Source: an uncultured Oscillospiraceae bacterium (GTDB lineage Bacteria > Bacillota > Clostridia > Christensenellales > CAG-314). Taken from it: a DNA stretch of 64,000 nucleotides. The notes under the pieces were generated by a model. It did not search any database, was not told the DNA's origin, and worked only from the letters and a program-made list of their open reading frames with translations. The stretch covers positions 125,591 to 189,590 of the forward strand of contig CAZHUH010000001.1 of the NCBI GenBank assembly GCA_964535505.1. The letters are read 5' to 3'. Shown one piece after another: positions 1 through 64,000 of this stretch (positions are counted from its first letter, which is position 1; every line of letters starts with the position of its first letter). A program made the translations under genes and the position numbers.

Positions 1-228
1 TGCCGCGGTTACCAAAATTTTGTCGGCAACAGGATCAAGTAGTTTACCGAAATCTGTAACCAAGTTGCGCTTGCGTGCGATGTGCCCGTCACAAATATCA
101 GTAACCGCCGCCAAAACGAAAATAATTGCGGCGCATATTTTCCCCCAGGCAAAGGGCATAAAGTATGCTACCAAAAACAGCGGAATCATGCAAATTCGCA
201 AAACGGTTAGTTTGTTTGGAAGGTTCAT
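1..228 (-). CDS. pgsA: CDP-diacylglycerol--glycerol-3-phosphate 3-phosphatidyltransferase (N-terminal part; gene runs off window edge)
   Basis: Not in the ORF track because it is open at the edge. My translation from ATG at 228 gives MNLPNKLTVLRICMIPLFLVAYF...AAVTDICDGHIARKRNLVTDFGKLLDPVADKILV. This carries the CDP-alcohol phosphatidyltransferase signature D-G-x2-A-R...G-x3-D-x3-D. ATGA start/stop overlap with rimO. Confidence 0.85.
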   Translation of the reverse strand, partial: MNLPNKLTVLRICMIPLFLVAYFMPFAWGKICAAIIFVLAAVTDICDGHIARKRNLVTDFGKLLDPVADKILVTAA

Positions 229-1562
229 TGCACTACTTCTCCTATCAAATCGTATTCCAAGGCGTTAGTGATTTTTACGTTAACAAATTGACCGACGTCC
301 AGTTGTTTTGCCGAATATATGTACACAATGCCGTCAATATCGGGCGCCATAAACTGCGTACGACCTCTGTAAACAAACGATTCGCCCTCTTTGTTGGAAA
401 ACGCGTCCACAACACATTCGTAAACTTGTCCAATATCTTGTTTTTGCAATTGTTGAACAACCTTATATTGCTCTTTGTAAAGTTGTTTTACGTAAGCGTT
501 TTTTGTGCGCGACGGCACTTGGTTTGGCAAGCGTGCCGCCACCGTGCCTTCTTCGCGCGAATAGGCAAAAAAGCCGACATTACGCATTTTGTATTTTTGC
601 AAAAATGCCTTAACTTCATCTATACTCTGTTGTGTTTCCGAAGGGAAACCGCAAATAAATGTGGAGCGAACGCAAATTTTGGGGGAGGAAACTGCCAAAC
701 GGTCAAACAAAGTTTCAATTTGCGCATACGTAGAATGGCGGTTCATTGCTTTTAGAATAGAATCATTTACGTGTTGCAACGGAATATCTATGTACTTTGC
801 AATTTTGGGATTGCTTTCTATTTCGCTAATAAGTTTTTCATCGGTAAGTTCCGGATAGCAATACAAAAGTCGCAACCATTTTACGCCGTCAATTTTGCTT
901 AAACTTTGCAAAAGTTCCACCAATTTGGGTTCGCCGTACAAATCCGCGCCGTATTTAGTTGTGTCTTGAGCCACCAAAATAAGTTCTTTCACGCCTTGCG
1001 AAACAAGCGATTTTGCTTGTTCCACCACTTTTTCCATAGGAACAGAACGTAATCTGCCGCGAATGTACGGGATAAGACAGTAGGAACAAAAATTGTTGCA
1101 ACCATCGCCGATTTTGAGATAGGCAAAATGCGATGGCGTTGTAAGCAGCCTTTTGCCGAAAGTTAGGCACACATTGCTGCCGCCGTTGTAAAGTTCGCGT
1201 TTGCCTTCAAGTGTTTTGGCAACAATATTGCAAATTTCATCGTATTGGTTGGTTCCGACCACGGCATCGGCTTCATCCAAGCCGTCAAAAATTTCTTTTC
1301 CGAATTTTTGCCCCAAGCAGCCCGTTACAATAATTTTTTTGCAAGTGCCTTCATCCTTGTGGTGAAACATTTCCAGAACGGTATCGATAGATTCTTTTCT
1401 GGACGACTCCAAAAATGCGCAAGTGTTTACAATTATAACGTCGGCGCACGCAGGATCGGCGGTTATTTCGTAACCGCCTTTTTGCAAATTTGCCAACATA
1501 ACTTCTGTGTCCACGCGGTTTTTATCACACCCCAAAGACACGACGCCAACTTTTGTTTTCAT
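225..1562 (-). CDS. rimO: Ribosomal protein S12 methylthiotransferase (MiaB/RimO-family radical SAM MTTase)
   Basis: 445 aa. N-terminal MTTase domain (VGVVSLGCDKN), radical-SAM CNNFCSYC motif, C-terminal TRAM-like beta domain. Confidence 0.85.
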   Translation of the reverse strand: MKTKVGVVSLGCDKNRVDTEVMLANLQKGGYEITADPACADVIIVNTCAFLESSRKESIDTVLEMFHHKDEGTCKKIIVTGCLGQKFGKEIFDGLDEADAVVGTNQYDEICNIVAKTLEGKRELYNGGSNVCLTFGKRLLTTPSHFAYLKIGDGCNNFCSYCLIPYIRGRLRSVPMEKVVEQAKSLVSQGVKELILVAQDTTKYGADLYGEPKLVELLQSLSKIDGVKWLRLLYCYPELTDEKLISEIESNPKIAKYIDIPLQHVNDSILKAMNRHSTYAQIETLFDRLAVSSPKICVRSTFICGFPSETQQSIDEVKAFLQKYKMRNVGFFAYSREEGTVAARLPNQVPSRTKNAYVKQLYKEQYKVVQQLQKQDIGQVYECVVDAFSNKEGESFVYRGRTQFMAPDIDGIVYIYSAKQLDVGQFVNVKITNALEYDLIGEVVQ

Positions 1563-1566
1563 TTTT

Positions 1567-4542
1567 CTAATCTTCCATATCAGGGAACAAATTGTCCAGT
1601 TCTTCCAAAGTTACCAAAACCTTCACCGGGCGCGAGCTCGTTTCGTTGGAAGGAACTTCTTCTACGTAGTGAAGGCGTTGCAACGAATCCATAATACGCC
1701 CGGCACGGTTGAATCCGATTTTGAGCGAACGCTGAATCGAAGCAATGGATGCCCGACCGTTTTGTCTTTCCAACCAAAAACGCAATGCTTTTTTGCAATA
1801 GGGATCGAGTTTCTCTTCTTGCGATTCGGCACTTTCCTTGGGTTTTTCCTCTTCTTCGGGTTGTTCTGAAACAAAAATTTCTTTGGCAATGTTTTCGTCA
1901 AAGTACAGTTCGTTGGATTCTTTTACGTAATTTACAAAATCCGCAATTTCTTTGTCGTCAACATAAGTGCCTTGAACACGTGTGGCAGCCGCCTGTCCTT
2001 CTCCGAGATACAGCATATCGCCTTTGCCCAACAATTTTTCGGCGCCGCCTGTAGAAAGAATGGTCATACTGTCTTGCGGAGAAGCCACTTTTAGTGCAAC
2101 ACGACACGAGAAGTTTGTCTTGATTGTGCCCGTGATGGTTCTTACGTCGGGACGTTGCGTTGCCAACACCATGTGGATACCTGCGGCGCGCGATTTTTGC
2201 GCCAAACGCAAAAGTTTTGCTTCAAATTGTTTTTGACAAACTGACATCAAATCGGAAAGCTCGTCTACAACCAGAACCAAGTAAGGCAAACGTTGTTGCA
2301 ATTTAGGATTGATTTTCGCATTGTAACCAACAATGTTTACCACGCCGTTTTGACGGAACAGTTGGTAACGTGATTCCATTTCCTTAATAAGATAGTCCAT
2401 GCTGGCTAACGCCTCAGCCGCATTGGTTACGGTTTCGCTTGTAAGCATGTGCGGAATTCCGTTAAAACGCGAAAGTTCCACAAGTTTTGGGTCTACCATA
2501 ATAAAGCGCAAGTATTCCGGGCCGTATTTGTACATCAAACTGATTATCATCGAATCCAAAAATACGCTTTTGCCCGAGCCGGTTGTGCCTGCAACCAAAA
2601 GGTGCGGCAATTTGGAAAGGTCGCCCACCACAATTTCGCCGGTGATTTCTTGCCCAATGATAAAAGCCAATTTTGCGTTGCTTTCTTGAAATTCTTTGGA
2701 TTCCAACAAGTTGCGAAGTTTTACCGTATGAACAACTTTGTTCGCAACTTCTACGCCCACCAAATTGGTGCCGGCAATGGGCGCTTGAATGATAATGTCG
2801 TTTGCTGCTTCCAAGCAAGCCTTGATATCCGACGAATATCTGTTGAAATCGCTCATTCTAGTTCTTTCCGACAAAACTTTGAAGGAATAACGAGTTACCG
2901 ACGGACCGACAACTTGATCGACGGATTCAACCTTTATGCCGAACACCGCAAGTTTTTGGACAATCGATTGCGCAGCTTGTTCTCTATATGCTTGTTCGTT
3001 ATCTTCCACGTCCACAGATTTCTCCAACAAATCGAATGGCGGTTTTACGTATTTTGGATATTTGTGAATTTTCTCCTCTGCACTGCGAACATCGTCCTTT
3101 GTTTTGAAATCGTAGCCCATTTGAATTCCGCTGTGCGCTGCGCGGCCTGTTTCTACGGCGACAAGTTCGTTGGAATCGTCATCTTCCGTTTCATTTAAAG
3201 AAAATTTCTCATCACTTGCGTCCTTTTCCTCAATAGAAGCAACAGCGGGCTGTTCTTCTGCTACGGTCGGGGTTCCGAAAGATGCGGTTTGATCTTCGCC
3301 GCTTTCGGAAAAGTCGGTGGCTTGTGTGTTATTTTCCGCAACCACGGTTTCTTGCCTATGTTGTTCTGTTTTTGATGCAGAATCTTCCACAAAAAGGTCT
3401 ACCGCGTCGATTTCCGAATCGTCATCTTGCGGAACTTCCACGGGGGTTATCCACTCGCCGCCGTTGGAGTCTTCGGTGATAATAGTCCTCGTTTTCACTT
3501 TGCGCACTGGTCTATCTTCTTGTGTTGGCGTTGTGGAACTTGACGTGGGGGTGGGCGTAAACGATGTGACGTCGGGTTGTCTTTCGGTTGTTTCTTCGGT
3601 GCTGCTACTTATGCGCCAAGGCAAAATATCCGGTTGCTCTTGTTGTTTTGCTGGTTGTTGCCCGAAGTAACTTCCACCACCCATTTCTTCGTTGAAAGAA
3701 TTGTTCGAGTCGTCGGTGTTTATTTGATAATCCGTTTCATCAACGTCTACGTTGTTGAACAAAATATCCACAGCGCGATCTCGTTGCGAAGGTTGAGAGT
3801 TGTTATCCAATTTAGATTGCGGCGCTGTGCCGTAAACTTCGGTGGGGGCTGCGTCTTCGGAGTGCAGCGAACGTTCGGTGGGCGTAAACAAAATTTTATA
3901 CGCGCGCGAGCGTAGGTCGTCATCGTCATCGCCTTGTACCTTTTCGTCATCATGGACGGGTTGCGCCACTTCCGGAGCAACAGGTGCGGCAGCCGATTTG
4001 GGTTTGGATTCGTGTTTGAGAGAAAGCCTACCTGTAAAATAGCTGTAGAAAAAGTCGCCCATCATAATAACCGACCAGACTAGCAAACCAAACAGCAACA
4101 CCGCTGTCGCATAAATGGTGATAACGCGTTGCAAACCGTAGACTATTGTGCCAAACACAATTCCGCCAAAGGTGGGAATCCAACTGTAGTAGTGATAAAC
4201 ATAGTTGGCGTACTCGGCGTAAGTTTCGCTGGCGTTGTAGATAAACAAGGTGGAAAACATGTGAACCAACAACACAATTTCCACAAACATCAGCACAAAG
4301 TGCGCCACGTATTTTTTGGGAATCTGAATTTTTTTGCCGGCAAGCGAAAAAGACGCTATGACTATTGCTGCAATCATTATGCCGTAAAAAGCCATGCCGA
4401 AACTGCCAACAAAGAAATTTGCCACTTCTTTTATCCAAGAATTAAAAAATCTGCCGCAAAATGTAAAAATCATAAGAACCGCCGCAACAGCAATGGTTAC
4501 TGCACAAGCTATTTTTTGGCGTGCGGAAACATCTTTTGCCAT
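1567..4542 (-). CDS. ftsK: DNA translocase FtsK/SpoIIIE
   Basis: 991 aa. N-terminal multi-TM region, ~300-aa acidic/Ser-Thr-Pro-rich linker, motor domain with Walker A GTTGSGKS, C-terminal gamma winged-helix. SD GGAGGGTG precedes the ATG. Confidence 0.92.
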   Translation of the reverse strand: MAKDVSARQKIACAVTIAVAAVLMIFTFCGRFFNSWIKEVANFFVGSFGMAFYGIMIAAIVIASFSLAGKKIQIPKKYVAHFVLMFVEIVLLVHMFSTLFIYNASETYAEYANYVYHYYSWIPTFGGIVFGTIVYGLQRVITIYATAVLLFGLLVWSVIMMGDFFYSYFTGRLSLKHESKPKSAAAPVAPEVAQPVHDDEKVQGDDDDDLRSRAYKILFTPTERSLHSEDAAPTEVYGTAPQSKLDNNSQPSQRDRAVDILFNNVDVDETDYQINTDDSNNSFNEEMGGGSYFGQQPAKQQEQPDILPWRISSSTEETTERQPDVTSFTPTPTSSSTTPTQEDRPVRKVKTRTIITEDSNGGEWITPVEVPQDDDSEIDAVDLFVEDSASKTEQHRQETVVAENNTQATDFSESGEDQTASFGTPTVAEEQPAVASIEEKDASDEKFSLNETEDDDSNELVAVETGRAAHSGIQMGYDFKTKDDVRSAEEKIHKYPKYVKPPFDLLEKSVDVEDNEQAYREQAAQSIVQKLAVFGIKVESVDQVVGPSVTRYSFKVLSERTRMSDFNRYSSDIKACLEAANDIIIQAPIAGTNLVGVEVANKVVHTVKLRNLLESKEFQESNAKLAFIIGQEITGEIVVGDLSKLPHLLVAGTTGSGKSVFLDSMIISLMYKYGPEYLRFIMVDPKLVELSRFNGIPHMLTSETVTNAAEALASMDYLIKEMESRYQLFRQNGVVNIVGYNAKINPKLQQRLPYLVLVVDELSDLMSVCQKQFEAKLLRLAQKSRAAGIHMVLATQRPDVRTITGTIKTNFSCRVALKVASPQDSMTILSTGGAEKLLGKGDMLYLGEGQAAATRVQGTYVDDKEIADFVNYVKESNELYFDENIAKEIFVSEQPEEEEKPKESAESQEEKLDPYCKKALRFWLERQNGRASIASIQRSLKIGFNRAGRIMDSLQRLHYVEEVPSNETSSRPVKVLVTLEELDNLFPDMED

Positions 4543-5104
4543 TTGTTACACCCTCCGATATATACAAGTGCCAATGCGACACATTGTAAACGAATTTTGA
4601 AATATCGTTGCAGAACGAAATTTACTGCAAAATACACTTGGGTAAACTCCGTGGCAACGTTTACTGCCTACGAAAACAGCAAAATTGCGTTTTCTTCCGA
4701 CATTATATAATATTATACAAGATATTCACTAAATAATCAATAAATAAATGGCAATTCAAAATTAAAGAGTGCGATATTTTTTTCACTTTTTGAATATAGC
4801 AAGCGAATTTTGTGCAATGCAAAGAGCGAAATGGTAAGCGAAAGAAAAATAAATGCGACTGTGTCGGCAGTTGAATACACGTTGACGACAACTCTAACGG
4901 AAAAAATCCAAACCAGCCTTCAACTTGGTTGGTATTGCGCAAAAAGCAAAATAATTAGTTTGGCCGGAAAAGGCTTTGCAAGAAAGCAACTTATAAACGT
5001 TTCTTGACATTGACTGACATTGGCTCTTTTAGTTTTGCACATCGGCATTCGAACAGAACCAAGAAAAATGCGGCGCGCAAAATTTGTTACACACCGCAAA
5101 AAAA

Positions 5105-6367
5105 TCAAAATTTCAATTTGGAAATTTCGTCGAAATTTTTCACTTCTTTTCCCACATAGGAAGAGGCAAAGTCTTGAGCAAAAAGTTCACGCGCAAGGTT
5201 GTTTACATCTTCGATTGTTACCGACTTGTAGTTTTCCACCTCTGTTTCGACGTTATAAAGTTTTCCTGTTTTAAGCATGCATCTTCCGTAAAGGCGCATA
5301 AGCGTCATATTGCTTTCTTCTATATTCATATAAAGTCCGTTTACCGCTTGCGCTTTTGCACGATTCAATTCCGCTTTGGTTATGCCCTTTTCCAACAACA
5401 AACAAATTTCTTGCTTCAAAAGACGGCAAACTTCTCCGATGTTATCGGGGCTTAGCCCAACGTAAGTTTCCAACATTCCGCAATCGGAATAGAATGAGGG
5501 ATAACTGTAAACGGAATAGGCCAAACCGTTTTTTTCGCGTACCGACTGGAAAAGTCTGCTGGACATTCCGCCGCCCAAAACACCCGTCAAAATAGAAAGC
5601 GCGTAACGCTTGGGGGAGGAAAGCGCGCAACCGCCCACGGCAATTTCCAAATGAGATTGCTCGATTTTTTTGAACTTGTGCAAAAATTTGTTTGTGTAAA
5701 CGGTTGACACCGCAACGTCTTGAGTAGTTTGCTTGGAGAAGTTGCTTTCGAAGTATTTTTCCACAAACTTGTCCAATTGATCAAACTCGAAGTTGCCGGC
5801 AACGGTAAGCACTGTATTTGTGGGAATATAGTGTTTATCTTTGAATTTTTTAATACTATGTCTGTCAGAGTTCTTTATGTTTGCGGCATTTCCAAGAATA
5901 GTTTGTCCTAAAGCTTGGTTAAAAAACAGTGCATTCGATATCAAATCTTGACTTACCTCGTCGGGAGTGTCCTCGCACATGTTTATCTCTTCTACAACGA
6001 CGCTTTTTTCTCGTTGCAATTCTACTTCGTCGAACTTAGCAAAAAAGTACATGTCCGAAAGCAAATCCATACACTTTTCCAAATCGGATGCTACGCTTTT
6101 GGTGTAAAAACAAGTGCAGTCCTTGGCAGTATAGGCATTTAAGTTGGCGCCGATATCATCCATTTCTTCGGAAATTTGTTGCGAAGTTCGCCTTTCGGTG
6201 CCTTTGAACAGCAAGTGCTCGATAAAGTGCGAATAACCGTTATTTGCACCGCTTTCCTTAACGGAACCCACATCAACGTAGATGCCGAAACTTACGGTGT
6301 AATAAAAATTTTCTAATTTTCTGGCGACAAGCCTTAATCCGCTTGGATATTGTTTGAAAAAATCCAT
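5105..6367 (-). CDS. M16-family (pitrilysin/insulinase-like) zinc peptidase
   Basis: 420 aa with the inverted zinc motif HFIEH (HxxEH) near the N-terminus. Confidence 0.85.
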   Translation of the reverse strand: MDFFKQYPSGLRLVARKLENFYYTVSFGIYVDVGSVKESGANNGYSHFIEHLLFKGTERRTSQQISEEMDDIGANLNAYTAKDCTCFYTKSVASDLEKCMDLLSDMYFFAKFDEVELQREKSVVVEEINMCEDTPDEVSQDLISNALFFNQALGQTILGNAANIKNSDRHSIKKFKDKHYIPTNTVLTVAGNFEFDQLDKFVEKYFESNFSKQTTQDVAVSTVYTNKFLHKFKKIEQSHLEIAVGGCALSSPKRYALSILTGVLGGGMSSRLFQSVREKNGLAYSVYSYPSFYSDCGMLETYVGLSPDNIGEVCRLLKQEICLLLEKGITKAELNRAKAQAVNGLYMNIEESNMTLMRLYGRCMLKTGKLYNVETEVENYKSVTIEDVNNLARELFAQDFASSYVGKEVKNFDEISKLKF

Positions 6368-6403
6368 TTTACGCTCCCATTTTTCTTCGATTGGGTTTGA
6401 ATA

Positions 6404-7111
6404 CTAAACTTCTCCGATAATTTCCCCTACAGTTACGGGGCGAATATTGTTTTGCAAATAGTATTTTACTATTTTTTCCAACGCTTGTAAAGTGTGCGGC
6501 GTGGGATGCATCAAAATAAGTTCTCCGCCGGAGGTGGATTTTGTGGCACGGGTGTACACCAACTCGCTGTCTTTATCTCGCCAATCGATGGTATCGCGAG
6601 ACCACATTATTGTTTTGAAGCCGTTGTCTTTTGCCGCTTTCAATGTTTCTGCGGAAAAATCTCCGCTTGGAGGCGCAAATAATGTGGGATAAATTCCGCA
6701 ATACTCAAACACAATTTTGCTGCAAGCCACAATTTCATCGGCATTTTGCTTATAGGTAAGTTTGCCGTACTCTTTGTGAAAATAACCGTGATTTCCTATT
6801 TCGTGCCCTTCCGACACAATTTTTTGCAAATATTCGGGGTTTTGCGCAACCCATGAACCTCCCACAAAAAAGGTACACTTTACGTCGTACTTTTTGAAGA
6901 TTTCCAAAAAACCGTCCAAATATTCAGTCCCCCAGTAGACGTTTATCATAAGCGCAACTTTGTCAGAAGCATTTCCGCGGTATATCGGCGCGCTGTCGTC
7001 CTTATTGAAAACGTTGGCGGTTGCCCCTGTCAAACTTACGGCAACAATGCACACAACCATTGCCACCAGCAAAACGTTAACCACAATATGCAAAAATATT
7101 TTGGATTTCAC
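6404..7111 (-). CDS. Polysaccharide deacetylase (NodB domain), PdaB-like sporulation type, membrane-anchored
   Basis: 235 aa, N-terminal TM anchor, NodB motifs (GNHGYFH, LMHP). Motif 1 reads MINVYWG rather than TFDDG, as in PdaB-type proteins. GTG start after a GGGAG SD. Confidence 0.8.
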   Translation of the reverse strand: MKSKIFLHIVVNVLLVAMVVCIVAVSLTGATANVFNKDDSAPIYRGNASDKVALMINVYWGTEYLDGFLEIFKKYDVKCTFFVGGSWVAQNPEYLQKIVSEGHEIGNHGYFHKEYGKLTYKQNADEIVACSKIVFEYCGIYPTLFAPPSGDFSAETLKAAKDNGFKTIMWSRDTIDWRDKDSELVYTRATKSTSGGELILMHPTPHTLQALEKIVKYYLQNNIRPVTVGEIIGEV

Positions 7112-7267
7112 ACTACAACTCCCAAGATATTATACTAATAAAAAATCGGATATTTTCTTTTTAAAAAAAATTTCGAAAATTGCAATGGAAAATTGACGAT
7201 GAAATGCAACTTAAAAAAATTGTTTAATATCAAATTTATTCCTACGCAAGTTCACACCTCACAAGAA

Positions 7268-7289
7268 ACTATGTCTGAAATAATATTCT
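7268..7289 (+). repeat. REP-like intergenic element, copy 1 (short form)
   Basis: ACTATGTCTGAAATAATATTCT matches the family core ACTATGTCTGAAATAGTATTCTGC (motif written on the + strand). Confidence 0.75.
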
Positions 7290-7362
7290 ATGTTAATGCG
7301 ATTTATAGAGTAATTTGTTATATTTTTCAGTAATTATAGAGCAAATTGCGCATATAAAGCCG

Positions 7363-7384
7363 AAAAAAGACGCATTGCTGCGCC
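7363..7384 (-). terminator. Intrinsic terminator after spoVM
   Basis: Minus strand GGCGCA-GCAA-TGCGTC hairpin (6 bp, one G-U) followed by TTTTTT. Confidence 0.5.
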
Positions 7385-7431
7385 TTTTGTAAACTATTGG
7401 TAAATTGGTTCAAAATCTATTTTTTCCAAAA

Positions 7432-7521
7432 CTATTTGCTATCACCTTTTTTGCCCAAAAGAAACTTCAAAATTTTACCCAAAAAACCGGGCAGTTTGCA
7501 ACATACTATTTTACTTTTCAT
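7432..7521 (-). CDS. spoVM: Stage V sporulation protein M (29-aa amphipathic peptide)
   Basis: Too short for the ORF track. My translation is MKSKIVCCKLPGFLGKILKFLLGKKGDSK, compared with B. subtilis SpoVM MKFYTIKLPKFLGGIVRAMLGSFRKD (shared KLPxFLGxI...LG). SD GGAGAG lies 4 nt upstream. It sits directly downstream of rpe, as in B. subtilis. Confidence 0.8.
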   Translation of the reverse strand: MKSKIVCCKLPGFLGKILKFLLGKKGDSK

Positions 7522-7546
7522 GCAACTCTCCATTGTTTTTTGTAAA

Positions 7547-7575
7547 ATTATATGCCGTGTTTCGCCAAAAGGTTA
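7547..7575 (-). promoter_or_regulatory. Candidate sigma-E-type promoter for spoVM
   Basis: Minus strand -10 CATATAAT (consensus CATACAnT). 14-nt spacer. Weak -35 TAACCTT, overlapping the rpe stop. Confidence 0.35.
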
Positions 7576-8214
7576 CAAAGTTTTTAATTTTTGCACTGCG
7601 TCTTTTCTGTTGGGTGATTTTATTATATAACTGCCGGCAACCAGCACGTCCGCCCCTGCTTCAACCGCAAGTGCGCCCGTTTCGGCATTTATACCACCGT
7701 CCACTTCAATCAATTTATCGGCAAACAGTTTGCGTGCGGTTTTGATTTTTTTTAAACAACCGTGCATAAACTTTTGACCGCCAAAACCCGGCTCCACAGT
7801 CATAATCAAAATCATATCGAAAAACTCAACAAAAGGCAAAAGCGCTTCTACTGCCGTTGAAGGTTTTATGCACAGCCCCACTTTTGCGCCGCTTTGGCGA
7901 ATGCGCGCCGATGTTTCGGCAATGTCGCTGCCCGCTTCCAAATGAAAAGTTACAATGTTTGCCCCTGCGGCAATAAAATCGTCAACAACTTTGTGTGGGT
8001 TTTGTACCATCAAGTGTACATCCAACGGCAAAGAAACCGCCTTTTTAACTTGCGAAACCGCCTCAACGCTCAAAGCCGTGTTGGGAACAAACTTACCGTC
8101 CATAATATCGCAATGAATCCAATCAGCGCCACTGTTTTCCAACGACAAACATTCTTCATTCAGCCGTGAAAAATCCGCATTCAAAATTGACGGACTTACC
8201 AAAACTTTTTCCAT
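7573..8214 (-). CDS. rpe: Ribulose-phosphate 3-epimerase
   Basis: 213 aa, full-length match to the Rpe pattern (SILNADF...HCDIMDG...HLMV...MTVEPGFGGQ). Confidence 0.95.
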   Translation of the reverse strand: MEKVLVSPSILNADFSRLNEECLSLENSGADWIHCDIMDGKFVPNTALSVEAVSQVKKAVSLPLDVHLMVQNPHKVVDDFIAAGANIVTFHLEAGSDIAETSARIRQSGAKVGLCIKPSTAVEALLPFVEFFDMILIMTVEPGFGGQKFMHGCLKKIKTARKLFADKLIEVDGGINAETGALAVEAGADVLVAGSYIIKSPNRKDAVQKLKTL

Positions 8215-8250
8215 ATTTTCTCCCTTTTTTACGGCAATACTTGCCCTATT

Positions 8251-9123
8251 TTAATATTGGTTTTCTTCAAAATCCACCAATTCTTTGTATTCGTCCAAGT
8301 AGCGTTGATATCTTGCTTTGCACAATTTGCCCGTTTCCGCCGCTTTTTTTACTGCGCAATCTGGTTCCACCGTGTGTGTGCACGACGTAAATTTGCAGTT
8401 TTGTGCAATGGAAACAAAATCGTCCAAATAAAGCCTCAACTCGTCGTGGCGAATGCCCACCAAATTGCACAGCGAAAAGCCGCAGGTATCCACTACGTAG
8501 CCACCCCACACTTTGTGAAGCGAGCTATGCCGAGTGGTATGCATTCCCTTACCGGATTTTTCCGAAATGCCACCGGTTTTCCCCTGAAAATTAGGCAAGA
8601 TGGCGTTTAGAATGGAAGTTTTTCCAACGGCGGATTGACCTGCAAAACACACAATTTTGCCTTCAACATAGTTTTTCAAGCACTCCAAACTTGCGCTATC
8701 GAAAGCGGAAAGACAAACAATATCGCAAACAGAACTGAAATTCTGTCTAACTTCTTCTGCCGTACCGTCGTCGATATCCATTTTGTTCACAACAATAACA
8801 GGCTCGATTTTTTCTTGAAAACAGTTTATCAGCACCTTATCCGTAAGGTAAAAATCCGGTTGCGGCACACTTGCCAAAACAATAAAGCACACGTCCACAT
8901 TTGCCACTTCGGGGCGATTGAGACGGTTTTTGCGCGGTAAAATTTCCGTTATGTTGCCTTTGCCTTTGTGCAAATCCACAAATCGCACCATATCGCCCAC
9001 CAACACGTCAAATTCATTGTAGCGCAATTTTTTTGGAGAAAAACAAGTGAACTTGCCATTTTCCGATTCCACCGTGAAAACTCCACCGACGATTTTGGTT
9101 ACCACTCCATACAAGTCAGTCAT
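8251..9123 (-). CDS. rsgA: Ribosome small-subunit-dependent GTPase A
   Basis: OB-fold N-terminus, circularly permuted GTPase (VNKMD...GQSAVGKTS), C-terminal Zn knuckle (CKFTSCTHTVEPDCAV). Start moved to ATG 9123 (MTDLYG), which overlaps the rlmN end by 8 nt. Confidence 0.9.
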   Translation of the reverse strand: MTDLYGVVTKIVGGVFTVESENGKFTCFSPKKLRYNEFDVLVGDMVRFVDLHKGKGNITEILPRKNRLNRPEVANVDVCFIVLASVPQPDFYLTDKVLINCFQEKIEPVIVVNKMDIDDGTAEEVRQNFSSVCDIVCLSAFDSASLECLKNYVEGKIVCFAGQSAVGKTSILNAILPNFQGKTGGISEKSGKGMHTTRHSSLHKVWGGYVVDTCGFSLCNLVGIRHDELRLYLDDFVSIAQNCKFTSCTHTVEPDCAVKKAAETGKLCKARYQRYLDEYKELVDFEENQY

Positions 9124-10165
9124 GGTTGCCCTCCGAAAGATACCTTCTACGCAGTTGCCCACAAGCGCCTTCTATGTCTTGCCCCATAGTGCGACGGCGT
9201 GTTGCCGAAACGCCCAATCGTTCCAAATATTGCAAAAATTTCTTCAAATTTGCTTCGCTTGTGCCCTTCAAATTCGTTTCTTTCACAGGGTTAAGCGCAA
9301 TTATGTTTACGTGAACGGATATTCCGCGAAGCAACGCCGCCAATTTCAGCGCATGCGAATAACTGTCGTTTTGACCGTCGATAAGCGTGTATTCCACAAT
9401 CACGCGGCGGCCGGTTTTTTCAAAGTAGTATTTGCATGCGGAAACCGCTTCCTCCACACTGTATGCGTTGGTAATGGGCATTATTTGCTTGCGCTGTTCG
9501 GAATCAGGGTTGTGCAAACTTAACGTCAAGTTCACCGAAAACCCCATATCTGCCAATTCACGCATTTTTGGCACAACGCCGCAGGTAGAAAGGGAAATAT
9601 TTCGTTCAGAAATGTTTATGCCGTCTGCGGCAGTTACCAAACGTAAAAATTCAGTTACGTTTTCGAAGTTATCCAGCGGCTCGCCACTTCCCATCATAAC
9701 AACGTTAGTAACGTAGCGTTGCTTGCCGTCGCCCAGCGCATTTACGCTTAAAACTTCCCCCAAAATTTCGCCTGAGGAAAGGTTGCGTACCAACCCGCCC
9801 AGCGTGCTTGCGCAAAACTTGCACCCCATTCGACAACCGACTTGACTGGAAACGCACAGCGTGTTGCCGTATTTGTATTTCATTAAAACACCTTCCACCA
9901 CGTTGCCGTCGAAAAGTTCAAACAAAAACTTTTGTGTGCCGTCAATTTCGGACGTAAGCACGCGAATGATTTTTGCCGAAACAGCCACGCAAGTTTGCTT
10001 CAATTTTTGCCTAAAATCCTTTGATAGGTTGGTCATTGAATCGAAATCTGCGCCTTTTTGCAGCCACGAATAAAGTTGTTTGGCAACAAAGGGCTTAACA
10101 CCGAAGTTGCCCGTGATAAATTCCGTAAGTTTTTCCAAGGAAAAATCGTTAAGTATAGTTGCCAT
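9116..10165 (-). CDS. rlmN: 23S rRNA/tRNA (adenine-C2)-methyltransferase, radical SAM
   Basis: 349 aa with a CRMGCKFC radical-SAM motif and RlmN-type N-terminus. Confidence 0.92.
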   Translation of the reverse strand: MATILNDFSLEKLTEFITGNFGVKPFVAKQLYSWLQKGADFDSMTNLSKDFRQKLKQTCVAVSAKIIRVLTSEIDGTQKFLFELFDGNVVEGVLMKYKYGNTLCVSSQVGCRMGCKFCASTLGGLVRNLSSGEILGEVLSVNALGDGKQRYVTNVVMMGSGEPLDNFENVTEFLRLVTAADGINISERNISLSTCGVVPKMRELADMGFSVNLTLSLHNPDSEQRKQIMPITNAYSVEEAVSACKYYFEKTGRRVIVEYTLIDGQNDSYSHALKLAALLRGISVHVNIIALNPVKETNLKGTSEANLKKFLQYLERLGVSATRRRTMGQDIEGACGQLRRRYLSEGNHD

Positions 10166-10168
10166 AAA

Positions 10169-11431
10169 CTAACCCTTGCGTCTCAAAACCGCCAAATAAA
10201 AACCTTGCATTCCGTCCTTGTAAGGCAAAAACTGATATTGGCTTTTGCCGTGCGTTTGCGGAAGCTCATCTATCGAAATTGTTCCTTCTTCAAAATTGTC
10301 GTGTTCTTTTAAGAATTTGCGAACATTTTGACCATTTTCGTTGTCGAAAATCGTGCAAGTGGAATACACCAACGTGCCGCCCACCTTCACATAGTTGGCG
10401 CAATTGCACAAAATTGTATATTGCACCTTCATCAAATCGGAAATATCCTTGTTTTCGCGGAAAAGTTTTATGTCGGGTCTATTGTCCAACACACCGAAAC
10501 CGCTGCACGGCACATCGCACAGAACAGTGTCAAAGGCTTGTTCCCATTGGCTATTGTAAATTGTCATATCGGCGCAATGCGTTTCTGTTTCCGTCTGCAT
10601 ACGCGCCGCATAGGAATTTATCAAATCCACACGATGTTGATGAATATCGCATGCCACCACCTTTACGTCGGGGCGCAACTGTTTTACGTAAACAGCCTTG
10701 CCGCCCGGTGCCGAACAGCAATCCAAAACGCTGTTTTGTGCACAATTTGCCACAGCTTTTGAAATTGCCATAGAGGACAAACTTTGCACTGTAAAACTGT
10801 CGTCAGGCTTCAACCATTTGCCGAAAACTTTGAAAGCATCGGCAAAGCATGTAGGCTCGGCATTGCCGAATTTGTCTTTTGCAAGGCAAATATCGCCATT
10901 TTTAAGTCTAACTATGTTACAATTTGTATTTTTATAAGATACTATGTCTAACATAGTGCTCTTTCCGTAGTCTTTTATTAATTTTTTCACTGCCCACAAC
11001 GGATAGGAATAAATCACCGAAACTCGTTCCGATTCGTCGGTCGGAAAGTCGTCAAAACTCTTTATAGACTGCGCAATGTGTTTCAATGTGGCATTTACAA
11101 AGCCAACCGTTCGTATGTCCCCTGTTATTTTTGCCAACTCAGCAAAATCGTTTACAACTGCGTAAACCGGCAAGGAAAGTTCCATCAAACAGTAAATTCC
11201 CATTTTCAAAATGATAAGCGCTTCTTTCTTGGGCATTTTGTGCACATACTTGCTTAAAATATAGGTAAGTTTTATGTCGTTGTCCAACACGCCGTACACT
11301 ACTTTCGTTATCAGTGCCTTATCCTGCATTTTGCACGAGCTCAATGTTCTGTTCAAAGTTATGGAAGAAAAGGCTTGTTCTTGGTAAATGCTTTGCAGCG
11401 TGGAAAAACTTTTCAAAAAAGCCGTGTTCAT
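10169..11431 (-). CDS. rsmB: 16S rRNA (cytosine967-C5)-methyltransferase
   Basis: NusB-like N-domain plus SAM MTase (DCCSAPGGK, DVPCSG). Start moved to ATG 11431, an ATGA overlap with the fmt stop. Confidence 0.9.
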   Translation of the reverse strand: MNTAFLKSFSTLQSIYQEQAFSSITLNRTLSSCKMQDKALITKVVYGVLDNDIKLTYILSKYVHKMPKKEALIILKMGIYCLMELSLPVYAVVNDFAELAKITGDIRTVGFVNATLKHIAQSIKSFDDFPTDESERVSVIYSYPLWAVKKLIKDYGKSTMLDIVSYKNTNCNIVRLKNGDICLAKDKFGNAEPTCFADAFKVFGKWLKPDDSFTVQSLSSMAISKAVANCAQNSVLDCCSAPGGKAVYVKQLRPDVKVVACDIHQHRVDLINSYAARMQTETETHCADMTIYNSQWEQAFDTVLCDVPCSGFGVLDNRPDIKLFRENKDISDLMKVQYTILCNCANYVKVGGTLVYSTCTIFDNENGQNVRKFLKEHDNFEEGTISIDELPQTHGKSQYQFLPYKDGMQGFYLAVLRRKG

Positions 11432-12357
11432 TGCGCACCCAAAATTGTTCCTACGGGGATTTTTTTGCCGCAAAGAAAACTAACTATATCCATCTTTTTG
11501 GCATTTTCCATTTGCAACTGCTTTACCAAAACAGCCTTGCCATCGCCGCACAAAACGCACAAAGATTTTTTGCCGCATTCCACAACTTGCCCCGCCTTGC
11601 CGCCAAAAGTATTTTCCGAAATTCGCAAATCGAAAATTTTCAAATGTTTTCCGTCAAACTCCGTCCAGCCGCCCGTCATAGGGGAAAGTGCACGCACCAA
11701 ATTTACAATTTCATCCGCACTTTTTGTCCAATCGATTTTTTCTTGTTCGGCTGTAAGCTTTTTTGTGAACGTGGCTTTGGATTCGTCTTGTGGTATGTAC
11801 GTTGCCGTGCCGTTTTCTATTTGTTCTAATGCTTCTGAAATTGCCTCCGCACCCAACACGGAAAGCCGTTCAAAAAGTTCGCCGCAATTTTCGTAAGGCA
11901 AAATATCCAAAGACTTTTGCAAAATAATTTCTCCTGCGTCCACCGCTTTCACCGTGTTCAAAATGGTTATGCCTGTGGTTTTATATCCCTTCAAAACGGC
12001 ATATTGAATAGGTGCGGCACCTCTCAAATCGGGCAAAAGCGAGCCATGAATGTTCACTATGCCGTGTTTGGCAATGTCTATCACTTCCTGCGACAAAATT
12101 TGCCCATACGCCGCCGTTACCATAATGTCCGGTTCAAGTTGGCGCAGAGTGTCTACCCCGTCACGAGAAATTTTTTCAAACTGAAAAAGCGGAATGTTGT
12201 GTTGCAACGCAAATTTTTTGACGGCGCAAAACTCGACTTTGCCGCGTGTGCCCACCTTGTCGGGTTGACAAACGCATGCAACAAGTTGATGCTTTTGCAT
12301 TATCCGCTGCAAAGCACAAATGCCGAAATCGGGCGTTCCCAAAAAGACCACTTTCAT
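11428..12357 (-). CDS. fmt: Methionyl-tRNA formyltransferase
   Basis: 309 aa. MKVVFLGTPDF..., HGSLLPDLRGAAPIQ motif. Confidence 0.95.
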   Translation of the reverse strand: MKVVFLGTPDFGICALQRIMQKHQLVACVCQPDKVGTRGKVEFCAVKKFALQHNIPLFQFEKISRDGVDTLRQLEPDIMVTAAYGQILSQEVIDIAKHGIVNIHGSLLPDLRGAAPIQYAVLKGYKTTGITILNTVKAVDAGEIILQKSLDILPYENCGELFERLSVLGAEAISEALEQIENGTATYIPQDESKATFTKKLTAEQEKIDWTKSADEIVNLVRALSPMTGGWTEFDGKHLKIFDLRISENTFGGKAGQVVECGKKSLCVLCGDGKAVLVKQLQMENAKKMDIVSFLCGKKIPVGTILGAQ

Positions 12358-12367
12358 TTTTCACCTA

Positions 12368-12820
12368 TCAGTCCAAAATTTTCTTTGTCATTTTGTCGGG
12401 AAACAAAATTCCGTCCAAATGATCCATTTCGTGCAAAAACACGCGCGCAAAGTAGTCTTCGGCGTGCAGAGATTGCTTTTTGCCAAACCTATCGAAATAG
12501 GTTATATCTATTTTTTGAGGACGTTCAACCAAACCGCGGAAGCCCACAACCGATAGGCACCCTTCGTTGTCGATGCACTTGCCTTCGCTGTGTACCAAAA
12601 CGGGGTTTATCAGTTCGTAAAGTTTATCGTCGTATTCCACAATGCAAACGCGTTTTAGAATTCCAACTTGCGGCGCTGCCAAACCCAAACCTTCTTCGTA
12701 GTGCAATGTGTCGATCATGTCGTCCAACAACACATGCAACTTTTCGTCAAAAACATCAACAGGTTTGGAAATTTTTCTCAACAGCGGATCACCCATTTTT
12801 ACTATATTTCTTCTTGCCAT
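12368..12820 (-). CDS. def: Peptide deformylase
   Basis: 150 aa with the three Def motifs (GLAAPQVG, EGCLS, HEMDHL). Confidence 0.95.
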   Translation of the reverse strand: MARRNIVKMGDPLLRKISKPVDVFDEKLHVLLDDMIDTLHYEEGLGLAAPQVGILKRVCIVEYDDKLYELINPVLVHSEGKCIDNEGCLSVVGFRGLVERPQKIDITYFDRFGKKQSLHAEDYFARVFLHEMDHLDGILFPDKMTKKILD

Positions 12821-12903
12821 TGTTATTAAAACTCCTTAATACTTTATAAAAATGTCGAATTCTGTGTTCAAATATGCGCTTATTAACCAAACGCCGCACT
12901 CTT

Positions 12904-15102
12904 TTAGCTTAAATTTTGCGGATTTCTCTCTGCAAAAACGGAAACTTTTCCACGCTTTTTGGCGTTGCAAATTTCGAATATTTCAGGCAGAATGTCTTCC
13001 ACTTCCGTTTTTGGCAATTTCATCAAAATTTGAAAACGGTATTTCTTCTCTGCGCGCCGTAACGGGCAACGCATTTTGTCCAAATACATAAACGCTTGCG
13101 GTTTTTCGCTGCGCAAGGCAGAAAGTTCGGCAAACTGTTCTGTCAGTTCATCTATGCAATCTTTTTCGTTTTCGCCTTGAAACAAAATTCGCACAATTTC
13201 CGTAAAGGGCGGAAATCCTGCCGTTTCGCGAATGTTTATCTCCTTGCGATAAAAGCCCAAGTAGTCTTGCTTGGCGGCAAAAGACAAACAATAGTGATGC
13301 GGCGTGTAAGTTTGCAAAACCACTTTGCCTTTGTCAGTGCTTCTGCCACTGCGCCCTGCAACTTGCGTCAGCAGTTGAAACGTGCGCTCGCAAGCCAAAT
13401 AGTCGTCGTGATGCAAACTTTGATCGCCATCCAAAATTCCCACCAAGGTTACTTTGGGGAAATCGTGCCCTTTGGCAATCATTTGTGTGCCCACCAAAAT
13501 TTGCGCCTCTTCTCGTGCAAAGGCTTCCAAAATTTTGCCATGGCTTTCCTTAGTTTGTGTGGTATCGGCATCCATGCGCAAAATCTTCACATTGGGATAC
13601 GCCTGCTGCAACAGCTGTACAATTTGTTGCGTGCCTATGCGCCCTTGACGAAAACTATCTTCGTGACAGTTGGGACAACGCGTAAGCATGTAGTATTTTT
13701 TGCCGCAGTAATGACATTTTAGCATATTGTCTTCGCGATGGACCGTCAAACTTACATCGCAATCGGCGCACTTTGCCACATAGCCACACTTGGTGCACAT
13801 CAAAAATGAAGAATACCCCCTGCGGTTAAGAAAAATCATAGCTTGGTTTCCGCCGCGCAAGGTTTCCGAAAGCCTTGTCAGAAGCAACCGCGAAAAGATG
13901 CCCTTGTGCCCGTCCGCCACTTCTTTGGACATATTTACAATTTCCACATCGGGCAACGGTTGCTTGTTGATGCGCTCCGGCATGGAAATAAGTTTCAACT
14001 CGCCTTGCGTTGCCTCGTAGAAACTTGCCAAACTAGGCGTGGCACTGCCCAAAACCAGCAAGGCGGAATTCAAATCGGCACGTTTTTTTGCAACGGCAAT
14101 TGTATCATATCGTGGGTTGAAATCGGAAACATAACTGCCGTCGTGCTCTTCGTCGATAATGATTGCACCAATGTTTGTGAGCGGCGCAAAAACCGCGCTT
14201 CGTGCACCGATGGCGATTTTAGCCTCGCCTTTTTTCAGGCGCAACCACTCGTCGTATCTTTCTCCCACGGAAAGTCCGCTGTGCAACAATGCCACCGTGT
14301 TACCAAAGCGCTCACGCAGTTGCCTCAACATGTTGGGCGTAAGGGAAATTTCCGGCACCAACATTATCGCCGTTTTGCCTTCGGAAACGATTTTGTCGAT
14401 TATGGTAAGGTAAACTTCCGTTTTGCCTGAGCCGGTTACGCCGTGCAGCAAAAATCTGCCTTGTCTGTTGGCAAGCACGGTATCAACGGCGTTTTGTTGC
14501 GTGGAAGTAAGCGTGCGTTTTGGCGGAGTTGCCAACGCCAATTGCTTGTAGGGCGTGCGGTTTACCGTTATTTCAAAAACTTCCACTATGCCTTTTTCTT
14601 GCAATGCTTTCAATGCGCCATTGCCGAAAGTTGCGTTTAATTTTTCGCAAAGAGTAACGCCTTCGGCGTATAAAAATTTCACCAAATTCCTTTGCTTTAC
14701 GGCATTGGTTTTCAGTGAATTCAAAATATCTTCTAAATCGGCCTTTGTAGCCAACTGAGCTACGCTTTTTTCCAACGATTTTACGCGGTTTCCCCTCATT
14801 TCCGCAGGAATAAACAGGCGAAGCACGTCTACCCAGCGCAAATTGTACTGCTTGCGCATAAACGCACCCAGTTGCAACAATTCCCTGCTTACAGCAGGGA
14901 AAGTATCCAAAGGCTTGATTATTTCTTTTAGTTTTTCTGGGGGACAATCGGAAGTTTGCTGTTCGTCTACGATAAAACCCTCGATTTCTCTGTTGGCAAA
15001 ATTAACCAAAACTCGGCTACCAACTTGATAGCCTTCGCCTTTGTAGTGAAAAATTTTGTCAACTTCGCTTGCAGACACGTCTACGATAACCGAATAAATC
15101 AT
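12904..15102 (-). CDS. priA: Primosomal protein N' (replication restart helicase)
   Basis: 732 aa. Walker A GVTGSGKT, DEEH box, Cys-rich zinc-binding insert (CTKCGY...CADC...CHYCG...CPNC). Confidence 0.95.
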   Translation of the reverse strand: MIYSVIVDVSASEVDKIFHYKGEGYQVGSRVLVNFANREIEGFIVDEQQTSDCPPEKLKEIIKPLDTFPAVSRELLQLGAFMRKQYNLRWVDVLRLFIPAEMRGNRVKSLEKSVAQLATKADLEDILNSLKTNAVKQRNLVKFLYAEGVTLCEKLNATFGNGALKALQEKGIVEVFEITVNRTPYKQLALATPPKRTLTSTQQNAVDTVLANRQGRFLLHGVTGSGKTEVYLTIIDKIVSEGKTAIMLVPEISLTPNMLRQLRERFGNTVALLHSGLSVGERYDEWLRLKKGEAKIAIGARSAVFAPLTNIGAIIIDEEHDGSYVSDFNPRYDTIAVAKKRADLNSALLVLGSATPSLASFYEATQGELKLISMPERINKQPLPDVEIVNMSKEVADGHKGIFSRLLLTRLSETLRGGNQAMIFLNRRGYSSFLMCTKCGYVAKCADCDVSLTVHREDNMLKCHYCGKKYYMLTRCPNCHEDSFRQGRIGTQQIVQLLQQAYPNVKILRMDADTTQTKESHGKILEAFAREEAQILVGTQMIAKGHDFPKVTLVGILDGDQSLHHDDYLACERTFQLLTQVAGRSGRSTDKGKVVLQTYTPHHYCLSFAAKQDYLGFYRKEINIRETAGFPPFTEIVRILFQGENEKDCIDELTEQFAELSALRSEKPQAFMYLDKMRCPLRRAEKKYRFQILMKLPKTEVEDILPEIFEICNAKKRGKVSVFAERNPQNLS

Positions 15103-16274
15103 TTGCCGATTGCCCTATCCAAAATCAAATTGGCAACGTCGTCCTTCGACATTTTGGGGAAAGACGTTGTGCCATCTTTTGTTACAAACGTAACGACGTT
15201 GGTGTCGCTATCGAACACATCGTTATGCTTTATGTCGTTCAAAACCGCCAAATCGGCATTTTTCTTCAAAAGTTTTTTCGTTGCGTTTTCTACGCCGTTA
15301 TCCGTTTCGGCGGCAAAAATGCACAAAAAGCCCTTTTTGTTTTGTCCGACCGCTTTGGCAATATCGGGATTTTTTTCAAATTCCACCGTCAATGATTCGG
15401 ATTTTATTTTGCTTTCAGAAAAGCACTTCGGCTTGTAGTCACATGGGGCTGCGGCAAGCACCAAAATATCGAAATCGGCTGCCGTGGGAACCACTGCGTC
15501 AAACATCTGTTGCGTTGTGGAAACTTCCACAAGATTTGCGCGCGCGTCCATTTCGGCCGTATGCCTTGCCAACACTGCGGTTACTTCCGCACCGCGATTA
15601 AGCGCTTGTTTGATTACGGCTGCGCCCATTTTGCCGCTGGAAAAGTTTGTGATAAACCTCACATCGTCAAGTTTTTCCAACGTAGCGCCGCAACTTACCA
15701 ACACTTTTTTTCCGGCCAAATCTTGTTTTGGCGCCAAAATTTTCACGCAATTGTCCACAATTTCTTGCGGTTCGGCCATTCTGCCGTCGCCGACATCGCC
15801 GCATGCCAAAAAACCGCATCCGGGGTTTACCACGCCCACTCCGCGCTGTTTCAACACCTTCAAATTTTCAGTAAAAGCGGCGCTGTGATACATATTCACG
15901 TTCATTGCCGGGCAAACAAGCACAGGGGCCGTTGTTGCCATTAAGGTTGTAGAAAGCATATCATCGGCAATGCCGTTTGCCATTTTGCCCACAATATTAG
16001 CAGTTGCCGGGCAAACCAAAAACAAATTTGCCTTTTTTGCCAGCGAAACATGCTCTACATCAAAGTGAGTTTTTGCGGCGAACATATCGGTAACCACGGG
16101 TCTTCCCGAAAGGGTTTCGAAAGTTAAGGGCGTAACAAATTGCGTGGCATGCTCCGTCATAATAATATCCACATTTGCGCCCAGTTTCTTCAAACCGCGC
16201 ACCACTTGGCATACCTTGTACACGGCAATACCGCCGGTTATGCCTATAACTACATTTTTTCCATCAAGTAACAT
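15099..16274 (-). CDS. coaBC: Bifunctional phosphopantothenoylcysteine decarboxylase / phosphopantothenate-cysteine ligase
   Basis: 391 aa. N-terminal flavoprotein domain (GITGGIAVYK) plus C-terminal DFP/CoaB domain. ATGA overlap with priA. Confidence 0.95.
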   Translation of the reverse strand: MLLDGKNVVIGITGGIAVYKVCQVVRGLKKLGANVDIIMTEHATQFVTPLTFETLSGRPVVTDMFAAKTHFDVEHVSLAKKANLFLVCPATANIVGKMANGIADDMLSTTLMATTAPVLVCPAMNVNMYHSAAFTENLKVLKQRGVGVVNPGCGFLACGDVGDGRMAEPQEIVDNCVKILAPKQDLAGKKVLVSCGATLEKLDDVRFITNFSSGKMGAAVIKQALNRGAEVTAVLARHTAEMDARANLVEVSTTQQMFDAVVPTAADFDILVLAAAPCDYKPKCFSESKIKSESLTVEFEKNPDIAKAVGQNKKGFLCIFAAETDNGVENATKKLLKKNADLAVLNDIKHNDVFDSDTNVVTFVTKDGTTSFPKMSKDDVANLILDRAIGK

Positions 16275-16276
16275 TT

Positions 16277-16459
16277 CTATTTTTTAATTTCTGTAATGCC
16301 TTCGGCAAATTCATCAGCCGCATAAGAAATGGGCTTCACATTTTGCGGAAGTTCGGGATTGTTGTTGAGTTCCTTGGCTCTTTTGGCAATTACACAGCAC
16401 AAAGCGTATTTGTCGCCTGCTTTTTCAGTCAGTTCGTCAATAGGTGGTTTTGTTATCAT
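16277..16459 (-). CDS. rpoZ: DNA-directed RNA polymerase subunit omega
   Basis: 60 aa, KYALCCVIAKRAKEL motif, conserved gmk-rpoZ-coaBC position. Confidence 0.85.
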   Translation of the reverse strand: MITKPPIDELTEKAGDKYALCCVIAKRAKELNNNPELPQNVKPISYAADEFAEGITEIKK

Positions 16460-17025
16460 TTCTTGTCTCCTTTCAAAATGTCGATAATTTCGTTTACCGC
16501 GCGATCAACTTCATCGTTCATAATGCAATAATCATATTTGTCGCGTTGTGCCGCTTCAAGTTTGTATCGCGCCATGCGAATTTGAATTTTTTCCGCCGAT
16601 TCCGTCCCACGTTGAAGCAATCTGTCATACAAATCTTTTTCGCTGGGGGCGTCGATGAAAAACAATAAACTTTCGGGATAATTCAGTTTTACCTGCAAAG
16701 CGCCTTTCACGTCAATTTCCAAAATAACGTCCTTGCCGAAGTTGAGCATATCCACCACGAACTTTTTGGGCGTGCCGTAGTAGTTTTCGAAGTGCTGATC
16801 GTATTCTAGCAATTCATGGTTCTTTACCATTTCTAAAAAAGTTTCTGTGGAAACAAAGAAATAACTTCTTTCTTTTCTTTCGTTGGGACGCGGTGAACGT
16901 GTTGTTGCCGAACGAGAAATAACAAGTTCAGGCATTTTACGCAGTAATTCGGCGCAAATTGTGCCTTTTCCTGCGCCGCTGGGACCGGAAATAATGATCA
17001 ACCGTCCCATCTTTTTTCCTTCCAT
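16456..17025 (-). CDS. gmk: Guanylate kinase
   Basis: P-loop GPSGAGKGT and ATTR motif. The real start may be ATG 17010 (MGRLIIISG). Confidence 0.95.
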   Translation of the reverse strand: MEGKKMGRLIIISGPSGAGKGTICAELLRKMPELVISRSATTRSPRPNERKERSYFFVSTETFLEMVKNHELLEYDQHFENYYGTPKKFVVDMLNFGKDVILEIDVKGALQVKLNYPESLLFFIDAPSEKDLYDRLLQRGTESAEKIQIRMARYKLEAAQRDKYDYCIMNDEVDRAVNEIIDILKGDKK

Positions 17026-17155
17026 TGTTTGTTTACCTCTTTTTGTGTGTTTTATAGTAACCGCAACAAAACTTGTTGCAAAAAGTTATGCATTCGAACT
17101 CAAAACTTAAAACCACTTTGAATTTTTCACTTGTATTCTACAGCAAAGCTTAAAG

Positions 17156-17215
17156 ATGCGCAGTTGTGAAAATTGCAAGCTAACCTAAAATGTTGCAGTT
17201 GTACAATTTGCGAGC
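17156..17215 (+). repeat. Two ~25-nt direct repeats in the yicC-gmk spacer
   Basis: ATGCGCAGTTGTGAAAATTGCAAGC at 17156-17180 and ATGTTGCAGTTGTACAATTTGCGAGC at 17190-17215, ~80% identical by eye. Confidence 0.6.
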
Positions 17216-17259
17216 AAAATTGAAACTTTGCAATTGCATTTAAGCGCAAAAAACCAAAA

Positions 17260-18147
17260 TTACTCTAAATTTTGCACTTGTTCGCGAATTTTTTCTATTT
17301 CATTTTTCATTTCCAATGCAATGTTTGTAATGGCAATGCAACTGGATTTGCTGCAAATGGTATTGGTTTCGCGATTAAGTTCTTGAACCAAAAAATCCAT
17401 TTTGCGCCCCACCGCTTCGTTTGACGCCAAAATTTCACGTGCGTGCGCAATGTGGGTAGTTAGGCGAGTGATTTCTTCATCGATGCAAACTTTGTCGGCA
17501 AAGAAACACACTTCGTTTGCCAATTTGCTTTCGTCCAAAGACACGTCACCAAGTGCCGCTTGCACGCGAACACGCAATTTTTCGCGATAGTTCTCCGCAA
17601 CGGTAGGTGCTTCCGCCTTTATCTTTTCCAAAAGGCCTTCAACGGCGGAAATTTTATGCAAAAGGTCACTGCGAAGTTTGTTGCCTTCCGTTTCGCGCAT
17701 TACGTTCAAGTTTTCCACTGCTCGCTTTAATCCCTCGCGCAACATTTCGCGCATAAGCTCGTCATCGTTCACTTGTTGTTCTACGCTCAAAACATCGCTG
17801 CTGCGCATGAGCGAAGCAATGGTAAAATCGTCGCGCAATTCGGGAAATTCTTCACGCAACTGCCTTGCCGCTTCAACGTAGCCTTTTGCCAAAGTCAAAT
17901 CGACAGTTACCACCTTGTCGGAATCGGAAATCAAACGATAGTTAACAAAAACGTCAACATGCCCACGTGCAATGCCCGACGAAAGCACACTGCGAACCAA
18001 ATCTTCGTGCGCAGAAAAAGCACGCGACATTTTTGTGGAAATGTCCAAAAAACGATGATTTACACTTTTAAGTTCTACGGTAAGTTCTCTGTTGCCACTA
18101 CTGACAATCGCCTTGCCGTACCCCGTCATACTTTTCATATCAAACAA
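17260..18147 (-). CDS. yicC: YicC/YloC-family stress-induced protein
   Basis: 295 aa with the family N-terminus (KSMTGYGKA) and C-terminal DUF1732-type helix (EIEKIREQVQNLE). Confidence 0.85.
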   Translation of the reverse strand: MFDMKSMTGYGKAIVSSGNRELTVELKSVNHRFLDISTKMSRAFSAHEDLVRSVLSSGIARGHVDVFVNYRLISDSDKVVTVDLTLAKGYVEAARQLREEFPELRDDFTIASLMRSSDVLSVEQQVNDDELMREMLREGLKRAVENLNVMRETEGNKLRSDLLHKISAVEGLLEKIKAEAPTVAENYREKLRVRVQAALGDVSLDESKLANEVCFFADKVCIDEEITRLTTHIAHAREILASNEAVGRKMDFLVQELNRETNTICSKSSCIAITNIALEMKNEIEKIREQVQNLE

Positions 18148-18482
18148 ATTCCTTTGCCGATCGAAACCAAGTTGGCTACGAAAATTTTTTCATCAAATTA
18201 TTTTAGCACAAAACAAATTATTTTTCAATAAATATAAAGCAAGTGTACTAAAATATTTTGTCAACAAGCATTTAAGCCGCCCGAAACAAACCAAATCAAT
18301 GTTGCGTGGTTCTTACATCTTATACACTACGTATCTTGTAAAAGTCTGTCAACTGACCGGCTCGTAGCACTGTGCGCAAACAAAACCGATTTCTTATTCG
18401 GCAGCAAAACAAGTTCTGCCACAACTTTCTGCTAAAATGCTTTTCTTGAGAAAAGCAAGCTTGCGTCTGCACTTCGCTCGCA

Positions 18483-18562
18483 ATTAAGCGCTAACGCTGG
18501 CAATTCAGTACTAAAATACGCAATAAAATGCTGAAATGCGGGATTAAGCGCTAACGCTCGCA
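18483..18562 (+). repeat. Two 20-nt direct repeats exactly 60 bp apart
   Basis: ATTAAGCGCTAACGCTGGCA at 18483-18502 and ATTAAGCGCTAACGCTCGCA at 18543-18562. They contain the palindrome AGCGCT. Confidence 0.7.
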
Positions 18563-18591
18563 CAGTACCACACTTTGACCTTCCAAATAAT

Positions 18592-18640
18592 ATTATGTCT
18601 GAAATAGTATTATCCGATAAGGAAAAACTCAATATACTTT
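18592..18640 (+). repeat. REP-like intergenic element, copy 2 (long form), abutting the ligA stop
   Basis: ATTATGTCTGAAATAGTATTATCCGATAAGGAAAAACTCAATATACTTT. Core plus the distal ATATACTTT box, which ends at the ligA stop codon. Confidence 0.75.
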
Positions 18641-20574
18641 TAGCCGATTAAGTCGTCAAATTGCTCTTCATTTATGATTTCAATGCCCAATGCCTTGGCT
18701 TTTGCCAGTTTGCTGCCGGCATCTTCGCCAGCCAAAACCAAATTTACCGATTTTGAAATTGTAGCCGACACTTCGCCACCCAAACTTTCGATAATTTTCG
18801 CCGCTTGGCTACGAGTGTATTTAGACAAACTTCCCGTAAGCACCACCTTTTTTCCGCTAAACGCCCCAAATGTTAGTGCTACGTGAAACTGCGGATCTAT
18901 TCCCAAAGCCTTAAGTTTGTCAATTATCTCGAGGTTTTGGCATTCGCGGAAATATTGGACTATACCCTCGGCAACCACTTCGCCCACACCGTCAATTGCG
19001 GTAAGTTGTTGTACAGTGGCGTTGCGAAGGTTATCCACACAGCCGCACACCGTTGCTAAATCTTTTGCGGTAACCGTACCGACGTTATCTAATCCCAACG
19101 CAAAAATAAACTGCGGCAAGGAAACGTTTTTGCTGTTTTCCAATGCTTCCACAACCTTTTGCGCCTTACGCTCTTTAAATCCTTCAAGGGTAAGGAGTTG
19201 TTCTTCGGTAAGGTCGTACAGATCCGCAACGGATTTCACATTGAGTTTGTCAACCAAAAGTTCAACGGTTTTGTCGCTCAAGCCGTCGATATCGCAGGCG
19301 TTTTTGCTGCAATAATGAGAAATTCGTGCCACAATTTGCGGACGGCAACTTTCGGCGTTAACACAATACAAATTTGCGCCCACCTCTTGCAACGCACATC
19401 CGCACGCCGGGCATACTTGCGGCTTTTCTATTTCTTCTCCGCCCTCCTCTGCTGCGCCCAGCACTTCGGGAATGACATCGTTACTTCTGCGAACAAACAC
19501 AAGTGCGTGCTTTTTTAGGCGTTTGCGCAAAATATCGCCAAAGTTGTTCAACGTGGCACGTCTGATTGTCGCTCCGCAAAGTTCCACAGCGTCCAATTTG
19601 CCAATTGGGGTAAGTTTTCCGGTTCGCCCAACTTGCCAATCGACATCCAAAAGTTCGGTGGTAACTTGTTCGGCATCGAATTTATACGCCACAGCCCATT
19701 TAGGAAATTTGTCCGTGTAGCCCAGTTGTTCACGAATGGCAAAATCATCCACTTTCACAACTACGCCGTCAATCAAAAAATCCAAATTGGGGCGCATTTC
19801 ACCTATTTTTTCGATAACACGCTTTACTTCCTCAAAAGTTTTTGCATGATCGAAAACAAAGTTAGTAAGCATGCCGTTGGATTTCAGAAACGCCACCAGT
19901 TCCGTCTGAGAACGCGCGGTAAGCCCTTCTTCATAACCATTGCTGTAAAAAACCACGTCCAAGTTGCGTTGCGCTGTGGTTTTTGGGTCCAAATTGCGAA
20001 TTGCGCCTGCCGCAGCATTTCGTGCATTTTTCAGCTGTTCATCGGGGTGTGTGTCGTTATATTTTTTTAGGGCAGAAAGTTTCATAATTCCTTCGCCCTG
20101 CAATTCGCAAACGCCGCCAAATGGGATGGCAAGCGGAACGGTTTTTATGGTTTTTACTTGTTCGGTAACATCCTCGCCTACTATGCCGTTTCCGCGAGTG
20201 CTTGCCCCAACGAAATTGCCATCGCGATACGTTACGTTTATGGCAAGTCCGTCGTACTTCAACTCAACTGTAAAATCCACTTCGCCGACGGCTTTGTTAA
20301 TTTTGTTCATCCAGTCGGCAAGTTCGCCAAAACTTTGCACTTTATCCAAACTGTAAAGTCTTTTCAAATGGCTGTGTTGAACGAAGTTTTTCAGCGGTTC
20401 GCCGCCAACACGCCTAGTCGGGCTATCCGGCAGAACAACGCCCGTTTGTTTTTCCAGCAAGACCAACCTGTCATAAAGAGCGTCGTACTCTGTGTCGGCA
20501 ACCGAAGGATTGTCCAAAACGTAGTATTGATACGCCCACTCATTAAGCTGATCCACCATTTCTCGCATTGTCAT
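18640..20574 (-). CDS. ligA: NAD-dependent DNA ligase
   Basis: 644 aa. Adenylation motif ELKYDG, Zn finger (CPACG...C), HhH and BRCT regions. Confidence 0.97.
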   Translation of the reverse strand: MTMREMVDQLNEWAYQYYVLDNPSVADTEYDALYDRLVLLEKQTGVVLPDSPTRRVGGEPLKNFVQHSHLKRLYSLDKVQSFGELADWMNKINKAVGEVDFTVELKYDGLAINVTYRDGNFVGASTRGNGIVGEDVTEQVKTIKTVPLAIPFGGVCELQGEGIMKLSALKKYNDTHPDEQLKNARNAAAGAIRNLDPKTTAQRNLDVVFYSNGYEEGLTARSQTELVAFLKSNGMLTNFVFDHAKTFEEVKRVIEKIGEMRPNLDFLIDGVVVKVDDFAIREQLGYTDKFPKWAVAYKFDAEQVTTELLDVDWQVGRTGKLTPIGKLDAVELCGATIRRATLNNFGDILRKRLKKHALVFVRRSNDVIPEVLGAAEEGGEEIEKPQVCPACGCALQEVGANLYCVNAESCRPQIVARISHYCSKNACDIDGLSDKTVELLVDKLNVKSVADLYDLTEEQLLTLEGFKERKAQKVVEALENSKNVSLPQFIFALGLDNVGTVTAKDLATVCGCVDNLRNATVQQLTAIDGVGEVVAEGIVQYFRECQNLEIIDKLKALGIDPQFHVALTFGAFSGKKVVLTGSLSKYTRSQAAKIIESLGGEVSATISKSVNLVLAGEDAGSKLAKAKALGIEIINEEQFDDLIG

Positions 20575-20586
20575 AGCAAATGTCCC

Positions 20587-22809
20587 CTATTTTATTATTT
20601 TTAAGGGCGCAAATTTCAAATTTAACGCCTTTTTGCCCATTTTGTCGAAGAAAATCTCTGCAACATCGCCGCTGATTCGTAAAATCATTCCTTGCCCGAA
20701 CGTTGTGTGCTCCACCTTTTGCCCCACCTTAAACTGCTTCAATTCCGACGAATTTTTCCCCGGATTGGGGGCGGCGGCAATGGGTTCCTTGTTTATAAGT
20801 TTGTCCAAATATCCGTTATCCGATAGCTGCATTTCCGTTGCGACAGGCCTCGGCGGTTGCAAAAACTTCTGTATTTCCGAAAAATACCTGCTAGGAAATT
20901 TTTGCTGACGTTCACCCCACATAAAACGTGAGTTGGCTCGTGTAAGAAAAAGTCTTTTTTCGGCACGCGTAGCGGCCACGTACATAAGCCGACGTTCCTC
21001 TTGCAGGGTTTCCGATTCGTAAGTGGAACGAGACGTTGGAAATATGCCTTCTTCCATGCCTACTACAAACACCGCCTTAAATTCCAAACCTTTTACGGCG
21101 TGAATTGTGGCAATTGTTATGTAATCGCCGTTATCCGCTTCGTCAATATCCGAAGCAAGGGAAACAGTTTGCAAATATTCCGACAAATTCGACGTTGGAT
21201 TGACGTTTTGAAATTCGTTTATGGATTCTTCGAATTCGTCCACGTTCAGCGCGCGGTCTTCATCCTCCGCTTCCTCATAAACTTTGCGAAACTCCAAAAT
21301 GTCCAACATTGTGTGAACAAACTGCTTCACTGAAAGCTTTTGCGCCAAATCGCACAAATCGGAATATATTGCGTAGAAATCCAAAAGCTTTTGACGCGTG
21401 GGTTTATTGAAAATTTCCAAATTGCGTTCGTCGGAAATTACGTCCACCAACGAAATGCCGTATTCGGCGGAAAGTCCGCGCAGTTTTGAAAGAGTTGTGT
21501 CGCCAATACCACGTCTTCTCGGCACGTTGATTGCGCGGAAAAACGCTTCGGAATCGTACTTGTTTACCACAAGACGCATGTAGCACAAGATGTCCTTTAT
21601 TTCTTTGCGATCGAAAAACTTAAACCCACCAAAAACTTTGTAGGGAAGACGTGCGTGCTGAAATTCTTGCTCGAAGTTGCGCGAAAGTGCATTCATACGC
21701 ATAAGCACGGCAAAATCGCGTAGATTGTAACCGCCGAAAGCCAAAAGTTCGCGAATTTGCTGACAAACCCAGTAAGCTTCGTCTTGTTCGTTATATGCTG
21801 TAAACAGTTGTGCTTTCAGTCCGTCGTCATTTTCCGTCCACAAAACCTTGTCGAATCTATCAGTGTTTTTGGAAATAATTTGGTTGGCAACCTCCAAAAT
21901 GCGTTTGGTGGAACGATAGTTTTGTTCCAACTTGAAAATTTGACAGCCGTCAAAATCGCGAGAAAATTTCAAAAGGTTGCGCGAATCGGCGCCGCGCCAA
22001 CTGTAAATTGATTGGTCGTCATCGCCCACAACAAAAATGTTGCCGTATTTTTCTCCCAACATTTTGAAAATTTGATATTGCACTTTGTTGGTATCTTGAA
22101 ATTCGTCTATCAAAATGAATTTGTAACGTTCGCGATACTTTTCCAAAATTTGCGGCACATGCGAAAACAGTTTGTGCACGTAATAAAGCAAATCGTCAAA
22201 ATCCAATGCGTTGTTTTCCGCCATCTTGGCGTTGTATTCGTCAATTATTTTCAGCAATTCTTCTTGCGAAGAGGCTTGTGCGGCGTGTTGCATTTTTTCC
22301 AATTCAGCCAAAAGATATTCGTCGACAATTTGCTGTTCGGAAAGTTTGCTGTCCAAAAGTTCGGGCACATTGTTTTTCAAATCGGAAATGCCGTCGCAAA
22401 GGTCATCCACCACCTTTGTGTCGGAGCCGTCAGTTAAATCCTTGACAATTTTTTTTATAAGACCTTTCTTTTCGTCCTCGGTGTAGATGGAAAAGTTGCT
22501 GTTTCTATCCAAAGCCGAAGCTTCCAAACGTAACACACTTGCACAAAACGAGTGTATTGTGGAAATATGCATAAACTGAGCATTGCAGTCAAAATCGAAC
22601 AGCCTACGTTTCATCTCGTTGGCTGCCTTATTGGTAAAAGTTATGGCAAGAATTTCCGATGGATTTACACCGCATTCCTGCACCAAATATAATATTCTAT
22701 TGGTAAGCACACGTGTTTTGCCGGAGCCTGCACCTGCCAAAACCAACGTGGGTTTTAATGGAGCAGTTACGGCGGCTCGTTGTGCATCGTTCAGTTTTTG
22801 TAAATTCAA
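20587..22809 (-). CDS. pcrA: ATP-dependent DNA helicase PcrA/UvrD (SF1)
   Basis: 740 aa. Walker A AGAGSGKT, DEFQDT, other UvrD-family motifs and a C-terminal Tudor-like tail. Confidence 0.93.
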   Translation of the reverse strand: MNLQKLNDAQRAAVTAPLKPTLVLAGAGSGKTRVLTNRILYLVQECGVNPSEILAITFTNKAANEMKRRLFDFDCNAQFMHISTIHSFCASVLRLEASALDRNSNFSIYTEDEKKGLIKKIVKDLTDGSDTKVVDDLCDGISDLKNNVPELLDSKLSEQQIVDEYLLAELEKMQHAAQASSQEELLKIIDEYNAKMAENNALDFDDLLYYVHKLFSHVPQILEKYRERYKFILIDEFQDTNKVQYQIFKMLGEKYGNIFVVGDDDQSIYSWRGADSRNLLKFSRDFDGCQIFKLEQNYRSTKRILEVANQIISKNTDRFDKVLWTENDDGLKAQLFTAYNEQDEAYWVCQQIRELLAFGGYNLRDFAVLMRMNALSRNFEQEFQHARLPYKVFGGFKFFDRKEIKDILCYMRLVVNKYDSEAFFRAINVPRRRGIGDTTLSKLRGLSAEYGISLVDVISDERNLEIFNKPTRQKLLDFYAIYSDLCDLAQKLSVKQFVHTMLDILEFRKVYEEAEDEDRALNVDEFEESINEFQNVNPTSNLSEYLQTVSLASDIDEADNGDYITIATIHAVKGLEFKAVFVVGMEEGIFPTSRSTYESETLQEERRLMYVAATRAEKRLFLTRANSRFMWGERQQKFPSRYFSEIQKFLQPPRPVATEMQLSDNGYLDKLINKEPIAAAPNPGKNSSELKQFKVGQKVEHTTFGQGMILRISGDVAEIFFDKMGKKALNLKFAPLKIIK

Positions 22810-23015
22810 TTTTTTCTCCGTCTATATTCCAAATTACCTGGAAATTATTTTGCATTGAATCTGCAGCTGAAACAGTTTGTTAATCTGTTTTCGAAAACTG
22901 TTTTCCAAAAGTGTTTGCATTATTGCTTTCATCAAACAAATTCAAGCACACTTTTCCGCAAAATTAATAATTTACTTTTGCCGAAAAGCCTAAATTTGAA
23001 AAATTTGTTTGCAAA

Positions 23016-23654
23016 CTACTTTTTGGAAGGTTTTCTGCGAGTTAGCGTGGCCTTTTTGATATCAACATCCACACCTTTGCCGTGTTTCGCAATAAATTTG
23101 CGTTGTGCCGCAAAACCGAAACGCCCAAGGTGCTTGCCGGTTGCATAGTATTCGCCATGCTGATAGTTTACCAAATGCGCAAGTGCGAAGTCGATTTTGC
23201 CATCTTCCGTAACGATGTCGCTGTTGGCATGAACCGCCAAAACGTCGGCCAAAAACATATCGTGCGAGCCTAAATTCAAAACATCAAACACTTTGCACTC
23301 CAAATTGACAGGCGATTGCTCTATCATCGGCGCCGAAACATACGTTGCGGCACACTTGTTCAATTTCATTTCCGCAAACTTATCCTCATCGCGACCGCTG
23401 CGAATACCGCAATAATCGCAACTTGCCAACAAATTTTCCGAAGTAAGATTTATCACAAACTCTCCGCGTTCTTTTAAAATGTCGTAAGAAAATCTGTCGT
23501 GCCTTATGGAAACATAAACGCGCGGCGGATAAGAGCAAACAACTCCCGTCCAAGCAACTGTTATGATATTTGATTCTTCCATCGTTCCAACCGAAACCAT
23601 AACGGCGGGTAACGGAGCAAGCAAAGTTCCGGCTTTTATTTCCATTTTAGACAT
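23016..23654 (-). CDS. Flavin reductase-like (FMN-binding split-barrel) protein
   Basis: 212 aa. The N-terminal pattern LLAPLPAVMVSVGT...NIITVAWTG is typical of the flavin reductase-like domain. Basic C-terminal tail. Confidence 0.75.
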   Translation of the reverse strand: MSKMEIKAGTLLAPLPAVMVSVGTMEESNIITVAWTGVVCSYPPRVYVSIRHDRFSYDILKERGEFVINLTSENLLASCDYCGIRSGRDEDKFAEMKLNKCAATYVSAPMIEQSPVNLECKVFDVLNLGSHDMFLADVLAVHANSDIVTEDGKIDFALAHLVNYQHGEYYATGKHLGRFGFAAQRKFIAKHGKGVDVDIKKATLTRRKPSKK

Positions 23655-24020
23655 ATAAGATCAAACCTCCCTAAATAATAATTACCTCAGATACCTGAAA
23701 ATTTACAACGGCGTTCAACGCTCGCAGATTTCCAACTACGACAACGCACACGCCAAAGCAACATTCTTTAGAAGAACGCTACAACCGACTTACTCTGCTA
23801 CGCAGAAATAACGCCAACACGCAAAGCATATAAACGCGCGCCCAAATTGCGAAAAATACAGCAGATTTCCATACGTTCGAAATGAGCACATTGAAAAACG
23901 TTTCCGTCCACCTTAAATAGAGGCGCAATACAGCACTAAAAGGCATTTTTTAAGTTTTTGCAGACAAAAAATTTTGCGAAAAAAAGCAAAATAATTTGCA
24001 AAATTCTGTTAAAAATGCTT

Positions 24021-24641
24021 TTAGACAACAAAATGACAAAGCAACCGTTCTTGCACGCAAGTTTCTGCCTTCCCCAATGTATTTTCTGATACTATGTCTA
24101 AAATAGTATTCAACAAAATGCTAGGGAACAAGAATACTATGTTAACTTTGGCATCGTAAACCACCGATTCTTCTTTAGCAATGCATTGCAATGCCCTACG
24201 CAGGGGCTTCAACAGCGAATAATCCACCACGACAAGCAGGCGTACGCAATCGGTCATACGCAGTTTTTCGCACCGCTTCAAAACTTCGGCGCAACTGTCG
24301 CTGTAAGCACGTATAAGCCCACCGGCGCCTAATTTTACGCCGCCAAAGTAGCGAGTTACCACAACGCACAATCTGTCAAGCCCGTTGTTTTTGATACATT
24401 CGAAAATGGGCATGCCTGCAGTGCCTTGCGGTTCTCCGTCATCGCTGAATTTTGCTTTGTCGCCTACGATATAGCCATAGCAACTGTGCGTGGCGTCAAA
24501 ATATTGCTTGCGCTTGGTGTTCACAAAATTCATTGCCTCTTCTACACTTTCGGTATGAATTGCGGAAGCAATAAACCGAGATTTTTCAATCACGATTTCG
24601 CAAACAACTTCTTTTGAATCTATCGTAGTATATTCTTTCAT
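24021..24641 (-). CDS. yigZ: YigZ/IMPACT-family protein
   Basis: 206 aa. EKSRFIA...ATHSCYGY...DDGEPQGTAG signature. The last ~30 codons run through a REP-like element. Confidence 0.8.
   Translation of the reverse strand: MKEYTTIDSKEVVCEIVIEKSRFIASAIHTESVEEAMNFVNTKRKQYFDATHSCYGYIVGDKAKFSDDGEPQGTAGMPIFECIKNNGLDRLCVVVTRYFGGVKLGAGGLIRAYSDSCAEVLKRCEKLRMTDCVRLLVVVDYSLLKPLRRALQCIAKEESVVYDAKVNIVFLFPSILLNTILDIVSENTLGKAETCVQERLLCHFVV
24089..24140 (+). repeat. REP-like element, copy 3, inside the yigZ 3' coding end
   Basis: ATACTATGTCTAAAATAGTATTC at 24089-24111, with an inverted partner GAATACTAT at 24132-24140. Confidence 0.7.
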
Positions 24642-24644
24642 AAC

Positions 24645-25853
24645 TCACTTTGCAATTGTAACTTTTAAGTGCACTTTTTTGCCCTTGTGCAGCACGAATT
24701 CGCCCTTGTTCAAAATTTCTTGCGGCACATTCCACGAAAATTCCGTGATTTTTTCATCGTTTACCGAAACGCCGCCTCCTTCCACAAGTCTACGTGCTTC
24801 GCCATTGGATTTGCATAAACCGCATTTTACCAAAACATCGACGATGTTGGTAGGCGCAGCAATTTCCACTGATGGCATATTATCCGCATCTTGCGAAAAT
24901 GCCGCCTTAACTTGTTTAAACACTTGGTCGGCAATTTCCTTGCCGTGCACTATTGCCGTTACTTCGTAAGCCAAACGTTCTTTTGCAATGTTCATACGCT
25001 CGTCGTTGTACGCACAAAGTTCGGCAATTTCTTCAAGAGGCATGAATGTCAACAACTTCATACAAGTTTCCACACGATCATCTTCCACGTTTCGCCAATA
25101 TTGGAAAAAGTCGTAAGGTGAAGTTTTTTCAGGATCAAGCCATACGGCGCCTTTTGCCGTTTTGCCCATCTTCTTGCCATCGGAGGTAGTCAGCAACGAA
25201 AATGTTGCCGCATAAGCGACCTTTTGCTCTTTTCTGCGTACCAAATCGGCACCGGCAAGCATATTGCTCCACTGGTCGTCGCCGCCCAATTCCAACACAC
25301 AGCCGTACTTTTTGTTCAAATACAAAAAGTCGTAGGCCTGCATAAGCATGTAGTTAAATTCCAAAAAAGTAAGCCCTTTTTCCAAACGCTGTTTGTAGCA
25401 TTCGGCGGTCAGCATTTTGTTTACCGAAAAACACGCTCCGACATCGCGCAAAAAATCAATGTAATTCAATTCGCACAGCCAGTCGGCGTTGTTTTCGAAA
25501 ATAACTTTGCCGTCGGAAACGTCAATAAAGTGCGACATTTGAGTTTTGAAACATTCTACGTTGTGCGCAATGGTTTCCTTGGTCATCATTTTGCGCATAT
25601 CCGTGCGCCCCGTAGGATCGCCCACCATTGCTGTGCCGCCACCGATAAGCACGATAGGTCTGTGCCCGGCGCGTTGCATGTGCGCCATTGCCATAAGCGT
25701 TACAAAGTGCCCGGCCGTCAAACTGTCGGCAGTTGGATCATAGCCAATGTAGAAGGTGACTTTTTCTTTGTCCAACAATTCGTACAATTCGTCTTCGAAA
25801 ACCGTTTGCTTCAAAAATCCGCGCTCTTTTAGAACGTCCAAAACATTTTTCAT
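24645..25853 (-). CDS. tyrS: Tyrosine--tRNA ligase
   Basis: 402 aa. HIGH-type motif (TAGHF), KMGKT (KMSKS) motif, C-terminal S4 domain. Confidence 0.97.
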
Positions 25854-26025
25854 ACTTACTCCTTAAATCATTCTTCTTACTTAAAACTTTCTTTATTATC
25901 TATTTTTTTCGCACAATTTGCCTCATTTTTCAAGCAAATTTCACACTTGTTTTTGAAATATTAGCCGCTGTTTTAGAAATCAATTGCCAATATTTTCAAG
26001 CGTATTCCATACATTTCGTCTTCGT

Positions 26026-27702
26026 TTAGGTTTCTATTTGGGCAAACAGTTTGGCGGCTTTGCTCACCATAATTTTGTAGCAAACAACGGAAAACACCGC
26101 GCACAATGCCACAACAACAAACCACATCAACAGCAACACAAACCAATGACGCACAACAAGTGCATATAGCAGAATAAATGCCGTGAAAACCGCACCGATA
26201 ACAAGCGCGCACAGCAGCCCGATAAGCATAGCCATAAAACTGTTTTTGCTGTTTTTCAAACTTTGGCTAAAATTAGACCACCCAAGTTTTGGCGACGACA
26301 AATCCATTAGCGTTGTGATACACATCGCACCGAAACTCAAAAGCGCCATAACAAGCATCATCGCTACACCACAGTACCAAGGAATTTTGAAGAAAATAAC
26401 CGCCATAATGCATATTACAAAATTGCTTGCCAACATAAGCGCCGTCGCCAACACCACCTTTGCAAAAAGAATTTTATCAAAAGGCACAGGCAAACTTTTC
26501 ATCAAGTAAAGCGAATTGTTTTCGCGCGAAATGGGATAAAGCCCCAAAACGTTGCATCCTATCCCCAACATCGACATATATGCGACCAAAATTGCCGGCG
26601 CAATAACGTAGTACATTGGTTCGGCAAACAACTTGCTCATATTTTCGCCCATAGATAGCGACAGCATAACAATCACAAGGGGCATAATAATCAGCGTGGC
26701 ACACACCTGAAATCCCATTTGACTGTTTCGCAAAACGCGCTTAAAATCGGTTACAACCAATTCGCACACAACGCCTTTGTTGGTAATTTGTAAATGCTGT
26801 TCCGCACCGCGATGTTTTTTGCTTCCACCGCTTTCCTGCGATGCAAGCAAAATCCAACGATAAAATGGCAACGAAACCAAAACAACCAATCCAAACAATG
26901 CAGCATTTTCTGCCATAGCAACCAAAAAAGCAATCCACCAACTATTCCACGTTGTTACCGTCATTGCCGTTGCAAGCATCGTATCGGGGTGAACGTACAC
27001 CATTCTTTGGCCGATTCGTCTTAGTTGCTCCGCGATGTTTTGCAGCATTTCCGCATCAGTTTGTTCTTCGCCGGAGCCGCCGGAACCGGACGATATCAAC
27101 GCGAGATACAACACAAAAAATGCCGCAAACATCAAAACTTGAATTATTGTTTTAACTGTGTTGTTTGATTTGAACTTTGTAAGCAATGCCGAAATGGGCA
27201 TAGCAATCAAACAACCTAACAACAACGGCAACAAAGGAATTACCAAAATTGTTATCGGCAACATCAAAAAGAAACTTGCCGTTGCACCTGCGCCAATGCC
27301 GAAAGGCAAAAGCAAAACCAATGTTGCCAATGCCGAAGTTAGCGTTTCGTTTATGTAAACCACCGTCAACCGCGCCAAAAATATGGTGGTTGCTTTAATA
27401 GGTAGGAAAAGCAAGCGGTCGGAATCGGCGCCGTTAAATATGTTTGTTACAATAGAAAGGATACCGAATATCAACACAAAGCCTTGACATATTAAAATAA
27501 GCATTGCCAAAACGCCCGTATCGCTTCCAACAACCGTGCCTATGGAATAGCTGCCCACACAAACGGATACAATCAGTGGCAAAAAGCAAACCGCCAAAAC
27601 AACGTATATGGCAATTTTGCTACTGCGTTTTTTGCCTGCGTTTGGTTTTATTTTGTATTGTTGCGAAAACAACAATTTTACCAAAGCCAAAAACTGTTTC
27701 AT
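26026..27702 (-). CDS. Polytopic membrane permease of an ABC exporter (ABC-2-like, uncharacterised)
   Basis: ~558 aa after moving the start to ATG 27702 (MKQFLALV), just after the ATPase stop. At least 12 hydrophobic segments. Translationally adjacent to an ABC ATPase. Confidence 0.6.
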   Translation of the reverse strand: MKQFLALVKLLFSQQYKIKPNAGKKRSSKIAIYVVLAVCFLPLIVSVCVGSYSIGTVVGSDTGVLAMLILICQGFVLIFGILSIVTNIFNGADSDRLLFLPIKATTIFLARLTVVYINETLTSALATLVLLLPFGIGAGATASFFLMLPITILVIPLLPLLLGCLIAMPISALLTKFKSNNTVKTIIQVLMFAAFFVLYLALISSGSGGSGEEQTDAEMLQNIAEQLRRIGQRMVYVHPDTMLATAMTVTTWNSWWIAFLVAMAENAALFGLVVLVSLPFYRWILLASQESGGSKKHRGAEQHLQITNKGVVCELVVTDFKRVLRNSQMGFQVCATLIIMPLVIVMLSLSMGENMSKLFAEPMYYVIAPAILVAYMSMLGIGCNVLGLYPISRENNSLYLMKSLPVPFDKILFAKVVLATALMLASNFVICIMAVIFFKIPWYCGVAMMLVMALLSFGAMCITTLMDLSSPKLGWSNFSQSLKNSKNSFMAMLIGLLCALVIGAVFTAFILLYALVVRHWFVLLLMWFVVVALCAVFSVVCYKIMVSKAAKLFAQIET

Positions 27703-27709
27703 ATCGTAC

Positions 27710-28456
27710 CTACTTTTCCGCTTCGGAGAGATCGTGCTTGTCGTTTGTGATAGTGAGGAAAATGCTTTCCAGCGAAACGTTGCTATCGGCACGAATGTTA
27801 TCCAGAGTGTCCACGGCAACCAATTCGCCGTGATTAATTATGCCAATGCGGTCACATACTTTTTCCACCACGTCGATAACGTGCGAACTGAAAAACACGG
27901 TGTTGCCTTCGTCTGCATACTTGCGCATAAGTTGTTTGAGGCGAAACGCCGATTGCGGATCCAACCCGGTTAGCGGCTCGTCCAAAATCCAAACTTTGGG
28001 TTGGTGAATAAGTGCCGCAATAATCATTAGTTTTTGCTTCATTCCATGCGAATAGGAAGAGATCATGTCGGGCAATGCACTTTTCAATTCAAACGCCTCG
28101 GCATATTCTTCAATGCGTTGTTTCAACACAATGCTTTCCACGTTGTACATCGTTCCAATGAAGTTTAGATACTCTATGCCCTTCAATGTTTCGTAGGCAT
28201 CGTGGTTATCGGGAACGAAACCGATAAGGCTTTTTACACCAATGGGATTTTCCGCCATATTTATTCCGTTCACTTCTATTGTGCCGCAATCTGGGGTCAA
28301 AATGCCTGTTATCATTTTTATTGTTGTGGATTTTCCCGCACCGTTAGGTCCCAAAAAACCGAAAATTTCACCATCGCGAATTTCCAATGTAAGATTTTTT
28401 ACCGCCATCGAGTCTGATTTTGCGTAAGTTTTTGATACGTTGCTTAGTTTAATCAT
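27710..28456 (-). CDS. ABC transporter ATP-binding protein
   Basis: 248 aa. Walker A GPNGAGKST, signature YSHGMKQK, Walker B ILDEP. Confidence 0.9.
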   Translation of the reverse strand: MIKLSNVSKTYAKSDSMAVKNLTLEIRDGEIFGFLGPNGAGKSTTIKMITGILTPDCGTIEVNGINMAENPIGVKSLIGFVPDNHDAYETLKGIEYLNFIGTMYNVESIVLKQRIEEYAEAFELKSALPDMISSYSHGMKQKLMIIAALIHQPKVWILDEPLTGLDPQSAFRLKQLMRKYADEGNTVFFSSHVIDVVEKVCDRIGIINHGELVAVDTLDNIRADSNVSLESIFLTITNDKHDLSEAEK

Positions 28457-28525
28457 CGTTACTCCTTGTGTTTATTAAGAAATAGCCGCATTGCGCCTAA
28501 TGGAAGAAATTTCGTTTAACAGGCT

Positions 28526-28548
28526 ACTATGTCAGAAATAGTATACTG
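28526..28548 (+). repeat. REP-like intergenic element, copy 4 (short form)
   Basis: ACTATGTCAGAAATAGTATACTGC. Confidence 0.75.
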
Positions 28549-28590
28549 CGAAAGGCTCAATTTGTAGAGCAATTGCCCTATTTTGTCATT

Positions 28591-28750
28591 TCAAAGAGCT
28601 TTCTCTCAACAGCCAAAAGACCTTTTGCAAAGTGGTTTAAAAGAGCTTTTGCAATGGTAAAAGAACATGTTGCAAAGAAAACCGACATCTTTGTTACTGT
28701 AAAAGAACTCTTTCCAAGGCAAAAATAACTCTTATGCAAAGTGAAAAGCT
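28591..28750. repeat. Degenerate ~21-23-bp tandem array with phased A-tracts
   Basis: (C/T)AAAAGA(G/A)C-like units begin near 28591, 28613, 28638, 28658, 28676, 28699, 28720 and 28741, interleaved with TTGCAAAG. Confidence 0.55.
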
Positions 28751-28756
28751 TAGCTG

Positions 28757-30061
28757 CTACTTTTTGTTTTTGCTTTGTCGGCAACCGATATCCTGTCCGA
28801 TTCCGCTGGGGGTATAAAACACTTCGTCTTTTACTTCGTCGGGTAAGTATTGCTGCTCTACCCAACTGCCGTAGCTGTGCGGATATTTGTACGGAATTTC
28901 ATCCAAGCTTTCGGTATCTCGCGGAAAGTTTTTGTCCATAAGATAACTTGGCACACGTGCGGTAGGATGTTCCTTTGCGCACCGCGTGGCTTCCTCCAAT
29001 GCAGTTACCACAGAATTGGATTTCGGACAGTTGCAAATGTACAAAATTGCCTGCGAAAGCGGAATTCTGCCTTCGGGCAAGCCTATGTGTTGAAATGCCG
29101 TAAGCGCACTTGTTGCCACCACCAATGCCATTGGGTCGGCCAAGCCCACGTCTTCCGAAGCGTGAATAACAATCCTGCGTGCCAAAAGCAAAGGGTCGGT
29201 GCCTGCTTCCAAAAGGCGCTCAAACCAAAACATTGCCGCGTTGGCATCGCTGCCGCGCATACTTTTGATAAATGCGCTTATCATATCGTAATACATTCCC
29301 GTATCCACCGAAAGCGCTTTCTTTTGAGTTGACTGCGACGCCGTCATTCTGTCTACGTGAATTGCGCCGTTTGTATCCATATCGGTGGTCATAACGGCAA
29401 GTTCCAATGCGTTGTATGCACTGCGCATATCGCCTGCGCAAGTTTCGGCAATGTAGTCCAAGGCGTCGTCGTCCACTACAATTTTCTTTTTGGAAAGCAC
29501 GACATCGCGCTGCAACGCATCGCGTAAACCCTTCAAAATGTCGGCACGAGTCAACGGCAAAAATTCAAACACACGGCAACGAGAAACAATTGCGCGAGTC
29601 ATTGCCACGTATGGGTTTTCCGTTGTGGAGCCGATAAACGTGATTATGCCTTTTTCGATGGCAGGCAAAACGCAATCGCTTTGCGCCTTGCTCCACCGAT
29701 GACATTCATCCAAAAGCAAATAGGTCTTTTGTCCGTAGGCATTGAAACGCTTTGTAGCTTCGTCAATTACTTTCTTTGCGTCTGCCACCCCACTGCTGAC
29801 GGCATTCATCTTTTCGAAATGACTGCCCGTTGTGTTGGCAATTATGTTTGCCAAAGAAGTTTTTCCTGTGCCGGGAGCACCCCAAAATATGCAACTACCA
29901 AGCCTATCTGCCTTTATGGCGCGGCAAAGCAACGAGCCATCGTAAATTATGTGCGATTGTCCGATAAATTGTGAAAGAACTTTGGGACGCATACGCTCAG
30001 CCAATGGTATGTTCAAAGTCTTTTCTTGTTGAAAAATCGAGTTTTGTTCATATAGTGCCAT
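28757..30061 (-). CDS. rarA: Replication-associated recombination protein A (AAA+ ATPase)
   Basis: 434 aa. Walker A GAPGTGKTS, Walker B LLLDECH, MgsA C-terminal domain. Confidence 0.93.
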   Translation of the reverse strand: MALYEQNSIFQQEKTLNIPLAERMRPKVLSQFIGQSHIIYDGSLLCRAIKADRLGSCIFWGAPGTGKTSLANIIANTTGSHFEKMNAVSSGVADAKKVIDEATKRFNAYGQKTYLLLDECHRWSKAQSDCVLPAIEKGIITFIGSTTENPYVAMTRAIVSRCRVFEFLPLTRADILKGLRDALQRDVVLSKKKIVVDDDALDYIAETCAGDMRSAYNALELAVMTTDMDTNGAIHVDRMTASQSTQKKALSVDTGMYYDMISAFIKSMRGSDANAAMFWFERLLEAGTDPLLLARRIVIHASEDVGLADPMALVVATSALTAFQHIGLPEGRIPLSQAILYICNCPKSNSVVTALEEATRCAKEHPTARVPSYLMDKNFPRDTESLDEIPYKYPHSYGSWVEQQYLPDEVKDEVFYTPSGIGQDIGCRQSKNKK

Positions 30062-30166
30062 AATACAAGTTTACCATTTTTCCCAAACTATTGCAACGGT
30101 CTGGCAAAAGAATTATAAATATTATTTTATATATAAAAGTGCCAAAACGATTTTTCGCCTTAACTT

Positions 30167-30263
30167 CTTTCGGTTTTGCAATTCAATAGGTATTTCCCGA
30201 AAGAAATTTTTGCTTTTTCTTCTTTCGATTGAACAATTCATTGCTTTCGGTTTTGCAATTCAA
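30167..30263 (+). repeat. Perfect 20-nt direct repeat (plus one degenerate copy between) upstream of murG
   Basis: CTTTCGGTTTTGCAATTCAA at 30167-30186 and 30244-30263. Degenerate copy CTTTCGATTGAACAATTCA near 30221. Confidence 0.8.
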
Positions 30264-30298
30264 CCCATATTTTTAGCGCAACAAAATATACTATAAGT

Positions 30299-31360
30299 AT
30301 GAAAATAGTTTTTTGCGGCGGAGGAACCGCAGGTCACGTGATGCCCAACGTTGCCATAATCAACAAGTTGCAAAAGGAAGCATGTTTTTACATCGGTACC
30401 GACGGAATGGAAAAGCAATTGACAAAAAAATTAGTAACCGAAGGGAAAATCAAAGGCTACTACGAAATAAGCGCCGCTAAGTTGCAACGGAAACTTACCC
30501 TGAAAAATTTTGAATTGCCCTTTGTTTTGCTTAAAAGCATCAAGCAGTCCAAAGCGCACTTGAAAGAAATTGCTCCCGATGTTGTTTTCAGCAAAGGCGG
30601 CTATGTCGGGTTGCCCGTTGTGGTTGCGGCAAAACTGTTAGGTGTACCGACCATAGTTCACGAAAGCGACATGACCATGGGGCTTGCCAACAAAATTTCT
30701 GCACTGTTTGCAAAAGAAGTACTCACCACCTACCCCACCTACAAAAAGTACAACGCCGTAGGGTGCATTGTTCGAGATGAAATATTGCACGGAAACCGAC
30801 AAAAGGGTTTGAATACCATGTGCTTTGACGGCCGCAAACCGATTTTATTGGTGATGGGAGGAAGCTTGGGCGCAAAGGCCTTGAACGATGCCGTTTGCGC
30901 AAACGAAAATTTATCGCAGCAGTTTGATATTTTTGTAATTTGCGGCAAAAACAAGAAACTGAATTGCAATTTTGTTCATCAGACGGAGTTTGTTTCCAAC
31001 ATTGCGGATATTTTTGCAGCAACCTCCGTTTGCTTAACACGAGCCGGCAGCAACGCCCTTGCAGAACTGACATTGGCAAACGTTCCATTTGTGGCGGTGC
31101 CGCTGGAAAAGTGCTCGCGTGGCGAACAAATTAAAAACGCCAAGTGGTACGCAAAAAACGGTTGTTGTCTTTGCGTTTCGGAAAACGACCTAAAGGACAA
31201 ATTGCCCCTTTCAATAAAAACTATTTACGACAACAGAGACAATTTGATACGCAAACAAAAACTTTTGGCAGACCTTTACGGCACAGATAAGGTTGTAAAC
31301 TGTATTTTGAAATACGAAAACACCATTGAAGCGCACGCATGGCTTGCAAAACAGCGTTAA
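30299..31360 (+). CDS. murG: Undecaprenyldiphospho-muramoylpentapeptide beta-N-acetylglucosaminyltransferase (MurG-type GT28)
   Basis: 353 aa. N-terminal GGGTAGHV motif and GT28 C-terminal domain. Not in a dcw cluster and has no recognisable SD. Confidence 0.85.
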   Translation: MKIVFCGGGTAGHVMPNVAIINKLQKEACFYIGTDGMEKQLTKKLVTEGKIKGYYEISAAKLQRKLTLKNFELPFVLLKSIKQSKAHLKEIAPDVVFSKGGYVGLPVVVAAKLLGVPTIVHESDMTMGLANKISALFAKEVLTTYPTYKKYNAVGCIVRDEILHGNRQKGLNTMCFDGRKPILLVMGGSLGAKALNDAVCANENLSQQFDIFVICGKNKKLNCNFVHQTEFVSNIADIFAATSVCLTRAGSNALAELTLANVPFVAVPLEKCSRGEQIKNAKWYAKNGCCLCVSENDLKDKLPLSIKTIYDNRDNLIRKQKLLADLYGTDKVVNCILKYENTIEAHAWLAKQR

Positions 31361-31406
31361 GCAAAAACTGCCTTTCAAAATATTTTTAAATAACGCCGGT
31401 TTTGTT

Positions 31407-31430
31407 TCTATGTCTGAAATAATATTCTGC
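31407..31430 (+). repeat. REP-like intergenic element, copy 5 (between convergent murG and cvpA)
   Basis: TCTATGTCTGAAATAATATTCTGC. Confidence 0.75.
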
Positions 31431-31456
31431 ACTAACTAAAAAAATAGAATAATTTG

Positions 31457-31490
31457 CAAAAAAATGTCCCTTGCGAAGTTGCGAGGGACA
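31457..31490 (-). terminator. Intrinsic terminator after cvpA
   Basis: 10-bp stem TGTCCCTTGC/GCGAGGGACA with a 6-nt loop, followed by T8 on the minus strand. Confidence 0.7.
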
Positions 31491-31533
31491 AAATATTTAG
31501 TATTTACACTGCGTCTTGAGGCAACCTTCCAAA

Positions 31534-32061
31534 TTAAGTCGCCGAGAAATAGGTAGACAGTGCGTTTTGCACAACATCGGCAATCCAATTGCCGAAAAAG
31601 TTGTTTTTGTAGACATTTGCAACAATCCAACTGCCGTCCATTTGTGATTGCAAGGCTTTTTTTATGGAAACCAAAATGCCTGCCGATGTGTTTGTCAACA
31701 GTCCGACAAACACGGCAATCACCAAATATGCCATCACTAAGCCCATAATTCCGCCCAAAACAATATCCAATCCTTTGAAGAACGGAACGGATCTGAACGC
31801 CTTTCGCAACAAAAAGGACACGAGACAGCACACAGATGAGAGTATAACCATCGTTGCAACCACCGCAACAATAACACGCACGGTGCCGTTGGGTATTACG
31901 CTCACCAGCCACATATCAGGGAACACAAACAAATACGACGTGCCCATAATAACAACTGCACAGCTTACAAGCGAAAACAATTGTTTCAAAAACCCTTGGC
32001 AAAAACCCAAAATCATACCAAGCACAAATATACCCAAAAATACAAAATCAATTACTACCAC
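31534..32061 (-). CDS. CvpA-family membrane protein
   Basis: 175 aa, four hydrophobic segments, N-terminus MVVIDFVFLGIFVLGMILGFCQGF typical of the CvpA family. Confidence 0.7.
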   Translation of the reverse strand: MVVIDFVFLGIFVLGMILGFCQGFLKQLFSLVSCAVVIMGTSYLFVFPDMWLVSVIPNGTVRVIVAVVATMVILSSVCCLVSFLLRKAFRSVPFFKGLDIVLGGIMGLVMAYLVIAVFVGLLTNTSAGILVSIKKALQSQMDGSWIVANVYKNNFFGNWIADVVQNALSTYFSAT

Positions 32062-32070
32062 CTTCGCCCC

Positions 32071-33084
32071 CTATTTTGAAAAGTTAATGCGAATGCTGCC
32101 AACGTCAACCTCTACAAATAAATTTCCCGCTGCGCCTGCATTGGCTGTTGTGGAAATGTTAGATGAGCCTATGCCCTTTTCAACTGTAATATTATATTCG
32201 CTGCGCGAACGATTTACAGTTCCGGAAACGGAGCCGGTGTTGCTTTCCAAACGTATATTTTTTGCCGCCGTTTCAAAGTTTACCGAGCCGGCATCCGATC
32301 TTATATCCAAAACTTCCGTTTCCACATTGCAATTTACATTGCCGGCAACAACTTCAACAATAGCTTTTTCTTCCGCCGTTGTTTCAAGAATTTTTACCGA
32401 ACCTGCGTCTGAATGTACGTCGAGCACATCGCAATACAACGAATTTACGCTTACAGAACCTGCTTGCGTTTTGAGCGTTACCAGGCTTGAGGTTACCTTG
32501 TCCAAAAATACCGAGCCCGCTTCGGTGCTTAGCGTCAAGTCGGCAGTGCTTATGCCGTCAAGATTAATGCTACCTGCGGAAAGTTTGCACGACACGTTCC
32601 CCAAAATCAAACCGACATTATCCTTTACGTCAAAATTACCAACATTGGAAGTTACATTTACGTTCACTTCCACACCTGTCGGAACTTCAACAACGATAAA
32701 TCTTTTTTTGCCGAAGATATCACCGAAAAACGCAAAGGGAAACCAACCCGATTCGTCGTCTTCCTCAACGGTAACGTGGTTGTTGCCGTTGTTGGCAATG
32801 TTTATCGTAACGCCCTTGTTGAGCATTTCGTATAAATATTTCACTTGGACTTTGTTGCCAACATCCGAACAACGCAAATACACCGAATAACTGTTGGCAA
32901 AAATATGCAAATTCAATGGACTCGTCAAATCTACTTCTACGCTATCACTTGCATCCGCTGCGGAAATATCCTGAACAAATGCGTTTTTCATGTTGTCAAA
33001 CCCCCTAATACATCCAAATACACACGCCAAAACCAGGCCCACTACAACCAGCAATATGCCCAGTGCGATAAAAAACTTTTTCAT
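32071..33084 (-). CDS. DUF4097-type putative beta-helical surface protein with N-terminal membrane anchor
   Basis: 337 aa, TM anchor, then about 7 tandem ~20-aa units each containing (A/T)GS(V/I): SAGSINL, EAGSVFL, QAGSVSV, DAGSVKI, VAGNVNC, DAGSVNF, NTGSVSG. Confidence 0.65.
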   Translation of the reverse strand: MKKFFIALGILLVVVGLVLACVFGCIRGFDNMKNAFVQDISAADASDSVEVDLTSPLNLHIFANSYSVYLRCSDVGNKVQVKYLYEMLNKGVTINIANNGNNHVTVEEDDESGWFPFAFFGDIFGKKRFIVVEVPTGVEVNVNVTSNVGNFDVKDNVGLILGNVSCKLSAGSINLDGISTADLTLSTEAGSVFLDKVTSSLVTLKTQAGSVSVNSLYCDVLDVHSDAGSVKILETTAEEKAIVEVVAGNVNCNVETEVLDIRSDAGSVNFETAAKNIRLESNTGSVSGTVNRSRSEYNITVEKGIGSSNISTTANAGAAGNLFVEVDVGSIRINFSK

Positions 33085-33090
33085 AATTCA

Positions 33091-34263
33091 CTACTCCTTT
33101 GCATTGAAACACGCCGATATTGTTTTGCCAAACTGCTTGCACATTTTGACGCAATACTTAAATACACTTGCCATGCCGAAAGTGAACACCAATCCCAATC
33201 CAACCAAAACCAGTGCCGCACCCAGCATCAAAATTCCCCAGTAGATATCCGCAACAAAATTTGCAAAGGAGGCAATCAACATCACCAAGCCGCCGCAAAT
33301 CATGCCTAGGCCTGTGCAGAATAACCCTATTACTGCCGACCAAACCACAACCATCACGTAAACCAAAATTATGGTAAGCAACACTCCGGCAATAACTCTG
33401 CCGACATTTGCGCTTTTGCCCTGCGTTGTGCCGCTGGAATTACCATTTGAACTTTTGTTGTCAGAGGCAGTGTCATGCGAATTTGCAGTTGATTGTGCCG
33501 AAGATTTTTTACTCTCGTAGTTTTCGTCGATACCTACGTTTTTGGAAATGTACGAGCCAATTGTGTAGTAAAGCGGAATGGTTATAAATAACACCCACAT
33601 AGGATGCCACAACTTGCCGTAAAAGCCACACAAAAGGTAAATTATCACCACCAAAACGGGATAGCAAAAAAGGTGCCAATTATGTTTTTCTATCGCTTCT
33701 ATAAGCGTTATTACCACGGGGATGAGCAAAAACACCATCCACCCGGGGTGCCACAAGTTGAAGAACGCACCCAACACGAAAAACATCAAAGTGCAAATCA
33801 ACGTTACCATTCCGCCAAAGGATTCTCTGCCCTTGTTAGAATGAAATTCCACTTTTACTTTGTGGCGGTTGCCTTTTTTGAACTTTGCGCCGCGGTCGAT
33901 TCCGCTTTGGTTCTGTTTTTCGTTTTTCGTATCAGCTTCTTCATTTTCGGTGTTCTCCGAAACCGTAACAGGTTGCTCCGCAAAAGTTTCTTCATCGTTT
34001 TCTTCTATCGAATCGGGCGAAGAATAGATATATTCGTCCGCTTTGGGGTTGTTTTTACCTTCGTTGTAGAAATCCACCAAAATTTTGTTTGCAACATCGT
34101 AAGGATTTCCGAATTCCGCCACAATTTCTTTTTCACTCATTCCGGCTTCGATTTTATCGGAAAAGAGTTCGCTGTAGTATTCCAACACTCTTTGCTGCTC
34201 GCTGTTCGGCAAACCCGAAATTCCCTTTTTAAGTTGCCTTTCCCATTCAAACTTTGTCATCAA
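33091..34263 (-). CDS. DUF1700-type membrane sensor partner of PadR
   Basis: 390 aa. N-terminal DUF1700 pattern (QLKKGISGLPNSEQQRVLEYYSELFSD...GMSEKEIVAEFGNP), acidic linker, then at least 6 TM segments. Confidence 0.7.
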   Translation of the reverse strand: MMTKFEWERQLKKGISGLPNSEQQRVLEYYSELFSDKIEAGMSEKEIVAEFGNPYDVANKILVDFYNEGKNNPKADEYIYSSPDSIEENDEETFAEQPVTVSENTENEEADTKNEKQNQSGIDRGAKFKKGNRHKVKVEFHSNKGRESFGGMVTLICTLMFFVLGAFFNLWHPGWMVFLLIPVVITLIEAIEKHNWHLFCYPVLVVIIYLLCGFYGKLWHPMWVLFITIPLYYTIGSYISKNVGIDENYESKKSSAQSTANSHDTASDNKSSNGNSSGTTQGKSANVGRVIAGVLLTIILVYVMVVVWSAVIGLFCTGLGMICGGLVMLIASFANFVADIYWGILMLGAALVLVGLGLVFTFGMASVFKYCVKMCKQFGKTISACFNAKE

Positions 34264-34575
34264 CTAATTATCTCCTTTCCGAATAAATTCGGATACCCTA
34301 TTTAGCTCGTTAATATCTCGCAAAAATGCTTTTATTTTACCAACGCCTTGCTCAGTTATGCGATAGTATTTTCGCAACCTACCGTTATATTCCTTTGTGT
34401 GAGTAACAAGAAACCCACCGCTTTCCAGGCGCTTCAAAATGGGATAAAGCGTAGATTCGGATATATCTATATACGGCGAAATATCGCTTATAATTTTGTA
34501 TCCGTAAGATTCTTCCTTGCGAAGTGCCGCCAAAACAAACACTTCCAAGAAGCCTTTTTTTAATTGTGCATCCAC
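34264..34575 (-). CDS. PadR-family transcriptional regulator (short subfamily)
   Basis: 103 aa winged-helix pattern (LEVFVLAALRKEESYGYKI...STLYPILKRLESGGFL). Confidence 0.85.
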   Translation of the reverse strand: MDAQLKKGFLEVFVLAALRKEESYGYKIISDISPYIDISESTLYPILKRLESGGFLVTHTKEYNGRLRKYYRITEQGVGKIKAFLRDINELNRVSEFIRKGDN

Positions 34576-34650
34576 AAAAATTTCTCCCTTTAGGATTTTT
34601 AACTGAATATAGTGCCTTTAAATTTCGCGTTATACATCGTTATGCCTAAT

Positions 34651-34679
34651 ACTATACAATACATAGTATTGCTTGTCAA
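34651..34679 (-). promoter_or_regulatory. Sigma-A promoter of the padR operon with an embedded palindrome
   Basis: Minus strand TTGACA-17 nt-TATAGT. The spacer and -10 carry the palindrome AATACTAT-N7-ATAGTATT, a candidate autoregulatory operator. Confidence 0.65.
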
Positions 34680-34730
34680 GAGTTTTGTTAACAAATTTTC
34701 GCATTATTTTGCATTTTTTTCAAAAAGCGT

Positions 34731-34791
34731 GATTTTGGGGTAAAAAAACGAGAATTTGGGTGAAAAAAAGAGATTTAGAAATAAATAAGCC
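34731..34791. repeat. Three 21-bp phased A-tract units upstream of the padR promoter
   Basis: GATTTTGGGGTAAAAAAACG / GAATTTGGGTGAAAAAAAGA / GATTTAGAAATAAATAAGCC. Confidence 0.55.
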
Positions 34792-34869
34792 GTAGTTTAT
34801 GTGTAAAGAAATCACGCTATGCTGGTGGGAAAACTATGATTTCAACGTTTCCCCCTGCTTTGCGCTTAG

Positions 34870-35169
34870 TTATAAAATTTGTTTTTCAAATGAACACCAC
34901 ATCTTTGAGAGAACAACCTTCGATTTTGCATAAGATGTGTGGATAGAAATATGCTCCGTTACTATTTTATTTTGAAATCCAACCCCACCATGTTCTTCGC
35001 TCAAATTTCTATTTTCGTCCACCTGTCTAGCCGTTTTTTGGATCATAGCGTTATCGCTCGTCAATGCCGCGAAAGGAGAGAATTGCGCCGCCCTGTCCAA
35101 AAGTGACATTTGCGGATGGGTTTTCGATATATAATGAAGATGGTTAATAATGCTGTCATACTTGCCCAT
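34870..35169 (-). CDS. YolD-like family protein, probably C-terminally degenerate
   Basis: 99 aa. The N-terminal half (MSLLDRAAQFSPFAALTSDNAMIQKTARQVDE) matches the clostridial YolD-like pattern as I remember it. The C-terminal half does not. No adjacent Y-family polymerase gene. Confidence 0.5.
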   Translation of the reverse strand: MGKYDSIINHLHYISKTHPQMSLLDRAAQFSPFAALTSDNAMIQKTARQVDENRNLSEEHGGVGFQNKIVTEHISIHTSYAKSKVVLSKMWCSFEKQIL

Positions 35170-35260
35170 GTTACCTCACCCCCCTAACCATTTGAATGTG
35201 CCTCTACCCTCTACAAGGCTCTGATATTCATTTACACATAGGAAATTAAACCCTTTATGT

Positions 35261-35296
35261 AAAAGAAAACAGGTTCAATACTTTCGTATCAAACCT
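35261..35296 (-). terminator. Intrinsic terminator after tRNA-Ala
   Basis: Minus strand AGGTTTGATAC-GAAA-GTATTGAACCT (11 bp, two G-U) followed by GTTTTCTTTT. Confidence 0.6.
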
Positions 35297-35308
35297 ATGC
35301 TTTTCTTA

Positions 35309-35384
35309 TGGTGGAGCTAAGGGGATTCGAACCCCTGGCCTTTTGACTGCCAGTCAAACGCGCTACCAACTGCGCCATAGCCCC
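35309..35384 (-). tRNA. tRNA-Ala (anticodon GGC), CCA encoded
   Basis: Hand-folded cloverleaf. Acceptor GGGGCUA/UAGCUCC with the G3:U70 Ala identity pair. Anticodon loop CUGGCAG. T-arm GGTTCGAATCC. Confidence 0.95.
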
Positions 35385-35455
35385 AAATTATTTTTGGGTT
35401 CGACATTTTGGCTGTATAACGTTACCAAACTGCGGCAAAATTCATTTGCAAATGT

Positions 35456-35484
35456 ATTATACAATAAAACCGTGTGTATGTCAA
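35456..35484 (-). promoter_or_regulatory. Consensus sigma-A promoter for tRNA-Ala
   Basis: Minus strand TTGACA-17 nt-TATAAT, about 65 nt upstream of the mature tRNA 5' end. Confidence 0.7.
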
Positions 35485-35536
35485 AGCAAATTTCGGTTTT
35501 CTTTAATGATTTTTTTATTGCGTATATTTTATAATG

Positions 35537-35570
35537 TCTTGCGAAAGATAATGATTTCGCAAGATTTTTT
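35537..35570 (+). terminator. Orphan plus-strand intrinsic terminator
   Basis: Perfect 10-bp stem TCTTGCGAAA/TTTCGCAAGA, 8-nt loop, then T6. No annotated plus-strand gene upstream. Confidence 0.6.
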
Positions 35571-35613
35571 ATCAAATCAAATCGTTGCAATGCTTTTTGA
35601 CATTTTCTTGATT

Positions 35614-35941
35614 TTATATTCTTTGCAAATGAGAATACTCAAAACGCACAAGCGGAAAGGCGATTGCATACATTTTCAGCCGTACTGTGCCCAAATTACC
35701 CGCCGTTAAAGCCCTTAGCCGCACTCGCCACACCCCACCCACACCGCCTGCGGAATTTTCAGCCGCCTCATCGGCAAATGCCTGCACGGCGGTTACTCCC
35801 GAAAGTTCATCCGCGCTTTTTGACGCCTGTTTTATTCCCTCGCCGCCTAAACTTTCAAGCATTGAGCGAACCTCCGAATGTATTTTGCCGCCCGATGCGC
35901 CGCCGAACCGGTAGCAGAGCGAGAATGAAAAGAAGTCGCAT
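35614..35941 (-). pseudogene. Frameshifted small ORF of unknown family with an apparently intact promoter and SD
   Basis: AAGGAG-8 nt-ATG at 35941 opens MRLLFILALLPV... and stops after 28 codons. The adjacent frame continues ...GGASGGKIHSEVRSMLESLGGEGIKQASKSADELSGVTAVQAFADEAAENSAGGVGG... to 35614. TTGAAT-16 nt-TAATAT lies upstream. The stretch is locally GC-rich. Confidence 0.3.
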
Positions 35942-36426
35942 AAATTTTACTCCTTGCATATTTCGATATTATCAGTATATACAAGTAATTCAATGAAAGT
36001 TTTTAAAAGTTATTCGCAAGAAGTCCCCAAAGCGGCAGCTCTACGGAAAACAACGCCAATAGGAACTTGAACAATGGCGTAAACGGCAGTTCAGAAAGCA
36101 AAAAAGCGGAATGATTTCCGCGGTGGAAATGGGCTTAAATTTTGTCGCGGGCGATAAACGGTAAAAGCGAAGGACAGATTTTGAACACAATCATTGCCGA
36201 AGCGGAGCACAGAAAGCGCACGGAAACGCTTACTAACACAGATTTAGACAATTTTACAACAGTCTTCAACCGCTAGACGGATTTAAGCAAAAAACCTAAA
36301 GAAATGATAACCACATTGAAACAAATTATATTACCCGAAAGCGGCACCATGCAAATTCACGGCACCGCTTCCAAGCGTATTAAAAATCAGAAGAATTGAA
36401 ACAAATAAGCAAATACTCAAAAGAAA

Positions 36427-37356
36427 TTAATCGGCAAACAACGGCGTTGAAAGATATCTGTCACCCGTGTCGGGAAGCACAACCACGATGTTTTTGCCAA
36501 TGTTTTCGGGGCGTTTGGCAAGTTCTGTCGCCGCCCACAGCGCCGCGCCCGATGAAATGCCCACAAGGAAGCCCTCTACCCTGCCAAGCTCTTTGCCCGT
36601 GGCAAAAGCCGCCTCGTTTTCAACGGTTATAATTTCGTCGTAGATCTTTGTATCGAGCACGTCTGGCACAAAACCTGCGCCTATGCCCTGTATTTTATGC
36701 GTGCCCGCAACGCCCGTTGAAAGCACAGCGGAAGTGGCCGGTTCCACAGCTACTATCTTAACATTGGGGTTTTTCCCCTTCAAATACTGCCCCGCACCAG
36801 TAATGGTACCGCCCGTTCCAACCCCTGCAACGAAAATATCAACCTTGCCTTCGGTATCCTCCCAAATTTCGGGACCCGTAGTGGCAAAATGCGCGGCGGG
36901 GTTTGCGGGATTGACAAACTGCCCTATAATTATACTACCTTCTATTTCGGCTTTGAGTTCTTCGGCTTTGGCAATAGCGCCCTTCATGCCCTTCGCACCA
37001 TCAGTAAGCACAATCTGTGCGCCGTATGCTTTGATAAGGCTGCGGCGTTCCACGCTCATCGTTTCAGGCATAGTGAGAATGACTTTATACCCCTTTGCCG
37101 CCGCAATAGCCGCAAGACCTATACCCGTATTGCCGGACGTAGGCTCTATGATGGTTGCTCCCGCTTTAAGCTTGCCGCTTTTTTCCGCATCCTCAATCAT
37201 GGCTTTTGCGATTCTGTCCTTGACGGAACCCGCAGGGTTGAAGTATTCCAATTTTGCCAATACTTTGGCTTTGAGGTTGTGTTTATTTTCGTAATTTGTT
37301 AATTCAAGAAGGGGTGTTTTACCCACAAGCTCTGTTATTGATTTATATACAGGCAT
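36427..37356 (-). CDS. cysK: Cysteine synthase A (O-acetylserine sulfhydrylase)
   Basis: 309 aa. PLP-lysine region NPAGSVKDR and GTGGT loop. Full-length CysK pattern. Confidence 0.95.
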
Positions 37357-37418
37357 TTTATTATTCTCCTTTTGACGTCATTTTATTTTTTTTTGAATTT
37401 TTATAGCGTAATTTGGCT

Positions 37419-37472
37419 TCAGATTCGTACACGCATTCGTATTTTGGAACAACATCGGAAATCTAATTTCAT
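37419..37472 (-). CDS. Candidate 17-aa leader peptide with tandem Cys codons in the cysK 5' UTR
   Basis: GGAGG-6 nt-ATG. ATG AAA TTA GAT TTC CGA TGT TGT TCC AAA ATA CGA ATG CGT GTA CGA ATC TGA translates to MKLDFRCCSKIRMRVRI. Confidence 0.35.
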   Translation of the reverse strand: MKLDFRCCSKIRMRVRI

Positions 37473-37523
37473 AGAACACCTCCGCCATTTATTATTGATA
37501 CTTTTTTATTTTTGTTTTATCCG

Positions 37524-37540
37524 TAATCCCTATCGGATTA
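37524..37540. promoter_or_regulatory. Inverted repeat TAATCC-N5-GGATTA at about +4 to +20 of the cysK promoter
   Basis: TAATCCCTATCGGATTA lies just downstream of the -10. The half ATAGGGATTA resembles the 3' part of the B. subtilis CymR box as I remember it. Confidence 0.4.
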
Positions 37541-37550
37541 GTATGGTATC

Positions 37551-37579
37551 ATAATACCGACTTATTATACGTTTGTCAA
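37551..37579 (-). promoter_or_regulatory. Sigma-A promoter of cysK
   Basis: Minus strand TTGACA-17 nt-TATTAT, leaving a ~190-nt 5' UTR. Confidence 0.65.
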
Positions 37580-37618
37580 GCAAAATAGAAACTTTTTTTA
37601 AATTTTTTTACAGAACAA

Positions 37619-37661
37619 ACCGCCGTTCTATGCATGTTTAAAACACGCAAAGCGCGGCGGT
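37619..37661 (-). terminator. Terminator-like hairpin after the Rrf2 gene
   Basis: GC-rich stem ACCGCCG/CGGCGGT enclosing an inner hairpin. The downstream U-tract (TTGTTCTGT) is weak. Confidence 0.4.
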
Positions 37662-37676
37662 ATCATTATATTAATA

Positions 37677-38105
37677 TTAAATACTGTAAAAATCCGCCGA
37701 ATCGGGGGTAGAGTCCACAAGATCCTGCAACGTTATGCCGTCAAGATAGTTATTAACACATTCGTTAAGCCCTTGCCAAAGCTTGCGCGTTGCGCAACCC
37801 GCACCATGCGGACAGTGGCTTGACGGATTGCAATCCACAAGCGAAATATCGCCTTCGGTTTTACGCAAAATCTCACCGACGGTGATATCCTGTGGTTTTT
37901 TCAGAAGTTCGTACCCGCCCTGCGAACCGCGAACGCTCCTTAACAAACCGCACCTAACAAGATTGCCCGTTATCTGCTCGGTATATTTTGCCGTTATGCC
38001 CTGACGCGAGGAAATGTCCGCTATCCTAACGGGAGTGCTTCCGCCATGCTGTGCAATATCGATCAAAATCCAAACACTGTATCTGCCTTTTGTAGAAATT
38101 TTCAT
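37677..38105 (-). CDS. Rrf2-family transcriptional regulator with three clustered Cys (IscR/CymR-like)
   Basis: 142 aa. N-terminal wHTH (MKISTKGRYSVWILIDIA) and C-x6-C-x5-C cluster (VDCNPSSHCPHGAGC), suggesting Fe-S ligation. Confidence 0.9.
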   Translation of the reverse strand: MKISTKGRYSVWILIDIAQHGGSTPVRIADISSRQGITAKYTEQITGNLVRCGLLRSVRGSQGGYELLKKPQDITVGEILRKTEGDISLVDCNPSSHCPHGAGCATRKLWQGLNECVNNYLDGITLQDLVDSTPDSADFYSI

Positions 38106-38160
38106 AAATTGTAACCCACCGTTAGAAAACTCAGTATACTATATCGTTACTACATATTAA

Positions 38161-38189
38161 ATTATAATACTATGTGCGGATATTGTCAA
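38161..38189 (-). promoter_or_regulatory. Consensus sigma-A promoter of the Rrf2 gene
   Basis: Minus strand TTGACA-17 nt-TATAAT, about 50 nt upstream of the ATG. Confidence 0.7.
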
Positions 38190-38350
38190 GCTCGCACCGC
38201 AGCCTTTAGGTGCTCGGGCGGGCGTTCTTAAATTATTTGTCATGCGCTCGCCACCATTTTTAGCGCGCTTAAGAAAACTGCATCTGTTTGTACCTTGACA
38301 GATTCTCCTCTGTTCAAACTAGATAGTCCCCACCATTTTGATTTGTCCTA

Positions 38351-38545
38351 TTCTTTGAATTAACCGTTAAAATTAGTCTGCTATATTAAATTGTTATTAG
38401 TTACTATGTCTGAAATAGTATTCTGCCCTAACAGGATTTTAGATATACTTTGACTGTCTTATGATATAAAAACATCACAAATAACCTTCTCGTCATTTTC
38501 ACACATCGTTGCCAATGCTGTTAGAAAGTACATCATTTTTTTGTT
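38351..38545 (+). repeat. Long direct repeat, left copy (REP-like long form, copy 6, plus relic of an SDR gene 3' end)
   Basis: 38351-38488 is ~85-90% identical by eye to 43211-43354 and includes the core ACTATGTCTGAAATAGTATTCTGC at 38403-38426. 38478-38545 is colinear (~60% by eye) with the last ~20 codons of the SDR gene at 43344. Confidence 0.75.
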
Positions 38546-38558
38546 TACAACTCTACTG

Positions 38559-39740
38559 CTATTTTTCATGTTGCAAGTGAACCGAGCAAAGAATCGTCAC
38601 AAAGTTTATTGCCAACAACACCAAAAAAGAAATGAATATTGAAAATAAATCGAAGTTGAATCCAAATTTTACCCCGGCAATAAGCGCAGAAAAGTCGCAA
38701 AGCGCATTGGCGAAAACAGCCGACACACCAATAGATAAGACAAACGACACTACGGATAGCACGAGATATTCCATAACAAAAACTACGAACAGTTGCTTTT
38801 TCTCCAAGCCAAATGCCCGAACTGCCGTTACAAATTTTTGTTTTTTGTTGAGATAATTGCTTATTATAACAAATTGTATTACAGAATAGACAATGCCCAC
38901 CACTACAAAGATCAAAATCAACACGTTTTGCATAAAGTGAGCTATTTTTTCCAATTCCTCTATACCCCAATTTGTAATTGTATTTGGCATCACGTTTTCT
39001 TCACCGTAATGTTCGATAAGCATTTTTTGCACATTATCGATGTTTTCTTTATTTACAAAGACTTCAAGCATATCGCTGTTCGCATTTGCGTCCAAAAGCA
39101 AAAAGCAAGAATAACCTCCGATTTTATTCAAACTATCAAGTGCCGTTATTTTGGTCAGTTCAGACGCAAAAACTCCTACAACAGTTGCTTTTTCTATATA
39201 GTAGCTGTTAAAAACAGGTTCAAAAACATCAATGGTTTTGCCTAACAAAACAGAGTAGTCGTAAATTTGCAAACTGTCGACAAAATCCGAAGCAAGCAAT
39301 ATTTCATTGTCCGACTGCGACAATCGTCCGGCAAGTATCAGCTTTGTGTCGCTTATTTGTTCAAATTCCTGCAGATAAGCTTGGGGCAGCAACGCCGAAC
39401 AACTCTCCCCCTTTACAACGGCAACATTAGTCTGAAACGTACCTACCTCCTCGATAGACACATTTCCCGATAGGTAAAAAATTTTGTTCATCGGCGCAAC
39501 CTCGTTCACAAACTGAAACTGCTCAATTGAGGAAATTTCCGTCTTGTCTGCACGAACAAATACCGAATTGCCACTACTGCGGCTGTTGAGAAGTTGTGAA
39601 ATGGATTTTTGTACAGAGGCAGAAAACATTGCGGCAGTCAGCACCACAAAAGAAAGTGCAAAAATCATAAAGCTTCGTCCCAATGCGTTCATCCAATAAC
39701 AACGCAAGTTTTGCATAGCTAACTTAAAAGAGGTTTTCAT
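38559..39740 (-). CDS. FtsX/MacB-type ABC permease subunit B
   Basis: 393 aa. TM1, ~220-aa extracytoplasmic domain, then 3 C-terminal TMs. 4-nt overlap with the upstream permease gene. Confidence 0.8.
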   Translation of the reverse strand: MKTSFKLAMQNLRCYWMNALGRSFMIFALSFVVLTAAMFSASVQKSISQLLNSRSSGNSVFVRADKTEISSIEQFQFVNEVAPMNKIFYLSGNVSIEEVGTFQTNVAVVKGESCSALLPQAYLQEFEQISDTKLILAGRLSQSDNEILLASDFVDSLQIYDYSVLLGKTIDVFEPVFNSYYIEKATVVGVFASELTKITALDSLNKIGGYSCFLLLDANANSDMLEVFVNKENIDNVQKMLIEHYGEENVMPNTITNWGIEELEKIAHFMQNVLILIFVVVGIVYSVIQFVIISNYLNKKQKFVTAVRAFGLEKKQLFVVFVMEYLVLSVVSFVLSIGVSAVFANALCDFSALIAGVKFGFNFDLFSIFISFLVLLAINFVTILCSVHLQHEK

Positions 39741-40810
39741 TTGTTATCAACCCCCATCACCTTATTCCTACCGAAAATAGATATTGTCGCGGCAACGACG
39801 AGTATTATCAAGCAACACACAAATTCCAAACAAAACACAAGAAAAATGTTGTGTGAATAATATACAACACCCAAGATATTTTCCGCCCACGTTGTTATCA
39901 AATAGTTTATTCCCAAACTCGCAACCGACGCCAAAACACAGGCAATAAAACCGACAATGGCGAATATAACACATATTTCGCCTACCAATGCGGCTTTTGA
40001 ACTTCCCAAGAGACGTATAACACGCAAAACGTTCTCTCTTTTGATAAAATAAACATTTATCAACCCTATCAAAAGTGCCACAAACAATACTTCCAAGATA
40101 ACTACAATGACGTCTAATCCAACAAGAAAGCTTTTGTAGCCACGGCAAAATGACAAAAGCCCTTCTTCATCGTCTAAAAGATCTTGCGGCAATTCCGACA
40201 GTCGCAAAAGTTGTTCGGCATCTGTTGCCGTTACAAAAAAAGAACCGCTGTACACACTATGTGGCGTGCGATATATCAAAAATGAAACATTTCCTGCGAT
40301 ACAATCTGGCAAATCACTCGGCGAAAAGGTCCCCACAACGCTAAGCGTTTCTTCGTTCAATGTAATATCGTCGCCCACTTGGCATTCAATTAAAGCGGCA
40401 AGTTCATCCGCAAGCCAAATTGCGTGCTCATTCTTGGAAAAAGTTTCGCCAGATGTTGCTCTCGGTAAAACATCTACTTTGTCGCATACAAAAAACACGC
40501 AAACTCCGCCGACATAACTCGGAAAATTTTGCGCGTTGTCATTGTGCACTATTTTTGTATTGTACGTTAAGCCGTCAATTCTACCATACACAAAAAAATC
40601 CTCTAAATTCGTGCTCAACAGTGCATTATTTTCGCTTTTAAGCACAACAAATGAATCTTTTTGGAATTTGTCGGAATATGCCGCAGGAAGTTGAAAAACA
40701 AGATTGCCCAAAACCGCAATAATGGACAGGAGCACGGAAAGACTCAAAATCGACAGTGCAAAAAATACTGCGTTTGTTTTAAATTCTTTTATGGCAATGC
40801 GCGACAACAT
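39737..40810 (-). CDS. FtsX/MacB-type ABC permease subunit A
   Basis: Same architecture as subunit B. Start moved to ATG 40810 (MLSRIAIKEF), adjacent to the ATPase stop. Confidence 0.8.
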   Translation of the reverse strand: MLSRIAIKEFKTNAVFFALSILSLSVLLSIIAVLGNLVFQLPAAYSDKFQKDSFVVLKSENNALLSTNLEDFFVYGRIDGLTYNTKIVHNDNAQNFPSYVGGVCVFFVCDKVDVLPRATSGETFSKNEHAIWLADELAALIECQVGDDITLNEETLSVVGTFSPSDLPDCIAGNVSFLIYRTPHSVYSGSFFVTATDAEQLLRLSELPQDLLDDEEGLLSFCRGYKSFLVGLDVIVVILEVLFVALLIGLINVYFIKRENVLRVIRLLGSSKAALVGEICVIFAIVGFIACVLASVASLGINYLITTWAENILGVVYYSHNIFLVFCLEFVCCLIILVVAATISIFGRNKVMGVDNK

Positions 40811-40811
40811 A

Positions 40812-41459
40812 TCAAACAATCCTTCCGTCCAACAACTCAATAACTTTATCAGGTTTTGTAACATCCTGTGGCTGATGCGTCACCAAAACGACTGTGGTTC
40901 CGCTATTTTTTACTGAATACAACAGGTTTATAACCGCTTCACTGTTTTGTTTGTCCAAATTGCCGCATGGCTCGTCGGCAAAAATAATTTGCGGTTTATT
41001 CACAAGTGCGCGAGCAACACCTACTCTTTGCTGTTCTCCTCCCGAAAGAATCTCCGTTCGCTTGTTCAAAAGGCTTGAAATTCCAACAAATGCCGCTACC
41101 TCGCGAACACGGCTCTTGCGCTTTGCTGTGCTATCTCCCTTAATCAGCATAGGCAATTCGATATTTTCAAAAGCCGTGTACTTAGGCTCCAATGCGTAGG
41201 ATTGAAAAATGAAGCCGATTTTTTGGTTCCGAAAACAACACTTTTCCGATTCCGTCATTTGGTAAATATTTTTTCCGTCAATCAGCACTTCGCCGGAACT
41301 GGGCAAAAGCAACCCACACATACATTTGAGCAAGGTGCTTTTTCCACTGCCGCTACGCCCGGTGACAACTATAAACTCTCCGTTGTCTACCTCAAAGTTA
41401 ATATCGTTCAGCGCTACGCAATTTTCATATTTTTTTGTAAGATTTATTACTTCAATCAT
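40812..41459 (-). CDS. ABC ATP-binding protein (MacB/LolD/FtsE-like)
   Basis: 215 aa. Walker A GRSGSGKST, signature LSGGEQQR, Walker B IFADEP. Confidence 0.9.
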   Translation of the reverse strand: MIEVINLTKKYENCVALNDINFEVDNGEFIVVTGRSGSGKSTLLKCMCGLLLPSSGEVLIDGKNIYQMTESEKCCFRNQKIGFIFQSYALEPKYTAFENIELPMLIKGDSTAKRKSRVREVAAFVGISSLLNKRTEILSGGEQQRVGVARALVNKPQIIFADEPCGNLDKQNSEAVINLLYSVKNSGTTVVLVTHQPQDVTKPDKVIELLDGRIV

Positions 41460-42472
41460 CTTTCAGACAATGTATATTTTACAAGTAGGTCGCCCAATGC
41501 TGTTGTTTCGGAAACAACGTATTCATGCTTTACGTAATGCGTCGACAAATCGTCCTCAAATTCGAAATAAATTTCTTGCGTAATACTATCTAGTTTTAAA
41601 TCTTTTGGAACAAGCAATGCAATCAACTTGCTATGTTTTGTTTCGTTTGAATAAAGGTAATGATTCGAACGTATTATGGTAATTTTCACTGCGTCATTCG
41701 TTGCTGTGGCAACACAGTTCTCGAAATCGGACGACGGCAACCTTATCAACATCAATGCATATTGTTCAAAAACTTCTTCGCCATACATATTCAGGTTTAA
41801 ATAAACATACGACTGTTCGCTCAAAACACCATCGTTTTGAAAAAATGCCAAGATGCCTGCTTTCGAATCTATTTTGAAAACAACAGGATTTGGTTGATCT
41901 TCAAACAAATAATATTCGTTATTGTCCGTTATGTATGAAAATTGTTGGCTTTCGTGAACTATCGCGTCCAACATCACAACCTCAACTTTAAACTCGGAAA
42001 TGTCTGTTTGTGTTTCTACAAAACAGCCGTATGTCGTTGGCTGTTCTGTGATTTTGGCTACTCTTTTCACGGGCAACAACGAAACGGTGCACAAATTCGA
42101 ATCGAATTTTACATTTGCCACCGTAAAATCTATGTTCTTTTCAGCATTGTTAAATTTAATTGCAATCAAATCACGCGTTTCGAAAAACACCGAAGAATAA
42201 CGTTCTTCTTTTGCCGTCTTTTGCGAAATAAAGTTGTAATCTGCCAAATTAGACTTTGAAAAGGCGGCATAATCGCAATATTTCTCAATCGAATATGAGT
42301 CTGCTATTTCTTCATATGCTAATTCGACGACATAACTTCCTTGAACTTGCGGAATCCATTCATTTTCCTTGTCGCAGGCTCCCAATGCAAATACGGCCGT
42401 TATTGCGATTAATAGTACGACCAAAACAACATCGATTCTTTTTACAAAGTTTTTATTCATAATTCTCACCAA
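41456..42472 (-). CDS. Lipoprotein of unknown function
   Basis: Lipobox FALGAC after a hydrophobic segment. No family recognised. Start may be ATG 42460 (MNKNF). 4-nt overlap with the ATPase gene. Confidence 0.7.
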   Translation of the reverse strand: MVRIMNKNFVKRIDVVLVVLLIAITAVFALGACDKENEWIPQVQGSYVVELAYEEIADSYSIEKYCDYAAFSKSNLADYNFISQKTAKEERYSSVFFETRDLIAIKFNNAEKNIDFTVANVKFDSNLCTVSLLPVKRVAKITEQPTTYGCFVETQTDISEFKVEVVMLDAIVHESQQFSYITDNNEYYLFEDQPNPVVFKIDSKAGILAFFQNDGVLSEQSYVYLNLNMYGEEVFEQYALMLIRLPSSDFENCVATATNDAVKITIIRSNHYLYSNETKHSKLIALLVPKDLKLDSITQEIYFEFEDDLSTHYVKHEYVVSETTALGDLLVKYTLSER

Positions 42473-42519
42473 TATCTATAATTTAATGTTGTGTAACGAA
42501 GAGCACCAATAAACAAAGA

Positions 42520-42939
42520 CTATTTGCTTTTTGCAAACCATATTTGGCTATTTCCGTAATATGTTAGGTGAATATCGTATGTTTCTAAATTGTCTGCAAA
42601 CGAGCCGGAAAAGTTAGCTGTACCCTTCACCGATGATGACAATGATTCTACATACGCCTGAAATTCAAACGACTTATCCGAGAAGTAAGTAAAAGAAACG
42701 GGATCCCAACAAACCAACTCGGCGCTAATAGTAACATCGCCGACCACACATTGCGGCAAAAGCAACAGTTCGGTAGAAACAGTCGTATTAGTAACAATTA
42801 AGTTACCATACTGCCCGCTGCCGTATGTACCGGTATATTTGTCAGGCAACGGCGACTCACTTGATTCACAAGCGACCAAAGATAATACAGTCACAAAAAG
42901 AAACAAAGAAACCAACAACAAGAATTTAACTTTTTTCAT
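42520..42939 (-). CDS. Small lipoprotein of unknown function
   Basis: 139 aa. Signal peptide plus lipobox SLVAC. GGAGG SD. First gene of the cassette. Confidence 0.7.
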   Translation of the reverse strand: MKKVKFLLLVSLFLFVTVLSLVACESSESPLPDKYTGTYGSGQYGNLIVTNTTVSTELLLLPQCVVGDVTISAELVCWDPVSFTYFSDKSFEFQAYVESLSSSVKGTANFSGSFADNLETYDIHLTYYGNSQIWFAKSK

Positions 42940-42966
42940 AGCAAGCCTCCTAATTTTGATATTTGT

Positions 42967-42995
42967 ATTGTAGCAAAGTTTTTATACAATTTCAA
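42967..42995 (-). promoter_or_regulatory. Sigma-A promoter of the lipoprotein/ABC cassette
   Basis: Minus strand TTGAAA-17 nt-(TGc)TACAAT with an extended -10, about 20 nt upstream of the SD. Confidence 0.65.
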
Positions 42996-43210
42996 TAGTA
43001 TTTTATAATTAACTTGCAACTTTTTACTAAAATTTAAGAGAAGAGACGAAAAAAATATATAAATGCGTGACTTTTGTGAATATTTGAAGAGGCGTGCATA
43101 AATTTTACCAATCTTTTTTAAGTAAAAAAAGAAAAAATATGTATAACACAACGCAAGACAACACGGCGTATCCTTTTGAAAAACCCCACTACCGAAAAGC
43201 CAATTCGTTG

Positions 43211-43405
43211 GTTTAAGCGGTTTCTTTGAATTAAGCGTCAAAAATAGTCTGACATAAAATCGTTATTAGTTGCTATGTCTGAAATAGTATTCTGCAATAA
43301 CAGAATTTTGGATATACTTTGACGGTCTTGTGACATAAAAACATCACAAATAACTCTTTATCATCTCTTCACAACGCCTCCAAAGTGCGTCTGAAATGGC
43401 ACCAT
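43211..43405 (+). repeat. Long direct repeat, right copy (REP-like long form, copy 7, overlapping the intact SDR 3' end)
   Basis: Partner of 38351-38545. Core GCTATGTCTGAAATAGTATTCTGC at 43272-43295. Internal 10-nt direct repeat TGACATAAAA at ~43248 and ~43331. Confidence 0.75.
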
Positions 43406-44189
43406 TTTTGTCACGGAACTTTATCTTATATTTCTTTTTGAAAGTATAAGTTTCGCCGCAAACAAAATCGACGTTAGGTTTTGCCAAAGCAAAGTACACC
43501 ATTCGTTTTGCGCTGCGTTTTTTGGATATCGTAAACAAATATTTTATAGGCGAGTGGTAGGCAAAGCGCAAAAATTTTGTAGATTCGCAAGCAAAGTTTG
43601 TGCGCGGAATTCCCGGTTGAAATGCCACTGCGCAAATGCCTTGTTCAGCAAAGCGTTTGTGCAATTGGCGCGTAAGCAAAATGCCGCACAGTTTCGCTCT
43701 GCCATAGGCTTTAAGCGGCGAAAAATCCTTTTCGTTTTGCAAATCGTCAACCGAGAAGTCTTTTCCAAACAAATTGGCGGCAATGCTGGCAGTTTGCACC
43801 ACGGTTGCGTTGCATTCGCAAAGTGTCTTGGTCAGCAAATAAGTCAACAAAAAGGGCGACAAAACATTCACTTGGAACGTTTGTTCAAATCCGTCTACCG
43901 TCAATTTGCGTTTGTCCATTGCTGCGCCGGCGTTGTTTATCAAAACGTCGATTTGAGCATAACGTTGCAATTCGTTTGCCAAACGCACCACATCTGACAG
44001 TTTTGCGTAATCGGCAACGTGAAAAGGTACGCCCAATTCGCGTGCAATCTTTTCCGTTTTTTGCGGATTGCGCCCCACAATCACCACGTTGTGACCTTGC
44101 GCCGTCAATTCTCGTGCAGTCACGGCGCCTATGCCATCGCTCGCACCGGTTATTACAATAGTTTTCTTTGTCTCGTTAGTTTTTTGCAT
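43344..44189 (-). CDS. Short-chain dehydrogenase/reductase (SDR) family oxidoreductase
   Basis: 281 aa. TGASDGIG cofactor motif, NNAG, and a YxxxK-like YGRAK. Confidence 0.9.
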   Translation of the reverse strand: MQKTNETKKTIVITGASDGIGAVTARELTAQGHNVVIVGRNPQKTEKIARELGVPFHVADYAKLSDVVRLANELQRYAQIDVLINNAGAAMDKRKLTVDGFEQTFQVNVLSPFLLTYLLTKTLCECNATVVQTASIAANLFGKDFSVDDLQNEKDFSPLKAYGRAKLCGILLTRQLHKRFAEQGICAVAFQPGIPRTNFACESTKFLRFAYHSPIKYLFTISKKRSAKRMVYFALAKPNVDFVCGETYTFKKKYKIKFRDKNGAISDALWRRCEEMIKSYL

Positions 44190-44252
44190 GTTTTCTTAGC
44201 AACCGACATTATGCGAAGCGACTGAGCCGATACCAAGCCGATTCTGTTTAAC

Positions 44253-44281
44253 AAAAAAGCCCAAAGCGCAATTCGCCTTGG
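44253..44281 (-). terminator. Intrinsic terminator after the tRNA cluster
   Basis: Minus strand CCAAGGCG-AATTG-CGCTTTGG (one mismatch) followed by GCTTTTTTGTT. Confidence 0.6.
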
Positions 44282-44285
44282 ACCT

Positions 44286-44371
44286 TGGTGGGAGGAGATG
44301 GATTCGAACCATCGAAGTCGACGGACGACAGATTTACAGTCTGTTCCCTTTGGCCACTCGGGAATCCTCCC
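44286..44371 (-). tRNA. tRNA-Tyr (GTA), long variable arm, CCA encoded
   Basis: 86 nt. Anticodon loop CTGTAAA. Class II variable arm. T-arm GGTTCGAATCC. Confidence 0.93.
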
Positions 44372-44409
44372 ATATATGAATATACTGTGATGTAGCCCGA
44401 ATAAAAAAA

Positions 44410-44486
44410 TGGAGCTGGTGAACGGAATCGAACCATCAACCTATTGATTACAAATCAATTGCTCTGCCTGATTGAGCTACACCAGC
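44410..44486 (-). tRNA. tRNA-Thr (TGT), CCA encoded
   Basis: Acceptor GCTGGTG/CACCAGC. Anticodon stem ATTGA/TCAAT with loop TTTGTAA. Confidence 0.92.
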
Positions 44487-44514
44487 ACAAAATTTGTTGT
44501 TGACGCCAATGAAA

Positions 44515-44590
44515 TGGTGCTTCGGGGCGGAATCGAACCACCGACACGGGGATTTTCAGTCCCCTGCTCTACCTACTGAGCTACCGAAGC
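44515..44590 (-). tRNA. tRNA-Phe (GAA), CCA encoded
   Basis: 76 nt. GCTTCGGTAGCTCAGTAGGTAGAGC... with anticodon loop CTGAAAA. Confidence 0.95.
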
Positions 44591-44597
44591 AAAACAT

Positions 44598-44674
44598 TGG
44601 CGACCCGGATGGGGCTCGAACCCACGACCTCCAGCGTGACAGGCTGGCGTACTAACCAACTGTACTACCGGGCC
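44598..44674 (-). tRNA. tRNA-Asp (GTC), CCA encoded
   Basis: 77 nt. GGCCCGGTAGTACAGTTGGTTAGTAC... with anticodon loop CTGTCAC. Confidence 0.95.
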
Positions 44675-44695
44675 AAATGTAATTTGTTTTGCGTT

Positions 44696-44771
44696 TGGTG
44701 GGCCTTCAGGGACTTGAACCCCGGACCGATCGGTTATGAGCCGACTGCTCTAACCACTGAGCTAAAGGCCC
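44696..44771 (-). tRNA. tRNA with CAT anticodon, most like tRNA-Ile2 (lysidine) rather than Met
   Basis: GGGCCTTTAGCTCAGTGGTTAGAGCAGTCGGCTCATAACCG... closely resembles the B. subtilis tRNA-Ile(CAU) body as I remember it. This is not initiator-like. Confidence 0.8.
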
Positions 44772-44783
44772 AAATTATTCCTG

Positions 44784-44860
44784 TGGTCGGGGTGGCGAGA
44801 CTCGAACTCACGACATCTTGCTCCCAAAGCAAGCGCGCTACCAAACTGCGCTACACCCCG
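44784..44860 (-). tRNA. tRNA-Pro (TGG), CCA encoded
   Basis: 77 nt. CGGGGTG acceptor. Anticodon stem CTTGC/GCAAG with loop TTTGGGA. Confidence 0.93.
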
Positions 44861-44882
44861 CTGCATCAACATCAGCTTTTGT

Positions 44883-44911
44883 ATATTACAATATTTTGAA
44901 ATTATTGTCAA
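44883..44911 (-). promoter_or_regulatory. Sigma-A promoter of the six-tRNA operon
   Basis: Minus strand TTGACA-17 nt-(TGt)TAATAT with an A/T-rich UP-like region upstream. Confidence 0.7.
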
Positions 44912-45217
44912 CAAATTTGTTAACTTTTTTCAAAAAAATTGTGCACTTTTTAGTGAGAGTACACCATATTTCGCTGCCATTCAATCCTTATTTATCTACT
45001 CGTTTAATTTTGCAACAGCTTACATTTCGGCAAACACAGTGTCAACGCTTTTGCAATCGTTATTTCCCGGATAAGATTCTCTGCACCACTCTTATATCAA
45101 AATTTCAATAAGCTATTTCGCACCACTAAACTTGCGGCAAACCACCTAACGTATTTGTAAGTTTTTCTCTTGAAAAAAACCATTTCTTGTGATAAAATAA
45201 ATTTTAAAGGAATATTT

Positions 45218-45578
45218 GTGTGAAAATAAGAAAAATCCGATATAAATTGCAATGGCTAATATGCCGTGTTCTTTTTTAGATACCTCCTACTTCAATAATG
45301 TTTTAACCGACTAAGAAGATTATTCAAACAAGTCGATTTGTATTGTTGCTGAAGATGACGGAAAAATCGTAGGTCTTGTTGATGCTGAAATTGAAAATGC
45401 CGTTGGCGATTTGCGCGTTGCAGAACAGTCAATTTGAGCGGTAATATGACATTTGACAGTCTTGCCTAAATACAGAAAAAAGGTTGCCACATCGCTGTGG
45501 AATGAACTGAAACAAACAACTTTTTGGCCGATTGTACACTTTTTGACGGCATTGTGCCACCGTCGGGAGGGGGATTGA
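45218..45578 (+). pseudogene. Decayed GNAT-family acetyltransferase
   Basis: Fragments in three frames: VKIRKIR..., IVAEDDGKIVGLVDAEIENAVGD..., LPKYRKKGVATSLWNELKQ (GNAT motif A-like). Several stops and frameshifts. Too short for an intact GNAT. Confidence 0.55.
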
Positions 45579-46489
45579 CGAAAGAAATAAACTTGCAGCT
45601 TCTTCCGTTTTTCAAGGAATTGAAGGAAATAAGAAAAATAGAATATGGTTGGAGTGCCGACAGCAAATTTTTTGCAGTAAACAAAAATGGCAACAAACTG
45701 CTAATAAGGCTAAGCAGTTTGGATCAATTCGAAACAAAACAGCAAGAATTCGACGCACTTTTTACCTTCAACAAGGCACTCGACAACATGAGTACACCAT
45801 TGCTATTCGGAAAAACGTCGGAATACGTTTTTATGGTGCTGAATTGGTTGGAAGGGATGTCGTTGGAAACGGTTTTGCCGCAACTAAACCGGCAAACGCA
45901 GTTCCATTTGGGCGTGAAAGCCGGCACTCTATTAAACAAAATTCACAGCTTGCCGGTGCCTAAAGGTTGGGAATTTTGTTCGCGTGAGCAAGAGTTTACC
46001 GATAAACTGAAAAAATACGAGCAACAAAGTTTGCGTCAGCCGCACGACCAACTGGCTTTGAACTACTTCTACAACCACCTAAACGACATCGAAGTGGCAC
46101 AACCGTGTTTGCTTCACGGTGATTTTCACCCCGGAAATTTGGTAATAGACAACCAACTGAACATCGGAGTAATAGATTTCAACCGCTATCGTGTGGGCGA
46201 CCCCTATTACGAATTTATAAAGGTTGAGGCTTTCACAATCGAGAGCAGTGTTGCCTTTTCATGCGGACAAATTATTGGTTACTTCAACGGGGAAATTCCA
46301 ACGGAATTTTGGGACGCCTTGAAAGAATACTGCGCATATTCGTCCTTGTTTGGCATTGTGTGGGCAGTGCCCTTTGGAAGAAAAGATGTTGACGGCATGA
46401 TACGGCGATACAACAACTTTATGCACCACTTCGACAACATGTCAAGGCAAATTCCCACTTGGTTTGAAAACTATATGAACAACAAATAA
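45524..46489 (+). CDS. Aminoglycoside/choline-kinase-type phosphotransferase (APH family)
   Basis: Brenner motif HGDFHPGNLVID and DFNRYRVGDPYYEF. The likely true start is TTG 45575, just after GGGAGGGGGA. The listed ORF start (TTG 45524) lies inside the GNAT relic. Confidence 0.85.
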   Translation: MADCTLFDGIVPPSGGGLTKEINLQLLPFFKELKEIRKIEYGWSADSKFFAVNKNGNKLLIRLSSLDQFETKQQEFDALFTFNKALDNMSTPLLFGKTSEYVFMVLNWLEGMSLETVLPQLNRQTQFHLGVKAGTLLNKIHSLPVPKGWEFCSREQEFTDKLKKYEQQSLRQPHDQLALNYFYNHLNDIEVAQPCLLHGDFHPGNLVIDNQLNIGVIDFNRYRVGDPYYEFIKVEAFTIESSVAFSCGQIIGYFNGEIPTEFWDALKEYCAYSSLFGIVWAVPFGRKDVDGMIRRYNNFMHHFDNMSRQIPTWFENYMNNK

Positions 46490-46557
46490 AATAATTTCGG
46501 CAGTTAAACAATTTTAAGTGCCGATGTCGAACGTTAAGAAAAAGGAGGAATAACACT

Positions 46558-47067
46558 ATGGAACTCAAAGAAGCGTTGTTATGCCGCAGAAGCGTGCGCA
46601 AATTTACCGACGAAGCGGTTTCCGACGAAATGATTGAAGAAATTTTGCATGCCGCCATGTGCGGCCCCAGCGCATGCAACAAAATGCCCTGGGAATTTTA
46701 CGTTGTAAGCAACAAAGAAATGCTGTCGGCACTGAAAGGCGCGACAATGTTTACCAAAATGGATGCGCCATTGGCAATAATTGTGTGCGGAAACCTTTCG
46801 CGAGCGCTGCCGCTGCAACTTTCGGAATACTGGATTCAGGATTGCAGCGCGGCAACGGAGAACATTTTGCTGCGTGTAACTGATTTGTCGCTCGGCGCCG
46901 TTTGGTGCGGCCTGCATCCGCGAAAAAGCGGGGTAGAAAATGTCCAAAAACTGTTGAATATGCCTTCAAAGCACATTCCGCTAAACGTCATATTTATCGG
47001 GCACCCTGCGGAATTTCCCGAAGCGCGCGATCAATTCAACGAACAGCGCGTGCACTTTGTGAAGTAA
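46558..47067 (+). CDS. Nitroreductase-family protein
   Basis: 169 aa. N-terminal RRSVRKF motif and FMN-binding fold pattern. AGGAGG SD. Confidence 0.9.
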   Translation: MELKEALLCRRSVRKFTDEAVSDEMIEEILHAAMCGPSACNKMPWEFYVVSNKEMLSALKGATMFTKMDAPLAIIVCGNLSRALPLQLSEYWIQDCSAATENILLRVTDLSLGAVWCGLHPRKSGVENVQKLLNMPSKHIPLNVIFIGHPAEFPEARDQFNEQRVHFVK

Positions 47068-47182
47068 AAAAAGCTTTTGCAGTGGTTTTACAGCACCACA
47101 AACAAATTCTGCACCGCATATCTTTGGCGGCAAAGACAAAAACAGCCGCCACTATCAGAGCAAACCCCAAAAGAACAAACCG

Positions 47183-47854
47183 ATGAAAGACGTGAAATTT
47201 ATATATTTCGATTTGGGCTACACCTTGGTGGACGAAACCGACGCTTGGCAAACACGCTACGCAAAGCAATGTGCATTGGAAGAATCGATTTCAGCCAAAA
47301 TTACTCCTAAAATCCTCTTTGAAAACATGAAAATCGCTTCGGCGAATCGTGCGCCATCGCCATACGGCGAAACACTGAAGAAATTCGGCATCAAATGCAA
47401 TATGCCCTATTGCCCCGATGGCGAAAAGGTCTACCCGGAAGCCGCCGATGTTTTGCGTCAACTGAAAAAGCACTATCGCTTGGGGCTTTTGGCAAATCAA
47501 GTGGCAGGCACTTTCGAGCGCCTGCGGCATTTTGGAATTGCCGATTTTTTCGATGTCGTCGTTGCTTCTTCCGACTACAAACTTGCCAAACCCGATTTGC
47601 GCTTGTTTGAAATTGCCGCACAAAAAGCGCAATGTTCCCCCAACCAAATTGTAATGGTTGGCGACAGATTGGATAACGACATACTGCCTGCCAAAGCAAT
47701 GGGTTGGAAAACAATTTGGATAAAACAAGGGTTCGGCGCGGCTCAAAGCCCTGTGGACAAAACCGACACGCCTGATTTCGCCGTAAGCTCTCTTTGGGAA
47801 ATTCCGGCAATACTTGGGTGCGCTTGCAAAAGTTATGCAAAACGACTAAATTGA
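47183..47854 (+). CDS. HAD-superfamily hydrolase (subfamily IA-like)
   Basis: 223 aa. Motif I reads FDLGYT (second Asp replaced by Gly). Motif IV GDRLDNDI. Confidence 0.85.
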   Translation: MKDVKFIYFDLGYTLVDETDAWQTRYAKQCALEESISAKITPKILFENMKIASANRAPSPYGETLKKFGIKCNMPYCPDGEKVYPEAADVLRQLKKHYRLGLLANQVAGTFERLRHFGIADFFDVVVASSDYKLAKPDLRLFEIAAQKAQCSPNQIVMVGDRLDNDILPAKAMGWKTIWIKQGFGAAQSPVDKTDTPDFAVSSLWEIPAILGCACKSYAKRLN

Positions 47855-48293
47855 TTTTGTGAACGTTGCAACAAAAAAACGGCCATAAGAATTCTTGAAC
47901 CACTATTTTTATGAACAATACGACAGCAATAAGATTTGTAGTAAATGCGCCAAATTATGCATGTAAACGAAGTCATCTCAAAGTAATGCCGAACAACTTC
48001 AATTTTGAAATATAAAATACTGTTATCAACTAGGTAAACAAAAAATATATAGAACAACAGAATTTCAAAATTTCTAATAATGCTTGCATTTTGTGTGGCA
48101 GGATTGCTATTTTGGGGGCATTAAATCTTGACATTTTGCTTTCTTCTAGCAAGCCAATACTGCAAGTTGCACTTTCCCATTTGGATTTATTTTTAGTCTG
48201 CACTGTGTTGAGTGTTGTTAGTTTGGTATCGATATTGGCTATTTATATAAATATTCAAAAGTCCTCTGATACATATTGGGGTGATAGTATAAT

Positions 48294-48350
48294 ATGCGTA
48301 AGCACATAGCCGTATTTCTCTGCTTTTGGCTCTTGCACCACAATATTTGA
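48294..48350 (+). CDS. Speculative 18-aa hydrophobic micro-ORF
   Basis: GGGGTGA-9 nt-ATG. Peptide MRKHIAVFLCFWLLHHNI. Ends 12 nt before a strong terminator. No homology evidence. Confidence 0.2.
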   Translation: MRKHIAVFLCFWLLHHNI

Positions 48351-48362
48351 CATAAAACCTGC

Positions 48363-48390
48363 AAACGGTAGTCGTTTGACTACCGTTTTT
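48363..48390 (+). terminator. Strong intrinsic terminator with no annotated upstream gene
   Basis: Perfect 11-bp stem AAACGGTAGTC/GACTACCGTTT, loop GTTT, then T-rich TTTTTATATTGTATTTTT. Confidence 0.7.
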
Positions 48391-48590
48391 ATATTGTATT
48401 TTTGGGGAGCACAAAAAATTTTTAATTTTTCACCACTTATTACATTGCAATTTTCGAAACGCATTTTGCAGTCTTTTTCAAATACTTTTTTCGACTGATT
48501 GCACTTTAGCAACTCTTTTTTCGGATTCTCACTAATTTATTATCGTTTCAAAGTTCGTTCAACACACCGTCTATTTTCATTTCGACACAA

Positions 48591-48597
48591 CTTTCAA
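48591..48597 (-). promoter_or_regulatory. Perfect Spo0A box (TGTCGAA) upstream of spoIIAA
   Basis: TTCGACA on the + strand, 68 nt before the spoIIAA ATG. 6/7 matches at 48453-48459 and 48489-48495. Confidence 0.35.
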
Positions 48598-48664
48598 CCT
48601 AATACCAAAACTTTACAAACCATACCCCACTTCTTTTGTTATATTATTTTCGGAGGCGCAAGTT

Positions 48665-48970
48665 ATGGAAGTGTACTTGAATTTCGAAAAACAAACGCTT
48701 GTTGCACGATTGGTGGGCGAATTGGACGAACATTCCGCCGAGTACGTGCGACGCAAACTAGATGCGGCGTTTAGAGAAAATGTTTTTGACGGCGTTGTGT
48801 TAGATATGTCGCGAATGTCATTTATGGATTCTACCGGCATTGGTGTTGTTATCGGAAGATACAAACTATTGCGCAAAATGGACAAAAAACTTTACGTCAA
48901 AAATCCTTCTGCCACGGTTGATAAAATTTTCAAAATGTCCGGATTATACGAAATTATCGAAAAAATATAA
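48665..48970 (+). CDS. spoIIAA: Anti-sigma-F factor antagonist (STAS domain)
   Basis: 101 aa. A DSTGIG-type phosphorylatable serine region (MDSTGIGVVIG). First gene of the spoIIA operon. Confidence 0.92.
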   Translation: MEVYLNFEKQTLVARLVGELDEHSAEYVRRKLDAAFRENVFDGVVLDMSRMSFMDSTGIGVVIGRYKLLRKMDKKLYVKNPSATVDKIFKMSGLYEIIEKI

Positions 48971-48985
48971 ATTTGAGGTAGCAAA

Positions 48986-49408
48986 ATGTCTGATTTGAAC
49001 AGTATGGAACTTATTGTAGATGCAAAATCTCGAAACGAAAAATTTGCGCGCAGTGTTGTTGGGGCGTTTTTGACGCAGCTTAACCCCACCTTGGAACAAC
49101 TCGAAGACGTAAAAACAGCTGTTTCCGAGGCGGTTACAAATTGCATCGTTCATGCCTACGAATGCAAACAAGAGGGCAAAATTCACGTTGTGTGCCAAAT
49201 TTCCGCAGATACGCTGTTTGTGGAAATTGTCGATTACGGCAAAGGCATTGAAAACGTGGAAGAAGCCATGCAGCCTTTTTTCACCACAGTTTCTAGCGGA
49301 GAACGTTCCGGCATGGGTTTCACTGTAATGCAAGCTTTCTGTGATAAAGTAGAAGTATCATCTATAAAAGGCAAAACTTCTGTAAAACTGACTAAAAAGA
49401 TTGTATGA
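48986..49408 (+). CDS. spoIIAB: Anti-sigma-F factor (serine protein kinase)
   Basis: 140 aa. HATPase_c N-box (EAVTNCIVHAY) and G-box (ERSGMGF). Confidence 0.92.
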   Translation: MSDLNSMELIVDAKSRNEKFARSVVGAFLTQLNPTLEQLEDVKTAVSEAVTNCIVHAYECKQEGKIHVVCQISADTLFVEIVDYGKGIENVEEAMQPFFTTVSSGERSGMGFTVMQAFCDKVEVSSIKGKTSVKLTKKIV

Positions 49409-49417
49409 GGGAGCGTA

Positions 49418-50140
49418 ATGGTAAGTCACGAAGAAACAATGCGGCTGATTGCGCAGGCTCAACAAGGCGATGAGGATGCGTGCTCTACTTTGATAACAGA
49501 AAACACGCCGCTGCTCAAAAGCATTGTAAAACGCTATTTGGGCAAGCATGTAGAGTACGATGACCTATTGCAAATTGCCGGAATAGGACTTTTGAAAGCT
49601 ATCAAAAATTTTTCAACCGAGTTCAACGTGCGTTTTTCCACCTACGCCGTACCCATGATTTTGGGAGAAATAAAGCGATACATGCGCGACGACGGATATT
49701 TGAAAGTTTCACGCTCGGTAAAAAGCATTTCAACCAAAATCATGCGCTATATCGACAGCAAAGCCAAAGAAGGTTTTGACGAACCCACCGTTGAAGAAAT
49801 TGCAAAAGAATTTGATATGGACGTAAACGAAGTTGTGTTTGCTTTGGACGCAACACGATTGCCCGTTTCGCTTTACGAAACGTCAAGCGACAAAGATGGA
49901 AAAGAAATGGAACTTATTGACCGTTTGCCTACCGATGAAGACAAAAAGATGCTTGACAATGTTATTTTGAAAGATATGCTTTCGCAACTGACACCGCGCG
50001 AGCAGAAAATAGTTATTTTGCGCTATTTCAGAGATATGACGCAAGGAGAAATTGCTCAAAAAATGGGCGTTTCTCAGGTGCAAATTTCGCGAATGGAAAA
50101 CAAAATTCTACAAAAACTGAAAGAACTGTATCAAGAATAG
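49418..50140 (+). CDS. sigF: Sporulation sigma factor F
   Basis: 240 aa. Sigma-70 regions 2-4 (DLLQIAGIGLLKAIKNF, FSTYAVPMILGEIKRYMRD). Operon context spoIIAA-AB-sigF. Confidence 0.92.
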   Translation: MVSHEETMRLIAQAQQGDEDACSTLITENTPLLKSIVKRYLGKHVEYDDLLQIAGIGLLKAIKNFSTEFNVRFSTYAVPMILGEIKRYMRDDGYLKVSRSVKSISTKIMRYIDSKAKEGFDEPTVEEIAKEFDMDVNEVVFALDATRLPVSLYETSSDKDGKEMELIDRLPTDEDKKMLDNVILKDMLSQLTPREQKIVILRYFRDMTQGEIAQKMGVSQVQISRMENKILQKLKELYQE

Positions 50141-50190
50141 AATTTGTAGGGCGGCATTTTACGACAAATTTTGCAAAATTCGAGTGTAGT

Positions 50191-50219
50191 ACGGTGCGGA
50201 CTTGACCTGCACCGTTTTT
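50191..50219 (+). terminator. Intrinsic terminator of the spoIIA operon
   Basis: ACGGTGC...GCACCGT stem followed by TTTTT. Confidence 0.65.
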
Positions 50220-50408
50220 ACACAAAATAGTTTGCGTAGAAACGGCAATGCTGATTTGCCCGGCCAACTTTTACCACAAAAACCGCAAGCAAAAATCTAC
50301 ACGTTGATTGAAGAAAATCTTGCTGCAAAACATTTTGTTTTCTACGACAAAATCAAGCAACCCATTAACCTTGCAACGAAAACATCCTCATTCTCGGCGG
50401 ATTTGTCG

Positions 50409-50456
50409 AAAAAAAAATCAAGAGAGGCAACGAAGTATTGCCCCTCATGTTTTTTG
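50409..50456. terminator. Bidirectional terminator-like hairpin between sigF and spoIVA
   Basis: GAGGCAA/TTGCC(CC)TC stem with a 2-nt bulge. A9 upstream and T6 downstream on the + strand. Confidence 0.45.
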
Positions 50457-50477
50457 AAAATTTGCTATATTTATGAT

Positions 50478-50525
50478 ATTATGTTAAAAATAGTATTCTG
50501 CGTTATTGAAAATCCCGATATACTT
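50478..50525 (+). repeat. REP-like intergenic element, copy 8 (long form), abutting the spoIVA stop
   Basis: ATTATGTTAAAAATAGTATTCTGCGTTATTGAAAATCCCGATATACTT. Confidence 0.7.
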
Positions 50526-51984
50526 ACAGCAACAAACAGATAAGTCCACCGCGATTTTCGTTTACAATTTTGCTAACTGTGCGGGTCAGCTTCTCTTTAA
50601 TTTCCGTAGGCATTGCGGTGCACTTTCCTTCAAGTCCTTCTTTCGCCAAGCCCGACATTGTTTTGCCAAACATGTTGGTATTCCAAATTGCCTGCGGATT
50701 TTGCTTGTACTCCGCCAAAACGTATTGGCTCTGCTGTTCTGTGCCTATCATAGGGCTAACTTCCGTTGCCACGTCAACACGAATAATGTGGTAGCTGGGT
50801 GCAGAGGCTTTCAGCCTTACTCCGTAAATGTTGCCCTGCCGCACCATTTCCGGTTCGTTAAGCGACATCTTCTCCATATCGGGCGACACAATGCCGTAGC
50901 CCAATTTGTCAGCTTGATCTAACGCGTCTTTCATTGTTTCAAAACAGCGGTTTGCTTTTGCCGATGCTGTTACAAAACTCATCAATGAAAACTCATCGGT
51001 TATTGGCATATTGGCTTCTTCCGACAACACATCGAAGAACAAATTTGCCTTGGGTGCCAGTTGGTAACAAGCAATTCCACAGCCCATTTGCAAACTTTCC
51101 ACCTTGCATTCTTCCAAAAAATCGCAATCGGCGAAACCTTCCGTTAATTTTTCGCAATCTTTCATTTTGTCAATGTCGGCGCAAACCTTTTTTACACGCT
51201 CGATTATTGATGAAATAACTTTGCTGTCCTTATCCAAAGCGCGCATCCAGTTGGGAATATTGATTGCCAAACGGCGCACGGGAAACTCTTTCAAAATATT
51301 TTGCAGCACTTCTTCAAGCTGCTTGGTATTTGCAGTTGCAACGTTCAATGGCATAACGCACACACCATACTTTTCGCGCAGTGCTTGGCAAAGGCTTTCG
51401 GTAGTTTCGGATGTGGGGTTTTTGCTGTTCACAACCACAACAAATGGTTTTCCAATGACTTTAAGTTCTCTTACTGTTTTTTCTTCGGCAGGAATGTAGT
51501 TTTGCCGAGGAATTTCCCCAACGGAGCCATCGTTGGTAACAACCACAACCACCGTGGAATGTTCCGCTGCCACCTTTTGCGTGCCGATTTCCGCTGCGCG
51601 CTCAAACGGCATTGGTTCGCCGGACCAAGGTGTGTTTACCAAACGCATTTTATCCCCTTCCAAGTGCCCCTCGGCGCCTTCGATCAAAAAACCAACACAG
51701 TCGATAAGTCGCACATTTGCAGTTGCCTTGTCCTCCAAAATCAGTTTTACCGCAGTGTTAGGCACAAATTTCGGTTGCGTGGTCATAATGGTTCTGCCGT
51801 CTGCCGATTGCGGCAATTCGTCTGTTGCGCGAGCACGTTCGTTCGGGTCGGCAATCTCCGGCAAAATCAACTTTTCCATAAAGTTTGTTACAAAAGTAGA
51901 TTTTCCGCTGCGAACGGGCCCCACCACGCCGATATATATATCTCCGTTTGTTCTTTCCGAAATATCCTGATAAATGTTGTTCAT
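50524..51984 (-). CDS. spoIVA: Stage IV sporulation protein A (spore coat morphogenetic ATPase)
   Basis: Walker A GPVRSGKST with the N-terminal pattern MNNIYQDISERTNGDIYIGVVGP. Start set to ATG 51984, since the listed TTG 51996 overlaps the GGAGG SD. Confidence 0.95.
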   Translation of the reverse strand: MNNIYQDISERTNGDIYIGVVGPVRSGKSTFVTNFMEKLILPEIADPNERARATDELPQSADGRTIMTTQPKFVPNTAVKLILEDKATANVRLIDCVGFLIEGAEGHLEGDKMRLVNTPWSGEPMPFERAAEIGTQKVAAEHSTVVVVVTNDGSVGEIPRQNYIPAEEKTVRELKVIGKPFVVVVNSKNPTSETTESLCQALREKYGVCVMPLNVATANTKQLEEVLQNILKEFPVRRLAINIPNWMRALDKDSKVISSIIERVKKVCADIDKMKDCEKLTEGFADCDFLEECKVESLQMGCGIACYQLAPKANLFFDVLSEEANMPITDEFSLMSFVTASAKANRCFETMKDALDQADKLGYGIVSPDMEKMSLNEPEMVRQGNIYGVRLKASAPSYHIIRVDVATEVSPMIGTEQQSQYVLAEYKQNPQAIWNTNMFGKTMSGLAKEGLEGKCTAMPTEIKEKLTRTVSKIVNENRGGLICLLL

Positions 51985-52011
51985 ACCTTCCTCCAAATAT
52001 GCGTTTGGTAG

Positions 52012-52040
52012 ATTGTATGAAAAATCCCCTTGCGATAGAA
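52012..52040 (-). promoter_or_regulatory. Candidate sigma-E-type promoter of spoIVA
   Basis: Minus strand -35 TTCTATC, 14-nt spacer, -10 CATACAAT (consensus CATACAnT), about 20 nt upstream of the SD. Confidence 0.45.
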
Positions 52041-52297
52041 CAAAGGGAAAAAGATTATCAGTGGAGAATAAACTTATATTGCCGAAAAAAGTAAAACCGT
52101 AAGTTTTGCGATGAATATTTGCGAACTGCTCCGATTTTCAGCACCCGTAACAAAAGGTTCGCACACCACAGCACACGTCAAACACTGCCGACTGTATGCG
52201 CATTCCAACCGCCGCCCGATAATATCAACTACCCAAAAACTTAACGGCCGTTTTGCAGCGAATATTTTGCGAACCAACTGTTTTCGGAACAATCACG

Positions 52298-53461
52298 CTA
52301 GTTGCCGCCATACAGCAATTCGTACAAAGTTTGCTTAAAATGGTATTTTTGCATCAATTCTTCAATAACGGCAACATTTTTAGAGGATTTTTCTCGAGTT
52401 CTTTTGGCGCGTATCATCAAATTTTTGGGAGAATGTACCAAATCGACAAATTCCAGTACGTCCACGGAATAGCCTTCATCCTCCAAAAGCATTGCGCGAA
52501 TACTGTCGGTAAGCAATGCCGAAACGCGTTCCTTGATGATTCCGTATTTTAAGAAAATGTCTAAATCGGCACCGCTATTTGCTTCGTCTAAACTGCCTCC
52601 GCGCCCAATGGAAAGATTTACCTCGTGTTGACAGCACGGCACGGAAAAAATATACTTTGCATTTTTGCTTACGGCGTAATTCAATGCGTAGTCGGTCGCC
52701 GTGTCGCAAGCATGCAACGAAATTACCATATCTATGTGCTTATCGTAAAGTTTGTCCCTCGAAACGTCCGCCACCACAAAATGCAAATTTTCGTAGCCGT
52801 ATTTTTGCGCAATTTCGTTGCAGTGCGCCACCACATTTGCTTTCAAATCGTAACCTATAATTTTTGCGTTTACACCTTTTACTTTCACAAAGTAGTAGTA
52901 AACAAAAAAAGTCAAATACGATTTTCCACACCCAAAATCCAAAACGGTAATTTGCGGCTTTTCATAGTTTTTGAACACATCGTCAAGCAGCTCCACAAAG
53001 CGATTTATCTGCTTAAATTTATCCTGCTTGGATGGTACAATTTTGTTATCCGAAGTAAAAATTCCAAGGTCTACAAAAGGCGGAATATTTTCTCCTTCTT
53101 TCAGAACGTAGTTTTTGGCGCGGTTGAAATCTTGCGAAAGCTTTTTATTTCCCGTTTTGTTTTCCATTCGTTTGAAATTGCTTTTTGAAAACAAATAAGT
53201 AACCGTTTTGTCCTCGAAAAGCAGACAAATTTGTTTGTATTTCCCTTCCACATTTGCAGAAAGCCATTCGAAAAGGTTGCTGCAACAAATATTCTCGTGA
53301 AAGGCCTGTGTTTTGGTAAGTTTTTCCGCTTGAAAAAGCCTTGCGCCCTCCACCGACAACGGGCGTAACGAAATTTTTATATAAACAGCACTTTTTGAAA
53401 AAGGATTACTGCACACAATTTTTACCAAATTGTCTGCGGTTATTTCTTCTTTGAAGTTCAT
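52298..53461 (-). CDS. Class I SAM-dependent methyltransferase (Methyltransf_32-like), substrate unknown
   Basis: 387 aa. SAM motif VLDFGCGKSYLT and LHACDTATD. Confidence 0.75.
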   Translation of the reverse strand: MNFKEEITADNLVKIVCSNPFSKSAVYIKISLRPLSVEGARLFQAEKLTKTQAFHENICCSNLFEWLSANVEGKYKQICLLFEDKTVTYLFSKSNFKRMENKTGNKKLSQDFNRAKNYVLKEGENIPPFVDLGIFTSDNKIVPSKQDKFKQINRFVELLDDVFKNYEKPQITVLDFGCGKSYLTFFVYYYFVKVKGVNAKIIGYDLKANVVAHCNEIAQKYGYENLHFVVADVSRDKLYDKHIDMVISLHACDTATDYALNYAVSKNAKYIFSVPCCQHEVNLSIGRGGSLDEANSGADLDIFLKYGIIKERVSALLTDSIRAMLLEDEGYSVDVLEFVDLVHSPKNLMIRAKRTREKSSKNVAVIEELMQKYHFKQTLYELLYGGN

Positions 53462-53491
53462 TTTCTATCCCTTTTATCAGCATCCGCCGAG

Positions 53492-54163
53492 TCATCTTTC
53501 TTTTTTGCGACCCAACACCTGTTTACGAACTCCCGTACGCAATTCTTTGCCCCTAAAAATGCGCAAAATGTTGTGCCTGTGGGCAAACAGCACCACCGCA
53601 AGCATTGCCGTCAAAAATGCGCAACCCACAACGCCATCAACCGGCAAAAGCACAACCCAATGCCACACTATCATAAACACCGCAAACAAAATGGACATAA
53701 CCGACATTCTGTCGACGATAAAAATCACTGCAAGCATCGGCAAAACACAGCACAGCATAAGCAACGGATGAGTTATTGCGCACACTCCTATGCTTGTTGC
53801 CACACCTTTGCCTCCCCTAAACTTGTGATATGGCGGAAAAACGTGCCCCAACACCACAAACAGTCCTGCCCCATGCATAAAAGGCAACAGACAATTTGTG
53901 TATGCAAAGATAAACTTGCACAGCAAGCACACCAAAACACCTTTGAGAGAATCGCACAAAAAAGTCAGTGCGCCCAAGCCCAATCCGAAAACACGAAACA
54001 CGTTAGTGGTTCCGGCGTTGCCGCTTCCTACGGTGCGAATATCCTCGTGCTTTATTGCTTTACAAAACAAAATGGCAAAGTTAATTCCGCCAAAAGCGTA
54101 GCACGCCGCGGCAACCAAAACAAGTTGCCACCAATAAGTTAAAAAAAATGCTGTGCCGTCCAT
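53492..54163 (-). CDS. plsY: Glycerol-3-phosphate acyltransferase PlsY
   Basis: GSGNAGTTN motif in a multi-TM protein. Start moved to ATG 54163, next to the der stop. Confidence 0.93.
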   Translation of the reverse strand: MDGTAFFLTYWWQLVLVAAACYAFGGINFAILFCKAIKHEDIRTVGSGNAGTTNVFRVFGLGLGALTFLCDSLKGVLVCLLCKFIFAYTNCLLPFMHGAGLFVVLGHVFPPYHKFRGGKGVATSIGVCAITHPLLMLCCVLPMLAVIFIVDRMSVMSILFAVFMIVWHWVVLLPVDGVVGCAFLTAMLAVVLFAHRHNILRIFRGKELRTGVRKQVLGRKKER

Positions 54164-54164
54164 A

Positions 54165-55487
54165 TCAATCGTTATCCTTGTCACCACCGCGAAATACCAA
54201 GCGAATGGGCGTACCGTCTAGCGAAAATGCTCTTCTTATGTAATTTTCCAAATATCTACGATAAGAAAAATGTACCAAAGCCGCATCGTTGGTAAAAATC
54301 ACAAATGTCGGCGGTTGGGTGGAGGCTTGCGTTGCATATTTTATTTTGGCACGCTTGCCGTTTGCCGAAGGCGGTTCCACCGCTTGCACGGCATCGGTTA
54401 TAACATCGTTAAGCATACCGGTGGTAACACGAAAAGTGGATTTTGCATAAACGTATTTTACTTCGTCCATCAGTTTGTTCACACGCTGCCCGGTAAGTGC
54501 CGAAACAGTTATATAGCGGAAATAATCCATAAATGCCAAATCGCAAGACAACTCTTTTTTGAATTTTTCCACGGTGTGGGTGTCTTTTTCAATCAAATCC
54601 CACTTGTTTATCACCACAACCGAAGGCTTCCCTTCTTCATGAATAAACCCTGCAATTTTAACATCCTGTTCGGAAAGTCCCTCGTTGGCATCCATAACAA
54701 TCAAACACACATCGGCACGGCGAACGGCATTCAGCGAACGCATAACGCTGTATTGCTCTACAGTGTCATCGGTTATGGCGCGTTTGCGGCGCATGCCTGC
54801 GGTGTCGATTATGACGTACTTTCTCCCGTCGAAAGAAAAGGGCGTATCAATAGCGTCGCGCGTCGTCCCGGCAATATCCGAAACTATCGTGCGATCATAC
54901 CCCAAAATTTTGTTCACCAACGAAGATTTGCCTGCGTTGGGTTTTCCGACAACGGCAATTTTTATCACATCGTCATCTTCTTCGGCAAGGTTTTCTTCGG
55001 GGAAATGTTCCACAACGGCATCCAATAAATCGCCCACACCTTGTTTTTGTTCAGCAGCAATGGGATAAATGTCGCCCAGCCCCAACGAATAAAAGTCCGA
55101 AAGGTCGCTTTCGAGGTAGTTATCCACCTTGTTTACCACCATCACAATTGGCTTGTTACTTTTGCGAAGTAAAGTTGCAACATCGTAGTCTTCCGAAGTA
55201 AGCCCCGTTTTGTAATCGCAAAAGAACAAAATAACGTCGGCCAAATCGACGGCAATTTGCGCTTGTTGACGAATATGCTTAAACATCACGTCTTCACTTT
55301 TAAATTGAATTCCGCCGGTATCCACCAGCGTAAATTTTTTCCCTAACCATTCAGCATCGGCGTAAATTCTGTCGCGAGTAACCCCTGGCACATCCGAAAC
55401 TATGGAAATACGTCCACCGCAAACCTTATTGAAAAAAGTGGATTTTCCGACATTGGGCTTGCCGACAACGGCAACAAGCGGTTTCAT
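54165..55487 (-). CDS. der: Ribosome biogenesis GTPase Der (EngA)
   Basis: 440 aa. Tandem G domains (GKPNVGKST, GKPNAGKSS) plus a KH-like C-terminus. Confidence 0.97.
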   Translation of the reverse strand: MKPLVAVVGKPNVGKSTFFNKVCGGRISIVSDVPGVTRDRIYADAEWLGKKFTLVDTGGIQFKSEDVMFKHIRQQAQIAVDLADVILFFCDYKTGLTSEDYDVATLLRKSNKPIVMVVNKVDNYLESDLSDFYSLGLGDIYPIAAEQKQGVGDLLDAVVEHFPEENLAEEDDDVIKIAVVGKPNAGKSSLVNKILGYDRTIVSDIAGTTRDAIDTPFSFDGRKYVIIDTAGMRRKRAITDDTVEQYSVMRSLNAVRRADVCLIVMDANEGLSEQDVKIAGFIHEEGKPSVVVINKWDLIEKDTHTVEKFKKELSCDLAFMDYFRYITVSALTGQRVNKLMDEVKYVYAKSTFRVTTGMLNDVITDAVQAVEPPSANGKRAKIKYATQASTQPPTFVIFTNDAALVHFSYRRYLENYIRRAFSLDGTPIRLVFRGGDKDND

Positions 55488-55703
55488 AGTTTATCCTCCT
55501 AAAACAAAAATGTTTTTTCTTGCACAACTAAAGATTGAATAAGAAAAAGTAATGTAGTATAAAAACTGTTTGCTCTGCGCCGAAAGGATTTTTCTATGCC
55601 CAGCATCGTGCACTTGCGCAATTTTCGCAACTTTGCAATACATTTGTGCAACGTTTCGGAAATCTTCGCAACATCAACGGCATATTCTTCGGTAACGCAA
55701 AAA

Positions 55704-57005
55704 TCAGTCGTCGCAATTCAAAATCGCTTGACACATCTCGTAACCATCGGCAGTAACAACAACCTTTTTGCCCGTTTGGCGTATCAATTCGTCCAACGTC
55801 ATGCCGTCCAAAAACACGTTTTCTGTTTCACGCAACATAACGCGCGGCAACAACAATGTGTCGCCAACATCGGTGCGACCTTGCAGTGTGGAAACAATAT
55901 CTTGCCCCACCACCAAACCGGCAACAGTTACCGTTTCGCCGAAAAACTTGTTGTAAACGGTGATAACATTTGCTTGCAACTCGGGGAAAGCGCATTTTGC
56001 TTTTTCCAATGTTTCTTGCATAAGCGGTGTTGCCGAAACACCCGTTACAACTGAAAAACTGCCTTTTTTTGCGGAAGTCGCATCGGCAAAAGCTAAATTG
56101 AATTGATAACGAAAATCGGCAATCAAGCCAACGCCATTTTCCAACTGTTCAAAATCGCCGTAGTAGTCGTAATTGGGCACATCCTTTTGCGCGTAAAGAT
56201 ACATTTCGTCGGAACAATAAGCAAAATGATTACCGGTTGCCTCAAAGCACTTTTTGTCAAAAGCTTCCACAAAAGCCACCGTATCTTCCGCCACACTTTG
56301 CGTTACCGGCGAAAGGTTGCACAGTTCTTCGCGAAACTTGGTAAGCCCCACCGGCACCACGGCAACATTTTTTACCGCGGGGGAAAGAGTGAACAAATCG
56401 GTAAGCGTTTTTTCTAGTTGCTTGCCATCGTTCAACCCGGGGCACATCACCACTTGCGTATACATAGAAATGCCGTTATCCGCAAGATGTTGCAACAGCG
56501 GCATTATCGGGCGCGCACGCTTGTTGCCAAGCAATTTTCGACGCAGCTCGTCATCCGTTGCATGCACTGAAACATAAAGCGGCGAAAACTTTTTTGCAAC
56601 AATTCGCGCAATTTCCGCATCGCTAACGTTTGTGAGTGTAACAAAGTTGCCCGAAACAAACGAGAGCCGCCAGTCGTCGTCCTTCACGTACAACGTTTTG
56701 CGCTGCCCTTTGGGAAGTTGATCGACGAAACAAAACACACACTTATTGGCGCACCAACGCGGCTCGATGTAGCATTCGTCGAAAAAATCCCACCCCATAG
56801 GTTGTCCGCAATCTTTATGAACGTCAAAGGTAAGTTGCTCGCCGTTGCGCAACACAGTTACGGAAAAATCCGACTGCGAATCGAAATAGGCAACGTCCAA
56901 CATATCCTTTGCTTGTTCTCCGTTGAAAAGCACAATTTCATCTTGCTTTTTAAGCCCTATCTTTTCCGCAACGGAACGCTTATCCAATCCCGAAATTTTC
57001 AGCAT
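55704..57005 (-). CDS. DUF512 protein with N-terminal PDZ-like and radical-SAM-like regions
   Basis: 433 aa. CANKCVFC motif. Conserved position upstream of der in Clostridia (from memory). Confidence 0.8.
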   Translation of the reverse strand: MLKISGLDKRSVAEKIGLKKQDEIVLFNGEQAKDMLDVAYFDSQSDFSVTVLRNGEQLTFDVHKDCGQPMGWDFFDECYIEPRWCANKCVFCFVDQLPKGQRKTLYVKDDDWRLSFVSGNFVTLTNVSDAEIARIVAKKFSPLYVSVHATDDELRRKLLGNKRARPIMPLLQHLADNGISMYTQVVMCPGLNDGKQLEKTLTDLFTLSPAVKNVAVVPVGLTKFREELCNLSPVTQSVAEDTVAFVEAFDKKCFEATGNHFAYCSDEMYLYAQKDVPNYDYYGDFEQLENGVGLIADFRYQFNLAFADATSAKKGSFSVVTGVSATPLMQETLEKAKCAFPELQANVITVYNKFFGETVTVAGLVVGQDIVSTLQGRTDVGDTLLLPRVMLRETENVFLDGMTLDELIRQTGKKVVVTADGYEMCQAILNCDD

Positions 57006-57074
57006 GGTATCCTCACAAAAATGGCAACCGAAAAAACGATTGCCACCGACTTTGAAAAGTTTTAATCGAATTAC

Positions 57075-57923
57075 TTACTTTTTGTAAAACTGCGTTAAAT
57101 CCGTATTCAAAACAACGCTTTTGCCGTCAAGATACTTCAACGGACCTTGCTGAAAATGGAAAGTTATTTTTGTACAACACAAAAGTTGCGTTTTTGCGCG
57201 AAAACGACGATTAATCTTGTTGATACCGTACTTTCCGTCCCCCAAAATAGGCAGCTTCATAAAAGCCAAGTGTGCACGAATTTGGTGCGTGCGGCCTGTT
57301 ACAGGTTTAACTTCCAACAGCGAAAGTTCGCCCAAGTTTTTAAGCAATTTGTAGTGCGTTTCAATTGGCAAATAGCCTTGTTTTGGCACGGTGGAAATGT
57401 ACACCATGCTTTTTTTTGCGTCTTTGAACAAAAACGCTTTGAGTTTGGCAGATGCCGGTTTTGGTGTGCCCACCACAATGCAGTTGTAAAGTTTATCGAT
57501 ATCCCTATCCTTGAAAGAATTCAAAAGTTCCGTTTCTGCTGTATTGTTCAACGCAAAAACTACCAACCCCATGGTGTTCCTGTCCAAACGGTGCACGGGA
57601 ACGGCCGTTGCATCGGTAAGAATGTTGTTGATTCTTTCGGTCAGCGAATCGACGCCTTGAACTTCTATGCCGGGCATCTTGTTCACTACCAAAATGTTGT
57701 CATCGCGATAAACAACTTCAATGCTGTCCTTTTCGCGATCTGCCAAGTAAACGTAAACAACGTCCCCGGGGTTCACGTTCATATCCACGCCGACACGCAG
57801 TCCATTTACCTTTACGCTTTTGGATTTTATGATTTTTTGAATTCTGTAATACCCCAACTCAGTGTTGTCGCCGATGGCATCCGACAAGAGTTGACGACTT
57901 TTAACTTCTATTTCCTTTAACAT
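57075..57923 (-). CDS. RluA-family pseudouridine synthase with S4-like N-domain
   Basis: 282 aa. Catalytic HRLDRNTMG motif. Confidence 0.88.
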   Translation of the reverse strand: MLKEIEVKSRQLLSDAIGDNTELGYYRIQKIIKSKSVKVNGLRVGVDMNVNPGDVVYVYLADREKDSIEVVYRDDNILVVNKMPGIEVQGVDSLTERINNILTDATAVPVHRLDRNTMGLVVFALNNTAETELLNSFKDRDIDKLYNCIVVGTPKPASAKLKAFLFKDAKKSMVYISTVPKQGYLPIETHYKLLKNLGELSLLEVKPVTGRTHQIRAHLAFMKLPILGDGKYGINKINRRFRAKTQLLCCTKITFHFQQGPLKYLDGKSVVLNTDLTQFYKK

Positions 57924-58107
57924 ATTTTACATTATATCAAAATACATATAAAAAAGCAAATATTTAATGAGCAATTTTCCGTTGGCTTTTCTCGCCAAAA
58001 TACCCCTTTCCATAGACTTATCGAGCCAAATTGACATTAAACCATGCGTCACATTTCAGTCAGCGTCGTTGTACAAATTTCCGCCCCACCCCCAAAAGCC
58101 ATTTCAA

Positions 58108-58137
58108 GATGTCTGATATAGCCTCTAACATAGAATC
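58108..58137 (+). repeat. Degenerate REP-like fragment
   Basis: GATGTCTGATATAGCCTCTAACATAGAATC, a partial match to the core. Confidence 0.4.
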
Positions 58138-58226
58138 TCACCGAAAAAACAATAAAAAAGTGCAAAAAACACAAATAATTTCATGCTGTTTTCGCAGAAA
58201 AAAAAGTGTTTATTTGCGCCAAATAG

Positions 58227-58248
58227 AATATTATGCGTGTAATAGTAT
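58227..58248 (+). repeat. Degenerate REP-like element, copy 9
   Basis: ATATTATGCGTGTAATAGTATT keeps the ATTAT/ATAGTAT arms but has a diverged spacer. Confidence 0.45.
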
Positions 58249-58272
58249 TTTATAAAACGACGATTTCTGACA

Positions 58273-58590
58273 TTATTCGATAAAATCGCCCTCACAATCG
58301 GCAGCACAAATGCCCTTTTTCTTGTCTTTTTCGTTGGTTTTTGTAACGGTAGTTACACTGTGAATGTTGATAGAAACCAATATCACATCTTCCCCTATTT
58401 TGGAAATATCGTTCCAAGGAATAAAAATATCCTCGCTTGCCTTAAAAAGTTTGCGCACACCCGGCACCACCAACCCCAAAACCTCTTTGCCGTTGCTTTG
58501 AATTATCATATCGATAATTTTCCCCATTCTGGCACCGTTTTGCAAATTTACCACTTCTTTGCACCGCAATTCGTTGTAGCTTATTTCCAT
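58273..58590 (-). CDS. YlmC/YmxH-family sporulation protein (PRC barrel)
   Basis: 105 aa. N-terminus ELRCKEVVNLQNGARMGKIIDMII is typical of the family. Confidence 0.8.
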   Translation of the reverse strand: MEISYNELRCKEVVNLQNGARMGKIIDMIIQSNGKEVLGLVVPGVRKLFKASEDIFIPWNDISKIGEDVILVSINIHSVTTVTKTNEKDKKKGICAADCEGDFIE

Positions 58591-58663
58591 TTAGAACTCC
58601 CTATTTACGATAATGCTTTCAAAAAAAAATAAATTACTCAAAAGCCGCAAAAAGGTACAAGCG

Positions 58664-59434
58664 TCACACAAAATCTTGCCGCAAGTGCGCCATTGCATTT
58701 TTTTCCAATCGCGAAACTTGAGCCTGACTTAGCCCCACTTCCCTGGAAACTTCCATTTGCGTTTTGCCCTCGAAATAACGTTTAAGCAAAATGTTCTTTT
58801 CCCTTTCATCCAAAGCGTTCAGTGCGTCAAACAGCGTAACGCTGTCCGCCCAATTCTGTTCAGATGTGCTTTGATCGCAAATATGATCCAATAGCGACAG
58901 CGAATCTTCTTCGTCAGTATACACTGCGTCGGAAAGCGAAACGGGGTCGCTTATCGCATCCAAGCAGTAAAGCACCCTAAACACAGGTAAATCCATTTCG
59001 TGCGCCACTTCTTCAACGCTAACTTCCTTTACGCTTTCTTTTTCCAACCTATCGCGTGTTTGCAAAGCCTTGTAAGCCACGTCGCGAATGCCCCGACTAA
59101 CGCGCAACGAGTTGGATTCGCGCAAAAATCTGCGAATTTCGCCGTCTATCATTGGCACTGCGTAGGTAGAAAAACACACACCGAATTTGGGATTGAAATT
59201 GTCCACGGATTTTATCAGCCCAACGCACCCGATTTGAAAAAGATCGTCCAAATTGTTGCAACGAGAAGCATAGCGTTGAACAATGGAAAGCACCAATCGC
59301 AAATTGCAGTTTATAAAGGTATTGCGTGCATCGGCATCGCCCTGTCGAATTTGCCGCAAAAGTTGTTTGGATTGCGCCGCCGTCAATGTCGGCAAGACCG
59401 AAGTATCGACACCGCAAATTTCCACCCTTTTCAA
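58664..59434 (-). CDS. sigG: Sporulation sigma factor G
   Basis: KRVEICGVDTSVLPTL... NLRLVLSIVQRY... FSTYAVPMIDGEIRRFLRE, aligned from memory to B. subtilis SigG. No SigE-type pro-sequence. Start set to TTG 59434, since the GTG at 59443 lies within the GGAGGTG SD. Confidence 0.9.
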   Translation of the reverse strand: MKRVEICGVDTSVLPTLTAAQSKQLLRQIRQGDADARNTFINCNLRLVLSIVQRYASRCNNLDDLFQIGCVGLIKSVDNFNPKFGVCFSTYAVPMIDGEIRRFLRESNSLRVSRGIRDVAYKALQTRDRLEKESVKEVSVEEVAHEMDLPVFRVLYCLDAISDPVSLSDAVYTDEEDSLSLLDHICDQSTSEQNWADSVTLFDALNALDEREKNILLKRYFEGKTQMEVSREVGLSQAQVSRLEKNAMAHLRQDFV

Positions 59435-59460
59435 TTTGCTCACCTCCGCTTGTTTTTTGA

Positions 59461-59490
59461 TAGTTTGTTCTCTAAACCGCGGTTTTATAC
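59461..59490 (-). promoter_or_regulatory. Forespore (sigma-F/G-type) promoter of sigG
   Basis: Minus strand GTATA-18 nt-CAAACTA matches GHATR-N17-18-CAHWHTA. Confidence 0.55.
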
Positions 59491-59811
59491 TGTAACTTCC
59501 GCAACAGCAACAAAAAAATGGACACGAATTTGCGCCCGAAATTTTGATTTTAGTGATAAAGTTGGTGATAGAAGAAAATTGCGTAATAAATGTTTGTGTA
59601 AGTATAAAAATTCACTAAATCAACCATGCAGCCGCAATGAACACGCCCAAAATAACACACCGTTGCGGTTGGACACAGCCACAGTTTGCAATTGAAACGC
59701 AAACAAGATATGCTTTCAATTTAGCACTCAAAGCCTGATATTGTTTTTGTTTGCAACAAATACATTCGCAATCTGCTTCCGTTCATAAGTGCGATGCAAG
59801 TGTATTCAAGT

Positions 59812-60393
59812 CTATTTCTTTTTCAATTCCTTTTGCCAACACCAATAGCACATATTTTCGTAGACTTCGTCGCCGCCGATAAGCACCACCGGTCCGTCAT
59901 CCACACACTTACCGTCCACAAAACGCGCATTAACAGTAGATTTTCTGCCGCAACGACACACGGATTTTATCTCTTGTAGCGAATCTGCCAATTCCACCAA
60001 GCGTTTGCTGCCTTCAAACAGTTTGCATTTGAAGTCGGTAAGCAATCCGTAGCACAAAACGGGCACGTATTGCGTAAGTTGTTTGAGTTGGTCTACTTGC
60101 TTTTCTGTGCAAAACTGCGCTTCATCCACAATGATGCAGTTGCACTCATGCAAAGCGTGGTATTTTTCGAACAAATCCAAAAAACTTTCGGTGGGTGAAA
60201 TAACTTCGCATTCGCACACTAACCCTATGCGCGAACGCACCTTGGGCGTTTCGCCGCTGTCGCCGCGATTGTCCACAGTAGGCTTCACAAGCAAAACTTT
60301 CATTCCCTTTTGCTCGTAGTTAAATTTGCACATAAGAGCTTGCGCCGATTTGCTGCTGCCCATTGTGCCGTATTTGAAATACAATCTGAACAT
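59812..60393 (-). CDS. tdk: Thymidine kinase
   Basis: 193 aa. P-loop GTMGSSKS and C-terminal Zn ribbon (CRCG...CYWC). Confidence 0.95.
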   Translation of the reverse strand: MFRLYFKYGTMGSSKSAQALMCKFNYEQKGMKVLLVKPTVDNRGDSGETPKVRSRIGLVCECEVISPTESFLDLFEKYHALHECNCIIVDEAQFCTEKQVDQLKQLTQYVPVLCYGLLTDFKCKLFEGSKRLVELADSLQEIKSVCRCGRKSTVNARFVDGKCVDDGPVVLIGGDEVYENMCYWCWQKELKKK

Positions 60394-60462
60394 CTTATAT
60401 TATCTCCTTGGTGCAGTAAATAATTATTTTTACCGCATTTTCGAAACTTTTGTCGTGCAATT

Positions 60463-62121
60463 TTAATACAATCCGTCAATCAGACCATCGTTATCAATGG
60501 TCATTTTTACTGCGTTAGGCACTTTTGAAAGCCCCGGCATCAACAATATATTTCCCGCAATAGCCACCAAAAAACCTGCGCCGCCGCGATATTCCACGTC
60601 ACGAATTTTAAGGGTAAAGCCTTTCGGCGCGCCCAAAAGCGTCGCATCATCGGAAAAACTGTATTGCGTTTTAGCAATTACCACCGGCAATTTGCTTATA
60701 TTCAATGAGGAAAGTTTTTCCAAACTGTCTAACGCCTTTTCGGAAAACTCAACATCTGCGGCACCGTAAATTTTTGTGGCAATTTTGCGAATTTTTTCTT
60801 TCACACTATCGCTATCGTCGTAAGCAAAAGAAAATTGAGAGTTATCCGCCGTATCACAAAGTTCCTTCACGCACAAAGCCAGTTGTTTGGCGCCTCTGCC
60901 GCCTTTGCCCCACACATCGCAACAAACGGCTTTTACGCCAATTTGCTCAACAGCACGCTTTATAGCGTTAAGTTCGCGCTTTGTATCGGCGGTAAAACGA
61001 TTTATCGCCACCACAACGGGCAATTTATAAACATTTTTGATATTAGAAACATGTCGCAACAAATTGCACATTCCTGTTTTCAATGCCGACAAATTTTCTT
61101 CCGAAAGATTGTCTTTCGAGGCACCGCCGTGCAATTTCAACGCACGCACCGTTGCCACCACGACAACTGCATTTGGCACCAAATTTGCCATGCGGCATTT
61201 TACGTCCAAAAACTTTTCCGCACCCAAATCGGCGCCGAATCCCGCTTCCGTTACCGTGTAATCGGCAAAAGTCATCGCAAGTTTTGTCGCTTGAACGCTG
61301 TTGCAGCCGTGCGCGATATTTGCAAAGGGACCGCAATGTACAAATGCCGGCGTGCCGCCAATGGTTTGCACCAAATTGGGTTTCAGTGCATCTTTCAGTA
61401 AAATTGCCATGGCGTTTTCCGCCTGCAAATCTTTGGCGAACACAGGTTTGTTGTCAAACGTGTAAGCTACCAAGATGTTTCCGAGACGATTTTTCAAATC
61501 ATCGATATCTTCCGCCAAAGTTAAAACCGCCATCACTTCGCTTGCCGCAGTGATGTTGAATTTTTCAGCATGCGGAATGCTGTCTTTCACGCCGCTGTTG
61601 ACGATCACCCCACGCAATGCTCTGTCGTTTACGTCCATCGTGCGGTTGAAAACCACCTTTTCTGGGTCGATATTCAGCAGATTTCCTTGGAAAATGCTAT
61701 TGTCGATAAGCGCGCACAACAGATTGTTTGCCGAAGTTATTGCGTGAAAATCCCCCGTGAAGTGCAAATTAATGTCTTCCATTGGCAAAATTTGAGAGTA
61801 TCCACCGCCGGTTGCACCGCCTTTTATGCCAAAAACGGGACCAAGCGACGGCTCACGCAATGCCAAACAAGTTTTTGCCCCCACAAGGTTAAGTCCATCG
61901 GCAAGCCCTATAGAGACGGTTGTTTTGCCTTCGCCCGCGGCTGTTGGGTTAATCGCTGTAACAAGCACCAGTTTAGCTCCGCTTTTGGGGTTTGGTTTTG
62001 TTGAAACCTTTGCCTTAAAATTTCCGTAAAGTTCCAAAGAGTTTTTTTGTATGCCGATTTTTTTCGCAATATCGGCGATGTTGCGCAATTTGCATTGCCT
62101 TGCAATTTCAATATCAGTCAT
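60463..62121 (-). CDS. fhs: Formate--tetrahydrofolate ligase
   Basis: PTAAGEGKTT motif and full-length FTHFS pattern. Start moved to ATG 62121 (MTDIEIARQ) after a GGGGGTGG SD. Confidence 0.97.
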   Translation of the reverse strand: MTDIEIARQCKLRNIADIAKKIGIQKNSLELYGNFKAKVSTKPNPKSGAKLVLVTAINPTAAGEGKTTVSIGLADGLNLVGAKTCLALREPSLGPVFGIKGGATGGGYSQILPMEDINLHFTGDFHAITSANNLLCALIDNSIFQGNLLNIDPEKVVFNRTMDVNDRALRGVIVNSGVKDSIPHAEKFNITAASEVMAVLTLAEDIDDLKNRLGNILVAYTFDNKPVFAKDLQAENAMAILLKDALKPNLVQTIGGTPAFVHCGPFANIAHGCNSVQATKLAMTFADYTVTEAGFGADLGAEKFLDVKCRMANLVPNAVVVVATVRALKLHGGASKDNLSEENLSALKTGMCNLLRHVSNIKNVYKLPVVVAINRFTADTKRELNAIKRAVEQIGVKAVCCDVWGKGGRGAKQLALCVKELCDTADNSQFSFAYDDSDSVKEKIRKIATKIYGAADVEFSEKALDSLEKLSSLNISKLPVVIAKTQYSFSDDATLLGAPKGFTLKIRDVEYRGGAGFLVAIAGNILLMPGLSKVPNAVKMTIDNDGLIDGLY

Positions 62122-62232
62122 TTTCCACCCCCAAAAAATTTGCAAAACAAATTTTGCCATAGCGCAAAACGTGCAAGTGAAATTTTCAAACAAACTTTGT
62201 CACAAGCAAAACACATACACACAAAATTTGCT

Positions 62233-62281
62233 AAAAAACGCCCGCTACCGCACTTATATCATTTTTCGCGGCGCCAGGCGT
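62233..62281 (-). terminator. Intrinsic terminator inside the fhs 5' UTR (attenuator)
   Basis: Minus strand ACGCCTGGCGCCGC...GCGGTAGCGGGCGT followed by TTTTTT. Its 5' arm overlaps an alternative hairpin GGC(C)GTG-GTCAAAG-CACGCC (62277-62296). Confidence 0.6.
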
Positions 62282-62338
62282 GCTTTGACCACGGCCAACT
62301 GCATTTTACGAAGATAGCCTTTTGTTTCCGTTACCTAA

Positions 62339-62367
62339 ATCATACCAAATTCCCATTCAATTTGCAA
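62339..62367 (-). promoter_or_regulatory. Sigma-A promoter of fhs
   Basis: Minus strand TTGCAA-17 nt-(TGg)TATGAT, leaving a ~210-nt leader. Confidence 0.6.
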
Positions 62368-62455
62368 TCAAAAACATAAAGATTGTTGACGATATTTGAA
62401 ATAAATTGTTGGATAAAAAAATGATTAACAAAAAAGAAAAGTTGCACAAAAACTG

Positions 62456-62484
62456 TTGCTTTTTTTTTCGCTCTTTGGTAAAAT
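62456..62484 (+). promoter_or_regulatory. Sigma-A promoter of tRNA-Cys
   Basis: TTGCTT-17 nt-(TGg)TAAAAT, about 12 nt before the tRNA 5' end. Confidence 0.6.
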
Positions 62485-62496
62485 AGATAGGCGGAT

Positions 62497-62570
62497 GGCA
62501 CCATAGCCAAGTGGTAAGGCAGAGCTCTGCAAAAGCTTCACCCCCAGTCCGAGTCTGGGTGGTGCCTCCA
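62497..62570 (+). tRNA. tRNA-Cys (GCA), CCA encoded
   Basis: 74 nt. GGCACCATAGCCAAGTGGTAAGGC..., anticodon loop CTGCAAA, T-arm CCCAGTCCGAGTCTGGG. Confidence 0.95.
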
Positions 62571-62573
62571 AAA

Positions 62574-62610
62574 AATCCCGAATTGCTTTGTTGCAATTCG
62601 GGATTTTTTT
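62574..62610 (+). terminator. Strong intrinsic terminator after tRNA-Cys
   Basis: Perfect 13-bp stem AATCCCGAATTGC/GCAATTCGGGATT, 6-nt loop, then T7. Confidence 0.85.
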
Positions 62611-62812
62611 AAGGAAAAGGGCGGAGACTTTTTTCTGACCTTGTGAAAGAGTTGCAGATTTTGATATAAATAAGTACACGTTCAAATCGCACTCGACACA
62701 ACACAAATGTTCTCGCCATTCATTCAGACCAATTCAAATCTGTCAATTCGCGCTTAAATTGGTATTAAGCAGTTAAATCAACGTTTACCCATTTAAATAC
62801 TCATTACAGCTT

Positions 62813-62965
62813 TTAGCTTATCAGCATTGTGCTTAAGGCGATGGTCAAAAGATCATTTATGTCGTGAGCTTGGTCAATCACAGTCTTGATAGCCTCTTTT
62901 TTTAGTAATGTTAACGGTCGTTGTCCATTAACTCAAAAAAAATCTTTAATGCTTTCCTCGGTCAT
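62813..62965 (-). pseudogene. Decayed small ORF downstream of the DUF2075 gene
   Basis: ATG 62965 opens MTEESIKDFF and stops at a T8 run. Other frames continue ...KKEAIKTVIDQAHDINDLLTIALSTMLIS. No family recognised. Confidence 0.25.
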
Positions 62966-62981
62966 TTTTGCCCTCAAAATA

Positions 62982-64000
62982 TTATTGTAGTATTTCTTTT
63001 AGATAGTTATATGTTCCATCGTAAAAGGATTTTTGACGTGTTACGTCTCTATCGTCTCCTTCTGGCACAAAGATTGCCATCCCCTGACGAGCTCTTGTCA
63101 AAAGAACGCGGTAAGCATTCTTTAAATATAATCGATTCTCTTCAGAATTAACGTTGTTCCATTTGTTGCCCGTGAATGAGTGATAAGTCCATTTTCCATT
63201 TGTAAATCGCAAATCCGCATCCCAAGCTAATATGGAGTAGTCTATCTCCAACCCCTGAATATCAAACTCTGTAACAACGTCTTCCAGTGCATAGGATGAA
63301 CGCACGTCATCTTTATCGTTCAAAAACCAATTGGGGACAGAAATTTCATTCTTGACAAAAATGCCCTCTGGCTTTAGACGTAAAGCTCCACTGCTTGCAA
63401 TCAAACCATATCGAGTTGTCCCTTTGCAACGCTCTTTTACCCACTCTTTTGCCTCTTTTAGGTTTCGTGTTATAAGAAACGGGTATTTGTCCTTTATCCT
63501 TGCGTATAGTTCTTTTGCTTTTGCTACGTCTATATCAAGCAACGCTTTTACAAATGCAGCCAAATCTGGTGTGCGGAAAGAACGGATTGAAGTTGAAAGG
63601 TGCAAATTCTTATTCTCCGTTACTTGCAAACCGTCAATCATATCTTCCCAGCGAGCATTCCTCCTATATTCGTTATCGTTAAGCTGCGGTGTTAAATATA
63701 CATCCCAATGAGGATATGCTCGCTTCAACGACTCAAACCATTCCGGCAAACCTGCTTCACCCTTATTAATTTCTTGACCACCACCAACGAGGCAAATAAC
63801 CACTGCCCAATCCTTATGACGGTTCATTGTACCAATCAAAAACTCAGGCTCGCTGTATGGAAAATTTGGAATACCTTTTTTTACAGCCATAAAGTTTGCA
63901 ATTTGCTCTTTTGTCCACGCGCGTTGGGCTTCATCAAATATCGCTACGCGTTCAGGTGGAACATCATCATTTCCTACAAATGAATCACGATACTTATGGA
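62982..64000 (-). CDS. DUF2075 (Schlafen-type SF1 helicase-like ATPase) protein, C-terminal ~340 aa; gene continues beyond the window
   Basis: The reading frame stays open upstream of the listed Met: ...FVGNDDVPPERVAIFDEAQRAWTKEQIANFMAVKK... (DEAQ Walker B). It also has VICLVGGGQEINKGE and a C-terminal LLTRARQGMAIFVP motif typical of DUF2075. Confidence 0.8.
   Translation of the reverse strand, partial: HKYRDSFVGNDDVPPERVAIFDEAQRAWTKEQIANFMAVKKGIPNFPYSEPEFLIGTMNRHKDWAVVICLVGGGQEINKGEAGLPEWFESLKRAYPHWDVYLTPQLNDNEYRRNARWEDMIDGLQVTENKNLHLSTSIRSFRTPDLAAFVKALLDIDVAKAKELYARIKDKYPFLITRNLKEAKEWVKERCKGTTRYGLIASSGALRLKPEGIFVKNEISVPNWFLNDKDDVRSSYALEDVVTEFDIQGLEIDYSILAWDADLRFTNGKWTYHSFTGNKWNNVNSEENRLYLKNAYRVLLTRARQGMAIFVPEGDDRDVTRQKSFYDGTYNYLKEILQ

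Follow-up and report, generated by a model that had tools for sequence, protein, structure and literature searches.

The window, a stretch of 64,000 nucleotides from a 1.47-Mb assembly that represents an uncultured, spore-forming bacterium of the Clostridia, carries on its minus strand the genes fhs and tdk, which are probably co-transcribed, and a divergently oriented tRNA-Cys gene (features and coordinates are collected in the table below). The fhs-to-tdk gene order is also found in relatives, and the N-terminus of Fhs reads MTDIEIA in all of them; the Fhs of one congener carries the name Candidatus Fimimonas merdipullorum. Upstream of fhs, the first-pass annotation had recognized a good promoter (TTGCAA-17-TGgTATGAT), a leader of about 210 nt and, within this leader, an intrinsic terminator ending in U6 (62281-62233). 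All three stand up to scrutiny: a consensus scan of the fhs strand returns a single sigma-70-like site, namely TTGCAA-17-TATGAT with the TG, at that very position; the leader measures ~211 nt from the predicted start near 62332 to the ATG; and the hairpin is genuine by its sequence and its predicted stability.

Features of the fhs locus in the window, with identities to the sister lineage L111
Feature	Position	Strand	Identity to L111	Remarks
tdk, thymidine kinase	59812..60393	-		Pfam TK, E 3.4e-34; directly 3' of fhs
fhs, formate-tetrahydrofolate ligase, 552 aa	60463..62121	-		Pfam FTHFS, E 2.4e-246; ATG at 62121
Distal leader, variable, with ribosome-binding site GGGGGTGG (62132-62125)	62122..62232	-		Alignable with L111 over its last ~35 nt only
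Intrinsic-terminator-like hairpin and U6	62233..62281	-		RNAfold -20.2 kcal/mol
Terminator 5' arm	62268..62281	-	11/14	
Terminator loop, 16 nt, A-rich	62252..62267	-	8/16	Identity at the neutral rate
Terminator 3' arm	62238..62251	-		
T6 (U-tract)	62233..62238	-		
3' arm, U-tract and next bases		-	27/27	
Linker GUGGUCAAAGC	62282..62292	-	7/11	Holds most of the proposed antiterminator
Hairpin P1, GGCUAUCUUCGUAAAAUGCAGUUGGCC, 27 nt	62293..62319	-	23/27	-6.8 kcal/mol in the window, -6.1 in L111
Predicted transcription start (~62332) and unstructured A-rich 5' tail	62320..62332	-	8/18	Inferred from the -10 position; identity at about the neutral rate
fhs promoter, sigma-70-type, TTGCAA-17-TGgTATGAT	62339..62367	-	26/29	9/12 consensus matches plus TG extension
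Promoter element TTGCAA, followed by 17 nt	62362..62367	-		Consensus scan
Promoter element TG-n-TATGAT	62339..62347	-		Consensus scan
tRNA-Cys(GCA)	62497..62570	+	74/74	Divergent from fhs; conserved 5' flank adjoins the fhs promoter

The spacer and the far side of the tRNA gene show further features. Back-to-back with the fhs promoter lies a promoter-like site, TTGAAA-18-AATGAT (62396-62425, plus strand), a candidate promoter for tRNA-Cys; over the 129-nt spacer in which it sits, identity to L111 is 84% (108/129), well over the neutral 56%. Beyond the tRNA, a bidirectional terminator hairpin (62575-62612, CCCGAATTGC...GCAATTCGGG) with A- and T-runs at its flanks is common to tRNA-Cys on the plus strand and a gene for a Schlafen-type helicase on the minus strand. 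This hairpin is kept in L111, with changes mostly in the loop, and is the source of weak NsiR1 and mir-4477 matches in the Rfam search.

The terminator-like hairpin begins ~50 nt past the predicted start site, and RNAfold resolves the first 111 nt of the transcript into two hairpins, P1 and the terminator. The stem of the latter spans 14 positions, comprising 12 pairs and a 2x2 internal loop. It displays the sequence hallmarks of an intrinsic terminator, i.e., a G+C-rich hairpin with a U-tract directly after it on the transcribed strand. Its 16-nt loop is longer than usual, and a simple terminator scanner missed the hairpin because the loop limit of that scanner is 8 nt. We folded the 50 nt upstream of each run of at least six T across the whole genome (4401 runs): by stability the hairpin ranks 18th, placing it in the top 0.4%. 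Of the 2529 T-runs that fall within coding regions, which provide the null rate, five (0.2%) have a hairpin at least as stable; therefore, the terminator-like signal is real. The fold of the leader as a whole is not unusual (z = -1.3).

No second copy of the leader was found in its own genome, which speaks against a repeat or mobile element. The T(T/A)GCAAATT words of the leader are unremarkable: TTGCAA occurs 2486 times genome-wide, and TTGCAAAT 427 times versus a Markov expectation of 440. The genome-wide survey also brought up a handful of other strong signals of a hairpin with a T-run, at C7:18817, C22:14892 and C1:169848 (the last corresponding to about position 44258 of the window), all on the minus strand. 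By a crude calling of ORFs, these lie upstream of same-strand ORFs and not behind the end of a gene; they are possibly further leader terminators or small RNAs.

On two contigs from two Logan assemblies, L111 and L112, which encode an Fhs 95% identical to that of the window, the tRNA, promoter, P1 and terminator are all kept, and this block is 86% identical to the window. Homology between the window and L111 ends nine bases past the U-tract. From the terminator to fhs the distance is about 455-470 nt in L111 versus 111 nt in the window, and the last ~35 nt before the gene are again shared. As a neutral yardstick we took the four-fold sites of fhs, which are 56% identical (133/239) between the two. 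Against this background, P1, the linker, both arms and the U-tract with its flank are together identical at 65 of 76 positions (p=3e-8 versus neutral), and the identity of the terminator loop differs from that of the stem (Fisher p=0.009). The substitutions point in the same direction. Relative to the window, the stem in L111 has changed C-G to U.G, G.G to U.G and C.A to U-A, so that all three substitutions in the 5' arm keep or create pairs, and the L111 terminator has 14 uninterrupted pairs with a stability of -23.5 kcal/mol. Of the changes in P1, two replace a wobble by a Watson-Crick pair, whereas another two disrupt pairs at the ends of the helix.

The constrained stems, the free loop and the constrained P1 hence form the pattern of a functional hairpin RNA, and not that of recent ancestry alone. 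Synonymous divergence is even along fhs, with the codons adjacent to the element as diverged as those elsewhere, which speaks against recent recombination as the cause of the conservation. This argument for selection is a single pairwise comparison, as two lineages carry the element. At the level of these sequences, the promoter-to-terminator unit can be shown to be non-random and under purifying selection, and to be confined to the two sister lineages.

Between the terminator and fhs, L111 (745-1200) has ~350 nt more DNA than the window, apparently gained through one or several small insertions. A 16-nt sequence, GGGAGTACAGGGCTCG, is perfectly repeated there in direct orientation (927-942 and 1110-1125), alongside a second bidirectional hairpin of terminator-like form (1048-1069) and TTTATTTGyACAC words in loose repetition; neither a noteworthy ORF nor an Rfam match was found in L111:745-1200. 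Downstream of its terminator, L111 has a plausible promoter, TTGCGT-16-TATAAT, in addition to the second hairpin.

Across 46 congeneric species, about 300 genomes of the order and metagenome contigs, the element was found in the window and in L111/L112 only. BLAST against the 46 congeners returned nothing below E 0.02. A covariance model (R1) run on the ~300 genomes of the order produced two weak matches, both spurious: that in L219 lies between two minus-strand ORFs, overlaps the end of one of them and has a broken stem with no U-tract, and that in L220 is similarly weak. A scan of metagenome contigs for exact 18-mers yielded 81 matches, all by chance or unrelated. No further contig was retrieved when the Fhs sequence of the window was looked up exactly, and the 90% cluster of this protein holds two sequences only. 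An aptamer conserved across many taxa, by which a riboswitch is recognized, was thus not found in these genomes.

The promoter, in turn, has a wider range. About 20 relatives within the genus with a recognisable fhs promoter have TTGCnA-17-TGnTAnnnT directly upstream of fhs. Their fhs leaders measure 18-112 nt, are unrelated in sequence and contain no comparable terminator, the one hairpin seen being of -7.4 kcal/mol, in L016. Alignment from the tRNA to fhs identifies the promoter in the window as the orthologue of the fhs promoter of these relatives, with the -35 block GTTTTTnATTGCAAA aligning among the window, L111, L113 and L114. A separate observation concerns L198 (250-482) and L002, whose Fhs is 82-83% identical: in both, a hairpin and a T-run (GGCGTGTATTTTACGCC GTTTTTATTTGCTAAAT...TGGTATGAT) stand directly upstream of the -35 of the fhs promoter, and ~160 nt upstream L198 has another such block, similar to the first, with GTTTTTATTTGCTAAA at its end. 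The spacer between tRNA-Cys and fhs appears to be a hot spot of small duplications in this clade.

With regard to known RNA classes, the earlier reading that the leader matches none of them, and in particular neither ZTP nor THF, is borne out. A permissive covariance-model search of 61900-62800 against Rfam 15, in E-value mode, gives no match at E<=10 inside the leader; it returned only tRNA-Cys and noise, including a weak NsiR1 match that is the terminator of the tRNA. ZTP (RF01750) is absent from the genome itself and from the 24 congeners searched; it does score in five other genera of the order. THF-I (RF01831) has a single match in the genome, at C6:51904-51998 on the plus strand (46 bits, over the cut-off), on a contig other than that of fhs, and is present in nine of the 24 other congeners searched (in seven of them over the cut-off).

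A different fate befell the proposal of the first-pass annotation that the 5' arm of the terminator overlaps a competing hairpin, GGCCGUG/CACGCC (62296-62277), and that mutually exclusive structures of this kind indicate the expression platform of a riboswitch or attenuator. The competing hairpin is present in the sequence, but it is predicted at -5.8 versus -20.2 kcal/mol for the terminator and is not part of the minimum-free-energy fold of the nascent RNA. When the pairing of the upstream 50 nt with the 5' arm is compared with dinucleotide shuffles, these match or outdo the real sequence in 96% of cases for the window and in 72% for L111. Moreover, the linker is among the neutrally evolving parts, with a one-base shift between the two sequences, and the competing hairpin does not form in L111, the sole relative with the element. 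The annotation had itself named a lack of conservation of the alternative pairings in relatives as evidence against its proposal, and indeed they are not conserved. The predicted alternative pairing is no more than chance would offer to a G+C-rich arm of any kind, and we accordingly regard the riboswitch or attenuator platform as unsupported.

Other routes to regulated antitermination fare no better. A leader-peptide attenuator was rejected: a 16-codon ORF at the ATG at 62304 runs into the terminator, and its start is ACG in L111; conversely, a 30-codon TTG ORF of L111 carries a stop in the window. The best duplex for a pseudoknot between the loop and upstream sequence has -3.0 kcal/mol in the window and -4.9 in L111, with different bases involved, and 78% and 61% of shuffled loops, respectively, do as well. 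An antiterminator protein with a CAT_RBD domain was not found in the genome.

Taken together, the element is, as far as its sequence reveals, a young and lineage-restricted leader terminator or short RNA without the marks of a riboswitch. Our preferred account, to which we give a little less than an even chance, is that of a lineage-specific, promoter-proximal Rho-independent terminator, i.e., an attenuator, with fhs-tdk expressed via read-through and with no ligand-sensing antiterminator. To elaborate, the terminator would have arisen in the DNA that separates fhs from its ancestral promoter. From a start near 62332, the polymerase would synthesize first P1 and next the terminator hairpin and its U6. 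For most transcripts synthesis would stop at ~62233, giving a two-hairpin RNA of roughly 100 nt, and the fraction that reads through would continue into fhs-tdk. The extent of read-through would be set by the flaws of the terminator, namely its long loop and, in the window, the 2x2 internal loop, and a trans factor could set it as well; no antiterminator of the same RNA would control it in response to a ligand. We infer from the sequence where transcription starts, that it terminates in vivo and that fhs depends on read-through.

Several lines of evidence support such a read-through attenuator. The window has no other sigma-70-like promoter before fhs, and expression of fhs-tdk via read-through is thus the simplest possibility. 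Further support comes from the orthology of its promoter to the fhs promoters of the relatives, and from the conservation of the stem and P1, the pair-keeping substitutions and the end of homology at the U-tract.

The main rival is a stand-alone small RNA gene, whereby a ~100-nt trans-acting or protein-binding RNA is made from this promoter and fhs has its own promoter past the terminator. The conservation extends from the flank of the tRNA through the promoter to the end of the terminator and nine nucleotides further, with the DNA beyond turned over; the sequence of P1 is conserved beyond what pairing requires; and the element is restricted to a narrow lineage, as is typical of small RNAs. 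In L111, the ~455 nt, the candidate promoter and the other hairpin between the terminator and fhs would also fit an independent RNA gene better than a leader. For the window, however, a consensus scan and inspection by eye found no sigma-70-like site on the minus strand of the distal leader (62232-62122), and no alternative sigma promoters (H, E, F/G, K) were seen there by eye, with the proviso that the promoter prediction is crude and that a weak or alternative-sigma site might escape it. The only strong promoter is the very one that serves fhs in the relatives, and the RNA is without a known target or partner. On balance, we consider a stand-alone small RNA gene unlikely. A further possibility is a non-functional relic, i.e., a terminator fragment that was inserted or duplicated and is tolerated because it is leaky, with the likeness to L111 due to recent ancestry or recombination. 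The structural instability of the region, with large indels between the sister lineages, the 16-nt repeat around the extra DNA of L111, the duplicated hairpin units of L198 and the extreme youth and restriction of the element are all in keeping with it. Nevertheless, segments at the neutral rate (the loop and the 5' tail) and near-invariant ones (the 3' arm with the U-tract, and P1) alternate within 110 nt, the four-fold sites of fhs near the element are as diverged as those in the rest of the gene, and every substitution in the stem preserves or creates pairing; a relic is hence quite improbable.

[quoted passage not shown] In its favor are the conserved sequence of P1, the unusually long terminator loop in both lineages and the order of the elements, first a hairpin and then a terminator, which fits the verbal description of the fhsA motif (PMC11109978). 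However, beyond gene context, conserved P1 and long loop nothing specific speaks for a switch. In neither sequence does the antiterminator pairing rise above chance, and it is far weaker than the terminator and lost in L111; the pseudoknot between the loop and upstream sequence is not above shuffles, and its best pairings differ between the two. Only ~50 nt are available for an aptamer, of which the 5' tail and the linker drift neutrally. All other congeners examined lack the element, their fhs leaders being short and without a comparable terminator, and there is neither an Rfam match nor a CAT_RBD protein in the genome. We thus rate a regulated attenuator as having a slim chance, comparable to that of a relic. 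A long shot, and the least probable of these proposals, is a novel regulatory RNA of minimal size, made up of P1 and the long-looped terminator. It would have emerged during the last few percent of divergence and would respond to a one-carbon or nucleotide signal, either by itself or via a protein, and thereby set the read-through into fhs-tdk. If true, it would represent the de novo origin of an attenuator or small RNA from an existing housekeeping promoter.

Returning to the read-through attenuator and its small-RNA counterpart, should termination be confirmed, the locus would provide a dated example of the birth of a leader terminator or small RNA: the same fhs promoter is followed by a short, terminator-free leader in ~20 congeners versus a two-hairpin RNA kept by selection in the two sister lineages. 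This would be useful for studies on the origin of small RNAs and attenuators, even if its general importance is modest and no new riboswitch class is added. It also calls for caution, in that the ability of the 5' arm of a terminator to pair upstream is by itself not evidence of a switch.

Among described systems, the ZTP (pfl) and THF-I riboswitches are well known from the leaders of clostridial one-carbon genes, fhs among them, where they often work via an intrinsic terminator; the fhs leader of the window differs from them in having no covariance-model match at the locus. [quoted passage not shown] It lies upstream of a formate-THF ligase gene; in it, one hairpin precedes another, P2, which has intrinsic-terminator features, and it is an unvalidated candidate with 52 representatives (PMC11109978). 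The succession of P1 (62319-62293) and the terminator (62281-62233) upstream of fhs resembles it, a likeness drawn by verbal description only. The two differ in that the fhsA motif comes from another phylum and has 52 representatives as against two lineages for the present element. Moreover, its authors propose a pseudoknot between the terminator stem-loop and the hairpin before it (PMC11109978), and this pseudoknot is without a counterpart in the window or L111, where such pairing is at chance level. A broader parallel is offered by the short RNAs from premature termination in 5' leaders that Term-seq and the Staphylococcus aureus RNome brought to light, the cases documented in the latter stemming from riboswitch activity (PMC2965222). 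In contrast to those cases, the leader in the window shows no detectable sensor or alternative structure. The shared ground is the arrangement: a metabolic gene is immediately preceded by a promoter, a short structured RNA and an intrinsic terminator, so that the RNA made would be an attenuated leader and at the same time a potential small RNA.
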